NCBI GenBank assembly: GCA_010093605.1
Contig: MU004184.1
Coordinates: forward strand, 2,118,801-2,182,800
Origin: Lophium mytilinum
Lineage: Eukaryota
DNA: 64,000 nt
Reading direction: 5' to 3'
The position numbers were made by a program, and so were the translations under genes. Positions 1 to 64,000 of the stretch are shown here, piece by piece. Every line of letters begins with the position of its first letter. Within the stretch, counting starts at the first letter, position 1. The notes beneath the pieces were generated by a model that was not told the DNA's origin, made no database searches, and saw only the letters and a program-made list of their open reading frames with translations.

Positions 1-256
1 CTGGTGATGTTTTGGTGACGGAGTAGGTACATGGCGTCTCTTGCGTTCGGTGATAGATTTGCAGGAGAAGGGCGTTTGCATGTCTTCTACGTCATTTCAT
101 GAGACTCCGCGTTTGAGTAGGTTATCATGATCAATTCCTAGTCACTTAAAAAGAGATTCTATTTGGCTTTCACTCTCTCTGAAGACACATCGCGTGGTTA
201 AGCGACTTATCTCCTATGCCCATTTCGCATGCTCACATCCCAAGATCCAAAAAAAG

Positions 257-434
257 AAAAAGTCCGCTCCACGATTTGATCCAGGGAGCAATACACCACC
301 CTCCCGAAGGAGGGTATAGCCACCAAATTCTTGGTTTCTGAGATAAAGCAACTGAACCATCAGCGAAATGACGATGGTATTGCCGACGGTGGTGGTCCGG
401 GCAAAGTCCGATTCAGAGCTTGATTGGTTTATTG
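257..434 (-). ncRNA. Candidate structured Pol III-type small RNA (~160-180 nt), family not recognised
   Basis: On the minus strand: TATAAATA (464-457), a loose A-box-like AGCTCTGAATCGG (420-408), a long hairpin GCAAT-ACCATC...GATGGT-tca-GTTGC (383-348), a 7-bp C(UUCG)G hairpin ACCCTCC-TTCG-GGAGGGT (315-298), a terminal GCTCC/GGAGC stem enclosing the B-box match GGATCAAATC (282-273), then TTTTTCTTTTTTT (261-249). The 5' end is an estimate. Confidence 0.5.
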
Positions 435-1012
435 AAATATGCTAAGGAATAATAGGTATTTATACTTGACTTGGGGATTGGGGTGCATAAGTTATATTAT
501 GCTGGGGATATTTATGTTGAGTGCGAGCGACGGGAATCGTTCCACATCAACCTCTCACGGCTTCACGCCTTGACGACTCTGATATCAGAGCTCCATCACT
601 ACTTCACAACCCTTACTCTCTTCTCAGATCTGCACTACGACGTCGGTGATGGGGCAAGGTTGCGATCTTGCGCATAATCCGCGCATATAGAGTTAGAAAC
701 CGCCCGTCGCGTTCATCTTTGGTTACGTATATCCTTCTTCTGCATCTAGTCAGCATAGATTTTTGGGGCGTCGTTGGAGGCAAACCTTGCAAGAGGAGGA
801 GAGTCAACGTGTATCATGACACACCCTCTCCCAGGCTCGTACGGGTGAATTGGGCATTCATCTCGTACGTGGCATCGAGACAACGGACTCTCTCCACACC
901 GCAGTCGCACTTACAACAACACCGCACCACCTATACAGCGGCCATACGACACACCATATATCACTATAAGGTCCACAACCCCCTCCATTTCATAAAATTC
1001 GACCCTTCCAAA

Positions 1013-1720
1013 ATGACTTACGCAATCTCCGCAGCTTTCGCAACCGTCCTCGCCGGCACCCACTCGCCCACCGACCGCTGCCCATACGAAAGACGCTTAC
1101 TCTTCAACACCAAAGGCTGCTCCGGCATCCCCCGCTCCTCTTTCTTCGGCAAGCTGAAGCGCAAGGCCGCAAACATGATTCAGAAATGCGGCCCCAGCTC
1201 TCCACAGACGCGTACTTGGCCTTCTCGCACTCGTCGCGCGTCGATCCCCCGACGATGCTCGGTGGTCTCGATCTCGGGGGACTGGGTGGGCGAGAGCCCG
1301 GCTTCTTCGGCGGGTGAGCTTGTGGAGGCTTCTCCTGGTAGCGAGCACGCGCGGGAGGAGGTTCCGACGCATGGTCTGGGAGCGCCGCCGAAGGGGGCTG
1401 GAGAGGAGGTATACGAGCGGTCTTCGACCGAGAACAAGAAGCGGCGGTCCTTTTCCCGCGCGACTCCGTCTAAGGGCGAGGATGAGAGCTTCCACCTCGT
1501 TAGGTTCGCGCGACCGAGAGCGCCCAAGGTACCGTGGGAGCCAAAGATTTTGGTTGGACCGCCTGTGATGGAGGTGGAGACTGATTTCTGGGCCGAGAAG
1601 AAGGGGGGTGAGCGGAGAGAGAGGAAGACGTTCACGGATTCGTGGGGATCAGAATCTGAAGAGGAGGAAGAGAGTGATAGTGAAGGCGAAGACACGAGGG
1701 ACGTCCGGAACTCGCAGTGA
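1013..1720 (+). CDS. Hypothetical protein (~235 aa), acidic C-terminus
   Basis: ATG in AAAATG context within the long ORF 668-1720. C-rich 5' to G-rich 3' coding-like composition. No recognisable domain. Confidence 0.55.
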   Translation: MTYAISAAFATVLAGTHSPTDRCPYERRLLFNTKGCSGIPRSSFFGKLKRKAANMIQKCGPSSPQTRTWPSRTRRASIPRRCSVVSISGDWVGESPASSAGELVEASPGSEHAREEVPTHGLGAPPKGAGEEVYERSSTENKKRRSFSRATPSKGEDESFHLVRFARPRAPKVPWEPKILVGPPVMEVETDFWAEKKGGERRERKTFTDSWGSESEEEEESDSEGEDTRDVRNSQ

Positions 1721-3178
1721 GTGGGATTTACAGCCTCATGAGAAGTGAGGAGCTGATATTTGTCATAGGAAAAAGCGACGCAGTATAGCAGCTGAAATCA
1801 AGCAAGCGATGAGGGAAACATGGACAAAGGCGGAGGAGCTGGGGGCCTGAACGATGAACGATGTGAGGGATGAAGAGCTGTTGCTGTATCATGTTTCTTT
1901 GCACTAGGACTAGCACAACTTACGGCTTTTGTCTTTCCTACTCGTTGTTGTAGCTTCTGAAACTACCAACTGTTGCCAAATCACCATGTCTGGGTTTGTT
2001 GCTACAACGCTCCTTCCACTCGACGCTGCCCATGACTCGCTCAAGTACCTTCTTCTAGAACAGAATCTCACATTTTCAGGGAGGATGAAGTCCCTCCCGA
2101 TGCAATACTCGTTCGATGTATCTAGTCTTACTTTGAAGCTCTCCTATCTTCCGAATCGTTTTCGTCTTTACTGACTCGCCGATTTCCTCCTGCTGCTTTC
2201 TCCCAAATAGACCGTCCGGTAAGGTTGGACCGATGTCGCTACTCACGTGATCTTTGGTACTATCGGATCAGCTCGCAGAATACTACGATATCGATAGCAA
2301 AGTGTGATAGGCCACAACTTGTGGACAGGAAACATGAGATATAAGCAGTGCAAGTACCTACCCCTCCATACAGAGCCGAGGATGGACTTGCTCTGGCAAT
2401 TCTCGGAGATGCAGAGGCCTGACCAAACTCTTGTCTTGCCTGAATGCTTGTTAAGCGGAGGAACCAGGGCGTTAACCTCTTCTCGAGGTCGATGCTTAGG
2501 TCCTTTAGACTGGTGGTTTTGTCTTGCCATTCGAGAACTAGCGGGTTGGGGATAGTGGGTGATATTTCCGGATTAGGCAAAGCTTTCATGTCTTTGATGC
2601 TATCTTTACATTTTGGATTCCTGGCCTCCTAAAGATGCAACGTATTTTTCAGTAGCGAAATACCAGCAAAAATATACCATAGTGTTCCTTGAAGCAGCAA
2701 AGTTACCACACAGACCTTCCTTACAATCTGACGCTTTTGATGGATGAAAAGAGGAAAGCGAAAAGGCTGCATCTTCAATCCATGACTCATCACTGCTGAT
2801 ACGTAGTGGCAATCTAATTCGGCAATGTGCTGAGGCGATATGGGTTGCACCGCTTCAAAGGAGGAGAGCGGCGTGGTGGAGAGGACGCTTGGAGGTCGAA
2901 GCTCGGGAGGGGCCGGGAGCCGATTGGGAGGAGCTGAGACTTGCACATGTGAATGTGCAACTCCTAGACATGGTAGCTACAACGCGCCCCTCGACGTGCC
3001 TGCAGAGTTCAGCATTTTGTATACTACTCGCGATGCAAACAAACTGATGCCGGAACAGTTGCAGACGCTGAAGACGGCGTCGCCATACCTTCCCCGAGTC
3101 CAGGGGGCAGCCGGGCGCGTTTTCCCCACACTGCGCTACCATCACGAGCCGATGTTCGCCTCTTGTCGACCCCTCTGC

Positions 3179-3294
3179 CCGAGGTGACGGCCAGAGCTGG
3201 GTAGCTGGGGACATGCATCCATCTGGACCGCGGGGCTTCGAAGGCCACTCACGGCCACTCACCGTCCGCCTTTGCCTCCTTTGTTGACCCTCGG
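3179..3294 (+). promoter_or_regulatory. Putative FarA/FarB sites (CCGAGG 3179-3184, CCTCGG 3289-3294) and CreA-type SYGGRG sites (3205-3210, 3230-3235) upstream of malate synthase
   Basis: Motif matches within 260 bp of the ATG. CCTCGG and SYGGRG are known regulators of fatty-acid/glyoxylate genes in Aspergillus, but 6-mers also occur by chance. Confidence 0.35.
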
Positions 3295-3434
3295 CAACCC
3301 GATAGGTGACGTACGATTTAAGATGCTCTACCCGCTCTTTTCCACAGCTCCGTGAGACCACACATACCTTAGATTCACTGCATTCCTGTCCCCGCTGAAG
3401 CTTGATAACACCAAACAACATCCTCTTCATCACC

Positions 3435-5213
3435 ATGGCTGCCAATCCCAACCAGATCCTCCAGGACGTCAATGTCCTGGGCCCGCTCAATGACCAGACC
3501 AGCAAAATCTTGAGCAAAGATGCCGCCGTTTTCCTTGCCCTCCTCCATCGCACATTCAACGAAACACGGAAGGCTCTCCTACAGCGCCGTGTCGTCCGAC
3601 AGGCTGAGCTTGACAAGGGCTATCTCCCAGACTTCCTCCCCGAGACTCGACACATCCGTGAGAGCGACTCATGGAAGGGTGCCCCGCCAGCACCTGGCTT
3701 GGTGGACAGACGAGTGGAGATCACAGGTCCTACGGACAGGAAAATGGTTGTGAATGCGTTGAACTCGGACGTGTGGACATACATGGCCGACTTCGAGGGT
3801 AGGCTTTCTGGGTACATTTTGGAGAACATGCGCTGACCCGACGTATAGACTCTAGTGCTCCAACGTGGGACAACATGATCAACGGACAGCTCAACCTTTA
3901 CGACGCCATTCGCAGGCAGGTCGACTTCAAGCAGGGCGAGAAGGACTACAAGCTGCGCACCGATCGGACTCTCCCAACTCTGATCGCCAGAGCGCGAGGA
4001 TGGCATCTGGAGGAGAAGCACTTCACTGTGGATGGGGAGCCAATCTCGGGCAGCTTGTTCGATTTCGGCCTTTACTTCTTCCACAACGCTAAAGAGCTCG
4101 TGAAGCGGGGTACTGGACCATACTTCTATCTGCCGAAGATGGAGTCACATCTCGAAGCTCGTCTTTGGAACGATGTGTTCAACCTGGCCCAGGACTACAT
4201 TGGAATGGCCCGAGGAACCATCCGAGGCACCGTCCTGATTGAGACCATTTTGGCCTCTTTTGAGATGGATGAGGTGAGTCGAGCCCCAGACCCTTTCATA
4301 CACATGCTAACGATCGATTTAGATTATCTATGAGCTCCGCGATCACAGCTCCGGCCTCAACTGCGGTCGATGGGACTACATCTTCAGCACCATTAAACGA
4401 TTCCGCCAGAACCCCAACTTCGTTTTGCCTGACCGCGCTGCCGTGACGATGACTGTCCCATTCATGGACTCCTACGTCAAGCTTCTCATCAAGACTTGCC
4501 ACAGGCGAGGTGTCCACGCAATGGGCGGCATGGCTGCTCAGATTCCTATCAAGAACGACACCGCTGCCAATGACACCGCAATGGCCTCTGTGCGTGCTGA
4601 CAAGCTCCGGGAAGTTCGTGCTGGTCACGATGGTACTTGGGTCGCCCATCCCGCTCTCGCTGCCATTGCCTCTGATGTCTTCAACACCCACATGCCGACC
4701 CCCAACCAGCTTTTCAAGCGTCGTGAGGATGTTCACATTACCGCGAACGACCTGCTCAACATGAATGTACCCGGAAAAGTTACCGAGGCTGGTATTCGAA
4801 AGAACCTCGGCATCGGTCTTAGCTACATGGAAGGTTGGCTACGCGGTGTCGGCTGTGTGCCAATTAACTACCTGATGGAGGATGCTGCTACCGCCGAAGT
4901 TTCCCGAAGCCAGCTTTGGCAATGGGTCAGGCACGGTGTCGACACTGCGGAGGGCCAGAAAGTTACCAAGGACTACTCACTCAGGCTTCTTGGCGAGGAG
5001 TCAAAGGCACTCGCCGCAAAGGCACCAAAGGGGAACAAATTTGGTCTGGCTGCTAAGTACTTCGAGAGCCAGGTAACTGGAGAGGACTATGCCGAGTTCT
5101 TGACATCGTGAGTGCCTCCCTCTAATAAATTGTATACCTATACTGACTTTTCCAGGCTGCTTTACAACGAAATTACGAATGTGGGTCCCCCCCATGGTGC
5201 CGCGAAGTTGTGA
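3435..5213 (+). CDS. MLS1: Malate synthase (glyoxysomal), 4 exons, C-terminal PTS1 -AKL
   Basis: Exons 3435-3798, 3849-4273, 4323-5107, 5156-5213. Motifs [64 protein letters not shown]. Ends ...GAAKL*. Confidence 0.97.
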
Positions 5214-6211
5214 AAAGCACCTCGTTCAGCATTTCCTTTCCATGTCTTTCTTCCGTTATAACCCCAGGATGTCTCGAAAAAGTCCCGCCCGACTGCTAGC
5301 TTCCGCTGTACTGTACCAAAACAGATCCTTGTGACAAGCCATGTAATGTGTTGTTGTTGCGTTGCTTAATCGCTTGCTTGACTTGCTTCTGCGTGCTCTT
5401 TAACAAGGCGACGCGGTCATAAGCTGACTGCCCTTGGTGTTTCCAGGTCCAGGCCCCGTCCGCAGCTGCTAAGCTATGACCGATCGTAACGTTCCTCCCA
5501 AACCCTTGAAGTAATCGGTTGGTCCAGTGGTTGGTGCAGGGCGTCTACGGCAGAGGAGGTAATGATGCGTATATGCTGGGTGGTTTTGTGAATTGATCGC
5601 TTCAGCTTGTTGGTATCATTGGAGTCTAGGGGAATTACCCTGTTGCAATCATTCGACATAACTTGTTCCTGCATCGAGGGTGTGAGTTCGTGAACTTTGA
5701 ACCGACTTACCTGGCTGTAGTCATTAGAAGGTTTCATCCTTTTCCAGCAAATGGCTGCATACCTCCTCCCTCATTGATTTCCCTCTACGCCGATTTCCGG
5801 TCTTCTGTGTTCTTGTATGAGTCGGCTCCGCACCCGAGCACTACACCAGCGGATATTAACATTTTCCCATTGGATGCATCTAGAACGTGGCTCCCGGTCA
5901 CACAAAGGCGTTGACAGTTCCGAGTGTTCCCATACTCAACGCAGCCACCTATAGGCCTGTATCCCGAAAAATGACACAGCATCGAAAACAATATGCAAGG
6001 CGGAGGGCCCCAGTTGCACGAACCACTGTTGGAGCTCTAGACACGAAGGAGCAGCGGGAAGGCTTAGCTCGCACCCGTCTGCCCCTTTCTCGCAGTGATC
6101 ATCGAGCTCCTCTCCACTTCTCTTGCTTAAATTCAAGCTTTCTTTCGTCAACACCGCTGCCAAGCTTCACCTTTTCGAATTTCTCTCACACGACGAGCAA
6201 AGACGTCAGCT

Positions 6212-6673
6212 ATGGCGAATCCATCTTCCAACTCCTTTCTCATCACTTGTCTATGGGCTCTTTCATGGGCAGCGACTTGCCACACCCACTCCATTAGCTC
6301 CGCTGAGGACACTGCCACCACGCCATCATCATCGCCATCACCAACACCCCACCCGTACGACCCCCTCCCTAATCTCTCCAACAACTCCAAACTCGCCTTC
6401 ATAATCTGCATGGCCGTCTTCGGGCTCGTCTTCATCGGCTTCGCGATCAGCGATGCGCTGATTCTCCGCTGGCGACGGGATAATGGGGAGGAGTTGGTGG
6501 AGGAGTGGTGTCCGGATATTGTGCCGGCGGAGGCGAAGGAGGAGTGGGTTGAGCCGAGGGGCGGGCGGTTGGAGGAGTGGAGGGATCGGGATCGCGGGGT
6601 TAGAGACGAGTTGGGGGGGAAGGGGAAGGAGAAAGCAGGAAGTAGTGAAAAAGAAGGAAGAGAGAAGAAGTGA
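6212..6673 (+). CDS. Small single-pass membrane protein (signal-like N-terminus, S/T/P linker, one TM, charged tail)
   Basis: Uninterrupted 153-aa ORF with hydrophobic segments FLITCLWALSWAA and LAFIICMAVFGLVFIGFAI. Confidence 0.6.
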   Translation: MANPSSNSFLITCLWALSWAATCHTHSISSAEDTATTPSSSPSPTPHPYDPLPNLSNNSKLAFIICMAVFGLVFIGFAISDALILRWRRDNGEELVEEWCPDIVPAEAKEEWVEPRGGRLEEWRDRDRGVRDELGGKGKEKAGSSEKEGREKK

Positions 6674-7836
6674 AGAGAAATTGAAGATGGTAGTAAAGGG
6701 TTGAGGATAGTTGGGGCTAGGGGTACTGCCTGTGCTTTAGGAGGGTGGATGGAGCGGAGATATTCTGAGGAAATACGAGGCCGGTGTTGAGTGCTTTCAC
6801 GAAGTGATTAGGAGATGGATGAAATGATCGTACACCACGGACGTAATCGAGTAATGACTATGCTGTATTCTAGGTTTTCTGTCAATGAAATATAGCGGCC
6901 TTTGAAGTTCCTTCCGTCTAGGCACATTCTCTAATGTTCTCGTTCCTTGAAACACGTGAGATAGATTAGCCACCTGACCCAGGCGACTTGAATGCCAAGA
7001 AAGCTGGACATCCGCGGACTATAAGAAGCTGTTCCTTCCCCAAGTCTCCAAGACTTCTTCAAAAGATTGTCACAAATCTGAGTGACGATCAAAAACGTGC
7101 TGATTAACTTCATGATGGAGCGGCATTTGCAAAACCGAAGGAGGAATACTACTTATGTCTTTTTTCAGTACAGCGTGGTGGAAGTGCGCGCTAAAGTACG
7201 AAAGTTCATCACCGTATCGTACTGCTGAAGTGCATGTTTTCATGAAAGCGAGGGTTGATAGCTTCTACTCATCTTAAAAAGAGCCAGCTGCTAAACTGGC
7301 AGTACTTACTATCACCTACCAACGAAGTTCATCATTATCAGCAGTTTTTCGGCATCCATACCACCCCAAACTCCCTCCACTCGTTCATGACTTCGCTGAC
7401 GTTTCCGATGACAGAAGACATGGAAAGTCTTTCGGGCGTAGGTTGAACCTCCGGCCCACCGAACTGCCATGATGAAGCGGTCGCGACATTTTTGAAGCCG
7501 CTGCCCGGTCCTTCTAATGAGGAGGTACGAGGCTGGGGAGGCGGCCTTTTATACTTCCAATATCCAGAGTTGCTGGGCCGGCACGTGACGTTCATATGAC
7601 TTACAAAGGTCATTATGGGAGTGTTCAGCTACTAACTATACCTCAGCAATAGTGAGTTGGCTTGTGCTGCAGATTCCAGCTATCATAACTGCACACGACA
7701 GCTTTCAGTTCAGTATCAAATTTGTAGCCTATCTCATTGATATTCGAAATTTGAACCATGCTGCACAACGCTCACAAATGCCGCCTCTCTTACTTTTGCT
7801 CCCTCCTAAGCTATCCCCCGGCACTTCTCATACCGT

Positions 7837-10800
7837 TCACTTCTGCTCCATCTGTCCTCCCTTCTTCGTGGTCCTGTTCTTCACCTTGCCAACCCCCCTT
7901 GAGACAGCACCGAATCCAAAACTCCACCCCTTAATTCTCACCGCCCAGATAAAGAAATATACTAATGCCCAATTGCTCATGCAAAACGCGAGGAAGATCC
8001 CGAAATCGCGCCACTTATCACTCGCCTTAATGTTGAGCGTAGAGAGGTAATCATTCCCCGAGCTGTACGGACAATACATACAAACGTCCGTCGCGTTAGG
8101 GTCAATGAAATACCCCGGGGAGTTTGCGATGAAAGTTCCAGCATAGTCAACACAAGACTGGCCAGACGGAGGCGTGAAGCGAGCCGTCTCGGCGGGCTTG
8201 CAGGAGATCGGAATTCCATCCAGTGTCGCCGCGAGCACGCCGCCGATCCAGTAGGTAGAGGGGTTGACGTAGTACATCCAGTACTTCCAGAACACGGAGA
8301 GCTGAGCATACGGCCGGATGACGCCGTTGAAGAGGGAGAACATGACGAAGAAGAAGGGGAGCACGTTGCTGATGACAGTGAAGGAGGGCGCGAAGGCGCA
8401 GATCCACTGGCCCCAGCTCGACGTGAAAAGGAAGAACAGCACGCTCATGAGGAAGACGTAGCCGGCGGTGGAGGAGTCTGTGGGAAGACCGGCGGGGTAG
8501 TACCATAGGAGCCAGTAGAGCAGGCCGGAGACGATGGAGATGGGGATCTCGCCGAGGATCTGGGCGGTGCAGAAGGCCACCCAGCCGTAAATGCGAGAGG
8601 GAAGCTCGCGGGCTTGCCAGAGGGCCATGTTTTGGTAGAACTTTGGAACGACGCCGTTGACAATTGTGGGGGGGATGAGGATGATCAGGAAGGAAGTGAA
8701 CATGCGGTTCTGCATGTCTGCGATGGAGTTGCCGAGCATGTAAAAAGTGAAGCCGTTGAAGATGCCGATAATGACAGCGACGAACAGTTTTCCGTAGAGA
8801 TAAGATGGGTCTCTCCAATATTGAGTAAAGACGCGGCGGGTTAGCATGGTTGTCTGAAGCCAGACGGGCGCCGCAAACTCGTGTTCTTCATGAGCGCCCT
8901 CTTCTTTCCGAGTCTGGCTTCTGGAGCTCTTTAATCTTTCAATTTCCTTCATGACCTCTGCGCTGTTTTCCGAATTTTTCCATTCCTTGTCCCAGTTGAT
9001 CCTGGTCCCGTCGGGTCGCTTCATGGGTTTAGCTGCAGTTTCAAGAATGAACTCGGCGACGTTTTTATTTGGGGGAGCCTGCACTCCACGGTCGGCGAAG
9101 TACTTGATAACGTCTTTGCCATTCTTGCCGACGGGACCGAAGTAAAACGTATTTCCGCCTGGATTTAGGGCCAGAACTAAAGGTCGCAACACCCAAGTTA
9201 GCAATAATTCATAAAGGGACTCCAAGGCCAATGATACCCGAGGATGTTCAGACTCCGTTGAAAATACACTAGAATTTCAACGGAGCCTCCCTCTGATTTA
9301 TTTACTGGAACCGCACTTACTCATGTCGAATTGCTGAATCAGAATAGAGCTTGGCTGATGGATGGTGCAAATGATTGCCTGCCCTGCACTAGCCAGCTTC
9401 TTGAGGAATCTGACGATTGAGTAGGCTGAATTGCTGTCGAGTCCACTAGTAGGCTCGTCCAGGAAAAGGAGCAGCGATGGTTTTGCTGCTAACTCGACGC
9501 CAATCGTCAACCTCTTACGTTGCTCGACACCCAAGCTTGAGATAACAGCATCTTGAAGATCGTTGAGTTCAAGCAGGTCGATGATGTTATCCACGTAAGC
9601 TAACTTTTCTTTGCGTGGAACATCCTTGTCTTGTCGGAGGATGGCAGAAAATTCGAGAGCTTCTCTGATTGTCGCCGTTTGATCGTGGAGGTCCATTTGC
9701 TCGCAGAATCCGGTGCCGCGTTGAAAGTCTCGACCCAGAGGTCCACCATCGACCAACATATCACCAGCTATAACGCCGATTTTCTGGCGTTGGGACAAAG
9801 TATTGAGTAAAGTGGTTTTGCCTGCTCCCGACGCTCCTACGAGGGCTACCATTACTCCAGGTTTGGCATATCCGCTTACTTTGTTTAGCAATTTGCGTTC
9901 GCCGCCTTGATATGGGACGGTGTATTCGACATTCTCCCATGTGAAGACGCTTTCGCTCTTGGTTATTTTCTGAAGAGTCTGGTCTTTCGCTCGTTCCTGT
10001 GCCATACTTTGTCCGCTTGATGTGCTGTCTGGCCGTTCCCCAGATACTACTTTTTCTTCATCAGCGGGAGATTGCTGGAGGTTTCTCTTGGTTTTATTTG
10101 ATTTTTTGAAGACCAGCGCTCCTCCTCCACCGGAAGCGAACGAGAACAGTTCGGCTGCTAGTGCAGTAACCAGGATATACAGAACGGTGAATGCAATGAT
10201 AACACCGAAATTTCTCCAGAGATTGCTTCGAGTATACGAAAACGTCGTCTGGAGATAGTCGCTCCCAGTGACTTCATTTGCGTTCACTCCAGCACCAGTC
10301 AAGGAGCAGCCTTGATGCGCAGGATCGATGCCAGGACCCTGCGGAACTAATTGAGAGGGATCACACTGCATAGTCCGGCCGGAAAATTCGTTCGTAATGA
10401 CGCCTTCGAACGCGTACGAGATAGGATTGACGTAATACAACCAACCAAACCAGATGTATTGGGAGATTAGCTGTTGTTTTGGAATAACGTAGCCAGTAAA
10501 CACGATCAGAAGATTCAACGCAAGCCCGCTGAACCGAACTGCGTCGTCGATTGTCGGCGATACGGCTGCAAACATTCGATATAATGAGGTGATGCAAATG
10601 GTCGTTGTGTAGACGAATAAGACGTAGATGAAGAACTTAGAAGCAGTTACGTCAAGCCCCGTCATGAAGTACATGATTAGACAGAATCTAAGGTGGTCAG
10701 CAATTTCTTCTTTGGCTTTAGGGCAGGCCATAAGTCTGTGCACAGTCGTTTGCCACTGCTTGGGAGCACAGTCTCAAGGCAGGCGCGGCGAAACTTGAGC

Positions 10801-12945
10801 AGCATCTTCACTGATCGACTTCCTGCTCAAGAGGCTGCTCTCAAATGTGATGGAAAGCCTCACAAAAGCGGCACCTGGGAAGTGGGGTACGCATGTGCCT
10901 ACGCTCATGGCAAGCACTGTACAAAGGAATGAGGAAGAACTTACATCACAACTTGGATGAAAAGAAGCGGGAAATCCTGCACTACTCGAGCTATACTAGC
11001 TGCCGAGGGACGATAGAACGCATAATCATGATGGCGCTTAACAACAGCCCGTCCCGAGACAGCCTTCATGAGTTCCGAGAGCTGTAGCCAACCGAGGAAA
11101 AGAATAGAGAAGAAGCAAGCTCCTCCTCGAGTAAATGCACCAGCGGTATCTAGCGGCTCTCCATAGAATAGACTACCTACGATCAAGGCATTCGATATGA
11201 TGATGAAGAACTTTGTAGCCCTATTACTAAGTTTAGCATTGTAATAAGAGGCCGCGGAGATTGACTTACAAAGTAGTTTTATCACCCCAAGTCAACCAGA
11301 ACTCTCGTTGTGTGCAGGCCACGACCTGCCGTACGAAGCTGACGGTGTAGCTTGATTTCTTCTGCACAGTTTTGCTCTTGCTTTCTTGAACTGCCTTTTC
11401 AAACTCTTTTGCGTCGACGTAATTCGACTCCTCGAGTTCTTTTTCGTATTCTTCAATATCCTTGAGGATCTGCCGGTAATGCGGGGAAGCTTTAAATGCC
11501 TTTTCCAGGTCCTCTGGCGTCTTTGGGGCTTTGTCTTCGTACCCGTCCCGAAATCGGCGTTCTGAAGGATCGGTTACCGCGGTCAAAAAGTCTGCTGTTG
11601 TTTGCCGCTCAGGGCAGTGGAACCCAAGATCAATGAAGTATTGCTTTGCTTCTCCGGCGTTTCCTTGGAAGACACATCGCCCTTGATCGATCACAAGGAC
11701 CTTGTCCATCTGTTGGTAGATGCCTTCTCCGGCCTGGTAGAGCGTAACGAGCGTGGTCCGATTGCTTACGTCTGTCATAACACGCAGAGACTTGGCATAA
11801 TCGAGAGCGGTAGATGCGTCGAGACCCCTGGTGGAATTGTCCCAGCAAACGAGGGTCGATTTGGTGGCAAGAGTTTCAGCGATGGAGACTCGTTTCCGCT
11901 CTCCACCACTGACTCCTCGCACGTATTCGTCTCCTACCAGGGTTTTCGCGGTATGAGAGATACCGAACATCTTCATCAGGGCGGTTACGATGATTGGGAT
12001 TGAATCCTTTTCACCCTTTTTCGTTTTGTTCAGTAATGCAAAACGTAGAGTGTTCTCGACTGAAATGTTCGCAAAATGTACGTCGTCTTCTGCATTATAA
12101 TTAACCTCTCCTTTGAACTGTTTGTGCTGCTTTTCTGCCGATATGCCTCCGTAGTGGACGTCGCCCGTAACTTCCGCGTATGTTTCTCGGTCATTTGCGA
12201 TTGCTTTCAAGAACGTAGAGCATCCAGAGCCGGGTTGTCCTAAGACCAGCATCATCCTTTCAAGTTGTTAGCTTAGCTAGGTAGCTATTCAAGGGGAATA
12301 CACGTACTCTCCGTCCCGGAGTACACCGCAGAAGCCGTGAAGGAGCGTTCGCGTCTCCACGTGCTTCTTCAGCTTCAAGGCTGGGATGAATCCGGATATG
12401 ATCTTATAAAGGTCCGGTCCAAAGGTTCCGATAACTGCATCAGGAAGTGTCCTGACGAACGCTGTCGTCGATCCCGCACCTTTTACAGTCAGGTTCTTCC
12501 AGGTGACCCCGACCTTCTTGGCGGATACTCCATTCTGGCGCTTCTCGAAATGGCCTTCGCGCATGAAATCGTGCAATTGGAAATCTTCGTCTTTGTCTAA
12601 TGGCTCTTCTCCAGGCTCCGTGTCTTCTGTCCCAGCTGTTGTGGGGCGTCTTCTGCGACTAATGATGCGACTGAGGCCGTCTGATCGTTCCGTCCTATGG
12701 GATCTTGATCTCGACATACTGGTAAGATTCCTTCGCAGAGCCTCGAAGTCTTCCATAGCCATCGTCTCGTTCATATGGCCGGCATCGCGCTCCCCCCAAG
12801 TTCCGTCCAGGTCGGTTGGCGCGCCATCAGGGCTGGAATCGGCAGCCTCATCCGTTTCTGATTCCCGCCTCTGGCGCTCCTCCTCTTCGTTGTGCCATGG
12901 ATTTCTGCCCTTAAGCAGATCGTAGGGCACGCTTGTCCCCCACAT
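7837..12945 (-). CDS. PDR/ABCG-type ABC multidrug transporter (NBD-TMD)x2, 5 exons
   Basis: Exons 12945-12308, 12256-11270, 11220-10945, 10687-9321, 9176-7837. NBD1 has GQPGSGCSTFLK, VSGGERKRVSIAE and CWDNSTRGLD. NBD2 has GASGAGKTT, LGVEQRKRLTIGVEL and LDEPTSGLD. Confidence 0.96.
9253..9285. repeat. Perfect 11-bp inverted repeat (CTCCGTTGAAA / TTTCAACGGAG) inside the 144-nt ABC-transporter intron
   Basis: Read directly. 11-nt spacer. Confidence 0.8.
10736..10902. mobile_element. Degenerate copy of the palindromic MITE-like family, in the ABC intron 10688-10944
   Basis: Left arm GTGCAC...TGCCACTGCTTGGGAGC, right arm GCACCTGGGAAGTGGGGTACGCATGTGC. Weaker similarity to the copies at 26.2, 30.6 and 53.5 kb. 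Confidence 0.4.
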
Positions 12946-14569
12946 CTTGTATGTCGGTAGTAACTTTGAGGACTTGGAGTTGGGGAAGGCACGTCGATTA
13001 CAGGCACACGAAAACGGGTGGGACAGTTAAAAGTATAAGAAGCGGAACTGCGGCGCAGGTGAAGGAGCAACCGTCTAGATGGACCGAAGTTTGCACGCGC
13101 CCAGGAGCAATCACAACAAGCACTTCTGTCCGAGCGGAAAGGGCAGAAGAGGCAAGAGTAGGGGCAGCAGATTATGAATGATGTTTTCAACGGTGACTAA
13201 TTGAGAAGATATCGGACTTAGCTGTACGTCACGTCATACCCTTGTAATAAGGGATTTCGGGTCTGTGGGATAGCTGTGGCCAGCCGCTGGTGCATCCTTT
13301 GGTGCATGCTACCAAACTCTAACGAGACGCCCACAAGTCATATCTCAAGCTAGTGCGGGCCACCAGCGCCGCGGAAACAAAGGTGGCCGCTGAGCGGTTG
13401 CAAGTCAAGTCCTCGATTCTTCTGGACTTAGCGGCGGGTCCTGTCGATCAAGCCGCTCGAGCGGTGAATACATTCCGAACCCTTTGATTGGTGTGCAGAA
13501 AGAATCTCTGCGGCTTACCTGCCGGCTACTTTACTAAGCTCCATACGCGTTGTCGGGAACCATTCGCATCAACAGATGCATCTAGTTGAACAACTCCGAC
13601 ATGAATTACAAATGTCATCGCCCACACAAAACAACCGAATGCGGCTAAAATCTCCATATCGAGCTATATTCGCAGGAGAGCGGGAACGAAAGTGTCTCCC
13701 AAGACTCCATCCGATTAGAAATGCGAAACTCTCTTGTCGAGGTATTTTGAGCTTGATGTAAGCGGTGTGATAGGGTTAAGACGTGGAAATAGCTGCATGG
13801 CACGCAAGACCGGTCTCCCAATGGGGTACAGCTAATTGACCCTTGGGTCTTTCAACGAACTAGCATACTGTTGGGCAACGATAGAGGTTGAAGAGGTGGC
13901 AGTATTGGAGGAAGCTGAGTGCTTGCAAGAGGCGCTGGGAGCGTCGGGAATACGGGTTTTAGGAGTTATGTGGAATTAAGTGCCGTACATCCGGTGGCAT
14001 GTGGCTCCTTATCGTCTTTCCTGTACTGTGGTTGAGAAGAAAAAAACCTTGAGAATTTTCAGTAGGACCCCGCGGGAGCTCGGGCCATGTTGGGCAATCC
14101 TCCAGATTCGTTCTTGCTCTCAACATCACAAGAGTCGGAAGCCTTCACTAACACCAAATTAACTGAAAAATGAGAATCTAGGCTTAAGACATATAAATGA
14201 GTAGAGGTTACGATGCTGATGCTCTAAGAAAAGACTGCCGACACGCTAGAATATAGAACTAGATGATTTCCTTAATTTCTTACCTTGAACCCTCTGTCAA
14301 TGTCCTCTCTCCCAATGTCCCTTCTTTCATCTATCAGCATACTACAGGAGACATCATGGGTCTTTCCCAATGAACATTTCTCGACTCTTATCCCCGAGCC
14401 GGAGGTTTCGTGTTGGAGCCTATACCTTCTACGCCTAGTCGTGTCGTCATTCATGACTACGACCACGTTCACTTAAGTCCATAGAAGAGAGCAAAGACTC
14501 AGTGACTGTGTGGTGTATGGAAACGGTTCGGAAAATTGAAGTAGGAGCTCCCTCCGGACCACGCTTGGC

Positions 14570-14660
14570 ATGGAAAAAGGGACACACTCATCAATATCTG
14601 TCTTTTGCACTCGTGTGTACACCTATCTGCCAATGCTTGAAGTGCTTCAACAAGTTTCCA
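14570..14660. mobile_element. Partial (left-arm) copy of the MITE-like family
   Basis: CTCGTGTGTACACCTATCTGCCAATGCTTGAAGTGCTTCAACAAGTTTCC aligns with 26240-26290 and 53552-53600. Confidence 0.65.
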
Positions 14661-14867
14661 GAGAGTAGCTCGCTGGAAGTTGGTGTGCGATATCTAAGGG
14701 CAGGAGTGCACCGTTAGTTTACGACTGCCTCAAGTATTGCAGAAACCTTGTGTTCTATTCCGTTACAGGATAGCTCCTTTCATTCGACACCACCCATTCT
14801 CAAGCTCGACGAACTTCCTCTCACAACTACGCACTCGATACAAACACTCTACTGCATGTCCATTCGC

Positions 14868-14916
14868 GCCAATATGAATAGTACATACGTGCCAATATGA
14901 ATAGTACATACGCGCC
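14868..14916. repeat. Near-perfect 23-bp tandem duplication (GCCAATATGAATAGTACATACG[T/C]) x2
   Basis: Read directly. Confidence 0.9.
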
Positions 14917-16401
14917 TATTCCTAACGGAAACCACCGGCATTCACATCCGAGCTCAATAGCGTCGAAAGTTCCTCAAGCTCTTAATAAGGAAAAATGAGG
15001 ACATGAACAGCGTGAGCTCGGAGGACGGCGTCCTAGACGTGACGTTCTCTTCCAGGCATGAGAAGGCGCGGGGGGGAAACCAGAATCACGAACTAGTGAG
15101 ATTCGATCGCTCTCTTGCTCGAACATATGGCTCTAACGTCCTAAGGTCGAGTGGCTCCGTTGGCGTCTTCAGGAAATGGTACCCCTAGGCGAGCAAACGA
15201 CACGTGAAGAACTTGAAAAGTTGACGAAGACCGCGGAGGATGTGATAGGTGTGAGATTTGTCTTGAATCATCAGGTGGGTATGTCTGGAGACCGAGTTTG
15301 CAGCTAGTAAGTTCAATTCGTTCTTTTGTTGCAAGCTCTAACATTGTAGCTCAACTGGCTTTTTCAGCTGGTCCAGGGACTCGGACAGCACTACCGGGAA
15401 AGCATGCTCAAACGGGGCCTGAGTGACCCATTGACGGTTGAAACTTTGCACATGGAGGTGTCTAGAGTGGACATAAAGTTCACGTTCAATCACAAAAATA
15501 TGGACTGGCTTTGGAAACTCCAGCTTGTAAGCTTGAATCCTTCTCTTGTTGGTACGTGTCGTTCTGATGTACGCTAGCACGAATGGTTTATCGAAGAACT
15601 TCGGAATATCGGAGCTAAGTACGACCATTGCTCGTCAGTTTCACTTGTAAGAAGCACCTGCAAATCTCTGATCGCAGTCCGGACCTTAAAACACAACGTC
15701 ACGTTGGGATAGAAGGAATTCCAGCCTCTGACGACGGCTACTTCGCTACCGAATGTGGAAATGGAAGATCACCAAGGTGCCATAGTGCTAAATCCCGATC
15801 AGCTTAGATGCTTGAATATTACCCGTATGTGGTTGGATTGGAGCTACTCCCTGATCTCTCGTTAGTATGGTGGTTGGAGGGTACGATTGAGCTGCATTTC
15901 TCTCTTGATCGTGTACTATGCATACCGTAGTTGCTTATATCATCTCTACGAGATGAAAGCAAAAAGCAGAGATGACTGCTACCAAGCTTTCAGTCTTTCA
16001 TCCATTCAAAAGCTTCTAGACTACAGTGCGTGACGTAAAAAACACATATTTTCAAGATCTATTCTTCGAATAGCATCATGTCCGAAAATATGATGGTCCA
16101 AATTGCTCACTCGACACCACTGTCAGAGGTAGCCTGGTTTCCAAAAAGCCAGGTAGTCAAGAGATAGTCAAGCGCTCGTGTAACACATGCAAGCAAGGCA
16201 CCTCATGGGGCCACTACACACAGCTCACGAGGTCAACGCTCCCTGTGTGGAATGCATCCACACATGCTCGTGCAACCTAACCGCATGCGTCACCCACAAA
16301 GCTTCCTTCACACGTCCATACAGCACCCCGCCAATTAATTCCCTCACCATTAAAAGGAGCCCATCTATGTACACTCTTATATTTCCGCAGCACCCCAAAT
16401 C

Positions 16402-16647
16402 AGCTCAGTGGCGCAGCGGCAAGTAACCCAACTTCCTCTCTTCAAATACTAGGCTAACAAATCGCAGGAAGCGCGGTATGTTGCCCTTTGTTCGAGGTCT
16501 TGGGTTCAATCGACTGACGGTCCATCTAGCCGGGCTCATATATATACATATATTGTGTTACCCGGAGGACAACGGTATGTCGCCTGAACTTCTCGGACCT
16601 AGATCCCCCGCTGATCTCAAATTCAGGATCGAAACCGTTCTGAGCTA
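16402..16647 (+). tRNA. Initiator tRNA-Met(CAT) split by three spliceosomal-type introns and one canonical tRNA intron
   Basis: Exons 16402-16418, 16468-16475, 16530-16540, 16560-16574, 16627-16647 join to AGCTCAG TG GCGC AGCGGAA GCGC G CCGGG CTCATAA CCCGG AGGAC AACGG ATCGAAA CCGTT CTGAGCT A (72 nt). All four stems pair perfectly. Initiator signatures: A1:U72, three G-C pairs 29-31/39-41, A54 and A60 in the T-loop (AUCGAAA). Introns: 16419-16467 GCAAGT..GCTAAC..CAG; 16476-16529 GTATGT..ACTGAC..TAG; 16541-16559 canonical at 37/38; 16575-16626 GTATGT..GCTGAT..CAG. Confidence 0.93.
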
Positions 16648-16657
16648 TCAAGCTATC

Positions 16658-16664
16658 TTTTTTT
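16658..16664 (+). terminator. Pol III oligo-T terminator (T7) after tRNA-iMet
   Basis: TTTTTTT begins 11 nt after the discriminator A. A further T6 run follows at about 16670. Confidence 0.8.
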
Positions 16665-17252
16665 GGCAATTTTTTGGGGTTTGTGGCACACACATATGAC
16701 TCACGGCATGTTTTATTTTTATTTTTTGAAGGTGGAGTGGATTTGAAGCTAGCGAAGGTGGATCTAGTGGGTAGAAAATGGGCAGAGATAAAGTGGCAGT
16801 CTAGGGCCGTTTGAGGTGGCGGAGGCCCATTAACTTTGTCAAATCTTGTCGTTTGTATAGTTTTGATAATGTACAGAGGAACTTAAGCTGTGTAAGGTAA
16901 AAGTGTGTATCTGAATCAAACGGTGGAGAAAAGAACCACAGGCTCGTGGTCTGCCACTTTTGTTCAAGGGAGCCTGATCGGGATAGGATTCGCTAAGGCA
17001 TGCGTTTCGTTTTCACCAACGCGGATTGTATAGAAATTCACCTATTTGAACAACTCACAAGATTCGTTGGACTCAACAAGGCGTTTTCTGCATGAAGGAC
17101 GGCTTTGTTTTTGAGTGCACATACATCTGGTCCGCGACCAGAGATGCTACTCATTTCATAGTACATTTGAGTCTATCCAGCCTACTAACGCTCCTAGTAC
17201 GGCTGGTGAGAAGCAAGACCGCTCTGTGATCTTCCGCCTCGCTCAACTAGGT

Positions 17253-18145
17253 CTAATTCACTTGCGTGCCATATCCCCTAATCCCCTCCGCAAACGCCCA
17301 ACTCTGGTTCTCCAGCTTCTCGTTCTCCTTCAGTTCCACGCCCTCCTTCGTGATCACCGCAATCGAGTACTTGTCCATGCTCCTCGCATCCCGATAGAAC
17401 AGCACCTTCATAGACTCCTTGACCAACTCCACCGCCTGCTCCTTCGTCACGCTCGCAACCGTCGCCTCGTCCGGTACCGTACGCCTGAGAATCGGCTGCG
17501 CCAAATGCGCTCCGAATCCCGTCGCAAGCGTTGGGCTTGAGAACGTTGTGCCTAGCAGATCCGCGCTCGCGAGGAAGGGCTTATTCTCGCCATCCAAGCC
17601 AGCCACCAGCAGGTGGTTCCACAGCGGGTTGAAGTCGGAGCGGCGCTTGTACATGACCTTGGAAAGATACGTGTGCAAGTTCTTGGCGTGCAGCTGGGCG
17701 TCGGGGGACTCCTCGGCGTAGTTCTCGCGGATGTCGAGCGAGGAGAGTAGGCGGTCGAGGTATTGCATGTCCGAGACGTCGCCGCCGAAGCCGACAACGG
17801 CGCGTGTGTTAAATTTGCGGAGACGCTTCACGTCGGTGAAGCGGGCGAGGGAGCCATATGATGCTGCGAGAGTGTTAGTTTGTATTCAATGGAAAATGCA
17901 GATAGATTGGCGTGCCTAGGTTGTCCGCTGCGATCACTACGCCGTCCTTAAACTTCACTGCTATGACCGAGGTTCCTGTTACGATCGGTGATTGTGTGTG
18001 CGTTGTGGGGCCAGAGGTCTGTAGGAAGGAGTTGCTGTATGCGCCGTAGACGTCGTCTCGCGGCTGGGAGTTTGTTAATGGATGGAGAGGTAGGCTAGAG
18101 GTTTGAGATGCTTACACGGCCCCAAGCTTGAGGAAGGTGATTCAT
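17253..18145 (-). CDS. PRE4: 20S proteasome subunit beta-7
   Basis: Exons 18145-18116, 18063-17916, 17863-17253. Motifs [71 protein letters not shown]. Intron 2 is GC-AG. Confidence 0.96.
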
Positions 18146-18423
18146 GTTGGCGTGGGAGGAAGAGGACGACTTTCGAGTTGAAGGTGAGTCTGTGGAGATG
18201 TGTAGTAGAGTATGGGTGGGCTTCGAGGTGGGAGCTGCGGTGTTGCGGTGATGGGTCCAGGTCTAGGCAGCTTAACGACGCGAAAGCTGTCTGGCGGCGG
18301 CTTCAGACTTGGTCCGAGCTCCATTTTTTGATATAAGATGGCTTTCACAAATTTTGCACATTCTAAGAGGCATAGTTGGTGGGTATACGGCTTCATCAAT
18401 TACATAGCATCTCCATCGCTCAC

Positions 18424-19445
18424 TCACCTTGACCGTGAGCGTCTCCGCCCTGGCGACCGCGATCTGCTACGAAATCTTCGCCTTCGAGGCTCGTCTCGCC
18501 CACCTCGATGCTCGTACTCCTTCCGCTTGCCACGATCCTGAACCAATGGACTAGGCTTCTCTTTATCCAAGTTAGCCATGACTCTCTCTGCCGCGCTGCC
18601 TCTGGAAAGGTTCCCCCCAGGCGTAGCAGCCCTACTGGAAGCTCCTGAGGCCGACGCCGGAACGAATTCGATCGCTTCCCTCTGCACTTTTGCTTGCTCC
18701 GCCTCGCGCTGTTTCGTGATTTCTTTTTGGCTTGCAACCAGCTGATCTGCGTATGCCCACTTAGGAAACTTAGAAGGAATAGCCAGCTCCTCTGGCAGAG
18801 TTGACGCATACTGGTCAATCTCGCTGATGCCCGCGAACTCCATCAACTTCTGTAAGTGACTGGGATTCCTCAAAGCTGATGTCTTCTCAATTCTCTCGTT
18901 GAAATGCACTCCCCGCTTCTTCAACTCCAGAAACTGCGCGAATCTTGCTGTGGGACCGGGTCGAGGAGAGCCTGGTGGAGATGGTGGGATATTGAAGTTT
19001 GGTATGGGTGGCATTGTAAGATTTCGAATGATGAGTCGAGAAGCAGAATACGGCGATAGAGGCGCGGAATCGCCTTCTGCTACACTATTGACTGGCGGCG
19101 GAGTCGCAGACGGCCCCATCGTTGGCCCTACCACGGGATCCTCACGGCCTGGTTCATCCTTGGGTTGTGTTGTGGGAGCCAGAGCTGGCTCGTTCGATAT
19201 GGCCGCATCGTCTAGCTAATTTCAGCATAGACTTCTGATCAGAACTGGGCTTTGACGTACGTATAGGGGCTATGCTGGATTTGACAGGGGCCTGTTGACT
19301 GGTTGCTTTTGTCTGCGTCTTGTCTATTAGTAGCTATCCGGCCTTTTGTAGAGGGTTGACTCGAAGCTGAACTTCTTACCTGCTCTTTGACTGGAGCAGC
19401 GACCTCTTCCTCGTCATCGCTGCTCGCATAGTTCAATCCCAACAT
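18424..19445 (-). CDS. HCNGP/SAP30BP-like protein with RS-rich tail
   Basis: N-terminal MLGLNYASSDDEEE exon (19445-19380). Main exon has IPPSPPGSP...FLELKKRGVHFNERIEKTSALRNPSHLQKLMEFAGI and ends RSRSRSPGRRRSRSR. The middle exon boundary is uncertain. Confidence 0.85.
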
Positions 19446-19685
19446 GATGTGTGAATGTGTTGGAGGTGAGGGAGTGTAGAGCATGGGTCTTCAAGATATC
19501 TGATAAAGCCTTGGCAAAAACGTCTGTGAGGCGGAAGGCATCAAGCTCCGCGTCAACTCCAAACGAAGCTCCATCACCAGCTTCCACGACCACTCACCTC
19601 CTCACCACCGCATTCCGTGAACGAACCCTCCCTATCCCTCACTACTGCCCTCTCCTCGTCCATCAGAAGCATCAATCTACCCACC

Positions 19686-20528
19686 ATGGCCTCAATATTC
19701 GCCGGAGCACCGCCAAATGGTGCACCAGGCTACTCTTTCGCGCAAACACCCACCGCCGCCCCTTCCGGCATTCGAGAACACAGCTTCTATCCGTACGATA
19801 TCTATACCCTCTCGAGAACCTCTCACTGATAACCCCCCAGCTACACCGACAACGGAGGCTCCACACTGGGCATATCCGGCGCCGACTTCTCTATCCTCGC
19901 TGGCGACACTCGCTCAACAAGCGGATACAGCATTAATACGCGCTACGCCCCCAAGCTCTTCAAGATCGGCGGCGAAGGACCCGAGAGCAAAGGTGCACGC
20001 ATCGTGCTCTCCGTCGTCGGCTTCGCGGCCGACGGTGAAGCCCTCAAGGAACGCCTCGACACCATCGTCAAGATGTACAAGTACCAGCACGGCAAGCCAA
20101 TGAGCGTGGCCGCGTGTGCGCAACGCCTGTCGCATATCCTCTACGGCAAGCGCTTCTTCCCCTACTACGTTACGGCGATCCTGGGCGGGCTAGATGAGGA
20201 GGGCAAGGGCGCGTTATACAGCTACGACCCTGTGGGGAGCTACGAGCGGGAGCAGTGCCGAGCGGCGGGTGCGGCGGCGAGCTTGATCATGCCGTTCTTG
20301 GATAATCAGGTCAACTTCAAGAATCAGTACATACCGGGGAGCGGAGAGGGCCATGCGTTGCAGCAGCGGGTGCCGGAGCCGCTGCCACGGAAGGATGTGG
20401 AGGAACTGGTCAAGGATGCGTTCACGAGTGCAGTAGAGAGGCATATTGAGGTTGGAGACGGGCTGCAGATGATGATTATCACGAAGGATGGCATCGAGGA
20501 AATATACGAGGAGCTGAAGAAGGACTGA
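19686..20528 (+). CDS. PRE7: 20S proteasome subunit beta-6
   Basis: Exons 19686-19792 and 19841-20528. Motifs FYPYTDNGGSTLGI, LAGDTR, LYGKRFFPYYV, YSYDPVGSYERE, FTSAVERHIEVGDGL. Confidence 0.97.
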
Positions 20529-20940
20529 GCTTGCAAAGAGGCTTGAAGTCTGGCTGGGGTTGTGTATGCTTATTTGGTGCTAGGCGTGAGCGACTTATAG
20601 ACTCACACTTGCTTCCTACCAGTCAAAGAAGAATCCAGAAATCCTCAAGACTTCCGTCACGACGACGCGCGCTGGATGTGAAAAAGTGGCATACTTACCA
20701 AGCACTCTGTCAGGCTTCGTTGAACCTAATCTGGGCAGTTCCACACCGTTTGAGGTGGCCTGGTGAGCTATCAGCCTTGTCAATATTACAATTTCATGGC
20801 TTTTGTTAACGTACCAGGGGACTTCAAACAATGTCAGGTCAACGTACACAGGTTCAGAGTATGTATTCATGTGGAATATAGGAAGCTTCAGAATCGAATC
20901 CCAAATTCGTGGACTGCCAATCTCTCCTTAAGGGACCCTG

Positions 20941-21037
20941 CTTGCCACTGCTTTGCTTCAAAACGTTTTCACATGGCCCAAGGTGAAGAGGTGCTAGCTG
21001 TTCAGATTTCCGAGGATGGATTAAAGCACCCTTAGCA
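20941..21037. mobile_element. Internally deleted copy of the MITE-like family (intergenic)
   Basis: TGCCACTGCTTTGCTTCAAAACGTTTTCACATGGCCCAAGGTGAAG matches 53570-53615 and 26258-26308. Confidence 0.65.
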
Positions 21038-21120
21038 CTAGCAGCACAATTCAAAAGTATGCTATCTAACCTAAACGGTGCGGTCCTTCCTCTTGAACAG
21101 CCTGTCATCCCTAGTTCAAC

Positions 21121-23433
21121 TTATCTGTTCGCAGATATCCAAACACCTTGAGGACCGAGCGGAGTATGGCCCATATTCGTGACGCCATTCTCCGACCTCC
21201 TCTTTTCCGGAGGAGCAGCCCGTACGAGCACTTCACCAACAGGGTCGCCTTCCGCGCGACAAACGATCCACTTACCCATCCCATACTTCGCAGGCGCCGT
21301 TCGAACGCCTCTGCCCCCTCCGCCAACGATGAGATTACCAGGCCGGTAGCTCGGATTCGTTTCCATCCGTTTGATGACCGAATTATGGATTACAGCATTA
21401 TCGGGAACGTCTCTAGTTTCGCCTTTCGGCAAAGGCCAAGTGATACTCTTCCAAGAGCCGTCTTCCTGCAAGTCCATTCGGCGGAAAGGCAAGTATTCCA
21501 TCATGTTCCATGAAATGACAGACGCTCGTGACACTCCGTTCCCAAACTGCAACACGTCGTGTATCTTCCCTTTGCAGGCAGCAGCCTCCAACAGAGTATG
21601 GAACCGAGAGGGTTTGGATCCAACAGAGCTAGTTGTCGTTTGCGGCCGTAGACGATGCGGAAGTCCTGATGAGGGCCCAACCTCGGGATCAGGCGATGCT
21701 GGGTCGATTTCGATTTGTGGAACCACAGTTGACTTCCTTCTTTGAATCTCGTCTGGACAACAATTGAGGGCCTTGAGCTTGACCTCGTCGAAGTGGAGGC
21801 CGGCGCTTTGCGATTCTTTTACCATCCACACTAGTGGAATATGGCTGAGAGCTGAGTCTTCTCCATCCCCGAGCGGCCATCCACCCCCGATATCCTGAAT
21901 TTGTTAGTGATTGATCAATGTAAAGTATATCGTTATCGTACCGCGTGGCATCCAGCAAACCAGACTTCCCGGATATCTTGCTCTTCGCCATCTGAATCCT
22001 CATCATCATCGTAGTGTCTGATTGCCGCCATCGAGGTCTCTGAAATTGATGTGGCGGCCGAGGAAGGTCGATCATTTTCAGAGCGTCCATTCGGTGAGAG
22101 GCCGGGACTCAAACTGCGTATACCTCTCGTATCTGACCCATCCCTGAACATTTCTTGCTCGGGTGGCATCAGGGTACCCCGACGGGATGGATTATAGCGA
22201 TGCGTGTCTGCGCTTGGTCTTCCCCTCGCTTGTTGCTCTACTTCATCGATGGCCGAGAGGTTGAAAGGGTGTAAAACACGCTGGCGTCGATGATGGTAGT
22301 GGTGCGTCTTCTTTGGCTTCGTTTCTGATATGAGGTCCTGCCGGAATTTGGCGCGTCGTTCATCGATGGCGACAGCATGCCGAACAACTTTCGCAGAGCT
22401 GCGAGCTGTGTAAGGGAATTTGCTTCTCTGCATCCATGCGTTCTCGAATCTTGGGACGGAATTGACAGTGTCGAAGAGACCTAGGAATCGTATGCGACGA
22501 ACAGGCCGGCTAAAGGTCTCGCGAAAAGCACACATGAAGTCGAGAAGGTATTTCTTATCATCCTTCTCTTTCTCGGTGCGTTCTTGCCGAACCTGCCATT
22601 TCTGAAAGGTCTTCCACGCAAAATGGCACATTTCTTCATTTCCAGCCTAGAAAAGATCAGTAAGAGGTCATGGCATGTAGGTACAGCACACTGCTCTGCG
22701 ACCGTCCGAAGTCCTCCAACGCGCTATGAAAATGAAAAACGTCAATCTTGACAGGCCTGATAGCTCATGAAGCCACCCTAAACGGTATTGAAATGGTGTA
22801 CCACCTCTCTCAGAAGCAGTGGAAAAATGCGCGCAGATCTAGGACAACCGCTCTAAATCAAAGAACTTACCGACAAGAGACCTATGTGGTCCAACATTTC
22901 CGCGAGGAACCGGGCTGTGTATGCGCCACGAGAAAATCCGAAGAAATATATATCATCGCCAGGAATATAATAGCGCATGAGGAACTACAAAGTATCAGCA
23001 CATAATCAATTTGTCTTCAACGGCTATGATTGATTTGAGGAAAGATGAAAGAGCTTACTCGATAGCCAGCCATTACATGTTCATCGAACGATGTCCCAAC
23101 CGCAGAATCCTTGGCCTTCGCATACCAAGACTTGAGGCGGTCAATGCGACTGGTGTGCGAATAAGACTTGGAAACCACATATGTGCCAATGCCAGGCTGG
23201 TAGTAGTGGAATTGACTCTCGTCATTGCGATCAAGCATCCGGTAGATTTTCAGGATATTGGAATCAGAGTCAGTTCCTGAGAACTTGTTCCCCGTCCCAT
23301 CAAAACACAAGACGAACTTCTTGCGCTTTCTATGGGGACCTGCTCTTGCGGGGACGAAGAATTCATTGGTTTCTGTGCCCGGACTGGCGTGCCTCTGTGA
23401 AGGGGCCTGGCTCGTTGGCAGTAAAGAAGCCAT
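21121..23433 (-). CDS. DUF2235 (Tle1-like alpha/beta hydrolase; yeast YEL023C-like) protein, 4 exons
   Basis: Exons about 23433-23059, 22984-22871, 22646-21942, 21894-21121. Motifs [65 protein letters not shown]. Confidence 0.9.
22672..22842. mobile_element. Highly degenerate MITE-like copy in the 224-nt DUF2235 intron
   Basis: Inverted arms ACACTGCTCTG ... CAGAAGCAGTGGAAAAATGCGCGCAGATCT resemble the family right arm (AGTAGTGGTATACGCGCGTACATATCT at about 26355). Confidence 0.35.
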
Positions 23434-25396
23434 TGGGCCTGCAGACAACAGTGGGAGTTTTGGGAGATAGATTTCTACAAGGAAGAGGAGAACAAAAGGT
23501 TGAATTGGGGTCGAACAATACAATTATCGAGAGCTAGCACGTGAAGGAGCGCCTGAGAGCTCTTGAGATCAGAGCCGGGTTCTCGATCACACGCATGCTC
23601 TAGCAACCAGTCGGTATAGCAAGATGCACGCTAGAAGTACAGAAACACCCGCACAAGAGCTCCAGCTAAAGGTGACGACTGTGGCGGGGCTACTCGGTAG
23701 CTTTGCTCGACGCGTGCGAGAGTCATGGTGATTGACAGAGAAACGCAGTACACACTAGCGCTGGCTGGTGGAGCTGTGATCTCGGACGAGTGGTGGTCAC
23801 TCAACATTGCTGGCCGTTGGAAGCTTTGCTAGCCGTGCTCGGGCATGAACTGCAGCCAGCACAACAGTGGCGCGCTGTGCATCGTAGCCAGTTCGCGTTG
23901 CCGCCCGTACGCTGGTGAGCCGAAGCCAATGATGGAAGCTGGAGATATCTAGTAGCTCTGGAGGGTGGAATCATCGCCACCGATTCAGTTGCATGCAGGA
24001 GCATCAATAGCTCTGTGGAGCTGCAGCTCGGGTCAATGAGGGCGGATAGAACGGAGGAGGAGGTGAGGTTTTCTGCCAAGTGTGGAGTATACCTAGGGGG
24101 CCGGCCCGCCTACCGACGATCCACTCCTCATCCTCCGGCGCCACCATCGTACTATAGGTCTCCTACTCGCTGGAAGGGCATATGCACTCGCTTCTTCTAT
24201 CTCCATCTGTCCCCAATTGGCCGTGAAAGCCCAAAAAGCAACCCCTGTCCCACTCCTGCGTCTGCTCTTCCCCCAATGCGGATACCCGACATCCTAGCCC
24301 TCGGCACTCATCTACGAACTGTCTGTCCCAGGAGCCCTCCCTTCCTGCAGCTCCCGGAGACGATGCTCCACAAAGCTGGCAAGAGGCGGCACGGTGGTCT
24401 TGTGATATCCATCGGGATTCTCCACGCCGTGCAAGGTTCCCAGCGAACCGCTCTCGTGTGGCATGGGCGGGTGCATCCCAGCCTCTTCACCAAGATCGAG
24501 CCCCGCGGAATCGATCAGCGCTAGCTCCTGCTTCGCGGTGTCCTCAGCCAGATCATCACTGCCCCAGTGCGCCCCTGCCATCGGTAAACAATGCGAGCTG
24601 GCCATTCGGAGCGAAGCTGAGAATGGCGGTCAGGCCCCTCCTCCCCAAGATCAACTGTCGCAGATCGTGACTCGTGAGGTTTGCTATCCATTCTGCCATT
24701 TTGACTTGAGAGCATGTATGGAGCTCTCTCCGTCCTCCACATTTTGGGGATATGCGCACCCAATGCATGAAGAGCTGGCCAATCTCCACGGTGGATGACT
24801 CTGGCGGCCGCCTGGTTACGCTCCGACGCATATAATTGAAGCTTGCATCCGAAGCTGAGCTGTGTGTAGAGCTAGTGTGAGGGATGGACTATCACAAACA
24901 TGCAGATACTTCGTGCAGCTAGTGCTGCAGAGCTTCACAGGACTTGTGCCTGTGTAGCAAATCCCAGGTCACTAATTCGCTAGAGAACATGCAGCTCCGC
25001 GTATCAGCCAGCCACATTCCAAGGATCCATTTCATTTCCTGTCTCACCACCATTCGTTTTACTACTCTTTAGTACAGTTGCACGATCAATAGGCCAACAA
25101 CTTCGTCTCGGTCGATGATCTGCATATCAATACGTAGGCGGGCTGGAAATTGACTCCACCTCGTGGACCCACCAGGGTCGATGTCTCCACTCTCGATCCC
25201 ATTTTGTCGGCAATTCAAAGCGTGCGACGGTATTGGTTGGTGCTTTTTGCTTTCATATGCGACCAGAATTGCATGTTTTTCTAGCTACCTATCTCCTCTT
25301 CTCCTCCTTGAACCCCCGTAAATCCGCAAAGTCACCTCAAACGGCGGTGCCTGTTTCTTTCTATCATATTTCTATACTGTCAATTGACCATCAATC

Positions 25397-28300
25397 ATGC
25401 TACGAAGGTTCTCAAGCACGTTTCGCAAAGACAAGAAGAAAGAGAATGGCTATGTCAATGGCGAGACGAACGGTAATGGCGCCTCTGAGAAAACCTCGCG
25501 CCGGCAAAGTCAACTACTGAAATCAGAGCAACCCGATCATTCCGCGAAGCGGGAGGAGGTCAGCGGGACCTTTGAGGAGTATGCGCAGGTTCTCCACGCA
25601 GCGCAGAGGCCTTTGCCTAGCCAGACAGGAGATGGCTCATACCTCAACAAGGACGAGCCAAGCGGCCTTTTGGCCGACATCAAGAACTTGGGTTTCAAGG
25701 ACCTCAAAACTGTCAAGGAGCTTTTGGAATCCAAAGCGAAAGGGGAGCTCGTTGATGACAAAACATACATCATGGAGCGCGTAATTCAGGTAGATTGTGG
25801 AATCTTCTCTGTTGAGACTACACTAATATATTACAGCTAGTTGCTGGCCTACCCACTCTATCTAAGAACAGAGTGGAGCTGGTAAGCACTTCCTATGGAG
25901 CTACAAGGAAGGAAATGCTGACCTTTGCAAGACGAATGCTTTTGTTGACGAGCTATGGAATTCCTTGCAACATCCGCCACTATCGTGAGACGATTTAGAA
26001 GTCCTTTGTCTAGTTTTTATACTGATTGGAATTAGATATCTGGGCGATAAGTTCGCTTACCGTCAAGCTGATGGGTCCAACAACGTGAGTTGCACCGCGC
26101 ACGTGACGTCCGTGGCCATAGCTTACGTATTTAGAATATAATGTACCCCCATCTTGGTGCCGGTAAGTTATCATTCATGTCTTAAACCTATCTGTCACTC
26201 TAAGCGTGAGAAAAACGGCATGCTTTTAAGCACGCTGTCTCATGTGTACACCTGTGTGCCACTGTTTGGAGCGCTTCAACAAGATTTCCAAATAGCCCAA
26301 GGTGAAGTGCCTTCACCACGCTTCAACTACTAAAAAGATTTTGGAGAACGCCAAGTAGTGGTATACGCGCGTACATATCTAACGCTGCTTGTCAAGAAAG
26401 AGGGCTATTTAATGCTAATACTTTTCAGCAAATACACCTTACGCTCGTAGTGTCCTACCAAAAACAATATCCCCGGGAGCTCTCCCAGATCCTGGTCTGA
26501 TCTTTGACGCCGTTTTTGCCCGCCACGACTTCACCGAACATCCGAACAAAGTTTCAAGCGTTTTGTTCTACTGGGCCTCGTTGATCATTCACGATCTGTT
26601 CCAGACCGATCACAGTGACATGAACAATTCACAGACGTCATCTTATCTAGATCTGTCTCCTCTCTACGGCGATACGCAAGAAGACCAGGACCAAATCCGG
26701 ACGTTCAAAGACGGTAAGCTGAAGGCTGACTGCTTCTCCGAGCAGCGTATGCTTGGCTTTCCACCAGGATGCGGCGTCCTACTAATTATGTTTAATCGAT
26801 TCCACAACTACGTCGTCGACCAGCTCGCAGCAATCAATGAAAACGGGCGTTTCAGCAAACCCAGGGACGGACTTCCAAAAGAAATGGCGGACAAAGCTTG
26901 GGCGAAGCATGACAACGACTTGTTTCAAACTGGTCGCTTGGTCACTTGTGGCTTGTACATCAATATCACTCTTCTGGACTGTGAGTAATACTCCATCAAG
27001 TAAATTTATAAGAGGAATTGTGACTAACGTGCATTAAGACCTCCGCACTATTGTCAACCTTAATCGCAGCAACACTACATGGACTCTCGACCCACGGGTT
27101 GATATGGAAAAGTCCTTTGGGAAGGATGGTACGCCTAGAGGAGTTGGTAACCAGGTCTCTGCCGAGTTCAACTTGGTGTACCGCTGGCATTCGGCGACCA
27201 GTAAGAAGGATGAAGCATGGACTGAGAACATGTATCGCGAGATGTTCGGCAAGCCCGCAGAGGAGGTTCCAATGCACGAATTGATGATCGGCCTTGGAAA
27301 GTGGAATGCTAGTCTAGATAAAGACCCACAGAAACGGCCCTTTGCAAAGCTTCAGCGAGGTGCCGATGGCAAGTATAGCGACGACGAGCTGGTTGAAATC
27401 CTTTCTGATAGCATTGAGGACTGTGCAGGGGTATTTCTACTGGAGTTTTTTCTTACATTATTGCATGCTAACATTTGATAGGCCTTTGGCGCCAACAATG
27501 TGCCCAAAGCTCTGCGAGCAGTCGAGATTCTGGGTATGATGCAGGCTCGAAAATGGGGGCTTGCTACTTTGAACGAATTCCGCAAGTTTTTCGGATTGAA
27601 GCCGCATGATACGTTTGAGAGCATCAACTCAGATCCTAAGGTTGCGGAGCAATTGCGCCACCTCTACGATCATCCAGACTATGTTGAGATGTGAGCTACA
27701 TTTACATGAAATGCCTCGCAATATCTTGCTTATCGATGTCTTAGGTATCCCGGTCTTGTTGCAGAAGAAGCAAAGGTACCGATGGTTCCTGGTGTTGGTA
27801 TTGCACCTACCTTCACTATTTCCAGAGCCATCCTCTCCGATGCTGTGGTCTTGGTTCGCGGTGATCGATTCTATACGATTGACTACCACGCGAAGAATCT
27901 GACGAAGTAAATACTCCAGTTCCTCTAATCTTATGATAGTTCTGACCAAATGTAGCTGGGGCTTCAATGAAGTCCAGTACGACCTGAACGTGGAGCAAGG
28001 ATGTGTATTCGTAGGTGAAGCCATCACCTGACGCATAGCAGTACTGATCTGACTACAGTATAAACTCTTCCTTCGCTCGTTCCCGGCCCATTTCAAGCCG
28101 GACAGCATCTATGCTCACTTCCCTATGACAGTTCCGTCAGAGAATCGCAAGATTATGAAGACCCTCGGCCGAGAGAGTCACTACTCCTATGATCGTCCCC
28201 AATTCATCCCACCACGTGTCAATCTCACGACGTACGTTGGCGCGAAGACTGTCCTTGACAACCAGAAAGTGTTCAAGGTTACGTGGGGAAAGACCACCGA

Positions 28301-29782
28301 AGAATTGATGGGCAAAGGCGGGGCTCATTTTATGCTGTAAGATCGTCTCTACTCCAGCACTGCGTATGGACGGTTATACTGACTTGTCTTGAAGTTCTGG
28401 AGACACTCCGCTTCACGCAAAACAACGACAGACCATGGCCAAGTCACTGTACCGAGAGAACTGGCATCGTGATATCAAGAACTTCTACGAGCATATCACA
28501 CTAAAGCTCCTGCATGAAAAATCATTCAAGATTGCTGGTATTAATCATGTTGATATCACAAGAGAGTAAGTGTAGCCCCAGAGCTTCCGATCAAAAAGTT
28601 CGAAAGAAGCTAAACTTCTGACAGCGTGGGCAACCTCGCCCACGTCCACTTCGCAGCAAATGTCTTCTCGCTACCCCTCAAGACGAAGGAGCACCCTCGT
28701 GGTGTGTTCACTGAACACGAGATGTACATGGCCGTCGCAGTCATCTTCATCTGCATCTTCTTCGACATGGACCCGGCTAAGAGTTTCCCTCTCCACATGG
28801 GTGCTCGAGCCGTCGCGAAAGCACTCGGCAAGCTTGTTGAGGCCAACGTCAAAGCCGTCAGCTTAACCGGCTGGATCGCTGGAATCGTCGATGGCATCGC
28901 CCAGAACGAGTCATATCTGACCGACTACGGTGTGCACATGGTCCGACGCCTTCTCGAGTCTGGAATGGGCGCAGAAGAGGTGGCGTGGTCACAGATTCTG
29001 CCGGTTGCATGTGCTATGGTGCCGAACCAGGCTCAGGTGGTAAGGAGTTTTCATGACCTTGTTGTTAACCAGAGTGATGCTCACGACGGACACAGTTCAC
29101 CCAAGCACTCGACTTCTACCTTTCTCCCCGTGGCTCCAAGTATCTCCCCGAAATCAACCGCCTCGCCAAACTCGACACCCCCGAAGCCGACGACGCCATC
29201 TTGCACTACTGCATGGAAGGCATCCGGCTGAACGGCACATTTGGCTCCTACCGCGAAGCCGCCGCGGCGTGCACTGTCGACGATGGCGGCCGCGAGGTCA
29301 CCGTCAAGGCTGGTGATAAAGTCTTTGTGTCCTTCGTCGGCGCTGCGAAAGACCCTGTCATGTTTCCGGATCCAGAGGAAGTCAAGGTGGACCGCCCAAT
29401 GGAGAACTATATCCATTATGGGGTAGGTCCGCATACTTGTCTGGGGAAGGATGCGAGTCGGGTGGCGCTGACGGCCATGTTGAAGACGGTGGGGAAGCTG
29501 GATGGATTGAGGAGGGCTCCGGGACCGAAGGGAGAGTTGAAGAAGATCCCGAGGTAAGTTTGCTATTCAGACGACTTGGATTAGAGGCGTACTGACTGTT
29601 GATAGACCTGGCGGGTTTTACGTCTACATGAAAGAAGACCATGGCTCTTACTTCCCTTTCCCACTCAGTAAGTCGAGCCATCTCCATACCTATAGCGTAG
29701 GTGCTAACGTACCATAGCTATGCAAGTCAACTGGGACGGCGCATTGCCCCCTATTCCACCTATGCAGAAGGGTGCGAAGTAG
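25397..29782 (+). CDS. Fatty-acid heme dioxygenase-cytochrome P450 fusion (PpoC-like / 10R-DOX type), about 16 exons
   Basis: N-terminus MLRRFSSTFRK. Dioxygenase motifs LQHPPLS, YRQADGSNN, IIHDLFQT, SYLDLSPLYG, DYLRTIVNL, EFNLVYRWH. P450 half has NQAQ, EGIRL and HYGVGPHTCLG. Many short GT-AG introns. Confidence 0.93.
26205..26410. mobile_element. MITE-like palindromic element in the 266-nt ppo intron (26163-26428)
   Basis: Left arm ATGTGTACACCTGTGTGCCACTGTTTGGAGCGCTTCAA is an imperfect inverted repeat of right arm TTGGAGAACGCCAAGTAGTGGTATACGCGCGTACATAT. Colinear with 53520-53720. Confidence 0.75.
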
Positions 29783-30253
29783 ACGCAAGAGCTATAGAGG
29801 GGCTTAGAAAGGATAAGATATACCCAGCAATGTGTCGCTCGCTATGTAACCTATTAGTCTGGTTAATTGTAGATTGATATCGGTCTGATAGGTACCTTTA
29901 TGTAGTAATGTCATTTTGTGGTGCAGATGTCTGGTATTTGAAGATGACGTGGCTACCGTTTCGTTTCAGTGTAACTTGGAACATGTTTTCGGGAGTGCGC
30001 AATGTGGATGATATGTGTACTCTTTTGACGCTGTGTGGCTCCTCACGCAGCTGTAAATGAGTGTACGGATGTCTATAGCGAGACGTGGTGCAAGGGTAGA
30101 ATTAACGAAGAAGGCTGTATAAGCTAATGCAGATAGCTAAAGCTAAACGATTAGGGTGAAAACATACTTCCGGATCATGCTGCTAAATGTTTGCCATGTT
30201 TTCGTCAGTGCACGTCTGACTCTGACCAAGATGAGTGCATAACAAGGTACTCC

Positions 30254-31289
30254 TCATTTCTTCATAATGTCCTCGTCACCAATCCTCTTCATAAAACGCA
30301 CCTCTCGCTTCTTGATCAGCCACAAGCCTGAGGCTCCCGGCATTCCGGGCGCTTCTCCCTCACAGCAGATCAGCTCATCCATGTACTTCCCGTAAGCAGT
30401 GATGGCCTGGCCTTCGAAGTCCCCGTGCCCAAAATGTGAGCCAGTGAAGTACGTTTCTGCCGAGGCACTCTTGCCGTCGTCGTTGAATCTGATGATTTGG
30501 GTCGTGAGGGCGTGCTGTGTGACTACTGTGCCAAGTCTGCGTTGTTCAGGTCAGCCATCCGTATCAACTAATGTGAAGGTTACAATCCTCGTGTTTACAC
30601 CTAGCTGCCACTACTAGGAGGAGTGCTTCAACGAGTTTTCACGTAGTACAATGTGAGGAGTTCTCGATTTTCGAAAATGCATTGAAGCACCCCAAGAAGT
30701 GGCATACCCACGACAGCTCGTTCTAAGAATTGTGTCGCTTTGCATTACGAATTAAATGACGCAACCCCATCCACCGCCTTTTGCAGTCGCTGAGGTGTAT
30801 AAGTCGTAAAGCTTCATAAGCCGGGTCTAGCAGATCCGGAACGGAGCTACTCCGGTGACGTTATCAAATCGAGTCGATCTATCGCTTGCTCCCTAGGATC
30901 TTGAAGTCCTGGGAAACATCGGCGGGAGATTTTCCTACAATGTAGGTAGATCTACCTCGAGCATCGGCGCTTGACATAGATTCTTACAGTACCTGGTACA
31001 TGCATCCCTGACCAAGCTGCATGTCGAGACAGAATCATCCTTGTACGTGTTGAAGCGTGCATGGAGGTCAGATAAAAGTGAAATAGATGCCTTACCTCGC
31101 ACGGATCTTATTCTGGACGGCCTCAACGCCCTTCATTTGGCCGCCGGGAAATGGATAGACGGCGTCCACATCTGTTGTGAATACCTCAGTTAAACGCTCG
31201 AAGTCTTTGGTGTCGAGTGCCACGCAATACTGTGCTATCACGTTTTGGATGGCGAAGTGATCTCGAGGGTTGACTAATTGTCGGGACAT
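30254..31289 (-). CDS. SnoaL-like / NTF2-fold protein, 2 exons with a 559-nt intron
   Basis: Exon 1 31289-31096 (IQNVIAQYCVALDTKDFERLTEVFTTDV). Exon 2 30536-30254 (TQHALTTQII...AETYFTGSHFG...AYGKYMDEL...WLIKKREV). GTAAG donor, CTGAC...CAG acceptor, frame maintained. Confidence 0.85.
30588..30712. mobile_element. MITE-like element in the SnoaL intron
   Basis: GTGTTTACACCTAGCTGCCACTAC..GTGCTTCAACGAGTTTTCAC...GAAAATGCATTGAAGCACCCCAAGAAGTGGCATAC. Strongly similar to 53552-53685. Confidence 0.75.
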
Positions 31290-33001
31290 GATCTTAACGG
31301 GGGGGCTGGTTTGAATCTAAGCGACCTTCAACAGATTGATTGATGCTGCGAGGATATGAAATGAGAGTCTAGAATTAGGAAGAAGATGACCGGTTGTAGG
31401 TAGCGTCATGTGACCAAAGCATTACCCCGCGAATCAGGTGGGAAGATGAGGTCGGAGAACCAACCTACATTGCCTAGAATATGTAGGATTCTATCGACTC
31501 TCCTGCCCCTGACACCCTGTATCGCTGCTGCTATCGACAAGGGTCAGTTCCGATCTGCCCCTGGATGTGCAGCTTTGTTATTCTAGTTCTTCTAGAACGG
31601 GGCTCTGCATCGACCAGCTCCGTCCCAAAGCTTCAGCTCGTGCTGGACGAGGTTTCCTGCACGTCGAATTTGCACTTCGCTGCACTGCTTCTTCCGGGCC
31701 AGTCGTCTCATCGCGGCATCCCGTCCGTCCCGAGTACACTCTGAACTGCCTGTCTTGGCCGCTTGGGGGGGTGCAAGATCTTTGTGCGCTGACAGTATCA
31801 CGCAGCATCCTTCATCGGCCCTCCAGCATCCCTTCGTCGTCCAGCCTAGCCGTCAAGGAGGTCGCCGCCGGTTCAATATAGCGCTGGCATTGCATTTAGT
31901 CGGTGGCACGCTTGTCGACCTGGTGGCCGGATCCTGCGACAGCTGCGGAGGCAATGGGGGCAACTGGAGTATCACGAAAACGCCTTTCGGGTTATCAATG
32001 CACTCCGCCTCCTTGCTTATTCAGTCGGGTGCGTGCCTAACCTTCCTGTCAATGTTTCCGCCATCACGGCTCCCAATCACCATGTCTAAAGTTATGAATG
32101 TCTTCTGCTCCGATTGTCCTGCCAAGGGCTTCACCCTATAGGGATTCCGAGGTAAGAACTCCGGGGCTGCAGGACCCCCATCTTCCGCTGCGGGTGGCGC
32201 TCGTTTGAATCACGGTAGCATCCCCAACGTTTGGTGCTTTCCTTGTGCGGCAACGGCTGCAGCGGTTGAGGCTTGCCAGCTCTCCAAGACCAAGGATCTT
32301 CTAAAGATCTCACTCTGAGACTCGCTGTTTTCTCCGGAGTGGCGTAGAGCACATACGTGTAGACCCCGGGGTCCCCGCACGCTGGCTGAGATCCCAAAAC
32401 TAGTCTCAACTGCATGGCGAGCACAAGATAGATGTCACCGGGAGCCTGATAGGTTTCGTTGGGCGGCCAAAGTTGCTTCCATCAGCCTTCCACTCTACTC
32501 GAAGAAGCCGTGCTATCCGCGCGAATTTGAATCCAAGACAACGCAAGCCACCCGTTACTGTGTCCCTCCCTTTTTAGGAGCGGCGGGGCGCCATTGTACG
32601 CAGCCTCCTCCCAACGTTGAGTCCAATGAGTCCCCGGAGTACGAGGGGCGGCCGTCTGTGCAAGCAGATGTCGCGGCCCCATGTCAAGGGCTCGCATCGC
32701 GAGATTTGATAGGCAGTCACTGTTTGCTTCCTGTCCAGCATGCGGCCGAGGCGAAGGAAGGCAGAGTTCGGACCATGATCACCGGCTCCTTGCTGCCAGC
32801 AAGGCTAGGGATCCCCTTGTGTCGCACAGGTATGCAGATAATCTCAGTGACCAGGTGGCCACGTTTCTTCGGCACCGTGCGCGGATATAAATGCAGGTAA
32901 CCCAGGCAAGTATGCACGGGACAAACTTCACTATCCCTTCACGTCCATAGCCCTCACTCTTCTTCCATTCTCTACTCTCTTTCTCTGCACACCTCGAAGA
33001 T

Positions 33002-34927
33002 ATGGAGCCTCCGTCATCAACTGAGCTGCATAACGTTGACCTGTCTAACCATTCCAAGATGAAAGCTCCCACGGTCGACGCCCCTTCGTCATGCTCAGGT
33101 TCTGTATCCGAGTTTGACGGGAAAGCAACTAAGCGGTTATTGAGAAAGATTGACATGATTTTGATGCCTTTTCTCTCCCTTTTATACCTGTATTCTCCTC
33201 CCTTTCTCCAACTCGATCTCTCTCAACTTGCTAACATCTCTATAGTCTGAGTTTTCTGGACCGATCGAATATCGGCAATGCTCGGCTAGCAGGTCTTGAA
33301 GCCGATCTGAAGATGGGAGGGCTACAGTACAACGTAAAGTACCACGATGCCCTGTGATCCGCTTCTCAGAGATCTAATCTAAGAACAGGACGCTCTCGCC
33401 ATCTTCTTCCCGTTCTACGTGGCTGCAGAAATTCCGTCCAATTTGATGATGAAACGAACCCGGCCACGGATCTGGATTCCCACCATCATGGTCGCTTGGG
33501 GGACTATGTGTATCCTCATGGGCGCAGTCAAGAACTATGCCGGCCTCATGTGCATCCGCGCAGCTCTCGGCCTTGCAGAAGGAGGGCTGTTTCCTGGTGT
33601 CACGTTCTAGTAGGTCATCCGCTTCCGTATCGCCAATCTCCCGACTAAGACGTTTCATGTAGCATTACCATGTGGTATCGGCGTCACGAATGTGGCTTGA
33701 GGATGGCGATTTTCTTCTCAGCTGCTACTGCTGCCGGCGCCTTTGGCGGACTGCTAGCCCGTGGCATCGTGGAGCTCGACGGAGCCCGTGGCATCAGTGG
33801 CTGGGCCTGGATCTTCATCATCGAGGGAGCTGTCACTCTCGCCGTCGGTAAGTGTAGCCGGCGTCGTGTCGCGGTTTGTCTGATAGGTAGTACAACACGA
33901 ACTGACGCAGACTGGTCATACAGCCCTTTCGGCCTTCTTCCTCATGCACGATTACCCGGACACAGCCAAGTTTCTGACGGAAAAGGAAAAGTACGAAGTA
34001 CGAAGACGCCTCGAGGCTGACCGCTCGCACCTGGCCGAGGAGTTTGACATGCAGTTTTTCTGGGATGCGGTCCGCGACTGGAAGATCTGGGCGCACATGT
34101 TCATTACGATTGGTATCTTCACCCCGCTGTACTCGTTCTCGCTCTTCCTGCCTACGATTGTCAAGACTCTGGGTTACACCAGCAATACGGCGCAGCTGAT
34201 GACGGTCCCACCTTACGTGCTCGCATGCTTCTTCTGCATCTCGGGCGGCTACATCGCGGACCGGCACGGCCAGCGTGGAATCTATATGATTGGATTCAAC
34301 CTGCTAGCGTAAGTGGTGATCTGTGTCTCATGTGCTTATACCTTATTCAAACGTCAGCCACAAGCCTTGTACGCTGTCCAGCTACGCTCGCCCTTCTTGG
34401 GTCTTTACTACATTCCATTTTGCATCTTTTCTTTTTTTGCTCATCTGATTCGCCCCTTTCCTCCTTCCCCTTCCTTGCTGACTCCCTCCAGCATCCTCGG
34501 CTTCGTTCTGTTACTCGCCTCCACTAATCCACACGTCAAATACGGCGGCACCTTCCTCGCCGCCGCCGGCATCTACCCCAACGTGCCGCAATGCGTCGCG
34601 TGGAACGGCAACAACATCGGTGGCGCACTCAAGCGCTCCGTCGGCATCGCCATGCAAGTCGGCGCCGGCAATCTCGGCGGCGCCATCTCTGGCTACATGT
34701 ACTTGACGCGCGACTCGCCGCATTTCCGACAGGGCCACGGCACGCTGATTGGCATGCTAACTATGAGCACCGTCCTGTGCGCCTACATGAGGTGGTGGCT
34801 GAGCCGCGAGAACCTGAAGCGGGATGTCGCTGCCGGCGGGAGGAAGGTGGGAGATTACAGCCGTGAAGAGCTCGAGCGCGAACGGACGAGGGGCGATCAG
34901 GCGAGTTTCTTCCGTTATACGATGTAA
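33002..34927 (+). CDS. MFS transporter, anion:cation symporter (Dal5/Tna1-like) family, about 6 exons
   Basis: Motifs RLLRKID..LMPFLSLLYL, LDRSNIGNARLAGL, AEIPSNL, LGLAEGGLFPG, WYRRHECGLRMAIFFSAATAAGAFGGLLA, GWAWIFIIEG, NNIGGALKRSVGIA, ends FRYTM*. Confidence 0.93.
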
Positions 34928-36160
34928 GTGTGTGGGTTGCTTCGGCTGGGCTTTGGTGAGAGGGAGGGAGGGAGCGTAGCAATTGCCCGGGCCAGCATTT
35001 GTTTGACGAACGAGTTACGAACGACGAGCCGTGGGATAGGTACGAGAGCGACGAGCCGACACGCGTCGAGCACCGGAACACAGCGGCCAACGAACGGCCA
35101 GGCTGGTGGGGTCCCTCCCTTTCCCTTTCTTAAACAACGGACCAATGGATAGCAGGTATGGTTCTCGGGATGGATCGTGTGCTTTCAACTTCCCTATTTC
35201 CTTGACTTGATTTCCCCGAGTACTTGCTCATTGGTTAGGTAGATGGTTCCCTCTTCCCAGCGTAGATTTCCTTTCCTCCCATATTCCTACTAGCGTACCT
35301 AGACAATGATCAACCAACCAACTTCCTTACAATCTCAAGCTAACCCTCCTTTCTCATCCGATTCCAAATTTCTTTCCAGAAGCAGACTCCGGAGACCCCC
35401 TCGCACGCGCGCAAATCCCCCTCGGATCCGCTGAAAACACCCGCGCACGTGCCCGCCCTGTCGTTAGCCGTCCCGTGTTCGACGGTCGCCGAGCCTGGGG
35501 GACGCCACCGGGGGTCCTCGCACGGTCCCAGCATATGAGGCGCGATATGCATAAGATGTACGTGATATAGTTATTGGATGTGTGCATCCCGTAGCCGGAA
35601 CCGCTGGACGGGCGCCTGCGGTTTTTTTGTTTGCTAGTTGTACGAACGTGGGGGGATCAGCGCCGTTTTGGTAGATTGAGAGCTCTGTATTTGATGGGAG
35701 GGTTGATGAGGGATGGTTCCTGAGTTGAGAGAGCGGAGAGGCGTCGTCTGAGATTGGTTATAAGGGTGGACGCGTGTGCGTCTAGGTTTGTAGGTGCTGT
35801 TGCCGAGGTAAGAGTATAGGAGGAGGGAGGATTGGTAAGAGCGAGATGATCGGCTGTGGTAGGAGGCAGGAGAGATGGTGTAAGCTGAGTAGAAGTCTTC
35901 CGTCAATAGATCCTCGTTTTCTTTTAGGTAGAGACGAGCGGATTCTGTTGCGCATACCCCTTTTAGACCTTCCCTCTCTCTTCTGATGGCTGGTAGGTGT
36001 TTCTTCTCAAGATTTCGTGATTCAATATATTTGCTCCGAAGAGTAATAACACAGTTACGGTGTTAAGTTACACTGCACCCGATGGTTTTCTTTCCTTGCC
36101 CTATGTTTCCAAATTCCCGTCATTTGTCATATCTTCACGCATAGCACGACAGCTATGCAT

Positions 36161-36795
36161 CCTAGCACAATTCTGACAGCGGGACGTGATTTGCCTAGTC
36201 ATATAGTGTTTTTGGAGAAATGTCGGAGTGGTGATCTTGTTACATCGTTGCACTGGCGGTGGGTATGCGGGCCTGCGTACCTTTCATGTCTCCTCGGCTG
36301 CTTAGATTCTCCGAACGGAGAAACCTCCCGGCCATCGAATTCTCGAGCCTTCAGCCGTTTCTCGACGTTTCCGTAGTTAGCACAACAACCACGCGTCCTA
36401 GCACGAATCCGACACCAGGACGTGATTCGCCTGGTCGATTGGTATTTTTGAGGGAGTTTTGGTGTAGTATCTTCAACCCATCGTTGGGTTGGCGGTGGGT
36501 GTGCGGTGCTCCACACCTTTTGTGTCCCCTCGGCTGCCAAGACTTACCAGAAGGAGAAACTCCCCGGAGCCTGAAATCTCGAGCCTCCTGCCGCGTTTCC
36601 GCCTTTTCACGAATAGCGTAACAACCACACCTCGTAGCTCGGATCTGACACCGGGAGGGTGTTCGCTAGGTTCACTAGTATTTTTGAAGGAATATTGGAA
36701 TAGAAACTTCGATGCGTCGTTGAGGTGGAGGGGGGTCTACAGGACTCCACACCTTTTGTCTTTTCTCGGCTGCCAAGAGTTGCCGAATCGAGGTG
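36161..36795. repeat. Degenerate tandem repeat, 236-bp period, about 2.7 copies
   Basis: Units start at 36161, 36397 and 36633. Shared blocks CCTAGCAC/CGTAGCTC, GGACGTGATT, TATTTTTGA, TCGTTG..GGCGGTGGGT, CTCGGCTGC, GGAGAAAC, TCTCGAGCCT. Confidence 0.85.
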
Positions 36796-37296
36796 CGAGC
36801 GGTGCAGGCGGAGGCCGGAAGGGTGGAGATCTCACGTGGCTCCTATTGCTTCCACGCAAACATCGAACTCACTGGTATCGAGCAGCAGATTTCACCTCAC
36901 CAACATCTAGAAGCGCAGCCTAGCCAGGATGGCGGTATTGAACGCATCGGGCAGGACTTGAAGCCTTCGAGGCGTCTATGTCGGACTGCTTTCCCGCGGC
37001 CCTGTCCTCCGACAGTCGGGGTCGGTGAAGTGAAACTCCCTCTCCCAGGTCGAACGAGATTGTCAACGTCGGCGAACTTTAAGAATGAGTGAAGATGGAG
37101 TGAAGCTGAAGTACGGCACCTAGAAGGTACGATTCACTGCGGTTAAGGAAATAATTACCTGGAAACCGTGGAAACGTACTTCAGTCACCCATGGATCGAC
37201 TCTGATCACCACGACTTACCTACCTCACCACTACGACCACCCGCCACATAATCTAAGCACATCACACTGTTACATTAGAAACACCTACCATTTTCT

Positions 37297-38319
37297 ATGC
37301 GCATCCACAGCCCAACAGTCCAGGCTCAGTCAGTCGGGGGCCCACACAACCAGCAAGACATACCTGGCAACGATGCGGATCTTGCGCAAAATTCGACAGT
37401 GACCATACCGGATAAGCGTGAGAAAGCCGTCCTGGAGCCCACTTCTCTAACTCCTCTAACGACTCCGACTACTGAACATGGGTTCAAAGAAGAGAGATCG
37501 TCGAAAGTCGATGAGATCTTTAACCACGTATGGCAGCAGGACGAACTAGAGGCGGCTGTCGACGAAGAGTCTACTTCACAATTCGCCGAGGAATCTCCAC
37601 ACAACACCGAGGATTCTTCTTCGCGGACGTCCGGACCATGGCAATTCTCAGTCCCCAAGGACTATGAAAAATATGATCGCGCTATATTGTTTTGGAGCGG
37701 CGATGACATTGAGGACTCACTACTACAAAGCCTCATGGGAGAGTTCGCCGACGTCCCATGCACGCAACCAGAGAGCCCCTACCACTTGGCTATCCCTTTC
37801 GCAGAACTGGCCAAGGGCATAACTAGGGACTCATGGTTGACCATTGCCGTATACCTACCTATGTTTTTCGAAGACGATACGGACGCTTGTTACGTGGTTC
37901 GAGGCCGCAAACTACACACGGATTTCGTGAAGGGGGTTTGGGGGACAGGGCCATGGAAAGGACGATGCTTCATAACGCCGATGGATGCGTATAACATGAA
38001 TAGTTTGTTTGGGGGAATAAGCTATCAGGCCCGCGATATGGTGACGAAGAGCGAGTTCCGTGGGAAGAGACATCGGTATCTCTTTGAGAGTGCAGTCGAG
38101 GCATGGAAACATGTTGAACTCGACCCGAATGCTTCTATTGAACATTCGGATGACTCCGAGGTGGAGAAAATGGATCCAGATGTGGTCGGGCCTCAAGCAG
38201 CTGCAGAGACGAGTGGAAATACAGAGTTGAGGGACGACGCAATGACCGTCCAAGACGATCCCGATGAGGACGACGAGATGGATATCGACGACACTGAATT
38301 ACTGGACGGACGGTGGTAG
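37297..38319 (+). CDS. Hypothetical acidic protein (340 aa)
   Basis: Long intronless ORF with a globular-looking central segment (YDRAILFWSG...WLTIAVYLPMFF...KGVWGTGPWKG). No family recognised. Confidence 0.7.
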   Translation: MRIHSPTVQAQSVGGPHNQQDIPGNDADLAQNSTVTIPDKREKAVLEPTSLTPLTTPTTEHGFKEERSSKVDEIFNHVWQQDELEAAVDEESTSQFAEESPHNTEDSSSRTSGPWQFSVPKDYEKYDRAILFWSGDDIEDSLLQSLMGEFADVPCTQPESPYHLAIPFAELAKGITRDSWLTIAVYLPMFFEDDTDACYVVRGRKLHTDFVKGVWGTGPWKGRCFITPMDAYNMNSLFGGISYQARDMVTKSEFRGKRHRYLFESAVEAWKHVELDPNASIEHSDDSEVEKMDPDVVGPQAAAETSGNTELRDDAMTVQDDPDEDDEMDIDDTELLDGRW

Positions 38320-39351
38320 CCCGTGTGGGTAGGCTACGATGTGTACCTGGCTAACGCTCTAACAGAAGACAGTACCACAACAGTGCCTTGTTCTACCAAA
38401 GGCGTCGGACGTAAGGATGCGTCACTTACCGGCATACGACGGGAGGAACAGGAAATCATTGTCCGACCTACTACTGTTACTTCATACGGTCGTTCTGGGG
38501 CTCTTGCATGTCTTCAAGCCATGTCATCGTTTTTCCACTCGGCGTTGTAAGCGGAAGTAGGGAGTGAAGTTGGATTACGGCGCAGGGATTCACCCTTGGC
38601 AGGATCTATCAGACTATTGCGGATGGGGAATGGCGGTATATGACAGAACTCGTTCTATAATTGACACCCGTACAGAGATGCTCATACGTGCTTGACACAT
38701 CGTCTTCTTACGTTGACTGAAGCATCCGAACAAACAAATGAGGGCTGCTAGAACTTGGCGTTCTCGGATGCCCGGCAAAGTGCTCTCGTTTCTATCAGTC
38801 ACAGATTGGCCCTAGTATGAAACGGCGCATTAAGGGTGCTTAATCCCTGGATATAGCTGGTGAGAGTTGGCAGAACACGAACCATGACGTCGGCCAGGGC
38901 CTTGAGATTGCAGCAATGTCCTGGAATGCACAGAGAGTACGCGTCCCACGGTGTGTAGCACCAGAATGCCATGCTGCCTTGTTCCGCATGCGTTCGTCAT
39001 TCGTGGACCCTTCCGAGCGAACTCTCATCGGCGGCCTAGCGCTCAGATCCGGCGAAGCTTAGCAGTCTTGGGAAGCTTAGCACTTTCAGCTGACCTAACA
39101 GGCTAAGAGGAGGCTGGTGGCTGCTGGTGGCTGGACGCCTTCGTCTTTCGCTCACCCTTCCGCTACGCTCCTCCCCCTCTTCCAACACCCTCTTTCGCCC
39201 TCTCCGCTCTTTGTCAACGTTTCGCCCTAGGTGTCCCACGCGATCGGCACTCTCTCCGACCTCATCTCCCCTAAGCGCATTCATATCTCTCTCCTGGCGA
39301 CCACCCCGCTCCATTGCGCCGCAATAGCTCCGTCCTCGATACAGCTCGACG

Positions 39352-41312
39352 ATGGCCTCAGAGCAGGCCGCAGCCCAGCCGGGCGAGAATGGCAATGCGC
39401 CAGAGACTTCAACGCAGAATGCTGCGTCCAATGACAGTTCTGCGGCGTCCCAGAAGCCTCTCAGAACGGAGTACCAGAAGCACGAGGAAGACAAGAAAGA
39501 CAACGAGAAGGTCGACAAGAAGGATGGCAAGAAGGACGACAAAAAGGACGACAAGCAGCCAGCGGGCGGTTTCGACGGCACCAAAGTTCCGCATGCGCCG
39601 CCAGGTTACACCGTCAAGTTCACCTTCCACCGCGCAACAAACCTCCCAATGGCCGACATCAATTCTCTCTCATCAGATCCCTACGTTCTCGCCCAAATAA
39701 ATACGAACTTGGAGAGCCGACACAAGGAAGATCCACACCTGCGCATGCGCACCAAAACGATCCGCAAAAATACCGACCCGGTTTGGGATTGCGAGTGGAT
39801 CGTTGCAAACATACCAGCCTCTGGATTCAAGTTGAAGGCGCGCATCTACGACGAAGACCCTGCGGATCACGATGACAGGCTCGGCAACGTGCATGTCACA
39901 GTAGGCCAAATAAATGAGCAATGGCCCGGAATCAAGGACCAGGCGTACCCGATCAAGAAGAGGATGGGTAGCAAAAGGGCATACTTTGTACGCGCAATTG
40001 CATCTTGTTTTGACAGAAATACACACATGACGGGACACTTGAACGTGAGTGTCGAGGTCCTGGGTCGGACAGAGGGCGACGAAGGAGGCAGGGCATATAC
40101 GATTGGGCCTTGCTGGTGGACAAAACACTACTCTCCGCTGCTCGGTCGCATAACAGGTAAGAAAGATGTGGGCGACGAGGAGAGCGAGAAGGCCAAAAAG
40201 AAGAACAAGTCACAGCAGTATAAGTAAGTTCACAGCATACGGTTCCCATGATTCTGTGACTGACCTCTCAAAGCTTCCAAGCCAACCAGTTCCAGCTCCG
40301 TGGCCCTGTCCCTGCTGATCTTTACCACCGCTATGTCGAATTCAAACCTTTCGTGAAAGGGATGTTCACTGGAAAAGGCATCGGGGGCTTCCTCCTTTTC
40401 AAGGCATTGCACCATCAACATGCTCGCGTTTACAACTTCGACCGTTCAACAGAGTACGACATTTTCCAACAGCCTTGCAAAGAAATGACTCTTAAATTCC
40501 TTGATCTCGTCCACTGGGATGAAGGCGGCCGTATCTTCACATACGTACTCACCCTCGACGCGCTCTTCCGCTTCACAGAGACAGGCAAAGAATTCGGCAT
40601 TGACATGTTGTCGAAACATACTATGCACAGCGACGTGTCCATATACATCGCCTTTAGTGGCGAGTTCTTCATCCGTAGACTCAGATATCCCGACCGCGAC
40701 CCACCTGATGAAGGCGGCGACAACCCTGCAAGTCCGCCTGATGAGATTGAGGGAGGCCCTTCTGAAGAGACCGTGCACAAAAACCCGGCCTACTACGAGC
40801 TTGTCATCGACAACGACAGCGGCACATATCGGCCAAACGCCAAGTTACTGCCCCAGCTGAAGTCCTTCTTCGAGGCTCAATTCCCCGGCCTGCATGTCTC
40901 GACGCTCGATTGCCAGGGCGACGCAGAGAAGATGGGCGCAATGAAGCAAGAGCAGCGCGATCGGAAGAAGAAAGAGGGTGATCACATAGTCTACCGACAG
41001 CTGTCGCGGAACAGCTCCATGAGCAGCAGCGATGAAGAGGAGCTAGATCGGTTGGCGGAGCAGGGTGAGCCCGATGACGGCAATGTCATGAGAAACGCGA
41101 AAAAGGAGATTAAGTATAAGCAGGACAGGAAAAAGGACAGACTCAAGACATACAAGCCTGGATATAGTCGCGAAGGAGTAAAAGGGACTGGACACGCGCT
41201 TGAAGAGAGGTTTGGGGAACACACTTCGAAAGGTGCGGAGAGCGAACCGGTACCCGGAAAAGAGAACGAGAAGATTGGTAGTCCGGAGGGCGCAGCTGTT
41301 GAAGGGCGGTAG
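39352..41312 (+). CDS. C2 domain-containing protein, 2 exons
   Basis: Exons 39352-40223 and 40274-41312. C2 motifs FHRATNLPMADINSLSSDPYV, TKTIRKNTDPVWD, IYDEDPADHDDRLG. Conserved fungal segment FTETGKEFGIDMLSKHTMHSDV...LVIDNDSGTYRP. Confidence 0.9.
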
Positions 41313-42111
41313 TGGTAGTGATGGGTTTTCTTCTGCTCTCATTTCAGTCTTTATTGGAAGCCTATCTTGCGATTCGTCTCCTTCCCTCAGCTCTAGGATC
41401 CCTCCATCAAAGAGCTTGTGGCATTGGATCCTGGAGGCACTCTTCTTTCCTTTTTCTGTTCGGATACCCCGTACTTTCTCTCTAAGTATCTCATTGGTCC
41501 TGGTGCATCTATCTCGTTACTTCTCTCATTCGTCTTTGATCTAGGATAGACGGCTACGCTTCACTGCTTCTTCGACCTTTGTATTGATTAATACTATTTA
41601 TTTTGTAATGTACTTGCCTTACTTCCAGTCTTCGAAAGCTTATTCTTTGCGCCGTAGGCTAACCCAACGCTTCAATCAATTCTATCCTTAGCATGTTACC
41701 TAGCACATGACCCAACTCCCCAACCCTCGAACTATCCACTTCTCCTCCTCTCCAACGTCCATCCATGAACCGAACCCTAGCCAAGGCAGACATCAACCCG
41801 CGCCTCACGACAAAATCAACGCCACCCCGATACACACCCGAGGCCGCCTTCGCCACACCCTCTCGAACCTCTCGAGTCTCTCGACGCTACCCTACCCGCT
41901 GCATTGCTGTCTTACACCCCTCACCAACCGATCCCACGATTCCCAGCAGCTCGCCAACCGGCGCTGTTGGGCGGCACATGAAACGAACTCTCCCGAGGAG
42001 GCACATTCCAACTCCCCTTCTGCGAACTCCCGGGGACCTGCATGGCGAACGACCCACCGCACCACACCATCCGCGCCTCATGCGCATGTGCGGGCGGGCC
42101 GAGCCCCAGCT

Positions 42112-42290
42112 GCGGGTCGGGGTGCCAGGAACGGGTAAGTTTGTTTCAGGAACACGGCGCCGCAGCGGGGGGTACATGGGAGGCGTAGCGCCTGGAAGCT
42201 CGAGGGCGGGTTGGGGTTCTGGAAACGGGTAAGTTTGTTTCGAGAACTGCGGCGCCGCAGCGGTTAAGGGGACAGATTTGAGGCGTAGCG
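42112..42290. repeat. Imperfect tandem duplication, ~94-100 bp period, in a GC-rich island
   Basis: The block GCGGGT(C/T)GGGGT..AACGGGTAAGTTTGTTTC..GAAC..CGGCGCCGCAGCGG..GAGGCGTAGCG occurs twice. Confidence 0.8.
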
Positions 42291-45200
42291 GGAAGGGAGG
42301 GGAGGGCGTGCGGGAGGCGCTGGGCACGTGGGATGGGGGTGCTGTGCCGCATGCGCCGCGAACTAGCCGCCCGCGCGAACGGTTGGAGGGGAGGGGAGTT
42401 GTGGCCTCAGGTTTGAGGATGGGTTTGGGGGAGTGGGTGCGGCGAGGGAGGGTTCATGTTAGGTTGTAAGGTATCGTGGATGAGAGTGTAAGTTTTCGTG
42501 GTTGTATAGAAGTGAATTGATAAACTACGCTAGACTGGATTCGGTTGGTATAGTATTTTCTTGCTTCGACGACATCAGTATGGTTTTTCGATGATAGCTT
42601 GTTTGTGCTAGGTTTTTCGTGTGATAGCTTCGGTCGTTTCGTATGATGAATGCTAGAGACGATTATCAGTCTTGAGTTCATTGACATATCTGCGGTGAGC
42701 CTGGCATCTCTCTTTGGAACAATTACTGCATTACTACTACGAGGTGCATATTAACTCCCGACAATTCCAGAAACACAGAAGAAGCACCATCGCTCTCGTG
42801 CACTATTCGTTCTCATCCCTACCTCATATCGCATAGCCTCATCATCGCACAGCTTCATCAATCGGGCTAGAGTTTACAATAAGAGAGCTAGTTCCTTGGG
42901 ATCTTATTTTTATTATTGGAAAGTTCAAGGATAGTGCAGCATTTACTGATCTCGTCCCTAGGGTGGCTTTAAGCTTTGAAATTTAAATGTCGGTAGTTAG
43001 ACAAGCTGAGGCTGAGCAGCGGGACGACGTTGGGGGTTGGAAGAAACGCTTACGCCCAGCATCGCTTGCGCCTTCGGAAATTGGGACCAACAACGATGAC
43101 TTGATGGGCTGAGAGTCGGACGTGTACCCAGATTTCTAGATCTCTACGTGTAGGACAACTTGATGTGGATCATATCATGCCTGCCTTTAATTGGAAGGAA
43201 AGGTTGCGTTGGAGATTGATATTGCGTGGAAGACGTGTGACTGCGGAGTACTTTTCTCTCTTAAACTCATAACATTATCATGAATGATAAGAGGGAAAGA
43301 GACACCAAGATGAGAAGAAAGAAAGCGAGGAAGTTATTGAGTTACCTCTTCTATTTTTTGTATTTGAAGCTGACAGGCAAATTGAACACCTTAACACCTT
43401 GCACTGTGGTTGCTTGAGTGATAGAGTGCGGAATCTTCATACGCTTGTGGGTATCAGAATGAATTTCAATCATCTGCTGTAACTGTTTGATGTGCTGTCA
43501 ATATACTCTGAGTCTCCGGTTACCTAAATAAGACCACAGTGTTGGGTCTTGGGAAGAGGAAGTGCAACGTTGAGATTTCTGATTAATTCTGGAGCTCCGA
43601 GGTTCTAACGAACTATTTGCATCTTCAGGTTCATATTAGAAGGTCAAGCATACTACTACCATAACAAGTGGTAGTAATAGTAATCTGAGACATGCCGAGG
43701 GGCGAAAGATGAGGAAGCAATCCACTTTCTGTTGTGCAGCCCCAGAAGTAAGATTGGTAACGCTGTCAAAATTACCCGATACGCGACGCTTACTAGACGC
43801 TGTAAGACGCCCAATGAGGGAATCGCATCGTACGGCAGACAAGTGACCAGATCGTGGCGGCCGTTTCAAGTAGATGAAATGAATGGGGTGGGCCATTTTT
43901 GGAGCTTGATTTCATATCAGCGGCGGGCAGTCCCGCCATACAGTAACGAATACGAGACCGAGTAATCGGATACTGAGAGACAAGGTAGGATATGGGGCGT
44001 TGTATGCGCCACTATAAGCGTGAGGGTAGATGATCACCTCGTATGCGCCTGAGGTTCTCATTTATCTCGAACTTGGGAGGTGGAGGATTGCGCGGAGTGA
44101 TCTAGAAACGGCGAGGGCTGGCGTGAAACTATTCTAGATGTTTAGTAACGAGGCACGGAAGCAGCGTGAATCCATGCCGGGCCCATGCTGTAATACTGAA
44201 TTCGGCACCGCGCTCGGAGCTGAGGCTCTAGACTATCCAGGTACCCGAAGCTGAGCCCAGGTATCGATGCAGTGGATACAGAAGTGGTACAATGAGGACC
44301 CGCCGCTGGGGCGCATGGCAACGAGCAACGCATTTAGAAGCGAAGTCAGAGAGAAATGATAATAATCAAAGAGGCACATGTACTACTGTCTATATCTGGC
44401 CTGTTGACTTTCATCAGTTTAGAACAGTAGTTGGTGTTGGCCCGTGTGTGATTGGTGAGGCTTCCTAATCCAACCATTCCACCACGCAAATTGCTGGAAA
44501 TGGGGCGGCTGCAGGGGGCGTCTAGGAACAGAACACCCGTATGGAAGCAAGCGGCGAGGCCACGGCGGGTGAGGCTCCTTCCGCCAGAGCTGAGGCCAGA
44601 GCTGAATTAAAGGGCCGCTGTCTGGCCTGGACCACGGCCTTTGGCTGGACTGGTCATGGTGTGAAGCAAGGCCTTCAGGAGGCTCGGCACGAAGGACCTC
44701 TTCCGGGGCAAAACGCCTGAGGTAGCAGATGGCGAGGGGAGGCGTGGGTGTTGAGCGAGCAGTGGATCGTGATGAAAGAACACATATCCGTATGTACTGA
44801 TGCGGCGATGAAGGGCGATGGATGCCCGGCATTCCCGGCCGAGTAGAGGACCAACCTGTGGAGCAGCCAGCACTGTGTAGGCTTTGAGGTCGTGAGCTTT
44901 TGATAGCGCGACTAGCCGTCTTAGGTCGCCGCTGTAGAGCTCTGTCGCCCCAAAGTCGCTTCAGACCTCCAAAGAAGGCAAAGAGGGACCAGACTGAGAG
45001 GTCATGGGCGCCGAGCTTCTAAAATTCGGGCTGGCTGCACTTGCCGTAGCGAAAAGGGCACAAAAGAGTGCACAATGTCTGGAGACTTGCATGAGCTGTG
45101 GTGAAGCATGACGCAAAGCTCAGGCAGAGAGTTGTGGATAGATTGGCCTGGCGTGTTGGATGCTTGGCACTCGTCGTTTTCCAGGGTCCGTCTCCCGGTC

Positions 45201-46241
45201 CACCTCCACACCACCACCTGGGCACTCCAAACAGCCTCCTCATCGAGCAGCGATCCAACTCGATCACCAGTGCGCAGGATTTGCTGCCCACGCTCTCTGA
45301 CGATGTCGGCCAGCCCCAAGAAGCGCGAGAATCGCCGATGATGGGTGGCGCCATCATTCCGCTTGGTCATAGCTGGCAGGCGACTGTCTGTGAACGTCGC
45401 CGTCTGCATCGCGCAGGCTAATCGCTCGGGGGACGTCTCTCCCACAGCAGCAGCTCCTTCGCTCCGTCGACGCCGCTCCAGACAGCCCGGCCGCCGCAGC
45501 TGACGGATTCTGCCATGTTCGCGAAGATAGGAGCAGCGTACGACGTGGAGAGGCCTCCAGCACTGCGATGGATGGATGCATGCGAATGGCGCTAATATAC
45601 GCCCGTTACGCGGGCCGCGGGCAGAGTCTCGAAGGTCGAGTCCCGAGCGAGCAGTGTGAAACGGGTGTCGGCTGTCAGCAGAGTATGTGGTTGGCCCGTC
45701 AAGAATAGAGAGCTGACTGCTGCGCGAGGGCCGTGGCAATGCTGCGCCCCCAGCGTCCAACCCTCGAGAGCTTTTGCTGGTGGAGGACTGGTGGGCTCGG
45801 TGGGGTGCCATCGCTGTGCTATTTTTGCTGCGCCAACACCAGCCCCCAGGCCCCCAGACTTCCGCCGTACACCTTGTCCCTGTCGGCGTCACGATCGTCG
45901 GCTTCCCTCGTGCTCCCTGGCTCGTAGTCCGGACCCCGGGCACCTGGGCTGACTTCACGGCCATTGCCTCACCCACCACCACCGGACGAGGCGCTCTGTG
46001 CGAGAGGCGCAGACGGCCTAAAAAAGATACATAGCTATGCCATTCCTCTACCCTCACCAGCCTGTTGCTTCCTCTCGCCGTGCCAAATGCAGTGCTCCCA
46101 AAACTTACTCTCACCCGGACATCTGGGTACCGACATCTGACATCTCATTTCACCTCCATTTCCTCTTCTCAGCATTTGCAATCCCCATCAGCCCCTCTGT
46201 CTACTTGGGGTCCTGTCTCTTGTATATTGCCATTATTCGCC

Positions 46242-49200
46242 ATGACTTCTGACGCCCCCAACCTCGATATATCGCTGCCTGTCAAGTCTTCTTCCCTAAA
46301 ACACCACAGCTTCCCCTTCTTCAACAGACGCGAGTCGACTCCAACATCAGTTGCCCGACCACTTAGCTTGCGCAGTCCGTCGTTCCATCACAGCATGCGG
46401 TGGAAGCCATCCAGGAAGCACGACGCAAAAAAGACCGGCACTATCCTCCATGCCGTTCCAGAGGCCGACGCACCTTCGGCTCCCCTCCCACAACAGGTAG
46501 AGCGAGATGCAGCACCGTCGCCCAATGACGAGATACTCAACGCCATTGGCCGCCTACAACCATCCCCGGACAGCACGTCTCGCCCAAACACGCCTCATTC
46601 GTTGCGCACCTCGTCGTCGCGCGCAAACAGTGTGATGTCTTCCCCGTTCTCGCCTACGAGGAGTCGCCGGGAGAAATCCAGTCCGTTCCCAAGCCCTAAG
46701 GTTGGAGTATGGAAGAACGGAAAAGCGCATTGGGATTCTACACCTAGTATTCCTTTGATTGCCAACGCCAGCGACGCATTCGTCGAACTTGAGACTGCGC
46801 CGATAATCGAAAACGCTCCCGCCGAAAAGAAAAATGGCAGGCCCAGAATACAGGTCATCATTCCTAATGATCAACGAGCAATGCCCTTCCTAGCTCTCCC
46901 TCCCTTCGGCCAAAGCAACAGCCTATCTCGCCATAATCCCACAGACGTAGGTTCCGGAGTATCACCACCCTCAGGAACCCGAAAGCTTCCACTGCGTACA
47001 TCTGTAGTCTCGCCGCTCATGACACAGACACTAAAACCAGTGAGACCAACTACCGACCCTTCGTCGCACTTAGCCATCACCGAAGAGCAGCCCGGATCCT
47101 CGGGGGCAGGTCATATACCCCTACCTTCCATGTCGACATCTGATGAGGACTCCCAGATTGAAGACGACGCATCTTCCAACTACAGCAGGGACTCATCCCG
47201 GACTAGCATGGACAGTGCCAGCAGCCCACAAGAAGTGAAACCGGTTAGCTTGCACTCACGTTCAGGGAGCCTCGCCTTTTCCATACGCTCTCCAGTGGCT
47301 GCGGGTGTCTTCGATGATAATGCGTCTACGGTGCGAAGGACAGTTTCGCGGCAGTCAACTTCTCAAAGTGTCGAGGTCTGCTTGCAGGTCCCCGTGATAG
47401 ACGAATCCCCTGTACTTGGAATGTACTACCAACATAAGTCCCCACGAAAGAGCCACAAAGCCTACGACGTTCTTGGCGTTTCCCGTCCACAGCGAGGAGC
47501 TTCGATTAAATCCCTCTCAACATGTCGGCAATCGGGAGTCCAAAGGCGCACATCATCTTGCGGTCTATCTCGAAGAAGTAGCACGTCTTTGAAACAAAAA
47601 GAACTCATCGAGCGATCTCTAACGAAGCGTCTACCACCAACGCCATCAAGCCCTACTCTTAGCGAAGCTGAACACGATCTTGAGCACCACCTTACAGCCA
47701 TTACCGACGAAAGCGCTTACAGCCCCTTTGGTTTGGAGCCAGCCGCGGACCGCACGGTCGAAGTTGAAGAGGATGATCTTTACGCAACCCCTGCTCCTGC
47801 TGTACCTCGAAGATCCAGCAAAAGGAATACCATCTTGTCCACCAGCCTCTTTCCGGCATCTCGCTGTCCTTCTAAACATATCGCTTCCCAATATCAACAA
47901 CAAGCCAAAAGCCTTAGTCCGCCTGCTCCCACTGATGGACTCAAGCGTTCATGGAACAAAGGCAGAGGGCAACATCTTACCGTCGCCATTCCCGAGACTA
48001 CAAAACGCTTGACGAACGACTTCACCTTCTCGCCCATCCCCATTCCAGAGCCTACGCGAGATACCAACCGTAACATTAGCCCGGAGGTTGCCGAAGGAGT
48101 AATTTTTAGCATCCTTGAAAATCTAGAGAGTCTGGACGACTTGTTTGCAACAGCAGTCGTCAACAAGGGGTTCTACCGGGTCTTCAAGCGTCACGAACTA
48201 AGCTTGATGAAAAGTGCTCTCCGAAAAATGTCTCCTCCTGCCTGGGAGCACCGCGAGATCTGTCCTCCTGATAGTGAGGACCAGGATCTAGAGTCGCCAA
48301 AGCAAGTTGATTATACGCCAACCTCCTACCTGCAGTACTACATACGCGACATGTATATCATTGCTGCGCTTAAGTCCTTGATCCTTGACCAATGCCAATC
48401 ATTTCTCCGCCCAGAGACGGCGGCTGCACTCGCCAGCAACGACCAGGTCATATCTTCCGGCTTGGATGATACCTTTTGGCGTATATGGTCATTTTGCAAG
48501 CTCTTCGGATCTGGTAAAGGACGTGAAGACGATGTTGTGGCTCAGATGGACTGGTTAAAGGGAGGATTACTCGTCCACCAAAACGGCTGCCAAGGGACTA
48601 TTTTTAGTACCCATTCAACTGATGTTAGCAGCATCCTTGCGACCGCCCCAGAACACTTCGCGAAGGGCAATGCGGGCGGCCTTACGACAGAGCAGCTCTA
48701 CGACATGACGGAGCTATGGAATTGCCTCGGGGTCCTGCTGCAGGGGTTCGAAGGTCGAACCGAGCAAGCACGAGAGCATGGCGTCTACGAGTCAACGGAC
48801 GTGCGTGGAGGTGATGTTGACGGTGAAGAGTTCATGCTTGGTAAGATAATTCAGTAGTCTTCTCAGTGACAGTGTTCTGACGCAATGCAGAGGAGTGGTA
48901 TCACTACCTTCTCACCCTCGGCCTCTCCGCCATTCTCGACCTGGCCACGCCTTCGAAACTGCCAGATGCGTCTTTGTTCGTCCTAGCATCGGAGAATGGA
49001 TGGGTTAACTGGAAAGCTCCCCAACACGGTGGATCCCGCAAAACTTTCCTCAAAGAAGCAGTCTCGCGCGTGTATGAGGACAAGATCGCAGCCTCCTTCT
49101 CCTCTCAAGGACAGAAGGAAATGATCAGACAGCTCTCCAAGCAGCGAATCCAAAAACACATCCTAGAAATACGCAAGAGGAAGATGACTGGCGAAAGCAG

Positions 49201-49585
49201 GGAGGTGCGCATGAGCCAGGAAAGGCCCATGAGCAACTGGGAGAGTGTCTTCACTAGATTCGCGGGTCCACAGCCCCCGGCTTCCCGTGCAACCTCAATG
49301 AGCTCGCCACTGTCTGTGAGGTCCCCCCTCGCGGCTGTCCCAGAAACAAGTAGCCTCACGAGCTTGGTACCACCTCCCCTGGAGAACCACCCTGCCTTCC
49401 TGCAGCACCCGCTACAACAGCAAATCAACCAGTCGAGCAGTGCCGAGAACACCGCTGAAAAAGCGATCTATCGCATCGTCGAGATGGGTTTCACAGCCGA
49501 CCAAGCCCGTCACGCGCTGCGCATGACTGATATGGGCGACGGCCTTCGAGTTGATAGGGCAGTGGAGTTGCTCCTGCGAGCATAA
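46242..49585 (+). CDS. Large S/P-rich protein with an F-box-like segment and a C-terminal UBA domain, 2 exons
   Basis: Exons 46242-48840 and 48891-49585. F-box-like PEVAEGVIFSILENLESLDDLFATAVVNKGFYRVF. UBA AIYRIVEMGFTADQARHALRMTD...VDRAVELLL. Confidence 0.85.
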
Positions 49586-50274
49586 AATTCTCATTCTCGT
49601 ATATATTTTTGAAGAGTACAACTTTTGATCACATTCGCTAGTGTTAGTGTCCATTTCGCTGCTCTGAGAGTTTCTTTGTCAAGGGCGTTTGCTTAAGAGT
49701 GGCATGGGTCGCTTTTGTTTGTTGGACTCCATTACTTATGATACCCCATTCGCTATCAAAATCTATCGCTGGTAAAAGTTACCAAAGCTTCAAGATATTC
49801 GTTGGAGAGCCTGCATCTCATTTGGTTATAGTCTGTGGGAGGGCGTGTTGTGTGTATATTAGGAAACACTGGAAGTCGCAAGAGCGATGAAATTGAACCT
49901 CATAATTCCTATTCGTGCACAGATAATGTGATAGCATGAATGCCCGCATATACTAAACATATGTACTGTCTACAGTTAGCCCACCATGTAGCTGCTCTTA
50001 TCCGTTCAGGGTACATATTAAGAATAACTCAGGAGAAGTAACATGCCTAAGTATTCTCAGTTTGTGAGCCAGTAGAATCTTTTCCATATCGTTAATCGTG
50101 ATGTGTACTTGACCAATCACATACAGCTACAAGAATCACGTGCAAGCCTCAAATTTTTGGTGGATTCGCGAAGATCACCTGCACTTGCAAGTGGAAGAAG
50201 TTGCGACGACAACCAACAATCCTCAACGACCCGAATGGATCGCACGCCGACCCTGCAACTGCGAATGGAGAGTT

Positions 50275-52099
50275 ATGAAGCCAGCACCGCTCCATAGTCT
50301 AATCAGCCCGTCGCCTGCGCTGCTGAGGTTCCTGAAGTCCCAAGTCGAATTTCATCCGTCCCCAAGTGCACTCTCGTGGTGTCGCCGCGCAGTCTCGACG
50401 CAGACCCACGGCCACGCTTCGACCAGCAGCTTGAAACCAAAGGCGACACCGCGGACCAGATCACCCACCCTTTCGGCTTCACAATGGCCGGCTCTTGAAC
50501 CGGCGTTGCGACCTCGATGTCAGGCGGCGATCCTACTACGGACTCCGATACTTGAGACTCAGCAGTACAACCCTTTCGTCTCGTCCCGCCGGCCGTTCAC
50601 AAGCGGCACTCGGAACCATGCGTGGAGTCTATGGGGGGGCAGGAAGGAGAAACCGGTTACGAACCACACACGGAGCGAACTCCCTCCGTTGTCTGGGTTC
50701 TTGGGTGACAATGGGGGCCTGGGGCGAGTGTTGCGGCCTACAAACGACCTGAAACTGCGGTGTACCGAGTTTGATGAGAGCGGGAATGTCACACTTGTTA
50801 ATGGAGAATTTAAGAAGAGCGAGCTCATTGCCAAGGTACGTTTCTTGCTACTATTTGCCCCCAAGCGTAGTCTAAGACGAGCGGAAGGCATCGCACTCTA
50901 TAGATTCATGAGGAGTTAAGCTGACTGAGGGGGGAGCAATAGTATGGCTTGTTGCCTCGCGATCTCCGCAAGATCGATGCCTCTGTGCTGCCGCATATCC
51001 TCGTTCGCCCCTCTGCGATCCTTCTGAACCTACTCCACCTCCGTGTTCTCATTAAAAACAACCGCGTATTGGTTTTCGATGCCTATGGTACCACGGACTC
51101 GTACTCGCAGTCACAATTCATGTATGATCTAGAAGGAAAATTACGCCAGAAGGAATCCGCGGCGAACGGGACGCTGGCATACGAGTTCCGTGCCCTAGAA
51201 GCCGTGCTCTTGAGCGTGACGCAAGGACTCGAGAGCGAATTCGAAGGCGTGAGCGAGCCTGTAGTACGGGTTCTGCGAGAGTTGGAAGAGGATATCGATC
51301 GGGACAAGCTGCGATATCTGCTTATCTACTCTAAAAAACTGGGCACTTTTGAGCAGAAAGCGCGGCTGGTGCGGGACTCGTTGACGGAGCTGTTGGAAGC
51401 GGATGACGATCTATCGTCTATGTACCTCACCGAGAAATCAGAGGGAAAGATACGGGATGAGGACGATCACACTGAAGTGGAGATGCTGTTAGAAAGTTAC
51501 CATAAAGTCGCCGACGAGATTGTTCAGGCGGCCGAGAATTTAGTGTCGAGCATCCGAAACACGGAGGAGATGTAAGTCTAGCCTTTGCAATTGCTTCCTT
51601 CATATGGTATCATGATATTGACTTGCCTATCAGCGTCAAAGCAATCCTCGACGCAAATCGCAACTCGCTCATGTTACTCGAGCTGCGATTCTCCATCTTC
51701 ACCCTAGGTCTCGGCGCCGGCACCTTCGTCGCCGCGCTTTACGGTATGAACTTGAAGAATTTCCTCGAAGAATCGGACCTAGGCTTCGGCGCTATCTCCG
51801 CTTGGTGTACCCTATTTGGCGTCATTGTCTGCGTATACGGCATCAAGCATCTACGAAAGGTGCAACGAGTAAGTATGTGGGGCGAGCACGGCGTCAAAGC
51901 AAAGCAGAAGCGCACTTGGCCAGACTGGGGCCTTGTGGGTGGCCCTGGAGGCGCGGATAGGGAAAGGCTAGGGATGGGCGTTGCCGCGGAGCGAGAGCGG
52001 TTTGCTGCCATCGCTGCCAGGGATAAAGCGTGGGCGGAGAAAGCAATAGCGAAGAGGAGGAAGGAAGATGGCTGTGGACCGTTGACTAAAATCGAGTAA
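50275..52099 (+). CDS. MRS2: Mitochondrial inner-membrane Mg2+ transporter, CorA/MRS2-LPE10 family, 3 exons
   Basis: Exons 50275-50835, 50943-51571, 51634-52099. Presequence-like N-terminus. Motifs LRCTEFD, YGLLPRDLRKID, YEFRALEAVL, EMLLESY, LDANRNSLM, ALYGMNL (GMN). Confidence 0.93.
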
Positions 52100-52789
52100 T
52101 CAGGCATGTGGTAGGAATTACCGTTTAATTTCTGAGGGTATTTATAGGAAAGAGTCTCTGCTCTTGTTTTGTCGTGCTATTTCTGGGTCTCTCTTCTCTC
52201 TATATAAGACTGGGAATTGGGGTGTGCTTTCATGCATAGCGAGGCGTTTTAGGGGCGACCGCCGCGGAGCATTGGTACTATATACGGCTTTGGGATGTAC
52301 TGTATGAGTTGTGTAGTGGTAGATATGTACGGGTCACATAAGATATATCCCGTGAGTGTTTCATATTGAGTTCTACTTGTATTTCATTGCCTCGGTGCAG
52401 AGCTCTCTGGTAATCTAGCAAGCGTACCCTTGACTCGGGTATTCATCTCTTATGATCTTCAGGTTTCTGAAAGGGTCGCAAGGCACTTCAGGCAACAACA
52501 AACCAATAAAGATATATCTCTGACGGATCTTTCCACTTCCGTCCGCTGTTGAGCATTTCGACCTTGTTGGGCTGGTTCACGGAAGGCGCGAATAGCATCT
52601 CGCCCAACCAATATTCACCTAAAATACTCGCGCCCATCGTAACATTCACCTCGCCAACCTCCTTAACAGCTTCACTCACTCTGTTGACTCTCGCTTGTCA
52701 CACCGATGCGGGACTGTCTCGAACGAATGTCTAAAGGCTGTCCTTCAGTCCTTCTCTCCCTCTGCCAGCTTCTCGTGCTGTCTTTCGCC

Positions 52790-54977
52790 ATGGATCTTCC
52801 GCACCCACACCCACCACCAACTCATTCTCCGCCGACCGCTACTTCTCACTCCAATACGAACAGATCTACGTGCAGCCTCGACTCCTCGCATAAGGCTTCT
52901 ACGGCTGGTATGAAGAGCGTTGGCAGCAGTGTCTCTATGGCACTGCCGAGAGGCCTCGTCACTTCACCAGGTGAGCAGCTCTCTTCCGTCTTGAGTGTAG
53001 TCACTAACGAACGACATCAGATGGATCAGCAAGGACTGCGTCACATGTTCCACAGTGCAAGAGAATCGTTCTCATTTCGGCCTCATGCTCCGCGACTTTC
53101 TTAGCTGTTAATGTCTTCTTCGCTTATCTCCTATTTGACTTCCGAGTGAACGTATCCACCGCCGAGTATCTGCCAGGCCGAGTCCACGCGGTCACCATAT
53201 TTCCAACAATTCTCCTCTTACCTGCAACGTTCTCAATTGTCACAGCTTTCGTCACTATTGGGCCGATCTTATACCTGTCCTCGTTTCTACACGCCCGCCG
53301 TCTACTTTCACAAGTTGATGCAGGTCGCGTCTCTCTTCTCACCCGCACCGAGGCCGGACTCTTCGTAGAGCCCCTGGCTGGCGGATTCCTTCCTTGGCTG
53401 CGGGCATTGAAAGACTGCTTCTCTCGACGTCGTCGCACCAACAATCTCATCAAATGTGCCACTACGATTTCTACAGTGTTGTTCCTCAACTGGTAAGCAT
53501 TGGCCTCCACGCTGGACATGAAAAGAGTGGCACACCCTTCAAGCACTCTATCTCGTGTACACCTGTTCACCACTGCTTGAAGTGCCCTAGCGAGTTTTCA
53601 CATGGCCCAAAGTGCAGAGCTTCTCTCTCGTTTTGGTTTCTGAAAATGCATTGGGGCAACCCAAACAGTGGCATACACACGCGTACACATCCATCGCGGG
53701 TTGGTTGAAATAAGAGTGCCACCCTTTTCATTCCCCGCGTAGCATTCTATGCCTAAACTTTGCGTAATGAGTTCTAATCGACATGCAGCCTAATCCTCAT
53801 TGCCATGAACATCGCCATCCACATTTCCAGCAAGATTGTAGACGTTGATGCTCCTACCACCACAAGCCATCAGGCGAACATGTGGGGCCGCGCTCTCATT
53901 ACAGAATGCGCGGAAAACTCCTCTTCCCAGAACGGTTCATTGTTCCAGACAAACCTCGGATCCCAAGATTGCCCGGTTCATCTTGGAGTCTTCAGCGGCG
54001 AGAAAGAAGCCGAACAAACGGCGAAGAAACTGTCTGCTACGAATCGCGTCGTCACCTTGGATGGCGTCGCACTTATTGTAGATGCACGCGCTACTGACAA
54101 CGCGTCATTCATAGCTTCGACGCTTGGCTCGACGACTAGCTGCGCGCCCGTCGGGCAGAACTGCCAATTGGATGGTGACGAACTCACTTTCCTATGCCCT
54201 ACGTTTGGGTTCTCTGGAACCTTCACGAAGCCATTCGTGCTAGCTCCGACAAACGACTCGTCCGTGTCTGAAAGAGCCGTTGCCTTTCTGGTTGCAGCAA
54301 ACCTCACGGGATCCGATGGCGCTTTCCAGGACCTCATCATGGATTATGGCGCCATTGTATCTCGCCGAACGGGCTCACTCCTCACTGTTTTCGAATGCGC
54401 TTCACAGTTCAGCCGATGGCAGTACGCTCGCACTCCTGGTTTAACTCGAGCCCTAAAGTCTAAAGATTTAGATCTGTCCCTCGTGGAACTCCTCCTCAGC
54501 CCAATGGTGCCAGGCATGATCCAGGGTTACAGCGGCTTTGGTCTTGACTTCCTCACAGATGGAATGGCGAAGGTATCAAAAGGCACGAATTCTCTCGCGC
54601 AACTAGCAGACTCATTCGCGGACGTCTTCAACCAGGTAGCAATGGCCCCGGTTGCGTCCATGGCTCGAGAAATTCCAGTCGACTCGGACCTTGCCTCCTA
54701 TCGACTCACAATTGTGTCGCTGCCCCTAGCTATGGTCGTAATTGGACTGAACACATTTATGGCGATCCTCGCGTTGGTTCTTGGAGTTCTTGCGTACAGA
54801 GCTTGCAGCAAGGCTGGTGTTCTCTACTACCAGTGGGAGTTCTCAATGGTGGAGATGACGCGACAGTTCTTCAACCCGATTGTTGGTACTGCTAGCCCGA
54901 TAGCAGCCCAGGGACATCAGGAACCGAACTACGCCGCCGAAGCAAGCGGTCCTGCTGACTACGTCTCTTTGGCGTAA
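52790..54977 (+). CDS. Hypothetical multi-pass membrane protein, 3 exons
   Basis: Exons 52790-52970, 53021-53492, 53789-54977 join in frame through GT-AG introns with CTAAC/CTAAT branch sites. Several hydrophobic segments. No family recognised. Confidence 0.65.
53520..53720. mobile_element. MITE-like palindromic element in the 296-nt intron 53493-53788
   Basis: Left arm GTGTACACCTGTTCACCACTGCTTGAAGTGCCCTAG, right arm TTGGGGCAACCCAAACAGTGGCATACACACGCGTACAC. Confidence 0.75.
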
Positions 54978-55087
54978 GAAACCCCCAACGAAATATACCG
55001 CAGTCTTCGCATGTTCGAAGCCGTCGAAAAGATGGGCTACATATATCATCTAGCAAAGCTCATCACATGGCTCGTTAGAGGAATCCG

Positions 55088-55213
55088 CACACTCATTTAC
55101 CACTGTTTGAGGGGCCTCGTAGTAGTGTCGGCGTTCCGAATGAGAGAGATTTACGGCATTTTGGACTACCACAGACTTGCGAGGCCACTCTAGACAGTGC
55201 CAACATAGTGTGT
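55088..55213. mobile_element. Imperfect inverted repeat related to the MITE-like family
   Basis: CACACTCATTTACCACTGTTTGAGGGGCCTCG ... CGAGGCCACTCTAGACAGTGCCAACATAGTGTG. Confidence 0.5.
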
Positions 55214-55519
55214 CGGCCAAGCAGATAACAAATTGGACATGCAATGGGGGAGTGGCGGTACTAGGTTGATGGTGAACAGGTTAGGATGAGTGAATGTATG
55301 TCGACTACCTAGTAACTTATCCTGAGAGCATTTGATGAATGAAATTCTTTTTCGCAAATCAAACATCATACACTGAAAAGTGGTAGTAGAAACATGTGGA
55401 GTACAACGTAGCCCTACCCTCTTGCCCCCCACCATATTTTTTATCGATAACAACTTTTGTGAACATCAATTTCCACTTCATCTCCTCCATCCTAATCTTT
55501 AACCACATCATCCCTCACC

Positions 55520-56814
55520 ATGGAAACCCCTAGTGAAGTCCCAAAACGCTTACGACAGCAGCTGTCGAAAGGAATGGAGCACATGCGCACTGCTGTGACC
55601 ATTGACCCTGTCTTCGTGCCCAAAACCCCACCAATCGAAACCGACGCGTATGGCGTCCCAGCCGCCTTCGAACCAGTCCGCAACCCCACATCTCGATCGC
55701 ACAACCCCGACAACAACCAGAAGAGGACAGACCCCTTCGCATTCGGCTCGCGGTTACTAGAAGAAGGAGACGACATATTCGAGTTCAACGCGTGGGACCA
55801 CGTCGAGACGGACGATGCGTATAAGGAGTTCTCCGAGCTGCAGTATGCGAAGCAGAGGGAGGCGCCGGTGTCCGACTTTGACAAATGTACCATCTCCTAG
55901 TCCCCTAGCTCTCAAAGCTCGCAACACTATCTATATGTCTAACTAACATGCGTGCCGCAGCGCGCTTCAACGGCAATCCCGCGAAATGGTGGAACCTCTT
56001 CTACGCCAACAACAAGACCAACTTCTTCAAAAACCGAAAATGGCTCGCCCAGGAGTTCCCGATTATCAACGAGCTTACCATGACTTCTGCTCCTCCTACC
56101 CTCCTCCTCGAAGTCGGCGCCGGAGCGGGCAATACTGCGTTTCCTATATTAGGCTTGAATCAGAACCCGCATCTCAAGATCCATGCTTGCGACTTCTCGG
56201 CGAAGGCGGTGGACCTGATACGCGGGCATGAGAACTACGATACTAAGACCATACAGGCAGATGTGTGGGATGTGGCCAGTGAAGCCCTGCCGCCAGGATT
56301 GGAAGCGGGGACAGTGGATGTCGTGCTCATGATCTTTATTTTCTCAGCGCTGGCTCCGTCGCAGTGGGACCAGGCTATCAAGAACATATATCGGCTGCTG
56401 AAGCCTGGAGGGCAGGTCTTGTTCCGGGACTACGGCCGCGGTGATCTTGCGCAGGTTAGGTTCAAGAAGGGACGGTATATGGAAGAGAACTTCTACGTTA
56501 GAGGAGATGGGACGAGGGTCTACTTCTTCGAGAAGGAGGAGCTGGAGAAGATTTGGGGTAGGAAGAATGCCGAACCGGACTTGTCGAGCCTTCAGATCAA
56601 GGATGAAGAGAAGTCTTCCGTTCAACTTCCCGAGAAAGAGAACCAGACTCCGGCCTTCGAGGTTGTTCACATCGGCGTCGACCGCCGGATGCTGGTGAAC
56701 AGACAGCGCAAGTTGAAGATGTATAGGTGTTGGATGCAGGCGGTTTTCCGGAAGCCTGGACAGCAATCACAAGCTACGAACAGTGACGTGGCCAAGGTAA
56801 ATCCAGATCATTAA
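55520..56814 (+). CDS. TRM140: tRNA m3C32 methyltransferase (Trm140/METTL2-like), 2 exons
   Basis: Exons 55520-55886 and 55961-56814. Motifs FGSRLL..IFEFNAWDHV, WNLFY..NKTNFFKNRKWL.QEFP, LEVGAGAGNT, CDFS, FRDYGRGDLAQVRF, YVRGDGTRVYFF, DRRMLVNRQRKLKMYRCWMQ. Confidence 0.93.
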
Positions 56815-57420
56815 TGATCTAGAGTCTACTACGTTCGACCCCGGGAGCATTACAGCCGCCCTTTCAGCCATGTTCCTCAAAGACGTCCGAAACCCTCAAC
56901 ATATACCCATACTAATATATCCCCTCTGGCCGCTCATAAAAAAGTTAGCGGGTTTTCAATTCAATGCTTTCTAGACTCCTTTGCGTACTCAGGAAAGGAC
57001 ATCTCCTCAATCATCTCACTCTCCTATTTCGAAACATTATATACTGAGCTTCCAGCCTTGGAAACTCCTCAGCAAAAATGGACCTACATGAAGCCCTTGC
57101 GAATTACACAAAAACCAGCATACATTCTACAATGGTAACGCGGGGATGGCAATAGATTGCTGGAAGAACTTATCATCGCGAAAATCTGTGATTAATTTTG
57201 TTTCCGGGGGGCGGGGCGGGGGGTCCCCCAGGACGACGGTTTTGAGCTGCGGCCGGGATAACGGCCCCAGGAGATCCCAGAGAGGTTGGGCTGGGAGGCA
57301 TTGAGATGGGGTGGTCCGAGTGATGAATTTAAGAAATTTCATCTCTCTATGCGATCCCGCGATTCAATGTCTGTGGCATGATGTGAGACCGAAGTTCAGC
57401 ACAGCGGCTGGCTGGTACCA

Positions 57421-58344
57421 TCAAACAATATGTACGGCACGACGCCTCGGGCGGCTCCGGCGAAGACTTCTCATCGTTGAAAGCACCACCCTGTTTCCAT
57501 TCCTGTCTTTCCGAAAGCCAAGCCAGGCGACAAGGAGTGTGAGCAAGCCGAACACTACCCCAAGGACGGTGCCGACAATAGTCGCAATGTTTGCCGCATT
57601 CCCTAGGGAATTGCTGTTGATAGCGGCTGCTGATGTGCTGGACGGACTGGAAGATCGCGTAGGGTTGGGCTGTTGCTGGACCGTGGATTTCGATGGCTCG
57701 GAGCTTGAGGTCGATGGCTCGAAGGTGGATGTCGTTGGTTTAAAGGCGGATACTGTTGTTTCAGAAGTGGATGGTGATGTCGTTGAAGAGGTGGAAAGCT
57801 ATAGAGTCGTGGTGTTAGCCAACGTTGACGTAAACGAGGCTGGTAAACGGTAGATATTACCGGAAATGTCGAAGAAGTAGAAGCTATTGAGCTTGATGAT
57901 TGCGCAGCTATGGAAGGTGTGGCGGCATCGACTACTATGAACACAGCACCGCTCTCGAAGGTGTTGCCATCACTAGGTCCCGATCCGCCGCCCAGCCATA
58001 GAGTGAAATGGAAGCCATTCGTTATTGGCAGTCCGCCAATAGTTTGCGCGGTCCAGACATAACTTCCCGGATCTACTTGGTTTTCTGCCCACTTAGCTAT
58101 ACTCGCAGCATTTCTTGAAGTGGCACATACCGAATAACACTTGACCCTCCCACTCATCACTACCGACGGCTTGCCGGGCTGCGAGCCCAATGGGTACGGA
58201 GCCCCAGTCTGTGGTCCAGCTGATCTCGACGTGGCTGTTTGGCGCGACGTTGAATCCTTCGAGAGGCGGAGACGTGAAGTTATTGTCCGCTCGTACCAGC
58301 AGCGTGAGGAAGGACAGAAAGGCGACAGCTAAGAAAGCATACAT
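57421..58344 (-). CDS. Secreted-type single-pass membrane protein (signal peptide, small beta domain, Ser/Thr-rich stalk, TM; Mid2-like architecture), 3 exons
   Basis: Exons 58344-58131, 58084-57861, 57798-57421 join in frame. Signal MYAFLAVAFLSFLTLLVRA. TM IATIVGTVLGVVFGLLTLLVAWLGF followed by a basic tail. Confidence 0.75.
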
Positions 58345-59159
58345 CGTGAATGAGGAAGGCTACAGCAATCTGAGCAAAGCGAGTGGATAGAGGAGGCTGG
58401 TGTGACAGTGGGCATGTGGCTTTGACCTGGGCTCAGCTCTTTCCGCAGTGCACGGCATGGGAGGCAGCGGTAATGCTGTGATTGGCATTGGCTGCGCCGA
58501 ATAGCACTCCATGTATAAGGCTGAAGTACAGCCTTGCTACCTGATCGTAACAATTGGCGGGTTGTGAACTCGATTGGACAATACACTCAGCCAGAGATTG
58601 GAAATAGAACGCGTTGCAGACGCAACCTCGTAACAGAAAAGGAAAAGGACTGACTTCTCGCAAAGAGCTTGATATGGAGTTGTTTTGTTAGAGAAGCGGA
58701 AGTTGAATAGACGTGTGGCGAAAATAGTGAACCTGCTAGGGCTGGAACTGTCGACAAGGCTACGAAAACGAAAGTCCAAGTCCGGGCGAAGAAATTGTTC
58801 GTGGAAGCATTAGAAACGGGGCTGAAGAATACACGTTGGCGAAAGGTAGCGAGATTCGCGGTTTCTCCGGGTAGGTGGGGAGCGGGTACTATAGTTCTAG
58901 TCCCTGGATTTTAGGCTTTCTTCTCTCCGTTTACCTGATTTTTGAAAAGCGGCTCTAAACACAGAAACAAGACCAAAGGTAGAAGCATGCGATCCCCATG
59001 ATAATCTCAATCTCGAACTCTTTCTGATCAGCTTGCAGCATTTCGTGTCATAAGGACGTTATTTATATACGTCCGCTGTTATATACTCATGTCATCCAGT
59101 TTTCATATCCACAACAGCACCGCTATCATCTCGTTCTTCACTCGTCATCAGTCATTCAT

Positions 59160-61388
59160 CTACACCGCAAACCCCCCCGAGTTCTTCTGTCTCGGCTCCC
59201 CAGCCGCCTCAAACGTCCCATTCGATAGCACTCTCAACGCTTGCGCCGTACTCTGCCCTGGCCCAATCCACGACACATTATGGCCCCTCTCCTTCATAAA
59301 CTCCACCGTGCTATTATCATACGCATACTCAAACGAAACAGTATACGGCACTAGCTGATCATGCAACCTCGGCTCCGCCAGCGCCTCTGGCGTCGTCATG
59401 CCAGAGTCCAGGACATGCCAGAGATTCTGGATCGTCGCGGTGATGATACGCGAGCCGCCGGCCGCGCCTAGAGCAAGGTACAGCTTCCCGTTGGATAGAT
59501 GCTCGACTATGGTAGGTGTGATGGAGGAGAGGGGTCGCTTGCCCGGTTTCACGAAGTTGATCGGCGAGGGCACAAAGCCGAAGGCATTGCTGACGCCGGG
59601 GATGGAGAAGTCATTCATCTCGTTGTTCATGATGACGCCGGTCTCTGGGACCATGACATGGCTGCCAAATAGAAGGTTCACGGTGGTAGTCAGCGAGCAA
59701 GCCATCCCGGTGTGGTCGGCTGTTACGACGTGAGAGGTTCCGGGGGTTTCGAGGCTTTCGAGACCGTCGGGGTCATACCAGGATACGTTGTGGGTGGTTG
59801 AGTCTGAAATCTTAGCTCGGATGTTGGCGGCGGTTTGGTCGCTGAGCATATCGTCTTCGTAGGCTTGGAGGCCTTCGGTAAAGGAAGGATCGCCGAGGAG
59901 GGCGCGCTGTGGGGATCAGGCAATGAATGGTCAGCTTACTACTTCTTGAACTGAGACCCGGCTCAGATGATTAACGAGAAGAGACTTCAGCGTACCTCAC
60001 CATACCCCCACCGAATCGCCTCATCTAGCCGATGCGTACTCAGATTCACATTCTCCGGCGTGCCAAAATCTTTGAATCCCTCTACTATCTTCATCACGCT
60101 GAGCGCGACGCCACCAGAGCTCGGTGCGCTCGTGCTCGTCAGCTTATATCCTCGGTACTTGATCTGCGCCGGTTTCCGGATCGCAACAGTGTAGTTCTTC
60201 AAATCTTCCAGTGTCATCGTCCCATTCGCCTTCGTTAGCGTTGCTATCGTCTCTTTGGCCATTTTGCCCGTATAGAAAACGTCTGGTCCATGTTTTGCAA
60301 TCTTCTCCAACGTGTCTGCGTATCTCTTGCGCGTAATTGTCTCGTTGAGGGCGAGCAGTGTACCATTGGGAGCAAAGTCTATAGCCCAGGTCGGGTCATT
60401 GACGAGAAAGTTGTCGATCCCAGCAATGGCGGAGTTCATGTAGCGGACGAGATCTTCGGTGACAGGGAAGCCGTATCGCGCTACTTTGACGGCAGGCTCC
60501 ATGACCTCGTGCCAGGGTAGCTTGCCGTAATTTGTATGGAGGTGATGGAGGCCGCGAAGTTCGCCGGGGACGCCGCTAGATGGGGGTCAGAAGGAGCGAA
60601 TTGGACGGTATGAAGTATGACAAGGGAAGCAAGAAGAAAAATGATCATAGGTTTTTTGAAACGAGAACGAAGGAGATTGCGAAAATGATCTGGAGAAACA
60701 AACAGACAAGCAGTGTGAGAACAGCCCTCTGATCTGTCTGTCTTCGTCAATACCTAGGGGGGCTCGAGACGGTGTATGAGGCATGACGAGAAAGTATCGA
60801 TTCTGAATGAAGCATCCGAGATGGCTTCGAAGGATAACGGCTAGGGGTGTCGACCGGCTAGGTCAAATGAGGAGTAACATTAAAAGACGAACAAGGCCAT
60901 ATCCACAGACTTCAACTAACAAGCCGAATCTCACAATAGCGAGACACTGTGGAGAGACATATGTTTTCGGGGAAAAGGAGACACGAGAATAAAAGGAAAC
61001 ATATCACTCAATCTTACCTGGCCAAACCGCCATAGATACTCGCATTCACGTTATTCTCATACATATCCTCAAACGCCGCCGCTGGCGCGGTCTCTCGAAA
61101 GTCAATGAACTCATAACTTCCGTTACTTCCCCGCACCAGCATGAATCCTCCGCCTCCAATGCCCGAGTGGTACATTCCAATGACGCCAATGCAAAAGGTC
61201 GTCCCCACGAGGGCGTCAGCCGCGTTGCCGCCACATTTTAGCAGCTCCGTGCCGATGTTACTGCAGATGCTACTTTCGGAGGCTACTGCACCGAGGTGGC
61301 CGGGTTGGTGATGCGGAGGGTGGAAGGGAGAGCCCAAAGCGGGTTGTAGGCTGAGGAGGGATGCAAGGTAGCGGCTTAGAGGGGCCAT
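59160..61388 (-). CDS. ECM38: Gamma-glutamyltranspeptidase, 3 exons
   Basis: Exons 61388-61018, 60575-59996, 59906-59160. Motifs GGNAADA, SGIGGGGF, DFRETAPAAA, GVPGELRGL, catalytic GTSHVV, NNEMNDFS, PGKRPLSS, GAAGGSRI. Confidence 0.95.
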
Positions 61389-62085
61389 GATTGTATTTGG
61401 GGCTAGAAGCTCCCCTAAAGACGGGTAATTGCTCTTTTGGAAAGGAAGAAAGTAGAGGATCAATCAGGCATGCAGAACGCTTTATGTCGTAGACTGGTAG
61501 GCAAGGCAAATTTGAAAGCAGCCGGTAGACCAAGTGACCAATAACCGACGAATGAGGTTCAAGAGTGAATGACAACAACAAAGTCCGGATGGGAGGGTCC
61601 AAGGGTAAATAAGAAGAACCGTGGAACCCGTCAGTCGTCCAGGCACGGCTCAACGTCTGCGCCAGTCATTTTGTAATGACGGCGATCCTTGGGCTCGGGG
61701 TCCACAAGTCAACCTTGGAACTCGTTGTCCCCGCCGCTCCCCACTCTAGAGCTAATCGAGCATCGCTTATCTTAGGAATCTTGGCAGAATGCTGCTAGTT
61801 GCCTATTTTAGTAATCAAAGTGGCTGTCTTTTAGAGGGATTAAATCCTGCAGATTACGGATTACTTAAGTACGGACCCGTAAACAAACGTCATTAACATA
61901 TAGCGCTGCGGACCGCATTCATTGTAATTGAAACGAATCCCCTTGTGATACAGATGTAAGTGGATCTACACACCACGCTTGCCTTGTCAATTCGATTCAT
62001 AACAAGCCCTCACCTTGAAACGATGCATCGAGTCTATCAGTACTCGAGGTTTTGATATGACGATGCTATACATAGTTCGACCGTG

Positions 62086-63088
62086 CTATACAATCTTCTC
62101 TGCCTCTTCTAACAAGGTTTCCACCTTGAAATTGCCATCTCCACTGCTGAACTGCTCCAGAAGCTTCTTCCGTTCCGTACTTTCCTTAGCCTGCATACCG
62201 TAGAACTTCTGCAAACACATGAGAAGCCATTTGGCCTCATCTACCGTGACACCACGGCCCGGTAGCACGCTTCCTTGCCCCAAGATCAGACCTTTTGGCT
62301 CAACAAGCTCCTGATGGAATGACACTGTTGTATGCGGGGTGCTATATTCGCCGCGCAGCTTGTACTCCGCCAAATGCGTGAATAGCACAGTTGTAGTATG
62401 TGGCGCCGGTTGCGCCCACTGAAGGAAGTGTATCTCGGCACCCTGTCCCTCCCGAGGTAGTGGAAGGATAAACTGTGGATGTTTATTTGCTGTTTGCGCA
62501 ATGATGCGCCATGTGTGCTGTGGTAGGTTAAAGCTTAGAGAGTTGGGTTTCGAGGCATGCCGTAGGCGCCAGATGGTTTCTATCTCTTTTGGCGGGAGCT
62601 CGAGTGTTTTTGGGACATCGATGAAGGAGGAGAGGGTTTTGAGGCCGGGAGGTGTGGAAGACTGTGTTTTGGGTACTGGAGAAGATGGAAGAGGGGGCGG
62701 AGAAGGGAATGGCGAGCCTGTGCTTGTCGAAGAGGCGTCGGTGTCAAGAGGAGCAGTGGCGCCAGGGACTGCGGCTTGCTTTCGTAGGTCTTCGATTTTG
62801 TCCTTGTATGCTTGTTTGAGCTCAGAGATATCGCTCAGACCTTCCCTGTTGACCAATCGTCAGACTTTGTATGTATAACTTGGGTGCTCCAGTTGCCCAC
62901 GCCATTGAAGCTTACTCTTTCGCTTTGCGGTCAAGCTTCTCACGGTACTTCGCTATGACACGTTCCTGTGTGCCATGGGTAGCTAGAAAGCGCACATCGT
63001 GGACTTGCGCCCATCGCCGCTGGCAGATACGGGGGTTTATAAGAGGTCGGAAAAGATGTCGGATAGCAGGTTGTCGGATGCTCGCCAT
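62086..63088 (-). CDS. ATP11: Mitochondrial F1-ATPase assembly chaperone Atp11, 2 exons
   Basis: Exons 63088-62916 and 62845-62086. Presequence, then KYREKLDRKAKEEG, LKTLSSFIDV, EIETIWRLRH, HPQFILPLPREGQGAEIHFLQW, FTHLAEYKLRGE, LQKFYG. Confidence 0.95.
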
Positions 63089-64000
63089 GGCGATGGGATT
63101 GAGGCTTCGGAGGTGCCTCGATTCGCCACGACATTGGCGGTGTTCGAAGACATCACGTGGAGATAAGATCGGGAAGATCCCGCTAAGCCTACTGTGTGGA
63201 GCACTATAATGATCACTTTGCTATGGCATAAAACCTACTAAACTAGCTTATACTTAGGTCCAAGCAGACGCATGTTCAAGAACGACGCTTGGGTTTAGCC
63301 GCTGTAGAGTTCGTACTAAGAGCAGGCGATGACAATGTGAACCGTTTGGACTGCTAGTGGGCACGGGAATGTAAACATTGCGTGATCGCATAATTAATCA
63401 CAGTGGATTTTCGATCCGAAGCGGGCAAAAACAGTGTGCGGTAGTTTGAATTCGTTCTCTGCCAGCTGGGGACGAGAGCATGGGGTTCGGCCCGTACGAT
63501 AGATACATATGAATCACGTCATTTAAACAGCTTCAACGTATTTTTCCATTGTCTCGCGAATGATAATTTTTTCGGCATAGTGTTATTGGTAGCTCTCAGT
63601 CCACTCTTCTTAAGTTGCTCATCACGAAGTAGAAATTGTGTTAAGAGGTTCGTATATACATTCGTCGATGTATGAGCACAAGGACTCGAACTGACATGGA
63701 CGGTTACGGCCCTTGAGACAGGACTTCAACATGTAGACTGAACGAATCCAGACCTACCACCTTTATTGCCTTTTGAGAGATCTTCTCCATTTCGAGCCCT
63801 TGGAAAATCTCGACTCAACACTATACCTAATAATTTTGTTCTGCGGCACATGTCAGAATCAGTCGTCCGAGATCAAGCCATACACTTACGATTGTTCCAG
63901 TACAGCGTGTCTAAAAAGCACGTAAGGTCAGCCAAGTCGATATTGAATCAATGATCTGTCAGATCTTACCATGTTGGACCTCGGGACCAGTAGCTCCTAG

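Follow-up and report, generated by a model that had tools for sequence, protein, structure and literature searches.

A fungal initiator tRNA-Met gene with three predicted spliceosomal introns and one ordinary tRNA intron

An initiator tRNA-Met gene in five pieces lies at 16402-16647 on the plus strand of the window, by which we mean the whole 64-kb stretch of DNA analysed here. Cutting the sequence by coordinates gives five exons of 17, 8, 11, 15 and 21 nt and four inserts of 49, 54, 19 and 52 nt, all read on the plus strand. Exon 1 (16402-16418, 17 nt) holds tRNA positions 1-18, which are the 5' strand of the acceptor stem, the 5' strand of the D-stem and part of the D-loop. Insert 1 (16419-16467, 49 nt) interrupts the D-loop at 18/19. 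It is followed by an 8-nt micro-exon (exon 2, 16468-16475) that carries positions 19-26, with the rest of the D-loop, the 3' strand of the D-stem and G26. Insert 2 (16476-16529, 54 nt) sits at 26/27. Exon 3 (16530-16540, 11 nt, positions 27-37) supplies the 5' strand of the anticodon stem and the anticodon CAT, and insert 3 (16541-16559, 19 nt) follows it at the canonical position 37/38. Exon 4 (16560-16574, 15 nt) covers positions 38-52. Insert 4 (16575-16626, 52 nt) splits the T-stem at 52/53. Exon 5 (16627-16647, 21 nt) completes the tRNA with positions 53-73, including the T-loop AUCGAAA, the 3' strands of the T-stem and acceptor stem and the discriminator A. A spliced alignment that is blind to splice signals recovered the same four inserts, with a one-base shift where the flanking bases are identical. 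The preliminary description of this DNA had put three inserts at the non-canonical positions 18/19, 26/27 and 52/53, and both the coordinate cut and the blind alignment place them there. It gave the number of introns as three in one place and four in another. Both numbers are correct, since there are three of the mRNA type and one canonical intron.

The joined exons make a 72-nt initiator tRNA-Met(CAU), which is what ARAGORN calls once the inserts are removed. Eukaryotic initiators are marked by an A1:U72 pair, three G:C pairs at 29-31:39-41 and a T-loop AUCGAAA with A54 and A60. In the spliced product 21/21 stem pairs form, and A1:U72, G29-31:C39-41, the CAU anticodon and the AUCGAAA T-loop are all present. 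The flawless cloverleaf with every initiator hallmark that had been claimed for these five exons is therefore real. Judged by its sequence this is a cytoplasmic-type eukaryotic initiator tRNA-Met, for which aminoacylation and use in initiation are predicted.

Standard tools do not see this gene until it is spliced. ARAGORN reports 0 genes in the unspliced locus and 0 in the whole 64-kb window. If only the 19-nt insert is kept, its tRNA call is unchanged except for an intron at 38, modelled as i(38,19). Rfam has 0 matches across the 64 kb at the gathering score, and on 16300-16760 it has no tRNA match even at E<=10. The weak Rfam matches that do appear near the locus, to SAM-II (E 3.3) and to a ribozyme fragment (E 8.9), were set aside as chance. 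It had been expected that removing the introns in silico would give a perfect iMet, as it does with ARAGORN, and that the unspliced locus would be missed, as it is by both ARAGORN and Rfam. To see what chance alone would give, every GT/GC...branch...YAG candidate of the window (187 on the plus strand and 173 on the minus) was entered into chains, and 490 combinations were removed in silico. Only 1/490 yields a tRNA, and it is the one described above.

Each of the three long inserts has the makings of a short mRNA intron. The donor, branch site and YAG acceptor noticed earlier are found in every one of them, the branch site being a YTRAY: GCAAGT, CTAAC and CAG in insert 1 (GC-AG), GTATGT, CTGAC and TAG in insert 2 (GT-AG), and GTATGT, CTGAT and CAG in insert 4 (GT-AG). 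In inserts 1, 2 and 4 the distance between the branch A and the 3' end is 11, 13 and 13 nt. The donor of insert 1 is of the rare GC type. The introns of two adjoining proteasome genes measure 52, 52 and 48 nt; each has its branch A 12 nt from the 3' end, and their removal leaves open frames of 262 and 264 aa. The inserts (49, 54 and 52 nt) do share their size and signals with these neighbouring mRNA introns (48-52 nt), as had been proposed. Among named organisms, a neighbouring protein has its best relatives in the Dothideomycetes. Related genes in metagenomes have introns at the same sites or close to them. Position 18/19 is occupied by a GT-AG intron in the relative L052, position 26/27 also holds an intron in L057, and near 52/53 the relatives have introns at 51/52 and 53/54. 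The reading of the three inserts as U2-type spliceosomal introns is supported by these signals, and removal as lariats is predicted.

Only the 19-nt insert is at the 37/38 position of eukaryotic tRNA introns; the three long inserts are elsewhere. Bulge-helix-bulge (BHB) motifs were looked for with one fixed 3-4-3 geometry, which very relaxed or alternative folds could escape, and on that geometry inserts 1, 2 and 4 lack the motif in every equivalent register, with the other inserts either present or already taken out. There are 3 equivalent registers for insert 1 and 3 for insert 4. In the best register of these inserts the central helix reaches at most 3/4, and the outer and inner helices are both 0. 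Insert 3 is BHB-like, with a central helix of 3/4, an outer helix of 5 and an inner helix of 4; only 0.3% of 20,000 random placements come up to the threshold for such a call. It has no GT-AG and is an ordinary tRNA intron.

The window gene has company. A retrieval pattern that contains no splice signal returned 83 metagenome loci, and 26/83 were chosen by eye as eukaryote-type initiator genes. These yield 20 distinct complete interrupted initiator genes, which makes 21 with the window gene. The set contains 37 non-canonical inserts, which are 35 distinct sequences of 48-59 nt. They occupy 13 positions, which fall in the D-loop, the anticodon stem, the variable loop and the two strands of the T-stem. 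The retrieval pattern required one insert of 29-59 nt in the interval from position 41 to position 53. This limits the length of 21/37 inserts in advance; the 16 that are free of the constraint are 49-55 nt. A GT/GC-AG register is possible in 37/37 inserts, where 0.84 would be expected by chance. The donors are 36 GT and 1 GC, and the acceptors are CAG (18), TAG (17) and AAG (2). All 37 contain a YTRAY, and the distance between its A and the 3' end is 10-14 nt. The BHB motif, in the same fixed geometry, is found in 0/37 of these long inserts, and GT-AG is found in 0/6 of the short inserts in the 37/38 zone. It must be noted that the L069 intron was placed by a regular expression guided by GT...TTAG, the blind alignment being 3 nt off, and that the 64/65 intron of the L003 family was placed with the L057 product as the alignment query. 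Enumeration of relaxed G[TC]...AG chains combined with ARAGORN was dropped for the signal-blind alignment; it gave many alternative matches per locus because ARAGORN tolerates odd loops. Among the related loci, L041 is an uninterrupted environmental relative, and L049 has a single intron and exons identical to those of the window gene. A further related locus, L080, has an aberrant 5' part.

These genes are as hard to detect as the one in the window. ARAGORN misses 21/21 of the interrupted genes in default mode. In its intron mode 16/21 are missed or given the wrong type, and the intron is modelled wrongly in the other 5. This blindness means that iMet genes in fungal genomes may be misreported as lacking or odd.

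The exons and the inserts have evolved at different rates. In the orthologues L003, L004 and L070 the exons are identical at 72/72 positions and the introns are 78-86% identical. Their flanks have 65-75% identity in 5/6 comparisons and 97% in the remaining one. The chance of 72/72 identity in the exons at a per-site identity of 83% is about 1.5e-6. Exons decaying like the inserts had been named as the pattern that would speak against a functional gene. What is found is the reverse, with invariant exons, introns at 78-86% and the splice signals kept. Across 14 distinct products the stem cells are paired in 294/294 cases, and all four initiator checks are true in every product. Compensatory double changes occur at 10/21 stem pairs, and they link the 5' and 3' halves of the tRNA across the introns. 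The exons are under purifying selection. Neither the 64-kb window nor the set of 83 loci has a second copy of any insert, and chance matches are no longer than 14 nt, which means that the inserts are not a recently spreading element. Introner-like elements are multi-copy invasive introns of the Dothideomycetes (PMC4457414). An origin from such elements was considered and rejected, insert copies being absent from the 64-kb window and the 83 loci.

The signals for transcription are of the Pol III type. In the unspliced DNA an A box at 16409-16419 (plus strand) matches 7/7 informative positions of TRGYNNARNNG, the consensus as in PMC7954030, and insert 1 begins on the final G of this box. A B box at 16626-16636 (plus strand) matches 8/10 informative positions of RGTTCRANTCC, and insert 4 ends on the first G of this box. 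Neither box is broken at the DNA level, since in each case the intron itself replaces the G that was displaced when it was inserted. The B box begins 217 nt after the A box. Terminator-like runs follow on the same strand, a T7 run at 16658-16664, 11 nt downstream of the gene, and a T6 run at 16670-16675. There is no run of T4 or longer within 16402-16647. In 20/21 interrupted genes a run of T5 or more starts 3-16 nt past the 3' end, and no T run in the 37 inserts exceeds 4. A script found a TATA-like TTATAT at 16377-16382 (plus strand), about 25 nt upstream of tRNA position 1, which may be a TFIIIB site. Upstream of the related genes there are A/T-rich TATA-like stretches and CAA-rich sequence. 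The gene is probably transcribed by Pol III.

Some of the introns contain B-box-like sequence of their own. Insert 2 has a B-box-core-like TGTTCGAGGTC at 16489-16499, and its score of 7/10 is the best intron match in the window. A match of at least 9/10 to the printed B-box consensus is found in 4/35 distinct introns against a shuffle mean of 0.38, a count that 1/2000 shuffles reach, in a comparison made post hoc. The GTTCGA core, also picked post hoc, is found in 6/35 introns against 0.18 expected, and 0/2000 shuffles reach this. With another B-box consensus and a score of at least 8/9 there is no enrichment in the introns (314/2000 shuffles reach the count). The intron of the fission-yeast U6 gene carries the gene's B box, whereas only some of the relatives' iMet introns have a good one.

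It is worth asking whether Pol II could be responsible instead. It would make a capped non-coding RNA, the spliceosome would remove the introns, and RNase P and RNase Z would cut out the tRNA. Co-transcriptional splicing is normally tied to Pol II, the joining of micro-exons is known for Pol II transcripts, and the TATA-like element at -25 would suit such a promoter too. Against Pol II stand the T5+ runs 3-16 nt past the 3' end in 20/21 genes, the window gene's freedom from internal T4+ runs and the 37 introns whose longest T run is 4. The A and B boxes that are intact at the DNA level speak against it as well. The case of U6 means that Pol III transcripts can be spliced (PMC5855946). We argue that Pol II transcription is unlikely here.

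The inserts themselves could be explained without the spliceosome if all four were tRNA introns cut by the endonuclease at relaxed BHB motifs, as in the Thermoproteales or Cyanidioschyzon merolae. Multi-intron tRNA genes with D-arm and T-arm introns do exist in archaea and C. merolae (PMC3978253), and one of the four inserts, at 37/38, truly is of the endonuclease type. But in the 3-4-3 geometry searched the three others in the window have no BHB motif in any register, and the relatives score 0/37. GT/GC-AG ends in 37/37 inserts, a branch site at 10-14 nt and a length class of 48-59 nt have no role in endonuclease splicing. On the geometry searched and these signals, this explanation is hardly credible. 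Another scenario is that the window gene is a decaying or silent copy that was hit by intron-like insertions and is never matured, the functional tRNA coming from intact copies elsewhere. In favour of this, L049 has identical exons and only one intron, L041 has none, and L080 has an aberrant 5' part. A dead gene does not fit with 0 mismatches in 21 stem pairs and no hallmark lost. It does not fit with exons at 72/72 while introns are at 78-86% (chance about 1.5e-6), or with compensatory changes that join the two halves across the introns. Every lineage has retained splice signals and terminators, and the inserts are single-copy in the window and the 83 loci, which also argues against decay. 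We consider decay very unlikely. An uninterrupted initiator gene elsewhere in the genome could still supply the tRNA, and this would make the window copy redundant.

The explanation we favour, and hold to be probable, is that this is a working nuclear iMet gene of a filamentous ascomycete. It would have three U2-type introns and one ordinary intron, and would be matured by the spliceosome and the tRNA endonuclease. The same design in many environmental fungi implies that a tRNA depends on the spliceosome. In this scheme Pol III would transcribe a unit of about 250 nt by way of the intact A and B boxes and stop at the T7 run. The conserved signals suggest that the spliceosome would then take out the three introns of 49-54 nt by intron definition, joining the 8-nt micro-exon to its neighbours. 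The D and T arms could fold only after that. The 19-nt intron at 37/38 would be removed last because the tRNA endonuclease and ligase need the folded body, and RNase P and RNase Z would trim the ends. An 8-nt exon between two introns is demanding for the spliceosome, and a spacing of 217 nt from A box to B box is demanding for TFIIIC.

The closest known parallel is U6. Its genes have mRNA-type introns in fission yeast and other fungi (Tani & Ohshima 1989, 1991, cited in PMC5855946), and reverse splicing was proposed as their origin (PMC5855946). As in U6, short GT-AG introns with branch sites lie inside a small conserved non-coding gene of the Pol III type, and their positions vary between species (PMC5855946). 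Unlike U6, the host here is not a part of the spliceosome but a tRNA, which has a protein-only splicing pathway of its own. It also has up to three such introns together with a canonical tRNA intron in one 72-nt RNA. Spliceosomal introns are listed for ascomycete rDNA and for U1, U2 and U5 snRNA genes (Bhattacharya et al. 2000; Takahashi et al. 1993, 1996; listed in PMC5855946). These too are in ascomycete non-coding genes, in conserved RNA regions, and were inferred from sequence signals. They differ in polymerase and RNA class, and tRNA is missing from the list as given in PMC5855946. By computational analysis the introns of fungal U3 snoRNA genes have ordinary splice and branch motifs; branch and acceptor are on average 15 nt apart, and the positions are specific to lineages, the Pezizomycotina among them (PMC5832005). 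They cluster in one 5' hairpin (PMC5832005), whereas the iMet introns are at 13 spread positions.

On the tRNA side, the multi-intron BHB genes of the Thermoproteales, DPANN archaea and Cyanidioschyzon merolae (PMC3978253) are similar in outline. They come in up to five pieces with micro-exons and non-canonical positions, and finders miss them. Those genes are defined by the motif and cut by the endonuclease (PMC3978253), whereas the iMet inserts have BHB motifs in 0/37 and spliceosomal signals in 37/37. The canonical eukaryotic intron at 37/38 is removed by the tRNA splicing endonuclease and ligase (PMC10946435). In where it lies, how long it is and its helix-bulge geometry, the insert at 16541-16559 agrees with such introns, but unlike the canonical cases it shares one gene with three introns of another kind. 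The openly accessible main texts that were searched contain no tRNA with a spliceosomal intron.

In the textbook view nuclear splicing is split in two. The spliceosome serves mRNA together with a small number of snRNA, snoRNA and rRNA genes, whereas tRNA is left to the endonuclease and ligase. If a tRNA needs the spliceosome, that divide is crossed, and here it would be crossed by the one tRNA required to start every protein. One can go further and suppose that throughout an ascomycete clade (the Dothideomycetes and their kin) every iMet gene has mRNA-type introns. All initiation there would depend on the spliceosome, the two machineries would act in order, and some introns would be kept as removable B-box promoters. 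We put this forward tentatively, as possible rather than probable. The promoter role within it, like that of the fission-yeast U6 intron, would come from intron B boxes closer to the consensus than the deviant one in the T-loop of the initiator itself. If spliceosomal maturation is true at the RNA level, translation initiation would be tied to splicing capacity. The gene would also be a natural Pol III substrate with a micro-exon for studies of cap-independent, intron-defined splicing. Its relatives would show how introns were gained, lost or slid along at 13 positions of one 72-nt RNA, and such a dated series would be useful for testing the reverse-splicing and proto-splice-site models of intron origin.

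The initiator tRNA-Met gene lies on the forward strand and is split into five exons of 17, 8, 11, 15 and 21 nt (16402-16418, 16468-16475, 16530-16540, 16560-16574 and 16627-16647). The four inserts between them, cut by coordinates, are 49, 54, 19 and 52 nt long from 5' to 3'. Joined in silico, the exons give a 72-nt RNA that ARAGORN calls tRNA-Met(CAU), with 21/21 stem pairs. It has A1:U72, three anticodon-stem G:C pairs, CAU and an AUCGAAA T-loop, which are the textbook hallmarks of a eukaryotic initiator. If the 19-nt insert alone is retained, ARAGORN still finds this tRNA and models the insert as a canonical intron at 38. ARAGORN finds no gene in the unspliced locus or across the whole window. 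Rfam has no match at gathering score over the 64 kb, and around the locus there is still no tRNA match at a threshold relaxed to E<=10. The preliminary description had claimed a flawless 72-nt cloverleaf from these five exons, had placed the three longer inserts at 18/19, 26/27 and 52/53, and had said that standard tRNA finders would probably miss the gene. All of this holds up in standard numbering, where the 19-nt insert lies at 37/38, and the intron removal in silico that it proposed turns a locus unseen by both programs into a tRNA-Met for ARAGORN.

It is worth considering what kind of intron each insert is. The bulge-helix-bulge (BHB) motif of tRNA-endonuclease introns was scored with a single fixed 3-4-3 geometry in every product-equivalent register, with the other inserts kept or removed. 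The 37/38 insert scores 3/4 in the central helix and 5 and 4 pairs in the flanking helices; the BHB threshold is reached by 0.3% of 20,000 random placements. Inserts 1, 2 and 4 never have both flanking helices in any equivalent register of this geometry, which makes removal by the tRNA endonuclease unlikely for them. As the preliminary description had it, each of these three (49, 54 and 52 nt) has a donor (GCAAGT, GTATGT, GTATGT), a branch site (CTAAC, CTGAC, CTGAT, with the A 11, 13 and 13 nt from the 3' end) and a YAG acceptor (CAG, TAG, CAG). Their likeness in size to introns of neighbouring protein genes is also borne out. The adjacent genes encode two proteasome beta subunits, with three introns of 52, 52 and 48 nt as read from the sequence. 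These have the donors GTAAGC, GCACGC and GTACGA, and in each the branch A sits 12 nt before the 3' end. Once they are removed, the two frames stay open for 262 and 264 aa and are as long as the homologues. We argue from the BHB and splice-signal results that, judged by sequence, three introns of the initiator tRNA gene are of mRNA type and the fourth is an ordinary tRNA intron.

The beta-6 neighbour has a top protein identity of 97%, and is 93-88% identical to proteins of Lepidopterella, Cryomyces, Aulographum, Sphaceloma, Trypethelium and Diplodia. In the Atlas results Ascomycota is the phylum that occurs most often, and the source is taken to be a Dothideomycetes-like fungus. The second intron of the adjacent proteasome gene (17864-17915, minus strand) is GC-AG with the weak donor GCACGC, so with tRNA insert 1 (GCAAGT) there are two GC-AG introns within 1.5 kb.

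Chance was examined by taking every GT/GC...YTRAY...YAG of 35-110 nt in the window as a candidate (187 on the plus and 173 on the minus strand; YTRAY is the branch-site consensus). Candidates were chained one to three at a time, and each of the 490 combinations was removed before running ARAGORN. Just one chain yields a tRNA: 16419-16467, 16476-16529 and 16575-16626. The same four inserts come out of a dynamic-programming alignment in which every long insert costs the same and splice signals play no part.

The preliminary description had also proposed a search for further tRNAs split by GT/GC-AG introns. Metagenome contigs were scanned for an anticodon arm together with a T-loop shifted by 40-70 nt, with a short gap allowed and no splice signal required, and 26 of the 83 loci found were picked by eye as eukaryote-type initiator genes, a pattern-biased sample of environmental contigs. 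The remaining 57 comprise an uninterrupted tRNA of a different type (L001), tandem tRNA-like genes of a different kind, bacterial fMet genes whose downstream match is fortuitous, and unrelated sequence. Removing L041 (uninterrupted), L075 (cut by the contig end), L080 (aberrant 5' part) and the duplicates (L062 and L077 of L003; L029 of L021) leaves 20 complete, distinct interrupted initiator genes besides the window gene. L080 is an L003-type copy, either truncated to a pseudogene or chimeric through assembly: its 3' two-thirds survive with two introns, but unrelated sequence takes the place of exon 1 and of the first part of the D-loop intron. In L041 a decayed duplicate of the T-arm and 3' acceptor half lies about 40 nt downstream of the intact gene. 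Eleven loci of non-fungal type (L002, L006, L025, L032, L033, L034, L037, L043, L053, L055, L056) have an uninterrupted initiator-like tRNA with a second tRNA-like unit close behind, both with an AUCGAAA-type T-loop.

The 43 inserts in the 21 genes fall into two clean classes. Six are short (8-20 nt), sit in the 37/38 zone and have a GT-AG register in 0/6 cases. The 37 long ones (35 distinct sequences) are 48-59 nt and occupy 13 positions: 15/16, 18/19, 19/20, 26/27, 29/30, 41/42, 44/45, 45/46, 46/47, 51/52, 52/53, 53/54 and 64/65. A GT/GC-AG register exists in every one of the 37, vs 0.84 expected from equivalent-register counts, and all have a YTRAY with its A 10-14 nt before the 3' end; none has BHB-like geometry in the one fixed form scored. 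For every gene the pattern required one insert of 29-59 nt in the interval from 41 to 53; the 16 long inserts outside it, free of this constraint, are 49-55 nt. One intron of L069 was placed by a signal-guided expression, and the 64/65 intron of the L003 family was detected only with a different alignment query.

The exons show purifying selection. Among 14 distinct 72-nt products 294/294 stem cells are paired, with compensatory double changes at 10 of 21 pairs, including acceptor-stem pairs with as many as four introns between their two sides. Exon decay as fast as that of the inserts had been named as refuting, and the orthologous trio L003/L004/L070 gives the reverse: exons are identical at 72/72 sites and introns at 78-86%; of six flank comparisons, five give 65-75% and the sixth 97%. 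With 83% identity per site, all 72 sites would stay unchanged with a probability of about 1.5e-6. The introns themselves are not constant. L049 has exons identical to those of the window gene and a single, unrelated intron at 53/54, and L003 and L057 share identical exons with entirely different intron positions. The window gene has intron sites in common with L052 (18/19) and L057 (26/27), but the intron sequences there are as unlike as random 51-mers, with 57% identity vs a random mean of 56%. L003, L004, L070 and L071 have introns at 19/20, 44/45 and 64/65, L057 at 15/16, 26/27 and 41/42, and L052 at 18/19, 29/30 and 44/45: wholly different sets on mature tRNAs that are identical or almost so, which suggests paralogues or rapid intron turnover. 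The contigs of L003, L052 and L070 carry one dataset prefix.

Both internal Pol III promoter elements are intact in unspliced plus-strand DNA by the consensus given in PMC7954030: the A box (16409-16419) at 7/7 positions and the B box (16626-16636) at 8/10, with starts 217 nt apart. The introns restore the displaced G of each, as the first base of insert 1 and the last base of insert 4. No run of T4 or longer lies inside the window gene; behind it come a T7 run, which starts 11 nt downstream, and a T6 run. A T5+ run begins 3-16 nt past the 3' end in 20/21 interrupted genes, and the longest T run in any of the 37 long introns is <=4. Upstream, the sequence is rich in A/T, and TATA-like and CAA-rich stretches occur there. 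For polymerase and order of steps we infer a route in which Pol III would transcribe the whole unit and the spliceosome would take out the three mRNA-type introns; 37/38 intron removal and end trimming would come last because both require the folded D/T body. The model is fission yeast U6 snRNA, described in PMC5855946 as Pol III-made with an intron removed by the spliceosome. For the polymerase step the main alternative is that the gene is carried in a Pol II host transcript.

There are hints, post hoc, that introns may bear promoter elements. The B-box core GTTCGA, spotted by eye and tested afterwards, occurs in 6/35 distinct introns vs a shuffle mean of 0.18, and 0/2000 shuffles reach 6. 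Introns of L013, L082, L018 and L039, from three lineages, score 9/10 on RGTTCRANTCC vs 8/10 for the initiator's own T-loop box; the shuffle mean for such introns is 0.38 and 1/2000 shuffles reaches four (also post hoc). The background in the window is 16 sites in 128 kb, and the best match in the window gene's own introns is 7/10 (16489-16499); B-box-like sites also lie at 16502-16512 and in the L049 intron. The unusual donor GTTCGT makes up 11/37 donors, among them those of L003, L004, L070 and L071 (44/45 and 64/65), L013, L082 and L052 (29/30). Together with the last exon base, a G, this donor gives GGTTCGT, which also resembles a B box, and it starts 0 of the window's 28 ORF-defined intron candidates.

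ARAGORN in default mode finds 0/21 interrupted genes in unspliced sequence and detects the one intact gene. In intron mode 5/21 are called tRNA-Met with a misplaced 37/38 intron, 2 are mis-typed and 14 are missed. For the single-intron genes L020, L021, L023, L031 and L068 this mode reports tRNA-Met but puts an intron of 40-53 nt wrongly at 37/38. Similarly mis-modelled initiator genes may exist in public annotations. Odd fungal predictions might be listed in the supplementary files of the tRNAscan-SE 2.0 and U3 papers.

In the main texts of the freely available papers searched, we found no description of a spliceosomal intron in a tRNA. Such introns are in print for U6, U2, U5 and U1 snRNA genes and rDNA (PMC5855946) and for fungal U3 snoRNA (PMC5832005), and the lists of hosts there do not include a tRNA. 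Multi-intron tRNA genes are described for archaea and a red alga in PMC3978253, but with BHB introns, whereas none of our 37 long inserts is BHB-like. Since such introns are known in other noncoding RNA genes and none was found described in a tRNA, the predicted mRNA-type introns in a Pol III noncoding RNA gene are of a known kind, and it is the host class, a tRNA, that is new and unexpected.

Follow-up and report, generated by a model that had tools for sequence, protein, structure and literature searches.

To our knowledge, the introns of nuclear tRNA genes are held to be of one kind, cut out by the tRNA splicing endonuclease and almost always located between positions 37 and 38. The spliceosomal introns of snRNA genes are usually explained by the closeness of these RNAs to the spliceosome's active site. 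The closest known system to the locus described here is that of the fungal U6 snRNA genes with mRNA-type introns. A 2018 review, in its available part, names U6, U2, U5, U1 and rRNA as the RNAs with spliceosomal introns, tRNA not being among them, and describes fungal U6 genes with up to four such introns, including the U6 gene of S. pombe, whose B block is located inside an intron (PMC5855946). The splicing of a Pol III transcript thus has a fungal precedent. Fungal U6 resembles the tRNA gene of our study in being a short structural RNA with the layout of an internal A/B-block Pol III promoter and with canonical GT-AG introns; it differs in that U6 is a component of the spliceosome, whereas a tRNA is not, and in that the tRNA also needs RNase P, RNase Z and the SEN endonuclease. 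Since a tRNA is not part of the spliceosome, the origin proposed for the U6 introns, reverse splicing in the active site, is not directly applicable to it.

Other described systems share single features with the locus. In SNR6 of S. cerevisiae the A and B blocks are separated by ~200 bp, as compared to 30-90 bp in tRNA genes, and transcription is still TFIIIC-dependent, according to the available part of the same review (PMC5855946); in human tRNA genes the distance is 30-67 bp (PMC11811891). The spacing of SNR6 is close to the 206 bp found here, but its B block is located downstream of the terminator and the gap is thought to be bridged by chromatin or Nhp6, whereas the B box of the tRNA gene lies within the predicted transcribed region. 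The nuclear rRNA genes of ascomycetes also contain spliceosomal introns (Bhattacharya et al. 2000, as cited in the part of PMC5855946 available), and they are similar to our case in carrying introns of the spliceosome type in a gene not transcribed by Pol II; they are, however, Pol I genes for long RNAs, in which no internal promoter is at stake. Finally, the tRNA genes of Cyanidioschyzon merolae, nucleomorphs and archaea are broken at several positions outside the anticodon loop, including the D and T arms, but their introns, as described in the available part of the source, form bulge-helix-bulge motifs and are cut by the endonuclease (PMC3978253), unlike the introns reported below, which have GT/GC-AG ends, branch words and the length of mRNA introns. 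A full-text literature search, with subscription journals mostly outside its coverage, returned no publication that describes spliceosomal introns for a nuclear tRNA gene, and the available parts of PMC3879985 and PMC11782384 make no mention of them.

An initiator tRNA-Met gene in four exons

In the window, by which we mean the whole 64-kb stretch of Lophium mytilinum DNA that was analysed and to which all positions refer, a gene for the cytoplasmic initiator tRNA-Met is located at 16402-16647 on the plus strand; it consists of four exons, and it is real and expressed. The tRNA is interrupted by three introns of 49, 54 and 52 nt with GT/GC..AG ends, and by one ordinary 19-nt intron in the anticodon loop. 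When the raw window was examined with ARAGORN and with Rfam at gathering thresholds, no RNA gene was reported at the tRNA locus; at E<=1, Rfam gave two weak and unrelated matches in the window, none of them at this locus. We removed the three introns in silico by their coordinates (16419-16467, 16476-16529 and 16575-16626) and submitted the joined sequence to ARAGORN, which called a tRNA-Met(CAT) of 72 nt with a complete cloverleaf and a further 19-nt intron at 37/38. Eukaryotic initiator tRNAs are distinguished by an A1:U72 pair, by an anticodon stem that has three consecutive G:C pairs at its base and by A54 and A60 in the T loop. The ARAGORN drawing has the A1:U72 pair (the top pair, a-t), an anticodon stem with three G:C pairs at its base (ccggg/cccgg) and the T loop ATCGAAA.

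The exons were assigned from ARAGORN on the joined sequence, supplemented by the DNA sequence or by RNA contigs of a public run, referred to here as X1. Exon 1 (16402-16418), for which the DNA sequence was also used, covers positions 1-18 of the tRNA, that is the 5ʹ strand of the acceptor stem, U8 and G9, the 5ʹ strand of the D stem and part of the D loop. Exon 2 (16468-16475), the letters of which are also found in an X1 contig, is a micro-exon of 8 nt corresponding to G19-G26. Exon 3 (16530-16574) extends from C27 to G52, contains the 19-nt tRNA intron and is colinear in the X1 contig over 16529-16573, and exon 4 (16627-16647) comprises G53-A73. All of them are on the plus strand, as is the conventional 37/38 intron, which we place at 16541-16559 and ARAGORN at 16542-16560, its ends being ambiguous by 1-2 nt within an AT repeat. 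The three other introns are inserted at 18|19 in the D loop, at 26|27 where the D arm joins the anticodon stem, and at 52|53 in the T stem; an earlier note on this DNA had proposed the junctions G18|G19 and G52|G53, and the 72-nt cloverleaf obtained after intron removal bears them out.

We ran all eight combinations of intron removal through ARAGORN, and a tRNA was called in two of them, with all three introns out and, in an odd model, with only introns 1 and 3 out. In a control with shifted boundaries, five of the six shifted versions were still called as tRNA, so that ARAGORN alone leaves the exact intron boundaries unfixed. The three introns give a complete initiator tRNA on removal, and the exons exceed what is expected by chance.

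We also searched for similar loci elsewhere. In a metagenome scan with a loose pattern (exon 1 followed by the 5ʹ splice word), none of the 120 matches listed was accompanied within 420 nt by the T-loop word of the initiator, and the loci listed, at least 120 in number, were nearly all chance matches in GC-rich coding DNA. In prokaryote genomes scanned with a gapped exon 1-intron-exon 2 pattern, all 42 matches were due to chance and no orthologous locus was among them.

Introns 2 and 3 are removed in RNA

The RNA evidence comes from one public run (X1) of one study in the form of assembled contigs, which we compared with window positions 12500-20500. The contigs contained seven joints that skip 48-67 nt, with the ends GT..AG, CT..AC or CT..GC, and since neighbouring introns are skipped, the run behaves as a transcriptome. 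Contig depth was 0 over 16238-16504. The tRNA locus is represented by one contig of 2866 nt (record 4), the first eight letters of which are the G preceding exon 2 and the first seven letters of exon 2. They are followed by 16529-16573, by a GT..AG joint to 16626, and then by colinear sequence without any difference as far as 17863. The start of the contig coincides with the last base that the forms with intron 1 spliced and unspliced have in common, a position that would be expected from a branch in the assembly graph. Thus, introns 2 and 3 are removed exactly in RNA from the tRNA locus, at the predicted GT..AG sites. Still present in this contig are the 19-nt intron of the tRNA and ~9 nt or more of the 3ʹ trailer. 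Since introns 2 and 3 are gone while the 19-nt intron and the trailer are present, spliceosomal splicing precedes both the trimming of the 3ʹ end by RNase Z and the step of the tRNA endonuclease.

The neighbours of the tRNA gene in the window include a PDR-type ABC transporter, two proteasome subunits and an HCNGP-like protein. The closest cluster in the Atlas is composed largely of Ascomycota, and the fungus is probably an ascomycete. The transporter gene is a large PDR/CDR-type gene of several exons on the minus strand (7837-13026; Pfam ABC_tran, ABC2_membrane, PDR_CDR and ABC_trans_N). A convergent proteasome-subunit gene lies downstream of the tRNA gene (17253-18063, minus strand; Pfam PF00227), with CT..AC and CT..GC joints, and the X1 contig joins its transcript to the RNA of the tRNA gene. 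Record 4 is continuous over 16626-17863, across the T7, T6, T5 and T6 runs described below, and it also fuses two minus-strand genes, those of the proteasome subunit and of the HCNGP-like protein. Because these genes are separate, contig continuity does not define one transcript, and a read-through product of Pol II cannot be told apart in it from an overlap with the convergent gene's 3ʹ UTR. The continuity may reflect Pol III read-through, such an overlap, or a true Pol II transcript; in yeast, Pol III read-through extends 50-200 nt, as given in the available part of PMC5356446.

Several further observations concern the upstream side. A spliced plus-strand transcript is present at 15074-15993, with a GT..AG intron at 15527-15577; its longest ATG-started frame has 85 aa, and it may be a gene for a small protein or a non-coding RNA. 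At 16095-16135, several X1 contigs end and run on into unrelated letters, with loose ends on both sides, which points to a short element, repeated and transcribed, at ~270-300 nt upstream of the tRNA gene; this stretch contains a small hairpin-like inverted repeat. At 14625 (A>G) and 14633 (A>C), near contig ends, most X1 contigs differ from the window; these may reflect variation between strains or copies of a repeat family.

The introns have the features of spliceosomal introns

Intron 1 (16419-16467, 49 nt), which is a prediction from the sequence, begins with GCAAGT and ends with CAG, with the branch-like word GCTAACA 13 nt from its 3ʹ end. Intron 2 (16476-16529, 54 nt) has the form GTATGT..TAG with the branch-like word ACTGACG, and its removal in RNA is indicated by the X1 loose end at 16529 that carries the letters of exon 2. 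Intron 3 (16575-16626, 52 nt; GTATGT..CAG, branch-like GCTGATC) is removed in RNA, as shown by the X1 joint from 16573 to 16626, which skips 52 nt with GT..AG ends. All three are on the plus strand, and each has a CTRAY-like branch word, read by eye, at 13-14 nt from its 3ʹ end. Being 49-54 nt long, they are within the length range (48-67 nt) of the six neighbouring RNA-supported introns. One of these six, at 17864-17915 on the minus strand in the proteasome-subunit gene, has GC..AG ends in the X1 contig, which indicates that GC-AG introns like intron 1 are in use in Lophium mytilinum. By their ends, branch words and length, the three introns are predicted to be spliceosomal introns of the U2-type GT/GC-AG class.

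Alternatively, the tRNA splicing endonuclease might cut all three introns at bulge-helix-bulge motifs, the GT..AG ends being coincidental. Cyanidioschyzon, nucleomorphs and archaea have genes of this sort, with several introns, some of them in the D and T arms, as described in the part of PMC3978253 available, but the coincidence would have to extend to the GT/GC..AG ends, to a well-placed CTRAY-like word and to the local mRNA intron length in each of the three introns. In minimum-energy folds of the introns with 14-nt flanks, a simple and crude test, motifs of two 3-nt bulges on either side of a 4-bp helix were absent from the cut sites of introns 1-3, and a crude helix count gave them at best three of four pairs, as compared to four of four for the real 37/38 intron, whose fold lengthens the anticodon stem in the usual way. 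Moreover, it is this 37/38 intron that remains in the RNA after the loss of introns 2 and 3, which also counts against endonuclease cutting. We regard this explanation as hardly credible.

An introner-like origin was considered as well, and within the window it is unsupported: by blastn against the 64 kb each intron matched only itself, so there are no near-identical copies, and pairwise alignments of the three introns gave scores no better than 43-75 of 300 shuffles, so that beyond the splice signals they are unalike.

The A and B boxes are kept mainly by the exons

In its DNA the gene retains the arrangement of a type-2 Pol III gene, with both an A and a B box and with a terminator in the form of a T run. 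The A-box word TGGCGCAGCGG (16409-16419, plus strand) corresponds to tRNA positions 8-19; ten of its letters belong to exon 1, and intron 1 begins with the eleventh, its final G. This is the place, about +8 to +19 relative to the mature RNA, of the A box in type-2 Pol III genes. The B-box word GGATCGAAACC (16626-16636, plus strand) begins with a G that is the last base of intron 3 and has its remaining ten letters in exon 4; compared to GGTTCGANNCC it has one mismatch, which is the initiator-specific A54. Both words had been reported in the earlier note at these positions and were found there, and the spacing of about 205 bp given for them agrees with our measurement of 206 bp from the end of the A box to the start of the B box (217 bp from start to start), which is outside the 30-90 bp of tRNA genes.

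It had further been claimed that the boxes survive intron insertion because the terminal Gs of the introns rebuild them. This explanation is not supported, since each intron touches one peripheral G of a consensus, and this G would be supplied by any GT-AG intron. We enumerated the possible insertion junctions and found that 53 of the 71 keep both 11-mers intact, which corresponds to 0.42 for three independent introns; 18|19 and 52|53 are the only junctions inside a box that preserve both boxes. Thus, the boxes are intact mainly because they are located in exons, to which the terminal intron Gs add one peripheral base each. The survival is real, but as both boxes would be kept in ~42% of random three-intron configurations, it does not show selection for a promoter. 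In addition, the A and B words consist of residues required by the tRNA itself, and so their presence is uninformative on promoter use.

In intron 2 we noticed two words that match the B box at 9 of 11 positions (16489-16499 and 16503-16513), located 70-84 bp after the A box; they recall the B block inside the intron of S. pombe U6. As a signal they were rejected: words with at most two mismatches to the B box occur 302 times in the window, as compared to 321 expected, and with ~0.37 expected per 155 nt of intron, two in 155 nt are not significant.

A cluster of T runs follows the tRNA

Downstream of the gene, on the plus strand, the segment 16658-16727 contains a T7 at 16658, a T6 at 16670, a T4 at 16711, a T5 at 16716 and a T6 at 16722, which together make a candidate Pol III terminator with back-ups. 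The T7 (16658-16664), already pointed out in the earlier note, is indeed present and starts 11 nt after the discriminator base A73 (16647), a distance within the limit of <20 nt after the mature 3ʹ end that is used for oligo-T terminators in the available part of PMC5356446. The same part of this source gives the run required by Pol III for termination as T4 in vertebrates including human, T5 in the fission yeast S. pombe and T6 in the budding yeast S. cerevisiae. Runs of six or more T occur 13 times on the plus strand of the 64 kb, and runs of seven or more five times on both strands together. The T7/T6/T5/T6 cluster is the densest of the window, with four runs of at least T5 in 100 nt, the next best place having two, and the chance that a run of at least T6 starts within 20 nt of a given point is ~0.4% (plus strand, 64 kb). 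The position of the T7 is non-random, and it is better evidence than the survival of the boxes or the absence of T runs from the gene.

That absence, also noted earlier, is confirmed for runs of four or more, the longest T run in 16403-16647 being a TTT at 16487. The proposal built on it, that the introns are constrained to avoid Pol III terminators, fared differently, as the absence is at chance level: 51.9% of the 245-nt stretches of the window on both strands also have no run of T4 or longer, and 83.5% and 96.6% of them have no run of at least T5 and at least T6, respectively. The comparison with other introns goes in the same direction, since five of the six neighbouring RNA-supported introns are also without T4; among candidate introns defined by pattern the figure is 14 of 18. 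No constraint against T runs in the introns is demonstrated.

The reverse complement of the T cluster contains two AATAAA words (16723 and 16717). This stretch (16717-16728, minus strand) could serve the convergent gene as a poly(A) signal and at the same time act as a Pol III terminator, that is as a two-way terminator.

Discussion

The explanation that we find best for the locus as a whole, with a probability of roughly 0.5, is an initiator tRNA gene with spliceosomal introns, a type-2 internal Pol III promoter and serial processing of the transcript. Pol III would start from the type-2 internal promoter with the A box at its normal place, the B box, 206 bp away, would be reached by TFIIIC, whose flexible linker would bridge the gap, and transcription would terminate at the T7/T6 cluster 11 nt past the end of the tRNA. 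The primary transcript would be spliced by the spliceosome, as are the precursors of fungal U6, and the spliced precursor would then be processed by RNase P and RNase Z, by the SEN endonuclease and a ligase, and by the addition of CCA.

As to the polymerase itself, the layout of the DNA inclines us to think that the tRNA gene is transcribed by Pol III. Against this stand the distance between the boxes, which exceeds that of tRNA genes, the continuity of record 4 through the T tracts, which is compatible with a Pol II transcript insensitive to T runs, and the AATAAA words, as the T cluster may be kept as a poly(A) region of the convergent gene. The tRNA gene might instead have moved to Pol II, in which case the transcript would be capped at an upstream start, spliced co-transcriptionally and polyadenylated downstream, and the folded tRNA would be excised by RNase P and RNase Z, which are indifferent to the polymerase that made the precursor. 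The A and B words would then be merely residues of the tRNA, and the T cluster a relic or an element serving the convergent gene, a purpose to which its minus-strand AATAAA words are suited. Splicing coupled to Pol II would also accommodate three introns and an 8-nt micro-exon more readily, but for fungal U6 it is established that Pol III transcripts are spliced by the spliceosome, as described in the available part of PMC5855946. A Pol II-made tRNA has a precedent in the tRNA-Sec of Trypanosoma brucei, which would be the model in this case, although the part of the source available does not describe spliceosomal introns within the body of that tRNA (PMC2943599). CCAAT-like and TATA-like words occur upstream of the tRNA gene, at distances of 70, 50 and 20 nt, but they are short, were read by eye and fit either polymerase. 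The spliced contig does run unbroken through T7/T6/T5/T6 to 17863, but as it fuses the separate genes of the proteasome subunit and of the HCNGP-like protein, this continuity is not that of one transcript. The T7, in turn, is exactly at the place expected of a Pol III terminator, in the densest T cluster of the window. Taking these points together, we consider transcription by Pol II unlikely, yet clearly worth keeping in view.

It is also conceivable that the locus is a side copy, which no longer supplies initiator tRNA and yields a spliced non-coding RNA or a degraded by-product, while intron-less genes elsewhere do the work. Our survey of genes covers the 64-kb window, such intron-less initiator genes may exist elsewhere in the genome, and the intron removal supported by RNA is that of introns 2 and 3 only. 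However, all 72 exon positions form a flawless cloverleaf with the initiator hallmarks, and a dead copy with four insertions would be expected to drift. The precise removal of introns 2 and 3 in RNA and the intact splice and branch signals of all three introns also speak for a working gene, and we consider a side copy improbable.

If transcription by Pol III and serial processing are correct, this could be, as we tentatively propose, the first nuclear tRNA gene to depend on the spliceosome for its maturation, with a Pol III transcript of ~260 nt that is spliced three times, an 8-nt micro-exon and a GC-AG intron being involved, and is then a substrate of RNase P, of RNase Z and of the tRNA endonuclease. 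As both ARAGORN and Rfam miss the gene, initiator tRNA genes may be falsely scored as absent in some fungal genomes. A tRNA with three spliceosomal introns does not fit the explanation by nearness to the spliceosome's active site, and this bears on the question of how introns are gained. The gene would also provide a natural substrate for asking whether the spliceosome is efficient on Pol III transcripts, which have neither the CTD of Pol II nor a cap; if Pol II is the polymerase, it would instead be an example of a tRNA gene taken over by Pol II. If our reading is true, two unrelated splicing machineries act serially on one 72-nt RNA, and if the gene is also the sole source of initiator tRNA, all translation initiation in this fungus would depend on the relay between the spliceosome and the endonuclease.
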